Shown here in pieces: positions 1 to 32,949 of a stretch of DNA of 32,949 nucleotides; the stretch's first letter is position 1; each line of letters opens with the position of its first letter. A program made the position numbers and the translations under genes. The stretch comes from an uncultured bacterium (lineage in GTDB: Bacteria > Planctomycetota > UBA1135), in contig CAXGOF010000003.1 of the NCBI GenBank assembly GCA_964011335.1, forward strand, positions 1 through 32,949. Direction: 5' to 3'. The notes below the pieces were generated by a model that was not told the DNA's origin, made no database searches, and saw nothing but the letters and a program-made list of their open reading frames with translations.

Positions 1-96
1 GGTTAGCAGAACTAAGCAGCCAAAAACCTTAATCAATAGGCTTAGAGGAAGCACGTGGCCGATGTGCCCTTCTGAATCGTGTGAGGAATCTGACAT
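1..96 (-). CDS. Cytochrome c oxidase subunit IV (caa3-type), N-terminal part, truncated by window edge
   Basis: ATG at 96, 2 nt after the coxIII stop. Manual translation MSDSSHDSEGHIGHVLPLSLLIKVFGCLVLLT shows a His-rich N-terminus then a TM helix, typical of prokaryotic subunit IV, in the expected position. Confidence 0.75.
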   Translation of the reverse strand, partial: MSDSSHDSEGHIGHVLPLSLLIKVFGCLVLLT

Positions 97-98
97 GA

Positions 99-848
99 TT
101 AACTAATGAGATAGAGTAATGGGAAGAGGAAAATCCAGATGAGGTCAACCAAGTGCCAATACAAGGCGATGAAGTCAACCGCAGCAAAGTTTTTAGGGCC
201 GAATTCGCCACGTAAATTTCGTATCAACAGCCAAGTCAACAAAATCATGCCAATCAAAACGTGGATACCGTGTAGTCCCGTTAAACAAAAGTAAACGCCA
301 AAGAAGATGCCTAGTTTTTGGCGAAACTCCGGATCGAGGTCTTTTACTGCAGCAGAGAACTCGCCGTCTGGATTGGACCAAGCTGCACTATGAGCCGCAA
401 TTTCCGGATCGACTTTACTAGCATCTAGCTGAAAAATAGAATGCTCGTGTCCGCCCCACAAAGTCCCTTCGTGGAATTTATGGCTGTACTCTTCGGCTTT
501 AATAATCATGAATCCTGCCGCGCAAACCAAAGTGATAATCAAGTTGATTGTCAGCATCTTCACTTCGCCCAACATCGCATTGCGTACACCCCAAGCAATC
601 GTGAAGGAACTAAGCAGCAACACCAAAGTGTTTAGTGCACCAAGATTGGTGTCTAAGTATTGCGAAGCAAACTGAAACACCTCTGGGTAGTTGTCGCGGT
701 ACATCGTGTAAGCGACAAACAGCGCACTGAAAAACAACACTTCTGTTAAAAGAAATGTCCAGATACCAAGCTTGCCCGAATCAAACTGCTGCTCGGCAGT
801 TTCGAAGTGATGGGCGACTCCTTCTGGGTGATTATCGTGAGAGCCCAT
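99..848 (-). CDS. ctaE: Cytochrome c oxidase subunit III (short form)
   Basis: [31 protein letters not shown] and [17 protein letters not shown] motifs. Confidence 0.95.
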
Positions 849-2563
849 TATGCTTCCTCCGGCTCAATATAAGCGACGCATGGGTCATCTTCACGCGGGT
901 TGACTGGCAAGAAGCCTTCGACTTCACCACGATACTCAACTAACGACATGTCGTATGGGTCGCCTACCGTCGGCGGATCTATTTCGAAGTTATGCTCAGG
1001 TGGTGGCGATGGAGACTGCCACTCAAGAGTGACCCCGCCCCATGGGTTCGCCGGAGAGAGCGTACCCTTAACAAAGAATGACCTAAGAAGAGCAAAGAGT
1101 GCAAGGCTCAAGCCAGCTAGCAGCACCATTGCCCCCATCGTTGACAAGTAATTCCAGTCATCGAAGCCTTGTTCGGAGCCGTATGCTGCATAACGACGCG
1201 GCATCCCCTTTGAGCCACCCACGAATTGTGGCAAGAATGTCAGGTTGAAGCCCAAGAAGGACAGCAAGCACCCTACTTTTGCTAGAGGGCCGTCGACGAC
1301 CTTGCCATACATTTTCGGCCACCAGTAATAGATGCCGCCAATGAAGCCAAAGAGTGCAGAGCCAACCATCACATAGTGGAAGTGTGCGACTACGAAGTAC
1401 GTATCGTGGAAAACCACGTCAGTGCCAAGAGTGGCCAAGAACAGCCCCGTTAACCCGCCAATACCAAACAGCCAAATAATGGACATGCTGTATAGCATCG
1501 GGACTGAAAAGGATATCGAACCCTTGTACATGGTGGATATCCAGTTAAACACCTTAATCGCCGATGGCACCGCCACCGAGAAGGTGAGGGCCGAGAAGAT
1601 CACTGACATCACATCAGATTGGCCGGAGATAAACATATGGTGTCCCCAAACAATAAACGAGAAAATGGCAATCGCAATTGAAGACATCGCAATCGACTTA
1701 TAGCCGAAGATTGGCTTGCGGCTGAAAGTCGCAAAAAGCTCTGACATGATTCCCATTCCGGGTAGCACCATGATGTACACCGCTGGGTGGGAGTAGAACC
1801 AGAATAGGTGTTGGAAGAACACCGGGTCGCCACCGAGATCAGGCGTGAAAATACCAATCTGCATTGTCTTCTCAACAAGAATCAAAAGCAGCGAGATGCC
1901 GATAACCGGTGTAGCGAGAACCTGAATGACTGCTGTCGCATAAATCGCCCACACGAATAATGGCATCTTGAACCATGTCATTTGCGGTGGACGCATTTTG
2001 TGAATAGTCACAATGAAGTTCAGTCCGGTAAATATCGAGCTAAAGCCCAAAATGAAGGCGCCGAGTACCGCAGTAATGACGGATGGATCAGTATACCCCG
2101 TTGAATAAGGCGGGTAGAAAGTCCAGCCTGTATCGAGGTTGCCAATCAATAGCGTTGCCACAAATAACAATGCGCCGATAATCCATAAGTGGTAACTAAA
2201 GCGATTCAAGCGCGGGAATGCCACGTCTTTGGCGCCGAGCATCATTGGCAGCACAAAGTTGCCCAAGGCCGCCGGTATCGAAGGAATGATTACCAAGAAA
2301 ACCATCACCGCGCCGTGAACGGTAAATGCATTATTGTAAGCATTCATTTGTTCTGCGGTTTGCGTCGCATAGTCAACGGCGCCAGGCATGAGGTTAAGAC
2401 GAATCTTCATAGCGAAGAAGCCACCCATGATAAAGCAAGCAATTACCGACCAAAGATACATCAAGCCAAGTCGCTTGTGATCTATAGTCCAGAACCAGGA
2501 CATAAAGCCCTTAGTAGCATTCAGGTAATTAGTACGGTCTAATGTATTAGTAGTAGGAGCCAT
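848..2563 (-). CDS. ctaD: Cytochrome c oxidase subunit I, A2 type
   Basis: [28 protein letters not shown] (YS signature of A2), [23 protein letters not shown]. Confidence 0.98.
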
Positions 2564-2570
2564 TTCTTTT

Positions 2571-3575
2571 CTACTCGGTTAGCGATTTCAGATAAGCAGT
2601 GATATTCGAGATCTCATCATCGTTGAGTTGACCGGCGAACGAAGTCATTGGAACATTTTCGTAGCCAATAACGATATCAGCACTAGGGTCGAGAATCGAC
2701 CTACGTATGTAATTGTCATCAACAATGACGGTGCCGCCAACGATGTTTTCGACAGTGCCGTACTTACCGTTAAGGGCTGGGCCAATCTTTTTAGAGCCAT
2801 CTACCGCGTGACAAGCTGTGCAGTTAGCGCTAAAAAGGCGCTTACCTTTATCAGCAGGCGAAGCATTTGGATCTTCTTGATTTTCTTTTAGCCACACGGC
2901 AAAATCGTCTTCGCTCACAACGCGAACCCTAGAAAGCATACGTGAGTGCCTGGTGCCGCAGTATTCGGTACAGAAAATTGGGAAGTCACCCATTTCAATT
3001 GCGTTAAACCACACATCGGTATAACGCCCAGGGACAACATCCATCTTGACGCGGAAGTTTGGGATAGAGAAGGAGTGCAAGACATCAGCAGACTCAAGAC
3101 GAATGCGTACGTTCTTACCTAATGGCACGACTAGACCCTTACCTTCGTATTCTCCGGCGTTAATATAGCCGAATGAACTCGCGCCATTCGAGTACTCGAA
3201 TTTCCATTGCCACTGAGAGGCCTTGGCATGAATTTCGTAAGAATCAGCCGGAGGAGTTCTACGCTCTGTGAAATCTTCGAAGCCGTACCAGAACATCACC
3301 ACCATAAAAATGGCGGGGACAACCGACCACACAATTTCGATACTGGTTGAGTGACTCGGAGAGTCCTCTGGAGTCATCCCCACTTTCGAGCGGCGGTAGC
3401 GCCAGGCGAAAATAGCGGTCGCCATAACAATCGTAATGAAAGCAAAAAGCGACACGTAGAAGATGAAGTAGAAGATGAAGTCAACCGTTGCAGCATTTGC
3501 GGATGCCTGCGAAGGGAAGAAAAAATCTTCCTTCTGGTGTTGGAGCATCATGCTTAAGAGGGTGTACATATTCAT
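2571..3575 (-). CDS. ctaC: Cytochrome c oxidase subunit II with fused C-terminal cytochrome c (caa3)
   Basis: Two TM helices, QWQW, CuA ligands DVLHS...[13 protein letters not shown]-terminal CTACH heme motif. Confidence 0.96.
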
Positions 3576-4438
3576 GCTACTGGTTTATTTGATTTACTCG
3601 GGCCTTGGGTGTACATGGGCTTATTTGATTCACTCGGCCCTTGGCGATGCATCCAAATCAAGAAAGTAATTAGGAGCACTCCGACAAATGTCATCACATA
3701 CTTTGTAATGATCCAAGCGTTAGCCACAAAAGTGCCGGACGCAGCGTCGTAAGAGAAACAGCGCAATATCAAAGCATCGACAGTTGACACGAATTTCGAG
3801 TCAGCTGTTTCCGCCATCGACAAGCGCAGTGTGCTCGGCTGGTATTCGATGCCATAAAGGTATCGTGCTACCTGAGCTTTAGGGTCGAGAAGAGTGAGGA
3901 CGGCAGTGTGCGCATACTCATTTTTATTTTCGACGAAGTTGTAGGTAAAGCCAACAGCTTTGGCGACTGCGCGAATGTCTGCTTCGCTGCCGCGCAAAAA
4001 ATGCCACCCGTCAGAGGCTGTTGGGGCGTCATACTTTGACAAAATCTTGGCGCGAAAGCCCTGCGCCATCTCTTCGGTTTCGCTTGGGTCAAGACTGATC
4101 GTTATAACCTGGAACTGCTTACCGACCTGCCAATCTTCTAACTGATTCAAGGTTCTCACGAATCCATCCAACTGTAAATTGCACAGCTGCGGGCAATTGG
4201 CATAGTTCAATGTAAGCACCACAGGGCGCTCGCCATCAAAGTATTGCGAAAGCGGCGCAGTGCTGCCTAGCGTGTCCGTAAATTGCAGATCGAGAGGGAT
4301 CGTTACACCGAGTTGTTCGCTTACGCCGACATCTCTGATATCACGCGTCTCAAAGCCTACCTGCGCAGGAGTTAGGCTCACCGCCATGGCGGTGACAAAA
4401 AATGCCATCACCCATTCACGCGATAAACTTAAATTCAA
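3572..4438 (-). CDS. SCO/SenC family copper chaperone
   Basis: YANCPQLC (CxxxC) and conserved His (YAHTA), N-terminal signal and C-terminal TM. Sits between act genes and coxII. Start codon uncertain (TTG). Confidence 0.9.
   Translation of the reverse strand: MNLSLSREWVMAFFVTAMAVSLTPAQVGFETRDIRDVGVSEQLGVTIPLDLQFTDTLGSTAPLSQYFDGERPVVLTLNYANCPQLCNLQLDGFVRTLNQLEDWQVGKQFQVITISLDPSETEEMAQGFRAKILSKYDAPTASDGWHFLRGSEADIRAVAKAVGFTYNFVENKNEYAHTAVLTLLDPKAQVARYLYGIEYQPSTLRLSMAETADSKFVSTVDALILRCFSYDAASGTFVANAWIITKYVMTFVGVLLITFLIWMHRQGPSESNKPMYTQGPSKSNKPVA
3582..3644. repeat. Imperfect 27-bp direct repeat with 36-bp period in the SCO 3' end
   Basis: ggtttatttgatttactcgggccttgg (3582-3608) vs ggcttatttgattcactcggcccttgg (3618-3644); encodes QGPSESNKP / QGPSKSNKP. 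Confidence 0.8.
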
Positions 4439-4439
4439 C

Positions 4440-4706
4440 TTATTTATTGTAAGAGTCTATGACTTCTTGCTTTGATTCAACAAGCTTATCCGTTACAACC
4501 GTAGCGGTTACACCATCTATTTGCTGCTGACGCAATTCGATGCGTTCGGCAACAATAGACTGGACATTACGTTCCCCCTCAAGGTCAAGCGCACGACGCT
4601 TGTAAAGCCCAGAAGAAAGGTAAGCCAGAGCAATAACGATAAACGTTGTTGCTAGGGTTGTGTTGATCAAGCTTATGTTCGGCAAATCGTCGTGTTGTAC
4701 AGCCAT
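4440..4706 (-). CDS. Small single-TM protein, possible ACIII accessory subunit (ActG-like)
   Basis: 88 aa, one hydrophobic helix, fills the gap between actF and SCO with 4- and 1-nt spacing. Function inferred from position only. Confidence 0.65.
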   Translation of the reverse strand: MAVQHDDLPNISLINTTLATTFIVIALAYLSSGLYKRRALDLEGERNVQSIVAERIELRQQQIDGVTATVVTDKLVESKQEVIDSYNK

Positions 4707-4710
4707 ACTA

Positions 4711-6021
4711 TTAGAGGTTTTTGTGTCCTAGGCACTTTGCAAGAAGAGGGTCATTAATCGGCAACAATGACTGCTTGCCAGCATTGCGAGCTATACCGAA
4801 AAGTAGCAGTCCGATGAAGCCTATTGCTAAGGAAATCTCCACCAACCCGAACGGATTATCGATGATCTCGCCACGGTGGTAGTTCGGCATAATCAGCCAG
4901 TAAAGGTCGAGATAACGCATAAACAAAATGTAAACAGCCATGCCGCAAAGAACATTAGTGCTGCGCTTAACGTGACGTGATAGCAAGGCCAAGAATGGGA
5001 AGAAGAACGCTCCAACCATTAGCAGATTGCTGTAGCCCTGCCACACGCCCATGGTACGGTTCATATAGAAGTGAGTCTCCTCAGGGATGTTGGCATACCA
5101 AATCAGCATGAACTGAGAAAAAGCAATATAGCCCCAGAAAAATGTAAAGGCGAACATCCATTTGCCCAAGTCATGATAATGCTCAGTGTTGATGACGTCG
5201 GTCATTTTGCCACGCGCCTGCAACCATTTCGACATGATGACTAGCCAGCAATTAGCTGCCAAGAATGAAGCTGCGAAAATATAAACTCCGAAAATAGTCG
5301 AGAACCAAGTTTCGTCGAGCGACATGATTAAGTCGAACGCCGCGAATGAAATCGTCAATGCAAAGACAAAAATCATTGGCGCTGCAACTTTCTTCATGCG
5401 CAGCACGTTATCTATAGAATCTCCCGCAGTATCTTGCGCAGCAGATTTACTCAAGAAAAACTTCGCCATCCATGCCCAAATCAGGAAGTAAGCAAGCAGG
5501 CGGAAGATGAATCCGCTACGGTTTAAGTAAGCGGCTTTTTTCTCAACAATGTGCACGTGCTCGGCGTGATCGAGCGTATCTGAAAGAGACTGCGCGCCGG
5601 CACCACCATGATCGCTGCCGTGCTCTGCTGAGTGCGAGCCACCACTATTTATGGAGTCCCACTGCCAGATATCCACCTCGTGATCAAAGAATGGCATCAG
5701 CATGGCCAGACCAAACAAACAGATCACAGGAAGCGCGCCCATTGTCAATTCAGCCAAACGGCGTAAAGAGATATTCCAGTGAGTATTCACAACGTGGCCC
5801 ACTATCGTGAAGAACATCGCGCCCAAACCAATGGTCAATGCGAAGCAGAATGCCACCAAATAGGCAAACCAAAAGTGTGTCTTGGCATCGGCATCACCGG
5901 TAAGACCCATGGCAGCGCCAGCGCCCAAACCAAGGACAGCAAGCACTAAGCCAATACGTTTCATGCGTGGCGCTAAATCGCCAGCCTGATAGTCGCCCGT
6001 TAATCTAAGATTAGAAGTCAT
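4711..6021 (-). CDS. actF: Alternative complex III subunit ActF
   Basis: Polytopic membrane protein with DLIMSLDETWFSTIFG, HDLGKWMFAF and YIAFSQFMLIWYANIPEET motifs. Confidence 0.93.
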   Translation of the reverse strand: MTSNLRLTGDYQAGDLAPRMKRIGLVLAVLGLGAGAAMGLTGDADAKTHFWFAYLVAFCFALTIGLGAMFFTIVGHVVNTHWNISLRRLAELTMGALPVICLFGLAMLMPFFDHEVDIWQWDSINSGGSHSAEHGSDHGGAGAQSLSDTLDHAEHVHIVEKKAAYLNRSGFIFRLLAYFLIWAWMAKFFLSKSAAQDTAGDSIDNVLRMKKVAAPMIFVFALTISFAAFDLIMSLDETWFSTIFGVYIFAASFLAANCWLVIMSKWLQARGKMTDVINTEHYHDLGKWMFAFTFFWGYIAFSQFMLIWYANIPEETHFYMNRTMGVWQGYSNLLMVGAFFFPFLALLSRHVKRSTNVLCGMAVYILFMRYLDLYWLIMPNYHRGEIIDNPFGLVEISLAIGFIGLLLFGIARNAGKQSLLPINDPLLAKCLGHKNL

Positions 6022-6029
6022 CGTTATTA

Positions 6030-7466
6030 TTATTTCTGCGACTTAATGTAGTTCAGAAGATCCGTTAAATCTTCGTCGGTAAGTTTAACCTCGATCATCG
6101 CCTTAGGGTACCCCTTGCGCGCCTGGGCCATCGGATTAACAATCGAATCAAGGATGTACTTTTCATCAATCACCAAAGTAGTGTCATCGTCGAGAGTAAT
6201 CTCTTGACCGATGAGCCCGTTAAGTGGCGGCCCAATAACTCGAGCGCCATTCATCGTGTGACAAGTAGAGCAACTTTGACTATCAAACAATAACTCGCCA
6301 CGTTGCTCCGACGTCATTCCGGTGGTATCTACGGAGTCGCCTTTTTGCGCCATCTGCAAGGCACGCACGTAAGCAATAATCGCCCACCGATCTCTCTTAA
6401 GGATTTGCTCGCCGTATCCAGGCATGGTACGAATGCCATCTGTGATTGTTGAGTAAATCTCTTCATCACTTTGATCAGCGTAAAGCCCTAGAATCAAGTT
6501 CGAAGGTGGAACCCAGGAAGCGTGCCCCGCGTTCGCTAATTCCGTAGCGCGACGATGGACCGTGCCATCACCTTTGCCGTCGAATCCGTGGCAAACAGAG
6601 CAGTATATGTTGTAACGCTCTTCACCGCGATCGATGAATGCCGCATTTACGACATTGTTGGAGTGATCATCAAGGTCACCCTGAGCAACCGTGCCTTCAA
6701 CTTGGGCGCGACTCATGCGACCATCAGCGAACAAGGGCGTTTGGCCTTGCGCACGAAACTTATCTTGCTTGTCCATATCTGGGACAAGATGAACTCGCGG
6801 CTCAGTCGTTGTTTTGCCGTAAGAGTTGTACACCATAGACAAAGGGACCGTGGCCAAACAAGCCATAACCACCAACTTACCCTTTAGGTTTCCTGGCAAT
6901 CCGGCCGACTCGGAAGAATGGTAGACGTCTTCTGTGTCGCTAGCGCCAAGCGACTTCAAGAAGTCGTGAGCTTTCGAAGGATTAAACAAATCGTCAGCAG
7001 CTTCTATTGCGACAAAGAATTTGTCATCCGTCACGCGCGCAAAACGCTTGTTACGGAATAGAGGGTGGTACCATAAAGGCAACCCGTTAGCAATCCACAT
7101 GCCGAAAAAAGCCGTGAACGCGGAGAACAAAACCGTCATCTCAAAGATGATGGGAACGTTCGCCGGCAGCGACCATCGTGGCTTGCCAGAGATGTCGTAT
7201 GGGTAATCAACCGCGTTCATCCACCATTGCATAAGCACAGCAAGAGTACACCCAGTTAAGCCCATAGCTAAGACTACCCAAGGCAGCTTAGTGAATTTGA
7301 CTCCCATCGAATCGTCTAAGCCGTGCACCGGGAAAGGTGTATGGCAATCCCATTTTGTGTAACCAGCCTCGCGCACCTTTTCGGCGGCGTTGCACAAAGT
7401 TGTAACATCGTCGAACTCGGCAACTACGCCGTAAAGTTCGCCATTATCATTTGAAGTTTCAGTCAT
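6030..7466 (-). CDS. ACIII ActD (DUF3341)-ActE fusion with an additional C-terminal cytochrome c domain
   Basis: N-terminal ActD motifs (DCHTPFPVHGLD, SGKP, FEMTVLF), ActE-like DMDKQDKFRAQ...CSVCH...MPGY...RWAIIAYVRALQ, then a second heme motif CSTCH. Confidence 0.9.
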   Translation of the reverse strand: MTETSNDNGELYGVVAEFDDVTTLCNAAEKVREAGYTKWDCHTPFPVHGLDDSMGVKFTKLPWVVLAMGLTGCTLAVLMQWWMNAVDYPYDISGKPRWSLPANVPIIFEMTVLFSAFTAFFGMWIANGLPLWYHPLFRNKRFARVTDDKFFVAIEAADDLFNPSKAHDFLKSLGASDTEDVYHSSESAGLPGNLKGKLVVMACLATVPLSMVYNSYGKTTTEPRVHLVPDMDKQDKFRAQGQTPLFADGRMSRAQVEGTVAQGDLDDHSNNVVNAAFIDRGEERYNIYCSVCHGFDGKGDGTVHRRATELANAGHASWVPPSNLILGLYADQSDEEIYSTITDGIRTMPGYGEQILKRDRWAIIAYVRALQMAQKGDSVDTTGMTSEQRGELLFDSQSCSTCHTMNGARVIGPPLNGLIGQEITLDDDTTLVIDEKYILDSIVNPMAQARKGYPKAMIEVKLTDEDLTDLLNYIKSQK

Positions 7467-7478
7467 TATGCTGTCATC

Positions 7479-8864
7479 TTAATGAGCGTCGTGATGAGGA
7501 TGAGCCTGCGGCAAAACATTCTTAACCTCTGAAATTGCGACCTGCGGCAAGAAGCGGCAGAACAACATGAACAAAGTAAAGAACAAGCCAAAGCTACCGA
7601 TCAGGGTGAGAACATCAACCCATGTCGGAGTGAAGTAATGCCAGCTTGACGGCAAGAAGTCACGGTTAAGCGAAGTCACAGTAATCACAAAGCGCTCGAA
7701 CCACATGCCGACGTTTACAAACAGCGACATAATGAACACTACGACCAAGTTGCGGCGAGCCTTCTTAAACCAGAAAATCTGCGGTGACAACACATTACAC
7801 GAAACCATGATCCAGTAAGCCCAAGCATAAGGCCCAAAGGCCCGGTTAATAAAAGTGAATCCTTCGTATTCGTTGCCTGAGTACCAAGCCATAAAGAATT
7901 CCATTGCGTAGGCATAGCCTACCATCATTCCTGTAGCCATGATCACCTTCGTCATGTTGTCGATATGGCGCAGGGTAATAAGCTCTTCTAAGCCGAAAAT
8001 CTTACGTGCAGGAATAGACAAAGTAAGCACCATCGCGAAGCCAGAGAAAATCGCACCCGCAACGAAGTAAGGTGGGAAAATAGTAGTGTGCCAACCAGCG
8101 AGCTGTGATGTCGCGAAGTCAAAAGACACCACCGAGTGCACAGAAAGTACAAGCGGCGTAGCAAGCGCGGCCAACAACAAGTAAGCGCGCTCGTAGCGGT
8201 GCCACTGACGGTTAGAGCCCGTCCACCCTAGGGAGAACAAACCATACCAGAAGCGTTTAGTTTTAGAGATTGCACGGTCGCGGACGGTAGCGAGGTCAGG
8301 GACCAAGCCCATGTACCAGAACAACAATGAAACGGAGAAGTATGTGGAAACCGCGAACACGTCCCACAACAAAGGTGAGCGAAAATTCGGCCACATCGCC
8401 ATTTGGTTAGGCAGCGGGAATACCCACCAGATAAACCAAATACGACCCACGTGAATCGCCGGAAACATACCCGCACAAACCACCGCGAAAATCGTCATCG
8501 CTTCGGAGAAACGATTGATGCCCGTTCGCCAGTCTTGGCGGAATAAGAACAGCACCGCTGAGATTAGAGTACCGGCGTGGCCAATACCAACCCAGAACAC
8601 GAAGTTAACAATCGGCCACCCCCATGCTACTGGCTGGTTATTACCCCAAATGCCAGTACCTGTGGTGACGAGGTAAACAATCATCGCGCCAAGGACGCCA
8701 AGCAAGGCCAGGGCCGTACCGAAAATAATGTACCAAACCCTAGGAGGCTTGGGCGCTTCGATGACCCCACACACGGTTTCCGTTATAGAATGAAAATCGT
8801 TGGTACCCTGGACCAGGTCCTCTGGAAAGATATCGAGATTATTAGCTGATGCTGAATTAGCCAT
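7479..8864 (-). CDS. actC: ACIII quinol-oxidising subunit ActC (NrfD/PsrC family)
   Basis: [65 protein letters not shown] at 8864 is preceded by SD GAGGAGG. Confidence 0.96.
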
Positions 8865-11817
8865 GAGAGACCACCTCCTCACTTTGAGCTTCCACCAAAA
8901 GTGGGCTTGGGTTACGAACGCGCGCCAAATAGGACACGCGTGGCTTATTGTTTAGCTCCGCAAGCAACTTATAAGCGCGGTTGTTTGCCTGAGCCTTAGA
9001 TACTCGGCTACCTTCATCGTCGATGTCGCCAAACACAATAGCATTAGAAGGGCAAGCCTGCTCGCACGCCATTTTGATTTTGCCGTCTTCGATATGCAAA
9101 TCGCGATCTTCGTTGCGAGAGTCAATGCGGACGCGCTCGATGCGCTGCACGCACATGGAACATTTTTCCATTACACCGCGCGAACGAACAGTAACGTCTG
9201 GGTTGTTCACCATCTTCATTACTTCATTGCCAGCCAACTCAGTATCTTCATTGTAATTGAAGAAGTTGAAACGGCGCACTTTATAAGGGCAGTTGTTTGA
9301 ACAGTAACGCGTGCCGATGCAACGGTTATAAACCATATCATTTAGGCCTTCGCTGCTGTGCACTGTCGCAGCCACCGGACAAACAGACTCACATGGCGCC
9401 AATTCACAGTGCTGGCAACCAACGGGCTGGTTAATCGCAGTTGGGTTTTCTGCCGTACCCAAGAAGTAACGGTCCATGCGAATCCATGCCATTTCGCGAC
9501 CGCGCAGCACTTCGGTTTTACCAACAACAGCAATGTTGTTTTCGGACTGACAAGCAATGGTACATGTGCCACAACCCGTGCATGAGCTAAGATCGATGGC
9601 CATCCCCCAGCGATGAGCTGGTGTTTTTGATTCGCCGCGCTCGAGGAAAAGAGAGTCATCTTTATCCCAAAAATCTGGCGCTTTCTTTGCGAAATTGCGA
9701 TTAGCATTATATTGGTCAAGAGTACCTTCGCGCACCAATGATGGCAGACGGTCCTCCATGCCCTTGCGCCCAATCGCGTCAATCGCAAAATGGTCTTGCG
9801 TCGTCGCAAGAAGATGCATTGCCGAAGTGACTTCGACTTTAACTGCTGCGATATTCATCTCTTCAGAGCCACGCAACTTATAAGAATCGAAACCTACTGA
9901 ATTAACTTCGTCATCGTCAAGCCCAGCAACGTGCCCCGCCGACGTGCGCCCGTAACCCAAAGCAAGCGTGATGGCATTGTCAGCATGACCCGGCATTAGG
10001 TAAGCCGCAACATCAAGAGTGCCAGCCGCAGTGGTCAACTTAAGCATACTGCCATGCTTAATACCTTTCGCCTCGGCAGTTTTAAAGGAGATAAGCGCTG
10101 CGTTATCCCACGTTAGCTTGGTCATCGGGTCTGGAAGCTCTTGCAACCACCCCATGTTGGCGTGGCGCCCGTCGCCTAGTGCGAAGGAAGGCATAAAGCG
10201 CAGCTCGAAATCGTTGCTAAGGCTAGACAGCTTCGGCAAAGACTTTGGAGCACCCACTGCCATCGCACGCGAAGCGCTGCCCTCAATGTAACCAGCGTGC
10301 AAGTCATCGTTGCTGAAGCTTTGTGTAGCTTGAACAATCTCTCTAGACGATGCGTTTTCTCCAATCATCACGGACATCAATTCGATCTGCGAGGTGGTGT
10401 TAAAAATAGGGTTGATAAGCGGTTGGCCGATTGCGACTAAGCCATCAGGAGATGCACCATCACACCAGTGCTCGAAACTGTGTGACTGAGCAACGTGCCA
10501 GCTACACTTCTTCGATGTCTCGTCGCGATACAAGCTAACGTGTGTTGTCGTTGCAACATTAGCCAACGCGTCAGCAAACTTAAAGTTGGCCGGCATGTCA
10601 TAGACAGGATTACCACCGAACATCACGAGGTTAGAAATCTTGCCGGAATTCATAGCATCGATGAATTCGCTAGTCGCCTGCATGCTATCGGCTACCACAG
10701 CAGCTGGATAGTACTTAACATGATCGCCAGCGAATTTTGAGTTCATGGCCGCAACGTGAGCATGAACCTCTGCAGGCTGATGAGCGCCACATGTGAACAC
10801 TACTGAGCCAGAGAACTCTTTAACGTCTGCGACGATAGCAGCGATGAACTTGTCATCGGAATGCGCGCCAGCCAAAGCCTCGTTAAGAGAATGAACAAAA
10901 CCAGCGATATCAGACGAACGCACGGGCTTACGGTGATCAGCAAAACCACCAGTGATAGAGAAGTTGGACTCTGCAGAGTAGATGCGAGACATCCATTCGC
11001 CCTCTGGCTTACGGTGCGCGGAAACCTCTTTAGACAAGCGAACGGCCGAAGGCCCTTCGCTCAAAAAGTCGTCGTCGAGAGCAACGATGACTTTTGCGTT
11101 TGCCATAGAAACATACGGACGCGCAGAAACTCCAAACGCCAGATTACATCCAGCTACTTCGTTGTTATTCGCAACTGGCGAATAAGTCAACCAACGCGAC
11201 TTAGGGAAAGACGCTTGCATCGCTTTGCGCATACGCAACTCTGAAGGCGACGCTGTTGCCTCGGCGATAAAGCCGAGCCCCGCCCCGCCGCTTGCCTTAG
11301 CCGCAATAATCTTGGCGACAACCGCAGCCTTAAATTCTTCCATTGAGGAATCCGTTTCATTACCGTCTGTGTAACTTGCGACTTCGCGCGAACGGTCCGG
11401 ATCGTAAAGGCCCAGTGTCGCGGCTTGAGCAATAGCTGTTGTAGCGCCTAAAGAAGCAGAGTGATTAGGATTGCCCTCAACCTTTGTTGGGTGGCCATCG
11501 AATGACGTTAGCATCAAGCCTGTCGCGAAACCACCTTCGTTATAGATGGTAGCAAAACTCTTTGGCTTGCCTGGCACGTCACTCGCTTTACGGTTAGCCT
11601 GTGGCAACAAGTTTTCTTTTTCAAAACGGCAACTTGTGGCAGAAGCAAGAGCAACGGATGCGCCCATCAACTGCAAGAAACGACGGCGCGATGTTGTCGT
11701 AATACCCTCTTCGGCGCCCTCAGGAAACTCTTTGGACATCATCTCTTTGAACTCGGCCGTTTGCTCGAGATCGTTTAGACTGCGCCAGTAACGGGTGGTG
11801 GATTCGGATGGATTCAT
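8857..11817 (-). CDS. actB: ACIII subunit ActB (Tat lipoprotein, molybdopterin-oxidoreductase-like plus Fe-S domain)
   Basis: YWRSL...EFP...SRRRFLQ Tat-variant leader with lipobox-like Cys. C-terminal [50 protein letters not shown] 11817 overlaps the actA stop (ATGA). Confidence 0.96.
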
Positions 11818-12464
11818 CGGTGACAAGTTGAGCAGTCGGTGCGTGGGTCAATGTGGTTGTCTTTCATTAGTTTCTCACCAATGAGTCGACGATCTTCGGT
11901 CGTTGTCCAACCAAGATCCGTGATATGTTCTTGTGGGCGCAATCGCGGTGCAGGGTCGCGGTGGCAGTCAAGACACCACCCCATAGAAAGGGGCTCCTCT
12001 TGGCGCACTACTTCCATTTGATCTATGCGACCATGGCACTCGACGCAGCTCACACCAGCGCTTAAGTGAGCGCTGTGATTAAAGTACGCGAATTCAGGAA
12101 GGTCATGAACGCGGACCCACTCTATCGCATCACCTGATATTGCAGCATCGCGCAATGGCTTTAACTTCGGGCTATCAGTACGAATCTTGTCGTGACAATT
12201 CAGGCAAGTAGACGTTTGCGGAAGTGCGGCCATCGCACCGTCTTCAACCGTGCTGTGACAATAACGGCAATCCATGCCTAGCTCACCAGCATGAAGTTGG
12301 TGGCTAAACGGAATCGGTTGCTCAGGCGCGTAACCTACGTTGAGGTTTTCTGCAGACAGACCCGTTGCAATTAGCACTACTAAATAAGTAGGTACTATTA
12401 CTGCGGCGAATCCGATGACTGGACGAAGAGAGCTCGTCCACCTTGGGAATTGGTATGCACTCAT
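11814..12464 (-). CDS. actA: ACIII pentaheme cytochrome c ActA
   Basis: One TM, GYAPEQPIPFSHQLH, five CxxCH motifs (CRYCH, CLNCH, CVECH, CLDCH, CSTCH). ATG at 12464 preferred over TTG at 12488. Confidence 0.95.
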   Translation of the reverse strand: MSAYQFPRWTSSLRPVIGFAAVIVPTYLVVLIATGLSAENLNVGYAPEQPIPFSHQLHAGELGMDCRYCHSTVEDGAMAALPQTSTCLNCHDKIRTDSPKLKPLRDAAISGDAIEWVRVHDLPEFAYFNHSAHLSAGVSCVECHGRIDQMEVVRQEEPLSMGWCLDCHRDPAPRLRPQEHITDLGWTTTEDRRLIGEKLMKDNHIDPRTDCSTCHR

Positions 12465-12467
12465 GTA

Positions 12468-12538
12468 TGGAAGCGGGAGATCTTCCAACCGTAGGCCCGA
12501 TGCAATGCAACGGTAGTAGCCACGGTTTTCGCATGATA
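12468..12538 (-). promoter_or_regulatory. Putative -10 element (TATCAT) and structured 5' leader of the act/cox operon
   Basis: TATCAT on - strand at 12533-12538. Hairpin aaccgtggc...gcctacggtt (12487-12527) and a second hairpin tggaag/cttcca (12468-12487) just before the ATG. Confidence 0.4.
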
Positions 12539-12604
12539 GAGTAACTATTCTTGAAGGATGTGTGAAGTAATATTCAACCCGTTTTGCATGTTGCGCACTA
12601 TATG

Positions 12605-13750
12605 TTACAGCGGGAACTTGCCTTGCAAATTATCGGCTTCGCCTTGCTCATCAATGATGCGCAAGGCATCGACGACTTGCTTCGTTAAGTGGCGTGGCGG
12701 AGTGGCAAAAACATCTTCGACCAACGATTCGAGTGGCGGGTCTTCGATGCTCTCGGCATGAGTCACAGCATCAGAAATATCGAGAATCAGTTCTTGGCTA
12801 AGAGCTTCGACCTGGTCGGCGCTTAACAGCTCGCGAGCGGACAAAAAGCGCTCAAGGCGAGGCAGAGGATCGCGAGTGGACCAGTATTCAACCTCTTTAG
12901 CATCACGGTAACGCGTCGGGTCATCGGACGAAGAATGACCTTCCATGCGGTAAGAACGCAAATTTACAAGAACAGGGCCTTGTTGGGAGCGGGCATGCTC
13001 GGCGGCTTCGCTCATAGTGGCAAAAACGGCTACGGCATCATTGCCATCGACGTCAAATCCTGGCATGCCATAGGCTTTAGCCTTTGTCCCATAAGACTTT
13101 GCGGCTGTTTGCTTGGAGCTCGGCACAGAGATAGCCCAGCCATTATCAATGACGATAAACACCACTGGAGCTTTCATCACGCCCGCGAAGTTCATCGCCG
13201 AGTGAAATCCGGAGGAAGAGGTGGCGCCATCGCCAGTGTAGGCCGCGACCACTGATTTATCACCGCGCTTCTTCATGGCCAGAGCCGCTCCGACCGCGTG
13301 CGGTAGCTGAGTGCCGAGCACCGAAGACCAAGATGGGAAATTCACCTCTTTACACTGAAAATGGTTCGGCATTTGCCGCCCCTTCGCAGAATCTTCGGCA
13401 TTACCAAACATGTGGGCGACATACTCGCGCATCGACATCCCGCGCTGGATGGTGATCCCGCCTTCGCGCAGCGCTGAGAATATCCAGTCGTCGCCGCCGA
13501 ACACCGCCGCCGAAGCATGAATGGCCGCTTCTTGACCGGTAGATGAACCGACAAACCCCACGCGCCCTTGCCGCTGAAGTTTTAGCATGCGATCATCCAT
13601 TAAACGCGTGGTCAACATCGCGCGGTGAATGGCGAGCAATGCGTCATCAGAAGGCATGGTGCCCTTAAATGATTTCAACAAACTAGTACCGTCAGCAGTC
13701 AGTGCTTTGCGCAACTGCACGCCGTCCGAATCTAGTTTACGAATTGACAT
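12605..13750 (-). CDS. 2-oxoacid dehydrogenase E1 alpha subunit, second paralog (branched-chain/pyruvate type)
   Basis: QRQGRVGF, GQEA, RQMPNH, TPP motif GDGATS...DN, YRMEGHSSSDDP. Confidence 0.92.
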   Translation of the reverse strand: MSIRKLDSDGVQLRKALTADGTSLLKSFKGTMPSDDALLAIHRAMLTTRLMDDRMLKLQRQGRVGFVGSSTGQEAAIHASAAVFGGDDWIFSALREGGITIQRGMSMREYVAHMFGNAEDSAKGRQMPNHFQCKEVNFPSWSSVLGTQLPHAVGAALAMKKRGDKSVVAAYTGDGATSSSGFHSAMNFAGVMKAPVVFIVIDNGWAISVPSSKQTAAKSYGTKAKAYGMPGFDVDGNDAVAVFATMSEAAEHARSQQGPVLVNLRSYRMEGHSSSDDPTRYRDAKEVEYWSTRDPLPRLERFLSARELLSADQVEALSQELILDISDAVTHAESIEDPPLESLVEDVFATPPRHLTKQVVDALRIIDEQGEADNLQGKFPL

Positions 13751-13756
13751 TTTACT

Positions 13757-15388
13757 TTACAGTAGCATTAAGCTTGGCTCTTCAAGCAACTCGCGAACAC
13801 GCACCATGAAGCGCGCGCCATCTGCGCCATCGACGATGCGGTGGTCAATGCTGATCGACAAGTTCATAATCATGCGCGCCACAATATCGTCACCTACGCA
13901 GCGCGGCATTTTGCGCATGCTATGCACGCCCATGATTGCTGCTTCTGGGAAGTTAATGATTGGCGTTGCAAGCGTGCCACCGATGTTACCGGCATTTGAA
14001 ATACTGAAAGTGGAATCAGAAAAATCATCTGGCTTAAGCTTGCTGTCGCGAGCGCGGCTAGCGATATCCATCAAGTCAGAGCTTAGCTGCATGATTGATT
14101 TAAGGTTGGCGTCTTTAATGACGGGCACAACCAAGCCGTTCGGAGTATCAACGGCGATGCCCAAGTTGACATAACGCTTTTGCTTAATGATTCCGGCTTC
14201 TTCGTCAAGCTCGGCATTGAGCATCGGAAATTCGGTAAGCGCTATCGCGGTTGCCTTCATGATGTATCCCATGAAAGTAATCTTCACACCAAAGCGTTCG
14301 CCGACTGGCTTAGCAATAGTGCGCGCGGCAACCATCTCAGTGCAATCGACTTCTTCGATAAGCGAGAAGTGAGGGGCGGTGTATTTCGAACGCACCATCG
14401 CTTCGGAAATCTTGCGACGAATGCCACGGAACGGAATCTCATCGACTTCGCGCGCACCCATCACCTGAGGGAAGTTAGGTAATTGCGCAACAGATGCCAC
14501 AGGCGCGGACGCCGTCGGCGCTGCGGTTACTCCAACAGCTGGTGCCGCTACCGGCGCCTCCACTGGTGCTGCAGATGCAGCGCGTACATCTTCCGGCTTA
14601 ACGCGACCGTTCGGGCCACTGCCGATGAGAGTAGATAAGTCGACACCCAATTCACGCGATAAACGACGTGTGGCTGGTGCAGCTAAAACTTTCTTGTTTG
14701 GATCAGCAGGAACAACAGGAACCTGAGCCGTCGGAGCTACTGGAGCAGGTGCAGGTGCCGCGGCCGTAGCCACTGGTGCTGCGGGTGCCGGCGCTGCAAC
14801 TGGAGCTACTGCCCCGCCGCCTGATGCCGCCAACACGAAAATCACATCGCCGACTTTCGCTACGTCGCCTTCAGCAACCAAAGTAGATTGCACGACGCCG
14901 GAAGCTGGTGCAGGAATTTCTACTGTAGCCTTATCCGTCATCACTTCAACAACAGGGTCATCTTCAGCGACGGTGTCACCTTCGCCAACAATCCAGCGCA
15001 CGATTTCTCCTTCGTGAACTCCTTCGCCGATATCCGGTAACTTAAATTCAAAAGTCGCACCGCTCGCCGCGGGAGCAGGGGCTGCAACCGCTGGTGCAGT
15101 AACGGGCGCTTCGACAACCGGAGCAGCCACTTCAGCTACCGCAGCCGCACCACTCTCGATAATGAAAATCACATCGCCAACATTAGCGACATCACCTTCA
15201 GCATAAAGATGCTTGCCTACGACTCCGCTAGAAGGCGCAGGTATCTCAACCGTCGCCTTATCGGTCATGACCTCCACAACCGGGTCGTCTTCGTTTACCG
15301 AAGCACCTTCCGCCACAATCCAGCGCACGATTTCTCCTTCGTGCACGCCTTCGCCGATATCCGGCAGTTTAAATTCGAGTGAGCTCAT
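13757..15388 (-). CDS. bkdB: Dihydrolipoamide acyltransferase E2 with two lipoyl domains
   Basis: Two EVMTDKA lipoyl domains, Ala/Pro linkers, peripheral-subunit-binding domain (APATRRLSRELGVDL..GSGPNGRV), catalytic DHRIVDG. ATG 15388. PDH-type E2 not excluded. Confidence 0.92.
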   Translation of the reverse strand: MSSLEFKLPDIGEGVHEGEIVRWIVAEGASVNEDDPVVEVMTDKATVEIPAPSSGVVGKHLYAEGDVANVGDVIFIIESGAAAVAEVAAPVVEAPVTAPAVAAPAPAASGATFEFKLPDIGEGVHEGEIVRWIVGEGDTVAEDDPVVEVMTDKATVEIPAPASGVVQSTLVAEGDVAKVGDVIFVLAASGGGAVAPVAAPAPAAPVATAAAPAPAPVAPTAQVPVVPADPNKKVLAAPATRRLSRELGVDLSTLIGSGPNGRVKPEDVRAASAAPVEAPVAAPAVGVTAAPTASAPVASVAQLPNFPQVMGAREVDEIPFRGIRRKISEAMVRSKYTAPHFSLIEEVDCTEMVAARTIAKPVGERFGVKITFMGYIMKATAIALTEFPMLNAELDEEAGIIKQKRYVNLGIAVDTPNGLVVPVIKDANLKSIMQLSSDLMDIASRARDSKLKPDDFSDSTFSISNAGNIGGTLATPIINFPEAAIMGVHSMRKMPRCVGDDIVARMIMNLSISIDHRIVDGADGARFMVRVRELLEEPSLMLL

Positions 15389-15398
15389 GATTTGTTTA

Positions 15399-16376
15399 TT
15401 AAAAGTCGAGTACTTCTTCGATGGCATCTAACACGCGACGCGCGTCAGGCATATAGTAGTTCTCTAAAGTGTTAGGGAAGGGTGTATCAAAACCAGCGAC
15501 GCGCTTAACTGGCGCCTCAACATATTCGATAACGTTCTCGGCAATCATCGCCGAAATTTCTGCGCCATAACCACAGAAGCGTGGCGCCTCGTGAACAACC
15601 ACTGCACGTCCGCAATCTTTAACGGCTTGCAAAATCGATTCTTCATCGAGCGGCATCAATGTGCGCAAATCAATCACGCGCACGTCTTTATTGCGCGAGT
15701 CTTTAACGCGCTTGGCCGCTTCGGTACACACTGGCACCATCGCGCCGTAACAGAACACCACGCAGTCGCCACCTTGAGTGACTTCGCGCACGGTCGAAAG
15801 ATCGACGGTGTACATCCCTTCGGGCACTTCTTCGCGGAAAGCGCGGTATAGAGCTTTAGGCTCCATGAATAAAACCGGATCGGGATCTTGGATTGATGCA
15901 ATCAACAAACCCTTAGCATCATAAGGTGTAGATGGAATCACTACCTTAAGACCCGCGGTGTGCGCGAAGTATGCCTCGCCCGATTGCGAGTGATAAAGAC
16001 CGCCGCGAATACCGCCGCCATAAGGAGTACGGATAGTCATCGGCACGGTGTATTGCCCGCCCGAACGGTAACGCATTTTCGCAGCTTCCGAAACGATCTG
16101 GTCGAAGGCCGGGAAAATGAAATCCTGAAACTGAATTTCGCAAACTGGCTTCATGCCGTTCATTGCCAAGCCAATGCCGACACCGATGATGCCATCTTCA
16201 CTTAGTGGCGTGTCGAGACAACGCTCTTCGCCAAATTCAGCAGTCAGATTTTCAGTGGCCAAAAACACGCCACCCTTAGGGCCGACATCTTCGCCAAGAA
16301 CGAGGACGCTTTCGTCGTCGGTCATGATTGTCCTCAAGCCGTCATTGACCGCTTGCACCATTGTGAGTTCGCTCAT
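15399..16376 (-). CDS. bkdA2: 2-oxoacid dehydrogenase E1 beta subunit (BCKDH-like)
   Basis: GEDVG..GGVF, DTPLSEDGI, EIQF, RYRSGG, GGLYHSQS (YHSQS is typical of branched-chain enzymes). Confidence 0.9.
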   Translation of the reverse strand: MSELTMVQAVNDGLRTIMTDDESVLVLGEDVGPKGGVFLATENLTAEFGEERCLDTPLSEDGIIGVGIGLAMNGMKPVCEIQFQDFIFPAFDQIVSEAAKMRYRSGGQYTVPMTIRTPYGGGIRGGLYHSQSGEAYFAHTAGLKVVIPSTPYDAKGLLIASIQDPDPVLFMEPKALYRAFREEVPEGMYTVDLSTVREVTQGGDCVVFCYGAMVPVCTEAAKRVKDSRNKDVRVIDLRTLMPLDEESILQAVKDCGRAVVVHEAPRFCGYGAEISAMIAENVIEYVEAPVKRVAGFDTPFPNTLENYYMPDARRVLDAIEEVLDF

Positions 16377-17488
16377 AGTGGGAATTCTCCGTTTTCGTCT
16401 ACTGCTTCGTCGCGTTCGGAATAATGCTTAATGCAGTATTCCATTTGTTGCTTAAGGTGCGCGGGCTGTTCTTGCCACACGTCGGTAAATATTGTGCCTA
16501 GTACCGGACGCGATTTTGCTTCAGCAGCGCGGGCCCCGGCAAGCATTTCAGCATCGGCCTCTTCACGAATCTTATCGGCACTCGCGTCGGTAAGTACGCC
16601 TTCTTTAATCAAGTAGGCGCGGAAACGCTTAAGAGGCTCTTCAGACTCGGCTTTTTCCAGCTCTTCAGCAGGCACGTATTTAGTCGGATCATCCGAAGTC
16701 GAGTGTCCGCCTAATCTAAAAGTAATGGCCTCGATAAGAGTCGGCCCATCGCCGGCACGCGCCCTGTTGACCGCCTCTTTCATGGCGACGTAAACCGCAA
16801 GCACATCGTTACCGTCAACGATGCAGCTTGGCACGCCATAAGCTTCGCCCTTAATCGCGTAGCTTTCAGATGCGGTCTGGCTGCTCGATGGGCATGAAAT
16901 CGCCCACTGGTTATTTTGACAGAGGAAGACCGTCGGTGCTTTCATAACTCCAGCGAAGTTCATGCCCGAGTGAAATCCGAGTGTGGACGTCGAGCCATCG
17001 CCGAAAGTGGTAAGGGCAATGGCATCTTCACCGCGTTTCCTGGCAGCGAGCGAGACTCCCACTGCTTGTGGGATTTGCGTGCCGAGAGGTGAAGATATCG
17101 ACAACCATTTAAGCGGTTCGGTGAAGCTAAAGTGCACCGGCATCTGGCGGCCGACGGCAGTGTCGTCGGAATTGCCGAACATGTTGTCGAACATGGCTTC
17201 AGCTGGTACATCGTTATAAAACAGCATGCCAAAGTCGCGATAATGCGGTGCGAACCAGTCTTTACTAGCGTCCATGGCTGCTGCTGCGCCGACGGAAGTC
17301 GCTTCTACACCACGGTTTGGCACAGAAAAGCCTATTTTGCCGGTGCGCTGGAGGTTCATACAGCGCGAGTCAAATGCACGAGTGCGAACGATGGCAGTGT
17401 ACATCTGGATCAGCGTGGAGTTATCTAACTCTGGGGCTGTTCCTGTGAGGTTGCCTTCGACGTCTATTATTTGGAGTGGGTCACTCAT
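16373..17488 (-). CDS. bkdA1: 2-oxoacid dehydrogenase E1 alpha subunit, first paralog
   Basis: LQRTGKIGF, RQMPVH, GDGSTS...NN TPP motif, RLGGHSTSDDP. ATGA coupling to E1-beta. Substrate specificity uncertain. Confidence 0.9.
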   Translation of the reverse strand: MSDPLQIIDVEGNLTGTAPELDNSTLIQMYTAIVRTRAFDSRCMNLQRTGKIGFSVPNRGVEATSVGAAAAMDASKDWFAPHYRDFGMLFYNDVPAEAMFDNMFGNSDDTAVGRQMPVHFSFTEPLKWLSISSPLGTQIPQAVGVSLAARKRGEDAIALTTFGDGSTSTLGFHSGMNFAGVMKAPTVFLCQNNQWAISCPSSSQTASESYAIKGEAYGVPSCIVDGNDVLAVYVAMKEAVNRARAGDGPTLIEAITFRLGGHSTSDDPTKYVPAEELEKAESEEPLKRFRAYLIKEGVLTDASADKIREEADAEMLAGARAAEAKSRPVLGTIFTDVWQEQPAHLKQQMEYCIKHYSERDEAVDENGEFPL

Positions 17489-17519
17489 GGCGGGTGGTCT
17501 GCCGTGGGGGCTTGGCGTT

Positions 17520-17525
17520 ATTATA
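17520..17525 (-). promoter_or_regulatory. Putative -10 element of the 2-oxoacid dehydrogenase operon
   Basis: Perfect TATAAT on - strand 31 nt upstream of the E1-alpha ATG. Confidence 0.5.
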
Positions 17526-17666
17526 TGCGGGAGGAGTGAGTTGCTAGCTGTATTTTGTTCGGCAATAATGGCTAACTTATTGCGTGGATTTTAATGGGGC
17601 CGCTGTAATTATCAGTAATCCTGTACACTGCTAGCCAGAAATGAAACCCGCAAACCTCATCTAGCG

Positions 17667-18284
17667 CTGAACAACACCCCACTCCTCTACATCGCCGATC
17701 CCATGTGCTCGTGGTGTTGGGGCTTTGCACCGACATTAACCGCAATCGAACGGGCTTACCCCAATCGCAAAATACAATTAGTCCTCGGCGGACTCGCACC
17801 TGACTCCGACGAGCCCATGGACCAAGCCACCCGCGACTATGTCCAGCAGGCATGGCGCGCCGTCGCGCAAACTACTGGCGCCAAATTCAATTTCGACTTT
17901 TGGACAAGCTGTTCACCGCGGCGCTCCACTTGGATTGCTTGTCGTGCGGTTATCGTCGCCCGCCGCTTTAAGCTCGAGCGCGAAATGTTTGACGCGATTC
18001 AACACGCCTATTATCTAGAAGCGAGAAATCCTTCTGGTGAAAACGTACTCGCCGATGTTGCTCAACAATTAAATATCCCGCGTTCGGAATTTTTAGAAGC
18101 ACTCAGCGCGCCAGAAACGCAGGAGCAACTCGAGGAAGATTTCGCATTACGCCAACGCTTAGGCGCCAACAGTTTCCCCAGCATTGGCATCATTCAATCA
18201 GACCGGCCGACACTTCTACACAGCGGATACTGCGCACCCGACGACATCTCGGCCTTGCTTAGCTTTATCGCTTCCTTGGAATAA
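17667..18284 (+). CDS. DsbA/FrnE-like thioredoxin-fold protein (CSWC)
   Basis: LLYIADPMCSWCWGF and cis-Pro FP motif. The conserved YIADP strand lies upstream of ATG 17703, so the real start is earlier; CTG 17667 is tentative. Confidence 0.85.
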   Translation: MNNTPLLYIADPMCSWCWGFAPTLTAIERAYPNRKIQLVLGGLAPDSDEPMDQATRDYVQQAWRAVAQTTGAKFNFDFWTSCSPRRSTWIACRAVIVARRFKLEREMFDAIQHAYYLEARNPSGENVLADVAQQLNIPRSEFLEALSAPETQEQLEEDFALRQRLGANSFPSIGIIQSDRPTLLHSGYCAPDDISALLSFIASLE

Positions 18285-18309
18285 TACCGCGCCTAGTTAT
18301 AGTATCCCG

Positions 18310-19941
18310 ATGAGCACTTCCCCGAAACGGCTTCACCACCTTGACGCACTACGTAGCTTTGCCATGTTGCTCGGCATCGTTTTGCACGCGTCATTGTCCT
18401 TTATGCCTTTCCCGTGGCCGGTGCAAGATAGCGAACAAAACACTTCATTGTATTTGGTGTTTAGTGCGATACATGGTTTCCGTATGCCACTGTTTTTTCT
18501 ACTCAGCGGTTTTTTTACGGCCATGCTGTGGCGCAAACGCGGGGTTTTATCTCTAGCAAAGCACCGGGTTAAACGTATCTTGTTACCGTTGGTCATCGGC
18601 TGCTTTACGATTATTCCTGCGACCAACTGGGCTATTGAATACGTATCCCGAACTCATGGGGCAAGCACTGCGCCAATAAAGATTTCAGAACTTACACCAC
18701 TCAACCGCGATGACATTATCGGCGAAACAGATCCAAAAAAATTAAACCTGCTCACCGAGGCCGCAATCCGCCGTAACGACAGCGACTCGTTAACGCTCCT
18801 TATTGAGCAAGGCGCTGACGTTAACTACAAATCTGAAATAAAAATTTCGGCACTGCATTGGGCCGCCGGTCTCGGACACACTGAGATGATCACGATTCTG
18901 CTTGATAAAGGCGCTGATATTAATGCCGGTGACGGAAAGGACAGCACAGCTATGCACTGGGCAGCACTATTTGGGCGTCCACAAGTTGCAGCCCTACTCA
19001 TTGAACGCGGCGCGGACCTTGCGCGCCCGAACAGCGATGGCGCGACACCATTCAGCATGTCCACCCCGGAGGCTCGCACATCCGTTGCCCCTCTAGGGAC
19101 GATATGCGCCGGATTACTGAGCATACCTTTTGATGAGAGCGCTTTTTACGCCGACTCTAAGGCGCTGCATGAACTCATACTCAACTCTGACTACACACCG
19201 CAGCCAACTAGTTCTGCGCAAACCGACCTACTCCGCATCCCTCTCCTCCATCACTTGTGGTTCTTGTGGTATTTGTTTTTATTAGTGATTGCCTTTTGCT
19301 GCACGACTGGTGCTGCAAAGTATATGAGCGGTCTAAATCGGCTTACTCCACTAGTAGTTAAGCCATTTAGATATTTATGGATGCTACCACTGGTGGCTTT
19401 GTGTCAATTACAAATGGGCCCGGAAATCTTCGGCCCTGACACTTCGACGGCACTCTTGCCCAATGTGTTAATCTTAAGTTATTACGCGGTGTTCTTTTTC
19501 TTTGGTGCCGCCTATTTCTTAAGCGATGATCGCGAAGAACGCCTGGGTCGTTATTTCTGGTTGACGCTACCTGCTGCTTTTGGCGCACTCCTCATCGGAA
19601 TGGGCCACCTCGAACCGGGTGCCGACAACACTACATCAATGGCCTGGTGGGTAGCAGCCTACACTTGCTTCATGAGCTTCGGACTCATTGGGCTATGCCG
19701 CAAGATTTTTTCTGCTGAGAAAGCATGGGTGCGCTATATCTCAGATGCTTCGTATTGGATGTATATCGCTCACTTACCCTTAGTGTTCCTCGCCCAAAAA
19801 TATGTGACAGAATGGGATGCCCCTGCTTTTACAAAGCTCGCGGTTATTTGCATCGCTTTAGCCATAATACTGCTGGCAAGCTATCAACTACTGGTGCGGC
19901 ATACGCCTATCGGCTGGCTACTTAATGGGCGCCGTAAATAA
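18310..19941 (+). CDS. Acyltransferase-3 (OpgC/MdoC-like) membrane protein with inserted ankyrin repeats
   Basis: RLHHLDALRSFAMLLGIVLH, FRMPLFFLLSGFF, HHLWFLWYL, SYWMYIAH. Central ankyrin repeats (LIEQGADVN, SALHWAA..GH, LLDKGADIN, TAMHWAA, LIERGAD). ATG 18310. Confidence 0.88.
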   Translation: MSTSPKRLHHLDALRSFAMLLGIVLHASLSFMPFPWPVQDSEQNTSLYLVFSAIHGFRMPLFFLLSGFFTAMLWRKRGVLSLAKHRVKRILLPLVIGCFTIIPATNWAIEYVSRTHGASTAPIKISELTPLNRDDIIGETDPKKLNLLTEAAIRRNDSDSLTLLIEQGADVNYKSEIKISALHWAAGLGHTEMITILLDKGADINAGDGKDSTAMHWAALFGRPQVAALLIERGADLARPNSDGATPFSMSTPEARTSVAPLGTICAGLLSIPFDESAFYADSKALHELILNSDYTPQPTSSAQTDLLRIPLLHHLWFLWYLFLLVIAFCCTTGAAKYMSGLNRLTPLVVKPFRYLWMLPLVALCQLQMGPEIFGPDTSTALLPNVLILSYYAVFFFFGAAYFLSDDREERLGRYFWLTLPAAFGALLIGMGHLEPGADNTTSMAWWVAAYTCFMSFGLIGLCRKIFSAEKAWVRYISDASYWMYIAHLPLVFLAQKYVTEWDAPAFTKLAVICIALAIILLASYQLLVRHTPIGWLLNGRRK

Positions 19942-19962
19942 CCTGCGCTAAGCGGAACAACG

Positions 19963-20823
19963 TTACCAGTCCCAGCCGCGCATGCGCTGCAGTTCATCTT
20001 CGTCAGTCCAGTTATAACGCAATGGCGTGATGACCACTTTGCCCAATTGAAATTCATGCGTCGCGCCGCCGACCACATGCTCACGTGGAAAAGTTAACTG
20101 CGGACGAAACACGAAACCGCCGTCTTCGTTTTTTTTAACTTGGAAGCTGCCGACCTCCATATAACGACCGGCCATAGGAGCGAAGACCACTTCGGGGACA
20201 GCGCCAGCAGCCAACCGGGGCACTTCGATTGCCCAAACAGTTTGCGGAGTAGCTCCGTTTTCAACCAAGCGCTGCACTAACTTTACAGCCATCGCGCACG
20301 ACACCTTAAAACTATCTTGACGCATTTGTGAAACGGCAATCGACGGGATACCCCAGGCCGCGCCCTCCATTGCAGCACCAATCGTTCCAGAGTAATGTGC
20401 TATCTCACCGACATTCGCGCCAGCATTAATTCCGCTCACTACAAAGTCGAAGGGCTTTTCTTTACCTTCGTGCAACAAGCCCCAGGTCGCCGCATCGGAC
20501 GGAGTGCCTTCTATTGCCCACGCCTTGACAGCTCCTTTAACTTCTACTAAATAAGCACGGTGCGTCCCGCTAAAAATATTTGATGACTGACTAGCCCCCG
20601 AACAGTTTTCTTCTGGAGCAGAAACCACGACCTCGCCTATTTCTGACAGCGCCAACGCCAATGCGTGCAGCCCCGGTGAGTCAATGCCATCGTCATTGAC
20701 AACCAAAATGCGCAGTGGGATTTGAACAGGCACAATGTCTTCAGCAAACGACACCGCGACAAAACCGACTGCTCCAATTACGGATATAACGCTTAGCGAA
20801 AAGTTTCTCATCGGTATATTCAT
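19963..20823 (-). CDS. surE: SurE family 5'/3'-nucleotidase with N-terminal signal peptide
   Basis: ILVVNDDG, GTPSD, SGINAGAN, YSGTIGAAMEG, TPL motifs; hydrophobic leader ending VSFA. Confidence 0.9.
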   Translation of the reverse strand: MNIPMRNFSLSVISVIGAVGFVAVSFAEDIVPVQIPLRILVVNDDGIDSPGLHALALALSEIGEVVVSAPEENCSGASQSSNIFSGTHRAYLVEVKGAVKAWAIEGTPSDAATWGLLHEGKEKPFDFVVSGINAGANVGEIAHYSGTIGAAMEGAAWGIPSIAVSQMRQDSFKVSCAMAVKLVQRLVENGATPQTVWAIEVPRLAAGAVPEVVFAPMAGRYMEVGSFQVKKNEDGGFVFRPQLTFPREHVVGGATHEFQLGKVVITPLRYNWTDEDELQRMRGWDW

Positions 20824-20841
20824 GATTCTATTAGGCTGAGA

Positions 20842-22533
20842 TTATCTTGGGAAAGGGTCAGAAGACTGCAATAAAATTCTCAGGTCAGCCATAGGGATGG
20901 GCTTCGACCAATAATACCCTTGACCATAGTCACAACCTAATCCTCGCAAGATATCTAATTGCTCTTTATCCTCGATACCTTCTACAACCGAAATGGCGTC
21001 AATGTCTTCGGCTAAGTTAACCATATTAGAGACCACCGCTAATAATTTTGGATTATCGGATATCCCGCTCAAATACGATCTGTCTATCTTCAACTCTGTA
21101 AGTGGTTGTTCGCTTAGAGCACCCAAAGAAGTGAAGCCGGATCCGAAATCGTCAACAGCTAAGCCCATTCCGGAATCTTTCAGCAATCTTAAATTATTTA
21201 GTCCGTCTTTGGATTCAAGGACCGAAGCGCTCTCCGTAATCTCTGCAGTCACCATCTCAAAAGGTATCTCATACGAGCGGACACGCTCTATAAGTTCTTT
21301 AGCAAAAGATGGGTCTAATAATTCAAAGGGGCTAACATTAAAGCTCATGCGTGGCAGCGCCACCTCTAAAGCTTGCATGGCCAAGAACTCTTCCATGGCA
21401 ATATCTCGCAAGAGTGCTCCGAGCTTGTCGATTAATCCCCAATCCTCTGCGACGGAGATAAACTTTTCTGGGCTTACGAACCCAAGCTCTGGGGAATCCC
21501 AACGCGCCAAAGCTTCTGCTCCATGAATGCTGCCATCTGCAAGATTAATTTGTGGCTGCCAAGCAATAGAAAGCTCCGAGCTCTTGGCCTGAACAGCGCG
21601 ATTGATTAGGGAAGGTATATCGAGCCGTAGCGAAGGCAACTTGATACTGTCGTCGGTGTACAAGAATACTTTACCCTTGCCAGACTTAGCTCCCTCTACA
21701 ATGGACTCGAGTCGCTCAACGACTGCAGCTCGTTCAGAACCTTGGTGCGAAGCAAGGATACTCTTATCGACAAAGATAGCAGCCACTAATGGCGCAAACA
21801 CCGCAAGCTGGTGCTCAGGGGCACTCCTCAGAAACAGTCTAGCTATACGAGACTGTAGGGATTTTAATTTGGCCTTACTGTCAATATTGAGTTCGCCAGA
21901 ACCGCCTTCGCAATCGAAGACCGCCACAGAGAAATCATCTTTATTAAAAATCCATTGATCGCCTGTGAAAACTTCTTTAAGGACAGCCTCTATAGTGGAC
22001 AGCAATGCTGGGCGCATACTGCCAGCAAGAGTCTTCACTTGGCCGCTAAACGAGAACCGCAAGAACAGGATGGACGGTAGCGGCCCTGCGGAAGCAACAT
22101 TAAACAAATAGTCATACAACTGATTCGCATAATTATCAGAGAGCGCTGGCTCGCTGCCCGGTACAGGGATTACGCGGTGTATGGAAGCCATCAAGTCATC
22201 GGCATCCCATGGCTTTTCCAGGAGATCCTTTACTCCGGAACGAAGTGCAGTGAGTAGGTTCTGCTTTTGCCCAAATGCTGTGATAACGATAATAGGCATA
22301 TCTCTAGTCCTAGACTGCGACTGCAGCACATTGACTAACTGCATACCTCCCATTTGAGGCATGTTAAGGTCTGTAATAACGACATCATGCAAAACCTTGC
22401 ATTGCTGAATAACCTCAAGCGCCTCAAGCCCATTAGTCGCGGTGTCGGCATCAATACCCTCCAATTCTAAAAAACGCTTGAGGTTTTTTAGAAGGGTCTC
22501 GTCATCTTCAACAATCAGCGCTTTAATTTTCAT
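20842..22533 (-). CDS. Response regulator: REC + degenerate GGDEF-like + EAL c-di-GMP phosphodiesterase
   Basis: REC (IVEDD, ITDLNMP, TA, KP). EAL motifs EALARW, FNVS, EITES, DDFGSG, KIDRS, EGIE, QGY all intact. Confidence 0.92.
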   Translation of the reverse strand: MKIKALIVEDDETLLKNLKRFLELEGIDADTATNGLEALEVIQQCKVLHDVVITDLNMPQMGGMQLVNVLQSQSRTRDMPIIVITAFGQKQNLLTALRSGVKDLLEKPWDADDLMASIHRVIPVPGSEPALSDNYANQLYDYLFNVASAGPLPSILFLRFSFSGQVKTLAGSMRPALLSTIEAVLKEVFTGDQWIFNKDDFSVAVFDCEGGSGELNIDSKAKLKSLQSRIARLFLRSAPEHQLAVFAPLVAAIFVDKSILASHQGSERAAVVERLESIVEGAKSGKGKVFLYTDDSIKLPSLRLDIPSLINRAVQAKSSELSIAWQPQINLADGSIHGAEALARWDSPELGFVSPEKFISVAEDWGLIDKLGALLRDIAMEEFLAMQALEVALPRMSFNVSPFELLDPSFAKELIERVRSYEIPFEMVTAEITESASVLESKDGLNNLRLLKDSGMGLAVDDFGSGFTSLGALSEQPLTELKIDRSYLSGISDNPKLLAVVSNMVNLAEDIDAISVVEGIEDKEQLDILRGLGCDYGQGYYWSKPIPMADLRILLQSSDPFPR

Positions 22534-22563
22534 TTCTCAGGCCTAGCCACTATCTAGTTCAAC

Positions 22564-22609
22564 AAGTATAGCCTTACGCTTCACACAGCAGTAATCATAA
22601 GCTATACTT
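22564..22609. promoter_or_regulatory. Symmetric divergent promoter region (inverted repeat containing TATACT on both strands)
   Basis: aagtatagc (22564-22572) and gctatactt (22601-22609) are exact reverse complements; each arm carries TATACT pointing at one divergent gene. Confidence 0.6.
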
Positions 22610-22618
22610 AATAACACC

Positions 22619-23167
22619 ATGTACGGCATCGTTCACAACTCCCTGCTTGACCACTTAAAAGACAATCATTCCTCACATGAATGGGATAATGTCATGTCAG
22701 AGTTAGCCGACTATCCGCAGGGAGGGTTTCTGCTTTTCGAAAGCTATGATGACTCGAGCCTGCTAAGCATGATTGGGAAGGCTATAGAAATCGGTCAATT
22801 CGAACCCGATGATTTCCTTATAGATTTTGGAGAATATTGGGTGCTTGAGACTGCGCCAAAGCACTTTGGGGCATTTCTATCATTAACGGGCAATGACATT
22901 CATATATTCATGTCGAATTTAAATACCGTGCACGATAGGGCCTCGGCGCTCTTCCCAGGTTATAGCCCACCGTCTTTCCGCATTTTGGGCAATCTAGAGG
23001 ATGGTGACTTACAGGTCTTCTATTCTTCGAAAAGAGAGGGCTTCGAAAGCTTTGTAATAGGATTGCTGCAGGGTGTATGTAAACGCTTTGAAATCTCTTG
23101 CAGCGTCAAGGTTAGCGGCGTTTTAGAAAGCGGAGAATCTGTCTTCGATGTAAACCTGCTTAAATAA
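22619..23167 (+). CDS. H-NOX heme nitric-oxide-binding protein
   Basis: MYGIV start, YDD, FGEYW, proximal His (LNTVHD), PPSF, YxSxR (YSSKR), GLLQG. Confidence 0.93.
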   Translation: MYGIVHNSLLDHLKDNHSSHEWDNVMSELADYPQGGFLLFESYDDSSLLSMIGKAIEIGQFEPDDFLIDFGEYWVLETAPKHFGAFLSLTGNDIHIFMSNLNTVHDRASALFPGYSPPSFRILGNLEDGDLQVFYSSKREGFESFVIGLLQGVCKRFEISCSVKVSGVLESGESVFDVNLLK

Positions 23168-23174
23168 TACTTAT

Positions 23175-24827
23175 ATGGAAGGGATTGACAGAAAAGCTCT
23201 AGGCGACATATTCCCATTTAACTTTAAGGTCGGAAGGGACATGACCCTGCTTGAAGTGTCGTCAAAACTAGCGGCCGTGTCGCCCAAGATGGTAGTCGGC
23301 TCAAAGGCGCTAGATTGCCTTCAGTTCGAGAGGCCGATTCTTAAGCAATACAGCTTCGACACTCTGCTCAATTACCAAAAAGCGACCGTCGAAGTAAAAC
23401 TTGACGATATTCAAGACGTTAACTTCGTCGGGCAGATTGTGCGAAATCAAAGCTCCCAGCAAGAGATTATTTTTCTAGTCAAACCTTTCGCAAAGAGCTT
23501 AAGCAAGCTATCTGATGCTGGGTTCACTCTATCAGACTTTGCGCCTTCAGATGCATTGCCCGATCTTTTACTTGGTATTCAATTCGCCGACACAAAAAGC
23601 ATCCAGCTGAAGAAACAGAATGAGCTATTAAGCGAAGAGATACAAATTAATAGATTTCTGTCTGATATCTTTGCCTGCGACACCCTTGAAAATTTATTTC
23701 TTAATATTGCGCAAAGTATCTCCAGGACACTCGACGCCGATGACGTTATTATTTACAAAGTTGAGTCGTCTTTGGCCCGCCAAGCTGCTGGTGCCGGCAG
23801 CTCCCGCACATCCGCGCAAGTATCAGAATTAGGTTTTGCCATTCCTACTGGAGTGGGAGTTGTGGGCAAAGCTGTGGCAGAACAAAAAACTCAATTGGTC
23901 ATGGATGTTTCTAAGAATGATGATTATATTGAGGATACAGCTAGCCGGGGAGGATCAGAAATATCAGTGCCAGTAATCATTGATGGCCAGGTGATAGCCG
24001 TGATTGATTCTGAATCAGAGGAGATTAATCGGTATTCCGAAGAAGATGTCCATTTGCTAGAGATATTTGCAGGGCTAGCTGGGGCAGCGATTATTAGCCA
24101 AAAAAGACAAGTGCGCGCACAAGAAGAAACACTTCAGGCGGCACAAAGGTTAAAAAGCAAAAATCAAAACCTAAGGTCAATTTCTCATGAGTTCCGTACT
24201 CCGCTGGCCCAACTTTCTTCTGGAGTGCAACTACTTTCTAGGCACGGGGGCGCCATGGGCGGAGTCGAAAGAAAAGAGACTCTAGAAAGCCTTCTGCATC
24301 CAATTGATAGATTGACAAATCTATTTGACTCGTTAATGAACGAAAATGAAGGAGTAAAGGGAGAAATAGTTATCGAAGAGTTTTGCCTTATAAGGCTAAT
24401 TAATCGGATTGCCAAAGAGGCACTGCGTCCATATGGGAGAGGGGGCGACCTCTTAATATCTTCTCCGCTAAAAGAGCTGAAGCTGCATTCCTCTAGAGAG
24501 AGCCTAACGCAGATCATCATCAATTTACTTGTAAATGCTGCTAAGTACTCGACGATTAACACCGAAATAAAAATCGAGGTGGGGCTGCAAGATCGCCGCA
24601 TATTAATATCTGTTTCGGACCTAGGAATCGGAATAAAAGAGAGCAACTTGGGCGCTATCTTTGAGCCACGCATGAGATCAGAAGAGGCTATGTCAATGGC
24701 TGAAGGGTCCGGATTCGGGCTAAGCATCGTCCGTGACAAAATTGGAGAACTCGGAGGTGAAGTTTCCGTTACTAGCACTGTAGGTCTCGGCTCATGCTTC
24801 AAAGTCTCCATTCCGGAAACGGCTTAG
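23175..24827 (+). CDS. Sensor histidine kinase with HNOBA/PAS-like and GAF domains
   Basis: N-terminal FPFNFKVGRDMTLLEV resembles HNOBA. GAF (GVVG..SEISVPV..DSES), H-box SHEFRTPL, NLLVNAAKY, DLGIGI, GSGFGLSI. Confidence 0.92.
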   Translation: MEGIDRKALGDIFPFNFKVGRDMTLLEVSSKLAAVSPKMVVGSKALDCLQFERPILKQYSFDTLLNYQKATVEVKLDDIQDVNFVGQIVRNQSSQQEIIFLVKPFAKSLSKLSDAGFTLSDFAPSDALPDLLLGIQFADTKSIQLKKQNELLSEEIQINRFLSDIFACDTLENLFLNIAQSISRTLDADDVIIYKVESSLARQAAGAGSSRTSAQVSELGFAIPTGVGVVGKAVAEQKTQLVMDVSKNDDYIEDTASRGGSEISVPVIIDGQVIAVIDSESEEINRYSEEDVHLLEIFAGLAGAAIISQKRQVRAQEETLQAAQRLKSKNQNLRSISHEFRTPLAQLSSGVQLLSRHGGAMGGVERKETLESLLHPIDRLTNLFDSLMNENEGVKGEIVIEEFCLIRLINRIAKEALRPYGRGGDLLISSPLKELKLHSSRESLTQIIINLLVNAAKYSTINTEIKIEVGLQDRRILISVSDLGIGIKESNLGAIFEPRMRSEEAMSMAEGSGFGLSIVRDKIGELGGEVSVTSTVGLGSCFKVSIPETA

Positions 24828-25195
24828 CTCTCGTCAATCTGGTCTGTGATGGGCACGGTACGCGGACTTTCCACTCCACCTAGATGTTCAGTGTCAACTG
24901 GCTCAAATAACAAAATATATGTCAAGGTCGACGCGCTTGGCCGATGCTCAACGCCGCGCGGCATTGTAAACATTTGTCCAGCATCCAAGACTACTTTTGA
25001 ATCGCGCATTTCAAGAGTCAGCTGGCCCTCTAAGCATAAAAAAACCTCGTCTTGCCCGTCATGCACATGCCACTCCAAAAGTCCTTCGCACTTCGCAAGC
25101 TTGATGTACTGGCCGTTTGCTTCGCTTATTATCTTTGGGTGCCATGCAACAGAGATGGAATCCAGCTTAGACTTTAAATCGATTACTTCGCTCAT
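24824..25195 (-). CDS. Cupin domain protein
   Basis: WHP..., WHVHDGQDEVF and PRGVEHRP cupin motifs. Confidence 0.88.
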   Translation of the reverse strand: MSEVIDLKSKLDSISVAWHPKIISEANGQYIKLAKCEGLLEWHVHDGQDEVFLCLEGQLTLEMRDSKVVLDAGQMFTMPRGVEHRPSASTLTYILLFEPVDTEHLGGVESPRTVPITDQIDES

Positions 25196-25225
25196 AACGG
25201 ATTATAAGACCACTCCAGAAAAGAC

Positions 25226-26113
25226 CTACACTTCTAAGCGATTTTTTTGCGCCAAAATATAGTTTTCAGCAGCCTTGTAAGACGAACGCACCATCGGGCC
25301 AGACGCGCAGTAATCAAAACCAAATTCGCTAACCGCAATATCCCCCCATTCGTCAAACTTATCGGGGTGGACATATTCGACGACGTCCAAAAGTTTTTTA
25401 TTGGGTTGAAGGTATTGGCCTAGCGTAAGAATATTTACATCGACTTTGCGCAAGTCAGTCAGTGTTTCACGCATTTCTTCGTCAGTTTCTCCCAGTCCTA
25501 ACATGATAGAGGACTTGGTAATTAAATCAGGGCGGTAGCGTTTCGCCTCAGCCAGCACGTGCAATGTTTGGTCGTACTTAGCGCGCACATCACGTACGCG
25601 GCGATGTAAGCTTTCGACTGTTTCTATATTGTGGGCAAACACATCTAAACCGCTATCGCAAATAGTATGGATACAATCGTTATCGCCTTGAAAGTCTGGC
25701 GTCAACGCTTCAACCAACATATCTGGACGGCGCGCCTTAATCGCCTTAATGATTTTCGCGTAATGCCCCGCGCCGAAGTCAGGCAAGTCGTCGCGGTCAA
25801 CCGAGGTAATCACAATGTAACGCAATTGCTCAATGTCCGTACTAGCAGCAACCTTTTCTGGCTCGTCATGGTCGAGCCAGCCATTGGGGTTTCCGGTCTT
25901 CACCGCGCAAAAACGGCAGCCGCGTGTGCATACATCGCCCATCACCATGATGGTAGCAGTACCGTCATTCCAGCATTCGCCGAGATTGGGGCAACGCGCC
26001 TCTTCGCACACTGTGAACAGGCTCTTTTCACGAAGAGACTTACGCAAGTCTGCGGTCTTTTGACCGCTTGGCAGCTTCATTTTAAGCCACGATGGTTTTT
26101 TAAGTTCAGTCAT
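25226..26113 (-). CDS. lipA: Lipoyl synthase
   Basis: KPSWL, CEEARCPNLGEC, CTRGCRFC, TSVDRDDL, HNIETV, GQYLQP, RSSY. Confidence 0.98.
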   Translation of the reverse strand: MTELKKPSWLKMKLPSGQKTADLRKSLREKSLFTVCEEARCPNLGECWNDGTATIMVMGDVCTRGCRFCAVKTGNPNGWLDHDEPEKVAASTDIEQLRYIVITSVDRDDLPDFGAGHYAKIIKAIKARRPDMLVEALTPDFQGDNDCIHTICDSGLDVFAHNIETVESLHRRVRDVRAKYDQTLHVLAEAKRYRPDLITKSSIMLGLGETDEEMRETLTDLRKVDVNILTLGQYLQPNKKLLDVVEYVHPDKFDEWGDIAVSEFGFDYCASGPMVRSSYKAAENYILAQKNRLEV

Positions 26114-26131
26114 TTCATTAACTACAAATAG

Positions 26132-26148
26132 ATTATAGCGCGTATAGT
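26132..26148. promoter_or_regulatory. Back-to-back -10 elements for lipA (TATAAT, -) and the selenoprotein gene (TATAGT, +)
   Basis: attatagcgcgtatagt within a 41-bp divergent intergenic region. Confidence 0.55.
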
Positions 26149-26154
26149 GGATTT

Positions 26155-27189
26155 ATGCTTAGTTCACTACTCCTCTCCATGTTCATGCTTGCCGCGCAAG
26201 AGCCCGTAGAAGCCTCAGCGCCCACCACCGTCGAAAGCCTAGACGCGTCATATCAGGCTGCGATGGCCGACTATTATGAGGAACTCAATGCTATGTATGA
26301 ATCGGGTGACTTCACCGATCTCGAGCATCCCATTGAAGCGTACTTTGACCAGTTCCGCACTTTTGCCAAAAACGCAAATATCGCTCGCGGCGCACGTGCC
26401 TATGCACAAATTTGGTGCGTGAAGAACTTCGGTGAAAAGAACTGGACGCACCCTGATAAAGTATTTTCCGGCCTAGCAAAATTATTTACATCCGAGTTCG
26501 CCGACTCTGACTTTGCGCTTGAGTTCGCGGCTGCAATGCGCCGAGTACGACTTGAGGTGACTTTCAAAATTGAAGTCCTCGAAGCGCTTAGCAACGCGAC
26601 TCATTCTGAACCGGTCAAGGCGCACTGCATGCTTGCCTGCGCTTACGCTTACGCGGATGGCGACAATCAGGAGATGGCTGACATCACAGTCGATGGGCTC
26701 ATGGAAAAATATCCAGGGTCTAAAGCAGCTGCCGCAGCCGGCCCCCTGTTGGTCAAGCGTCAACTGCAAGTAAGCAAGGTAGCGCCAGCACTTAGCGGTG
26801 TCGATGTCTATGGCAAAGAGCGCCACCTTATAGACACCCGCGGCAAAGTCACTTTTGTTGTTTTCTGGGGTTTCTGGTGAGGCCCTTGTCGGGGCGAAAT
26901 CCCGACTGAAATAGCGCTAGTTGAGCGCTATGCTGGTCAAGATTTTGAGATCTTCGGCGTCAACACAGACGACAACAAAGAAGAATATCTGAAGGAATGC
27001 GAAGAGATGGGTGTTACCTGGAAGAGCATCTTCACCGGTGGTGGGCGCGAAGGCGCTGCTGCCGATTGGGGCGTCGAGTACTACCCTACTTCATACTTGC
27101 TAGACGCAAATGGCGTCATTCGCTACAAAGATTTGCGCGGTGAGCAACTCGAAGAAAAAGTTGCCGAACTAATGGCGGAACTTAACTAG
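26155..27189 (+). CDS. Exported TlpA/ResA-like thiol-disulfide oxidoreductase, probable selenoprotein (UxxC, Sec at TGA 26878-26880)
   Basis: Reading through TGA gives RGKVTFVVFWGFW-U-GPCRGEIP...EIFGVNTD...WGVEYYPTSYLLDANGVIRY, an uninterrupted TlpA fold of 344 aa, with a hairpin right after the TGA. Confidence 0.88.
26888..26906 (+). promoter_or_regulatory. Candidate bacterial SECIS hairpin
   Basis: GTCGGG-gcgaaat-CCCGAC, a perfect 6-bp stem starting 8 nt after the UGA, with a G at the start of the apical loop. Confidence 0.7.
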
Positions 27190-27940
27190 AACGAGTAAAT
27201 ACCCATTCAGTAGCAGTCGATAGCGGCTTATTGAATTTATAGCCAGCGTCATTGAATTTTTTCAGCTGAGCGACGTTTGTTATTTTATTTTCGATGATGT
27301 AGCGTGTCATCAAGCCGCGTGCGGTCTTGGCGAACACGCCAATCATTTTGTAATCGCCGTTTTTTTTCTCTTTAAACTGCGGAGTAATTAATTGTGCCTG
27401 TAGATTATTGGCAACGACTGCTTTGAAGTATTCGTTCGACGCCAAATTGACAATCACCCCTTCGCCTTCAGCATTTAACGCATCCGACAGATCAGACCCC
27501 CAAAACTTATACAAGTTAGAGCCGCAAGCGTTATCTAGCTTTGTACCCATCTCGAGTCGATAAGGTTGTATTAAATCAAAGGGGCGCAAAACGCCGTAAA
27601 GACCTGACAGAATGCGCACTTGCTTATTGGCGAATTTAAGCTGAGTCTTATTGAGAGTGCCGGCGTCAAGAGCCGCATAAACCGCGCCTTTAAAGCACAG
27701 CAAGCTCGGGTGAGCATTCGTCCCTGAATGGCGCTTCTTCCAGGAAGAGTAACGTTCTACATTAAGCTCAGCCAAAGCATCGCTCAGCTTCATCAGCTCC
27801 GCGACTTCGATTTTCGATTTCGATTTAAGAATTTCAATCAACTTGGCGGACTTATTCAAAAACCGCGGCTGTGTTGATTCGACATCGACAGCACTGGTTG
27901 CGAAATCTAGCTTTTTAGCTGGGGATAATAAGACTAACAT
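27182..27940 (-). CDS. yaaA: Peroxide stress protein YaaA (DUF328)
   Basis: LLSPAK, ILSGLYGVLRPFDLIQPYRLEMG, NLASNEY, KTARG motifs. Confidence 0.95.
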   Translation of the reverse strand: MLVLLSPAKKLDFATSAVDVESTQPRFLNKSAKLIEILKSKSKIEVAELMKLSDALAELNVERYSSWKKRHSGTNAHPSLLCFKGAVYAALDAGTLNKTQLKFANKQVRILSGLYGVLRPFDLIQPYRLEMGTKLDNACGSNLYKFWGSDLSDALNAEGEGVIVNLASNEYFKAVVANNLQAQLITPQFKEKKNGDYKMIGVFAKTARGLMTRYIIENKITNVAQLKKFNDAGYKFNKPLSTATEWVFTRSS

Positions 27941-27964
27941 CCGCTTGCGCTATCCGCGCCGAGT

Positions 27965-28552
27965 TTATTTTTTTGTGTTTTGTTTTGTGACATTAAGAAA
28001 ATTATCCATCAAAATCTGACCTTGCGGGCTAAGTATGGACTCGGGGTGGAATTGCACACCAAACCACGGTTTTGACACATGCTCAACCCCCATTATCATA
28101 CCATCCTCCAACCACGCTATCTTGCGCAAAGCAGATGGCAGCATTGGATTACTTGCCTTCAACGAGTGATAGCGTCCCACTACTAGCGGGTTACAGACCC
28201 CCGCAAACAATACAGACTGCGCGTCAAACTGTGCCACCGACGACTTACCATGCTTCGGCTCGGCATCAATAATCAACTCGCCGCCACAAGCCTCGACTAT
28301 AGATTGATGGCCAAGGCACACGCCAAGCACCGGGATGTGGTCCGCTATTTTTTCTAGCAGTTCTAGGCAAGCCCCAGCGCCACTTGGGCGCCCTGGCCCG
28401 GGACTCAAAATGACCGCTTGCGGATTTAAGGCTAGCAACTGATCGGCCGTGTGCACGTCGTTGCGTACTACCTCAACATCAAGATCACGCTCTGCAACCA
28501 TGTGATAAAGGTTGTAGGTAAACGAATCGTAGTTATCGATGAGCAGTAACAT
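27965..28552 (-). CDS. Glutamine amidotransferase, anthranilate/aminodeoxychorismate synthase component II (TrpG/PabA)
   Basis: IDNYDSFTYNL, SPGPG, GVCLGHQ, RYHSL, QFHPES. Confidence 0.95.
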   Translation of the reverse strand: MLLLIDNYDSFTYNLYHMVAERDLDVEVVRNDVHTADQLLALNPQAVILSPGPGRPSGAGACLELLEKIADHIPVLGVCLGHQSIVEACGGELIIDAEPKHGKSSVAQFDAQSVLFAGVCNPLVVGRYHSLKASNPMLPSALRKIAWLEDGMIMGVEHVSKPWFGVQFHPESILSPQGQILMDNFLNVTKQNTKK

Positions 28553-29475
28553 TACCAGCGGAAATGATAGCGCAGCGCCACCGCAGTCTGATTATTGCTT
28601 AGGCCATCGCTGCCACGCTCGACCTCCAGCTGGAGTTTGCTCGAATTGCTCAAGCAATAATTCAGCGCCGCGTTGTAATCATTAATCACGCTCATCGCGG
28701 GGTTGTACTCGCTCATGTCAACCCGAGTAGCTCGAATGGCAGCTTCAATGTCGCCAACGGTTGCTGGGAATAAAAACTTGGCTCGAGGCATATCGTAAAT
28801 TCTGTTGCCCCCGCTAATCACATACGCTGCTTGCAAGGTAAAGGATGTGGACTCGGTGTTGTCAATTTCTAAAGACTGCGCTTCGGCCTGGAAGCTAAAA
28901 GCTCCGGCCTGGTAAAGCGTTTCGACATCGAACATCATGATTTCGTCGCCTTGAAAAAATCTGTCCGACTCGCGAACACCAACTGATGCGCCGATATGCC
29001 AGAAATGGTCTGCCTCTTCATTAGCCAGAATCAGGTCGGTAAAACGCGCTGAAATAGAATTACGAAATACTCCCCAACTCAAATGGGTGGATGGATTCAT
29101 TTCAATGTAGTTAGCAATCCCGATATTGTGATCGCCAGTGAGCATGGTTGCATCTGAACGCTCAAGGAAATTTACTTCGTGACTACTGTGACTATTCTCT
29201 AAGCCAAAGGGCTCTTTAAAATAGCCTAGTTCAATTTTTCCCCAAGAATGGTCAAAACCAATTAACACTTCATGCACTTTTGTCTCTAACTCTTCAATAT
29301 CATTATTGAAGCTAAGCGTATAGTCATAACTGTCACCGAAAGTGCCTTCGGCACCTAAGCGCAAGCGCCGGAGCGCGACATCATCTTCGCGGATGTCTAA
29401 ATCTATTTTCCCGGTAAACGATGCGCCGCTTTCTTGGCAGCCCAGCAAGCTTAAGATCAGCCCGGTTACTATCAT
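28552..29475 (-). CDS. Outer-membrane porin, OprO/OprP-like
   Basis: LRRLRLG..G and GYFKEPFGLE..S....FLERS motifs, amphipathic strands, terminal aromatic (YHFRW). Confidence 0.75.
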   Translation of the reverse strand: MIVTGLILSLLGCQESGASFTGKIDLDIREDDVALRRLRLGAEGTFGDSYDYTLSFNNDIEELETKVHEVLIGFDHSWGKIELGYFKEPFGLENSHSSHEVNFLERSDATMLTGDHNIGIANYIEMNPSTHLSWGVFRNSISARFTDLILANEEADHFWHIGASVGVRESDRFFQGDEIMMFDVETLYQAGAFSFQAEAQSLEIDNTESTSFTLQAAYVISGGNRIYDMPRAKFLFPATVGDIEAAIRATRVDMSEYNPAMSVINDYNAALNYCLSNSSKLQLEVERGSDGLSNNQTAVALRYHFRW

Positions 29476-32162
29476 TTTTTAATCGCCCGCAAAACTCTAT
29501 CTAAGATTTGCCAAGCTTCGATAGGCGGCAGTTCATTTAAATTTAAGCTTTCGAGTTCCGATATCAACCCACTATCGCCGTCATTATTTTCCACAAAATC
29601 AAACAGCGAAGGTTGCACCACTGCGACCTGTTCAACTGCCGGAACATTTTTACTTTGGCCGTGTAATATCTTGCGCGACAGGCCTTCTTCATCATTCTCT
29701 AAGCGCTGAAGGATTTCTTGAGAGCGCTGTAAAACTTCACGCGGCAAGCCCGCGAGTTGCGCAACGTGAATACCGTAAGAGCGGTCGGTACCGCCCTCTT
29801 CGATGCGATGCAAGAACACAATTTCTTCGCCCCATTCGCGCACGGCAACATTTAAGTTGACGCCGGCGGTCAGCTTGTCGGCCAAATCGGTTAGTTGATG
29901 ATAATGCGTGGCGAACAGGCAGCGTGCCTGCAATTTATCGTGAGTATGTTCGCAAACTGCCCACGCTATGGCCAAGCCATCAAAGGTGCTAGTGCCACGA
30001 CCTACTTCGTCCAATAACAGCAAGGAACGATTCGAAGCATTGCGCAAAATGTTAGCTGTCTCGACCATCTCAACCATAAAGGTAGATTGGCCACGACTGA
30101 TATCGTCGCCCGAACCCAGTCGCGTAAAAATACGATCGACCAAAGTCATCTCTACGCCTTCAGCGGGCACAAAGCTGCCCATCTGCGCCAGCAACACCAC
30201 TAAGGCGGTTTGGCGCAAGTAAGTCGATTTACCACTCATATTGGGACCCGTGATAATCGCCAGGCGTTTATTACAGTCATAGCCTAATGTAGTATCGTTG
30301 GGCACAAAAGCTTGACCCAATAAAGCGTCTTCAACGACCGGGTGGCGGCCTTCTTTAATACTTAATACACCGCAACTATCCGCACTCGCCTCAACAAAAT
30401 GTGGGCGCACTAATCTCTTTTCAACAGCGATGCTTGAGAGTGATTGCAAAACATCTAAAGATGCTATTGCTTGAGCACATTTCGCGACGGACTGAGCATG
30501 GCCCAATCCTTCCGAGCGTAGGCTCTCGAACAACTCATACTCGATATCTTTAAGTTTTTCTTCGGCGCCCAAGACTTTATGCTCATACTCTTTTAATTCA
30601 GGAGTAATGTAACGCTCGGCATTCTTTAAAGTTTGCTTACGAATGTAATCCTCTGGGGCTTTGCCGACGGCCGAGCTCGTTAATTCAATATAGTATCCGA
30701 ACACACGGTTGAAACCGATCTTTACCGCGACACCCAAGCGTTCACTTTCGCGCTGCTGCATCGCCGCTAAATAATCTTTACCGCCTTGAGCAAGCCCGCG
30801 CAACTCATCTACTTCAGAGTTAAAACCATCGCGAATCAACCCGCCCTCTTTAATCAGTAGTGGTGGGGTTTCGCTCAACGCTGTGCGGATTTCGCGGACC
30901 AATTCCGCATGCGGGTCTAAATCATCGCGTAACGTGCATAACTGAGCAGCGCTTAGTCCAGCCAACTGTTCAAGCAAATCCGGCACGCGCTCGAGCGCCG
31001 ATGCCAGCGTATTAATATCGCGCGGACCCGAGCGGCCACTCGCCAACTTTGCCGCTAAGCGCTCGAGGTCGGACATGCCTGACAAAGTCGATGCTAATGA
31101 TTTACGCGCATTGGCATTTACAACTAATTCGTCAACGGCATCGTGACGCGAGTTAATCGCATTGGCATCTATCAGTGGTTCAAGCAGCCACTCGCGTAAC
31201 AAGCGCGCGCCCATTGCAGTGCCGCTGCGATCAATCGTCGCTAATAAAGTTCCTTGACGCGAACCATCGCGCTGATTCGTTACAATCTCTAAAGTGCGTC
31301 GCGTAGCCTGGTCAAGTAATAAATGTTGGTGGGCCTGATGCAGTGACAACTCACTCAACTGATCGACCGCTGATTTCTGCGTGTCATATAAGAAATCTAG
31401 TAGCCCGCCACACGCTGAAATAATCTGCGGCGAATCTTCAATGCCATAAGCCTCGAGCGTAGAAACTTTAAGCTGTTTGCATAAATCGCGATGTCCATTC
31501 TTGGCATCGAAATTCCATGGCATGCGCCATGAAACCGGGATATCAGATTCCTCCAACAGCGATTGCAGACGCTCAGCCAACTCAAATGATGCGCCTTCTT
31601 CAGTGCTGTTAAATTCTGGCAACAACACCTCAGCTGGCTGAATACGCGAGACCTCTTCAATGAATTCGTCGACGCTACATTGTGAGCATCGGAAAGCACC
31701 AGTTGACAGGTCAGCCCACGCCAAACCAAGGCCATCGCCATGGTCGATATCGACTGCTAGCACGAACAACGGTTCGCTGCCAATTAAACTACCCTCATCA
31801 ACTAAGGTGCCTGGCGAAACAACGCGCACCACACCGCGCTCAACAATTCCTTTGGCGTCACGCGGATCTTGCAGCTGCTCGCATATCGCTACCGAGTGCC
31901 CTGCTCGCACTAAACGAGTTAAATAACCTTCCATCGATTTGACTGGAACGCCTGCCATCGGTACTTTTTTCGCTTTATCGCGCGCGACTAGCGACAGCCC
32001 AAGTTCTTTAGATGCAATTTTGGCATCTTCAAAAAACATCTCATAAAAGTCACCCATCCGAAAAAACAGCAGCGCATTGGGGTGCTTTTCTTTGGCCGCG
32101 TGAAATTGGCGCATCATGGGCGTCTCTTTCACGCTACTCTCGGGGGATGTTGAGCTAGTCAC
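29472..32162 (-). CDS. mutS: DNA mismatch repair protein MutS
   Basis: TPMMRQF, GDFYEMF, GRHPVVE, TGPNMSGKSTY, STFMVEM, DEVGRGTST, FATHYH, SYGIHVA. Confidence 0.99.
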   Translation of the reverse strand: MTSSTSPESSVKETPMMRQFHAAKEKHPNALLFFRMGDFYEMFFEDAKIASKELGLSLVARDKAKKVPMAGVPVKSMEGYLTRLVRAGHSVAICEQLQDPRDAKGIVERGVVRVVSPGTLVDEGSLIGSEPLFVLAVDIDHGDGLGLAWADLSTGAFRCSQCSVDEFIEEVSRIQPAEVLLPEFNSTEEGASFELAERLQSLLEESDIPVSWRMPWNFDAKNGHRDLCKQLKVSTLEAYGIEDSPQIISACGGLLDFLYDTQKSAVDQLSELSLHQAHQHLLLDQATRRTLEIVTNQRDGSRQGTLLATIDRSGTAMGARLLREWLLEPLIDANAINSRHDAVDELVVNANARKSLASTLSGMSDLERLAAKLASGRSGPRDINTLASALERVPDLLEQLAGLSAAQLCTLRDDLDPHAELVREIRTALSETPPLLIKEGGLIRDGFNSEVDELRGLAQGGKDYLAAMQQRESERLGVAVKIGFNRVFGYYIELTSSAVGKAPEDYIRKQTLKNAERYITPELKEYEHKVLGAEEKLKDIEYELFESLRSEGLGHAQSVAKCAQAIASLDVLQSLSSIAVEKRLVRPHFVEASADSCGVLSIKEGRHPVVEDALLGQAFVPNDTTLGYDCNKRLAIITGPNMSGKSTYLRQTALVVLLAQMGSFVPAEGVEMTLVDRIFTRLGSGDDISRGQSTFMVEMVETANILRNASNRSLLLLDEVGRGTSTFDGLAIAWAVCEHTHDKLQARCLFATHYHQLTDLADKLTAGVNLNVAVREWGEEIVFLHRIEEGGTDRSYGIHVAQLAGLPREVLQRSQEILQRLENDEEGLSRKILHGQSKNVPAVEQVAVVQPSLFDFVENNDGDSGLISELESLNLNELPPIEAWQILDRVLRAIKK

Positions 32163-32210
32163 TCTTATTAGGATACCCTAATCCCTCCCGCGAGGGTAGA
32201 ATCTGCGACC

Positions 32211-32949
32211 ATGAGTGACTTACACGACATTATATTCACAGATGCGCAGCTAGCCTGGAAAGCCAAGGCTAAAGAAATTGCCATCGAGCACCTACTTCCA
32301 AACGCGCTTAAGCACGACAGGGAAGAGAGCTTCAACGAAGCTGCCTTCACCGCAGCCTGTGAGGCTGGCATGCTTGGCGTCTGGATTCCAAAAGAATACG
32401 GCGGGACCGAAGACGGCATTCTTGCCCTGGCATTGATGGTCGAAGAATTCTCAAAGGCAGACCCGTCGTTTGGCGTAGCCTTTGCTGTTAACGCGCTCGG
32501 CTCCATTCCTATCATCGTTGGTGGAACCGAAGATCAAAAAAGGAAGTACCTGCCAAGCGTCGCCAAAGGCGAATCTTCATGTGCCTTTGCGCTCTCAGAA
32601 AAGTTCGCCGGCTCGGACGCTGGTGGCCTTTCCGTAATGGCCACCAAAAACGACGATGGGTGGCTACTACAAGGAGAGAAGAAATGGACGACTAACGGTT
32701 CACGCGCAAACATTATTACCTGCTTCGCGGTGACCGACCCTGAATCACGCTCACGCCGCATCTCTGCCTTTATCGTTGAAGACACCGACCCGGGTTTCTC
32801 AATCAAGAAGTTAGAAAACAAGATGGGCATTCGCTCAGTGCCTGTTGCCGAAACTGTTTTCGATAACACCCAGCTCTCAGACGACCGCCTACTTGGTGGC
32901 AAGCCTGGCTTGGGCTTTAAGCACTCAATGATGACTCTCGACCTGGCAC
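32211..32949 (+). CDS. Acyl-CoA dehydrogenase, truncated by window edge (absent from ORF track)
   Basis: Manual translation from ATG 32211: IPKEYGG, GTEDQKRKYLP, AFALSEKFAGSDA, GEKKWTTNG, KMGIRS; open to window end. Confidence 0.93.
   Translation, partial: MSDLHDIIFTDAQLAWKAKAKEIAIEHLLPNALKHDREESFNEAAFTAACEAGMLGVWIPKEYGGTEDGILALALMVEEFSKADPSFGVAFAVNALGSIPIIVGGTEDQKRKYLPSVAKGESSCAFALSEKFAGSDAGGLSVMATKNDDGWLLQGEKKWTTNGSRANIITCFAVTDPESRSRRISAFIVEDTDPGFSIKKLENKMGIRSVPVAETVFDNTQLSDDRLLGGKPGLGFKHSMMTLDLA

What the first reader, a model, noticed from the sequence alone, without database searches (positions are those of the whole stretch)
26155..27189. Hidden selenoprotein: exported TlpA-like thioredoxin with in-frame UGA (W-U-G-P-C) and SECIS-like hairpin
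Seen: the 241-aa ORF stops at TGA 26878-26880 exactly where the first Cys of WCGPC belongs. The same frame continues 102 codons through the rest of the TlpA fold (GVNTD, cis-Pro YP, LLDANGVIR). A perfect GTCGGG/CCCGAC stem with a G-initiated loop follows. UGA is a real stop elsewhere here (actA, SCO, E1-alpha, mutS). Known: UxxC replacing CxxC plus a 3' hairpin is the bacterial Sec signature. Inference: a 344-aa secreted selenoenzyme with an uncharacterised ~200-aa helical N-terminal domain that gene callers would split in two. Termination at UGA would yield that domain alone. It might service the periplasmic cytochrome c/CuA proteins encoded nearby (speculative).
Basis: partly seen in the sequence, partly recalled or inferred. 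Interest (0 to 1): 0.9.

Follow-up and report, generated by a model that had tools for sequence, protein, structure and literature searches.

The report
Hidden selenocysteine TlpA-like periplasmic thioredoxin
This marine planctomycete gene really does encode a selenocysteine-containing, probably exported thioredoxin-type enzyme that gene callers cut in half, but it belongs to a kind of selenoprotein already known from ocean metagenomes.

Summary
ATG 26155 to TAG 27189 is one 344-codon frame, broken only by TGA 26878-26880. That TGA sits where the first Cys of the thioredoxin CxxC motif belongs (W-U-G-P-C).

It is a real Sec codon, not a mutation:
- The same TGA at the same position occurs in all 49 Sec-type homologues examined, from 92% down to about 30% identity.
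- dN/dS after the TGA is 0.05-0.07.
- An independent metagenome contig carries the identical TGA.
- The genome encodes SelA, SelB and a SelD that itself contains Sec.
- tRNA-Sec is missing from this 72.6%-complete MAG, but two same-genus MAGs have it.

Two stable hairpins follow the UGA. The second (26911-26931) is better conserved and has a G-U loop. Both miss the published spacing rule by 1-3 nt.

The protein has a hydrophobic leader, a TPR-like helical domain and a ResA/TlpA/CcmG-like domain.

UxxC Prx-like/TlpA-like selenoproteins have been catalogued since 2005-2008, so this is a new member of a known kind. The added value is that this clade runs across the Planctomycetota sample and is almost always mis-called: 112 of the 150 best N-domain relatives end at the UGA.

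The parts
26155..27189 (+). Complete selenoprotein gene: 344 codons including one Sec-UGA, plus the TAG stop
   Evidence: frame and translation; 16 full-length orthologues align end to end; dN/dS 0.05-0.10 on both sides of the TGA
26155..26214 (+). N-terminal hydrophobic leader (aa 1-20). Inferred to be a signal peptide or anchor. It has no Cys, so it is not a lipobox
   Evidence: Sequence MLSSLLLSMFMLAAQEPVEA. pLDDT is below 50 for aa 1-20. A hydrophobic N-terminus is conserved in all 16 orthologues. No signal-peptide predictor was available, so this is inference
26215..26769 (+). All-helical TPR-like N-domain (aa 21-205, about 10 helices)
   Evidence: AF2 model pLDDT 93.7. No Pfam family above cut-off. 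Profile against PDB sequences: CpoB E=2e-5, BamD/YfiO E=1.6e-4. Foldseek gives only weak TPR-type hits, best E 0.055
26773..27186 (+). ResA/TlpA/CcmG-like thioredoxin-fold domain (aa 207-344)
   Evidence: Pfam Redoxin 52.5 bits and AhpC-TSA 51.7 bits, both over cut-off. PDB sequence hits to ResA/TlpA/DsbE. Foldseek TMt 0.81-0.87 to 4nmu, 4grf, 3gl3, 1st9
26878..26880 (+). Sec-UGA (residue U242), in the place of the N-terminal nucleophilic Cys of CxxC
   Evidence: same position in 49 of 49 TGA-type homologues. It aligns with the first Cys of ResA's CxxC. An independent DNA contig is identical
26878..26889 (+). Redox motif U-G-P-C
   Evidence: Columns W241, C(U)242, G243 and C245 are invariant in 16 orthologues
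26888..26906 (+).
   Evidence: -10.7 kcal/mol, z -3.71. Relatives have a hairpin of different sequence at about this place, but the register slips; only 51% of cells pair in a fixed register
26911..26931 (+). Hairpin 2: AUAGCGCU-AGUUG-AGCGCUAU, 38 nt between the UGA and the loop. Best-conserved SECIS candidate
   Evidence: -11.2 kcal/mol, z -3.46; 84.5% of cells paired in register against 19.5-50.6% when slid; 3 of 6 pairs changed on both sides. G and U of the loop are invariant in 29 sequences
27085..27087 (+). Codon of P311 in Y-P-T, at the position of the thioredoxin-fold cis-proline
   Evidence: P311 and T312 are invariant in 16 orthologues. The cis conformation itself was not tested

Best explanation
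The locus is one gene for a 344-residue selenoprotein.

Shown:
- UGA 26878-26880 occupies the position of the attacking Cys of a ResA/TlpA/CcmG-type CxxC motif.
- The TGA is conserved across the family, the order and the phylum sample.
- The sequence after it evolves as protein.
- The genome has SelA, SelB and a Sec-type SelD.

Inferred: SelB with Sec-tRNA(Sec) is recruited to the ribosome by mRNA structure just downstream. That structure is two adjacent hairpins, and the second (26911-26931, G-U loop) is the more likely SelB site.

Inferred from the hydrophobic leader and from the family's biology: the product is exported. In the periplasm, the selenolate of U242 attacks disulfides or other oxidised sulfur in client proteins. 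This forms a selenenylsulfide that C245 resolves. The U-C pair is then re-reduced by a CcdA/DsbD-type membrane protein; one is encoded on contig C57.

Inferred from its fold: the TPR-like N-domain selects clients or partners. The clients are unknown.

If decoding fails, for example when selenium is scarce, termination at the UGA would release a 241-residue protein. It would hold the N-domain and the first 35 residues of the thioredoxin domain, without the redox motif.
For: 1. Frame and motif.
2. Conservation in relatives: in 60 relatives plus the own genome, 52 of the 54 best places have exactly one TGA. The two exceptions are a contig-end fragment and one Cys form.
3. Motif check: 29 of 29 loci that cover the motif, plus 20 of 20 further TGA hits, read FWGxW-U-(G/P)xC.
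4. Phylum sample of 151 genomes: 57 of 81 listed places, including all of the 40 best, have one TGA. They lie in 30 genomes.
5. Purifying selection: dN/dS downstream of the TGA is 0.069 and 0.054; upstream it is 0.097 and 0.095.
6. Machinery: SelA 402.6 bits, SelB wing domain 60.9 bits, SelD 298.9 bits with one TGA, read as AASAG-U-AAK.
7. tRNA-Sec scores above Rfam's cut-off in 4 of 5 relatives, including two same-genus MAGs. The anticodon is TCA.
8. RNA structure: the mean synonymous-shuffle z of nt +7..+54 is -2.09 in 49 Sec forms and -0.40 in 15 Cys forms, at equal GC.
9. bSECIS criteria are met by 26 of 49 Sec forms against 1 of 15 Cys forms. With spacing relaxed to 13-38 nt, the figures are 37 of 49 against 1 of 15.
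10. Hairpin 2 covaries in register.
11. Independent reads: one DNA contig (X3, 26342-27089) shows 0 differences. RNA-library contigs cover 26865-27136.
12. Fold.
13. A DsbD_TM gene is present in the genome.
Against: - tRNA-Sec was not found in this MAG. It is 72.6% complete and only 23 tRNAs were recovered.
- Neither of the window's hairpins meets the published 16-37 nt spacing when it is counted between the UGA and the loop: 13-14 nt and 38 nt.
- The leader has no positively charged n-region, and no signal-peptide predictor was run.
- The RNA-library contig that includes the TGA has only 13 nt on its 5' side, and DNA carry-over in those libraries cannot be excluded.
- There is no protein-level evidence of selenium.
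- Kin are not independent, so the p-values overstate.
- The client proteins, the role of the N-domain and re-reduction by DsbD/CcdA are inferences only.
Confidence: 0.9

Rival explanations
1. Recent nonsense mutation, pseudogene or assembly error: the TGA replaces a TGC/TGT Cys codon and the gene is dead or mis-assembled.
For: Only that gene callers stop there and that TGA is a normal stop in this genome.
Against: All 49 Sec-type homologues examined have the same TGA, down to about 30% identity. dN/dS after the TGA is 0.05-0.07. An identical contig exists in an independent run. No close orthologue has Cys; the single near full-length call reads W because it was translated with TGA=Trp.
Confidence: 0.01
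2. Termination is the main outcome. The functional product is the 241-aa helical protein, and the thioredoxin part is rarely or never made. Alternatively, the UGA works as a selenium-dependent switch between a TPR-only product and the full enzyme.
For: Bacterial Sec insertion is generally inefficient (general knowledge, not tested here). The N-domain folds confidently on its own, pLDDT 93.7. Neither hairpin has canonical spacing.
Against: The part after the UGA is the most conserved part of the protein: 92-100% identity within the genus, with many invariant columns. Its dN/dS is lower than upstream, so it is translated often enough to be selected. The truncated product would end 35 residues into the thioredoxin domain (aa 207-241), which is an unlikely designed terminus.
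Confidence: 0.05
3. Same selenoprotein, different job: a dedicated maturation factor for the nearby cytochrome c, CuA and Sco proteins (TlpA/CcmG/ResA role).
For: The closest solved folds include ResA, CcmG and the TlpA-ScoI/CoxB complexes. COX1, COX2-cytochrome c, SCO1/SenC and alternative complex III lie in the same window.
Against: Those genes lie about 13.7 kb or more away on the opposite strand. An H-NOX/histidine-kinase/EAL module, surE, an acyltransferase, a DsbA-like gene and lipA lie between. No neighbour is conserved beyond genus level. Larger genomes of the order carry 3-4 or more Sec-type paralogues with varied N-terminal parts, which suggests many clients rather than one pathway. 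NCBIfam TlpA, ResA and DsbE models score far below their cut-offs.
Confidence: 0.12
4. Same selenoprotein, acting as a periplasmic antioxidant: a thiol/selenol peroxidase, or a reductant for oxidised Met or Cys in envelope proteins, rather than a disulfide reductase for protein maturation.
For: AhpC/TSA and Redoxin Pfam hits. The literature files such proteins as 'Prx-like' (PMC2398784 Table 2 and PMC13188914 table, passages read). The convergent neighbour is the peroxide-stress gene yaaA, and that neighbour is kept in the same-genus locus L014.
Against: The peroxiredoxin signature (Thr/Ser three residues before the peroxidatic residue) is absent; the sequence is F-W-G-F-W-U. The best structural matches are ResA/DsbE-type reductases. 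yaaA is on the other strand and is not a neighbour outside the genus.
Confidence: 0.2

Closest known systems
Prx-like thiol:disulfide oxidoreductase selenoproteins (pfam00578/pfam08534, UxxC). These are 'Prx-like 1/3' and 'Trx-like' of the Sargasso Sea and GOS selenoproteomes. Sources: PMC1088965, PMC2398784, PMC9312934, PMC13188914; passages read
   Same: A thioredoxin-fold AhpC-TSA/Redoxin domain with Sec as the first residue of UxxC. They are abundant in marine metagenomes, have a hairpin after the UGA, and are predicted only by bioinformatics. GOS also reports fusions of Prx-like 3 with unknown domains.
   Different: This clade has its own conserved FWGxW-U-GPC signature and a TPR-like N-domain of about 185 aa. 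It is spread across the Planctomycetota sample, a phylum that the two reviews do not mention (0 occurrences). Direct homology to the reviews' reference member was not tested, and the supplements with the fusion alignments were closed.
ResA / CcmG(DsbE) / TlpA extracytoplasmic thiol-disulfide oxidoreductases (e.g. PDB 4nmu, 1st9, 2b1k, 1jfu, 4txo)
   Same: Fold (TMt 0.81-0.87, 23-30% identity), CxxC position, the Pro at the cis-Pro position, and an N-terminal export or anchor segment.
   Different: Sec replaces the nucleophilic Cys, and there is an extra TPR-like domain. NCBIfam ResA, DsbE and TlpA models score 36-63 bits against cut-offs of 123-359, so this is not an equivalog of any of them.
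[quoted passage not shown]
   Same: A ResA/TlpA-like selenoprotein with an N-terminal extension.
   Different: The motif differs (W-U-G-P-C, a UxxC, not UGC). The score is 30.1 bits against a cut-off of 300.
Algal 'TlpA' selenoprotein family (PMC7539508, passages read)
   Same: Named as a TlpA-type thioredoxin-like selenoprotein that is mostly Sec-containing.
   Different: It is eukaryotic, with a 3'-UTR SECIS and a hemerythrin-domain fusion. No sequence comparison was made here.

Membership tests
Bacterial selenoprotein gene (SelB-dependent UGA recoding) | In-frame UGA aligned with a redox-active Cys of homologues, with the ORF continuing and conserved | tested here: met
Bacterial selenoprotein gene (SelB-dependent UGA recoding) | bSECIS: 3-9 nt loop, 4-16 bp stem, G in the first two loop positions, 16-37 nt from the UGA, MFE of -7.5 kcal/mol or lower (PMC13188914 Fig. 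2 legend) | tested here: inconclusive
   Both window hairpins meet the loop, stem, G and energy criteria, but their spacing is 13-14 nt and 38 nt. Family-wide, 26 of 49 Sec forms comply against 1 of 15 Cys forms. The counting convention for spacing is not stated in the passage I read
Bacterial selenoprotein gene (SelB-dependent UGA recoding) | selA, selB and selD in the genome | tested here: met
Bacterial selenoprotein gene (SelB-dependent UGA recoding) | tRNA-Sec (selC) in the genome | tested here: not met
   Not found in this 72.6%-complete MAG. It is present in same-genus G005 and G002 (74.7 bits each, anticodon TCA). Those contigs have no counterpart in this assembly, so this is read as an assembly gap
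Bacterial selenoprotein gene (SelB-dependent UGA recoding) | Selenium in the protein | not testable with these tools
   Needs 75Se labelling or mass spectrometry
TlpA/ResA/CcmG-like thioredoxin-fold oxidoreductase (Pfam Redoxin PF08534 / AhpC-TSA PF00578) | Pfam score above the gathering cut-off | tested here: met
   52.5 bits against 26.6, and 51.7 bits against 26
TlpA/ResA/CcmG-like thioredoxin-fold oxidoreductase (Pfam Redoxin PF08534 / AhpC-TSA PF00578) | Thioredoxin fold with the CxxC at the N-terminus of helix 1 and a conserved Pro at the cis-Pro position | tested here: met
   Model pLDDT 90. TMt 0.81-0.87 to ResA/DsbE structures. P311 is invariant. The cis geometry was not examined
TlpA/ResA/CcmG-like thioredoxin-fold oxidoreductase (Pfam Redoxin PF08534 / AhpC-TSA PF00578) | Extracytoplasmic location | tested here: inconclusive
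   Hydrophobic N-terminus conserved in 16 orthologues. No predictor was available
Prx-like thiol:disulfide oxidoreductase selenoprotein family, as defined in PMC9312934 / PMC13188914 (pfam00578 + UxxC/UxxU) | pfam00578 domain with Sec in a UxxC motif | tested here: met
   The definition is by domain plus motif (passage)
Peroxiredoxin proper | Peroxidatic residue in a T/S-x-x-C(U) context | tested here: not met
   The sequence reads G-F-W-U
NCBIfam NF041054 ResA-like WAxxUGC selenoprotein | Score above the curated cut-off, and the UGC motif | tested here: not met
   30.1 bits against 300; the motif is WUGPC
TPR repeat proteins (N-domain) | Significant match to TPR profiles or structures | tested here: inconclusive
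   TPR_6 and YfiO match below cut-off in 3 of 16 members. CpoB E=2e-5. Foldseek best E 0.055, with 0 hits at E of 0.001 or lower

The most novel reading that the evidence does not exclude
The window's gene represents an uncatalogued family of extracytoplasmic selenoproteins found across Planctomycetota: a TPR-like domain plus a TlpA domain with FWGxW-U-GPC.
- It has several Sec paralogues per genome.
- It includes two-Sec fusion forms (Thioredoxin_7 UxxC + TPR-like + TlpA UxxC in one ORF).
- It is almost wholly hidden in public protein catalogues as truncated 'hypothetical proteins' of about 250 aa.
- In this clade it is decoded through an atypical tandem-hairpin SECIS, whose SelB-binding loop lies 38 nt from the UGA.

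The UGA would then also act as a selenium-dependent switch between a TPR-only product and the full enzyme.
Probability: 0.25. Interest if true: 0.55.

Novelty: new member of a known kind. Interest (0 to 1): 0.38.

Why it matters
For annotation, this gene and at least 112 clusters of relatives at 50% identity are stored in public catalogues as C-terminally truncated hypothetical proteins. Their catalytic domain is missing from those entries. A dedicated family model with a Sec-aware rule would fix them.

For biology, it shows that marine Planctomycetota place selenocysteine in the active site of probably exported thiol-disulfide oxidoreductases, often in several paralogues and sometimes twice in one chain. 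That gives a concrete handle on envelope redox chemistry and on selenium demand in this phylum.

For the recoding field, the tandem hairpins lie just outside the usual spacing window. They offer a natural test case for how far a bacterial SECIS can sit from its UGA.

None of this overturns current understanding, because UxxC thioredoxin-fold selenoproteins are the commonest kind in marine metagenomes.

Tried and rejected
- Rfam scan of 26500-27300 at E up to 10. It returned only two chance matches, a miRNA and a lncRNA model. Rfam appears to hold no bacterial SECIS model that matches here.
- RNAalifold on the gapless 29-sequence alignment. It found no meaningful consensus (3 invariant pairs), because hairpin 1 changes register between clades.
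- Fixed-register pair counting of hairpin 1. Only 51% of cells paired, so I replaced it with the register-free energy test and the rule-based scan.
- dN/dS against L015. The result is invalid because a one-codon indel breaks the gapless comparison, so I dropped it.
- Cys-form control set. Of the 20 no-TGA loci fetched, 5 did not match my motif pattern: L050, L052, L053, L058, L059. I left them out, so the control is 15 sequences.
- My translation of the SelD locus was in the wrong frame. I redid it.
- Whole-model Foldseek said nothing about the N-domain, so I made a separate N-domain model.
- Conserved-neighbour search in 12 loci. Nothing is shared beyond the genus or close pairs.
- The DsbA-like ORF 17703-18284 was checked for a hidden UGA. 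It has an ordinary CSWC.
- RNA evidence. All runs were Logan contigs, so there is no depth, strand or transcript-end information. No RNA contig bridges the UGA with 31 nt or more on both sides. Parts of the stretch without cover are not evidence.
- Literature. Searches found no paper describing this planctomycete TPR-TlpA Sec family or the WUGPC motif. [quoted passage not shown] So I do not claim it is unpublished.
Full report
OBSERVATION

The window holds an ATG at 26155 and a table-11 ORF of 241 codons that stops at TGA 26878-26880. The same frame then runs another 102 codons to TAG 27187-27189. Read through, the junction is ...GKVTFVVFWGFW-U-GPCRGEIP....

Pfam places Redoxin (52.5 bits), AhpC-TSA (51.7 bits) and Thioredoxin_8 on residues 207-336, which straddle the TGA. 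Nothing matches residues 1-206. In an alignment to solved ResA, the TGA falls on the first Cys of CxxC.

TGA is otherwise a normal stop here:
- The ActA-type multihaem cytochrome, SCO1/SenC, an E1-alpha and mutS in this window all end in TGA.
- So do 154 of 920 long ORFs in the genome.

IS IT A SEC CODON OR A LESION?

The window lies in a MAG of 1.77 Mb in 253 contigs, 72.6% complete and 0.99% contaminated. Record titles of near-identical relatives name it Planctomycetota.

I searched 60 relatives in six frames with the read-through protein. Of the 54 best places, 52 contain exactly one TGA. The two exceptions are a contig-end fragment covering only residues 1-135 (G004) and one Cys form (G057:C1:316801).

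Reading the loci gave these results:
- All 29 loci that cover the motif read FWGxW-U-(G/P)xC. A thirtieth locus, L017, is cut before the motif.
- All 20 further TGA hits that I fetched read the same, making 49 of 49.
- Fifteen no-TGA paralogues read FWATW-C-GPC (14) or FWGFW-C-GSC (1, L041). Five of the 20 fetched no-TGA loci did not match my pattern and were dropped.

In an even sample of 151 genomes of the phylum, 46 have a match at E of 1e-20 or lower. Of the 81 places listed, 57 carry one TGA, including all of the 40 best. These lie in 30 genomes of many families.

Against the two genus orthologues that align without gaps, dN/dS is 0.069 and 0.054 downstream of the TGA, and 0.097 and 0.095 upstream. 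The part after the stop is therefore selected as protein.

An independent metagenome run from another study (X3) has a contig covering 26342-27089 with no difference. Contigs from two metatranscriptome libraries cover 26698-26848, 26865-27015 and 26901-27136, also without differences. They do not bridge the TGA by 31 nt on both sides, and DNA carry-over cannot be excluded.

A mutation, a pseudogene or an assembly error is excluded.

MACHINERY

The genome encodes SelA (402.6 bits), the SelB winged-helix domain in a 659-codon frame (60.9 bits), and SelD (298.9 bits). SelD itself reads AASAG-U-AAK, which makes it a second selenoprotein in the same organism.

tRNA-Sec was not found here; only 23 tRNAs were recovered, and the Rfam hits are tRNA-Ser. 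Four of five relatives have it above Rfam's threshold. These include two MAGs of the same genus (74.7 bits each), one of which carries the 91%-identical orthologue. ARAGORN calls them tRNA-SeC with anticodon TCA. Those small contigs have no blastn counterpart in this assembly. I read the absence as an assembly gap, but formally this feature is not met in this genome.

RNA STRUCTURE AFTER THE UGA

Two adjacent hairpins follow:
- HP1: 26888-26906, GUCGGGG-CGAAA-UCCCGAC, -10.7 kcal/mol, z -3.71.
- HP2: 26911-26931, AUAGCGCU-AGUUG-AGCGCUAU, -11.2 kcal/mol, z -3.46.

Relatives have a hairpin of different sequence at about the same place; for example, the arms become GUCGGU/ACCGAC, GUAAGGG/CCCUUAC, GUGUGGG/CCCACAC and GUGUGGC/GCCACAC. 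However, its register slips by one to four columns between clades. Counting in a fixed register therefore gives only 51% of cells paired, and RNAalifold finds nothing.

HP2 keeps its register:
- 84.5% of cells pair, against 19.5-50.6% when the partner is slid.
- 3 of 6 pairs change on both sides.
- 13 cells carry compensatory changes, a count reached by 0 of 500 shuffles.
- The G and U of its loop are invariant in all 29 sequences.

A register-free test gave a clear contrast. I folded nt +7 to +54 and compared each fold with 200 synonymous-codon shuffles. The mean z is -2.09 for 49 Sec forms and -0.40 for 15 Cys forms, at equal GC of 0.62 (Mann-Whitney p = 3.5e-5; kin are not independent).

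I then applied the published bSECIS rules (PMC13188914, Fig. 2 legend, read) with ungapped stems:
- 26 of 49 Sec forms comply, against 1 of 15 Cys forms.
- Widening the spacing to 13-38 nt gives 37 of 49 against 1 of 15.
- The window's own hairpins meet every rule except spacing: 13-14 nt for HP1 and 38 nt for HP2, against 16-37 nt.

In the paralogue clade (RAMYPHERSLV) the element is a canonical CACGAGC-GGUC-GCUCGUG hairpin at 31 nt. In the two-Sec orthologues, the first UGA is followed by CUCGAGG-AGUU-CCUCGAG at 22 nt. The lineage's recurring loop motif is therefore (N)GU, which HP2 has and HP1 lacks. I rate HP2 the more likely SelB site (roughly 55:35), with HP1 perhaps shortening the effective distance. 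This is inference.

THE PROTEIN

AlphaFold2 on 16 orthologues gives pLDDT 90:
- residues 1-20 are disordered;
- about ten helices span 26-203;
- a thioredoxin fold spans 207-343.

Foldseek matches ResA, DsbE/CcmG and TlpA-type structures with TMt 0.81-0.87 at 23-30% identity.

The N-domain modelled alone has pLDDT 93.7. It resembles only generic TPR-like repeats:
- Foldseek best E is 0.055, with none at E of 0.001 or lower.
- The profile against PDB sequences gives CpoB at 2e-5 and BamD/YfiO at 1.6e-4.
- Sub-threshold TPR_6 or YfiO matches occur in 3 of 16 members.

The N-terminus is hydrophobic in all orthologues and has no lipobox Cys. Export is inferred, not tested.

NCBIfam has no model for this protein. 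ResA, DsbE and TlpA models score far below their cut-offs, and the curated selenoprotein model NF041054 (WAxxUGC) scores 30 bits against a cut-off of 300.

A DsbD/CcdA-type membrane protein is encoded on contig C57.

FAMILY PICTURE

A profile of the N-domain finds 1,676 representatives at E of 0.001 or lower, 211 at 1e-10 or lower and 14 at 1e-30 or lower, among 1.84 billion. The best 150 break down as follows:
- 112 end in an aromatic-x-W pattern right where the UGA would be. All 12 printed examples end FWGFW.
- 5 contain W-C-x-x-C.
- 33 are fragments or long multi-TPR proteins.

The closest database relatives are ten truncated clusters of 225-241 aa. One full-length call has the TGA read as Trp.

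In four family-level orthologues (L018, L019, L020, L022) the frame is longer. It contains signal peptide + Thioredoxin_7 domain with APW-U-(S/G)WC + the helical domain + the TlpA domain, which makes two Sec codons in one ORF.

CONTEXT AND FUNCTION

The gene sits alone on the + strand between lipA (25226-26113, -) and yaaA (27182-27940, -). It overlaps yaaA's 3' end by 8 nt. They end about 13.7 kb upstream on the other strand, with an H-NOX/kinase/EAL module, surE, an acyltransferase and a DsbA-like gene between. No neighbour is conserved beyond the genus.

The best-supported mechanism is therefore a generic one: a periplasmic Sec-based thiol-disulfide reductase whose TPR-like domain chooses clients. 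A role in cytochrome c or CuA maturation (about 0.12) or in oxidative-damage defence (about 0.2) remains possible.

COMPARISON WITH WHAT IS KNOWN

UxxC selenoproteins with AhpC-TSA/Redoxin or thioredoxin domains are among the most abundant selenoprotein families in marine metagenomes. They appear in the literature under names such as 'Prx-like', 'Prx-like 1/3', 'Trx-like' and 'thiol-disulfide isomerase-like', and they are listed in current reviews as predicted with high confidence (PMC1088965, PMC2398784, PMC9312934, PMC13188914; passages read).

Sec use in some Planctomycetes is published (PMC4807772, passages read), but its list of candidates is in a supplement I could not see. 'TlpA' selenoproteins are also named in algae (PMC7539508). 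The two prokaryotic reviews do not mention Planctomycetes (0 occurrences).

By the reviews' own definition (pfam00578 + UxxC), the window's protein is a member of the Prx-like thiol:disulfide oxidoreductase selenoprotein family. It is not a member of the UGC/WAxxUGC families or of the peroxiredoxins proper.

VERDICT

This is a genuine, correctly spotted hidden selenoprotein (confidence 0.9) and a new member of a known kind. Interest is moderate (0.38):
- The individual gene is what a specialist would expect in a marine Sec-using bacterium.
- The near-universal mis-calling, the spread of the TPR-TlpA Sec clade across the phylum sample, the two-Sec fusions and the off-range tandem hairpins are useful and testable additions.

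Noticed in passing
L018 (G034:C61), L019 (G022:C9), L020 (G011:C2), L022 (G021:C21); L021 is cut at a contig end: Family-level orthologues are single ORFs of about 527-531 aa with two in-frame TGAs. The layout is signal peptide + Thioredoxin_7 domain (APW-U-S/GWC) + the TPR-like domain + the TlpA domain (FWGFW-U-GPC). The first UGA is followed by a canonical hairpin, CUCGAGG-AGUU-CCUCGAG, 22 nt downstream.
   Followed up: partly
Genome contig C14:15010-15933 (locus L008): SelD of this organism is itself a selenoprotein (AASAG-U-AAK). It lies about 1.4 kb downstream of selA on the same contig.
   Followed up: partly
Relatives G033, G053, G057, G058 and others; L026 + strand near nt 3991: Larger genomes of the order carry at least 3-4 Sec-type TlpA paralogues each, with different N-terminal parts. 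L026 has another thioredoxin-like gene nearby with D-W-U-G-W-C.
   Followed up: no
L041 (G057:C1:316501-317550): A Cys-form member (FWGFW-C-GSC) sits within the otherwise Sec-only FWGxW clade. This is a candidate Sec-to-Cys reversion, and its downstream RNA shows no excess structure (z -0.74).
   Followed up: no
window 22619-24827 (+) and 20842-22533 (-): An H-NOX (haem-NO-binding) protein is followed by an HNOBA-GAF histidine kinase, next to a response-regulator-EAL phosphodiesterase. This looks like an NO- or O2-sensing c-di-GMP module.
   Followed up: no
window 26114-26154: Only 41 nt separate the divergent starts of lipA and the selenoprotein gene. Its promoter must therefore overlap lipA, or the mRNA is nearly leaderless.
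   Followed up: no
window 27182-27189: The selenoprotein gene and the convergent peroxide-stress gene yaaA overlap by 8 nt at their 3' ends. The yaaA neighbour is kept in the same-genus locus L014.
   Followed up: partly
window 17703-18284 (+): A DsbA-like thioredoxin ORF with an ordinary C-S-W-C motif. It was checked for a hidden UGA and has none. Its 3' end overlaps the next ORF (18184-19941, an acyltransferase with ankyrin repeats) in another frame.
   Followed up: yes
P0002: One public gene call of a 67%-identical orthologue is full length only because the TGA was translated as Trp (FWGFW-W-GPC). The wrong genetic code was applied to that contig.
   Followed up: no
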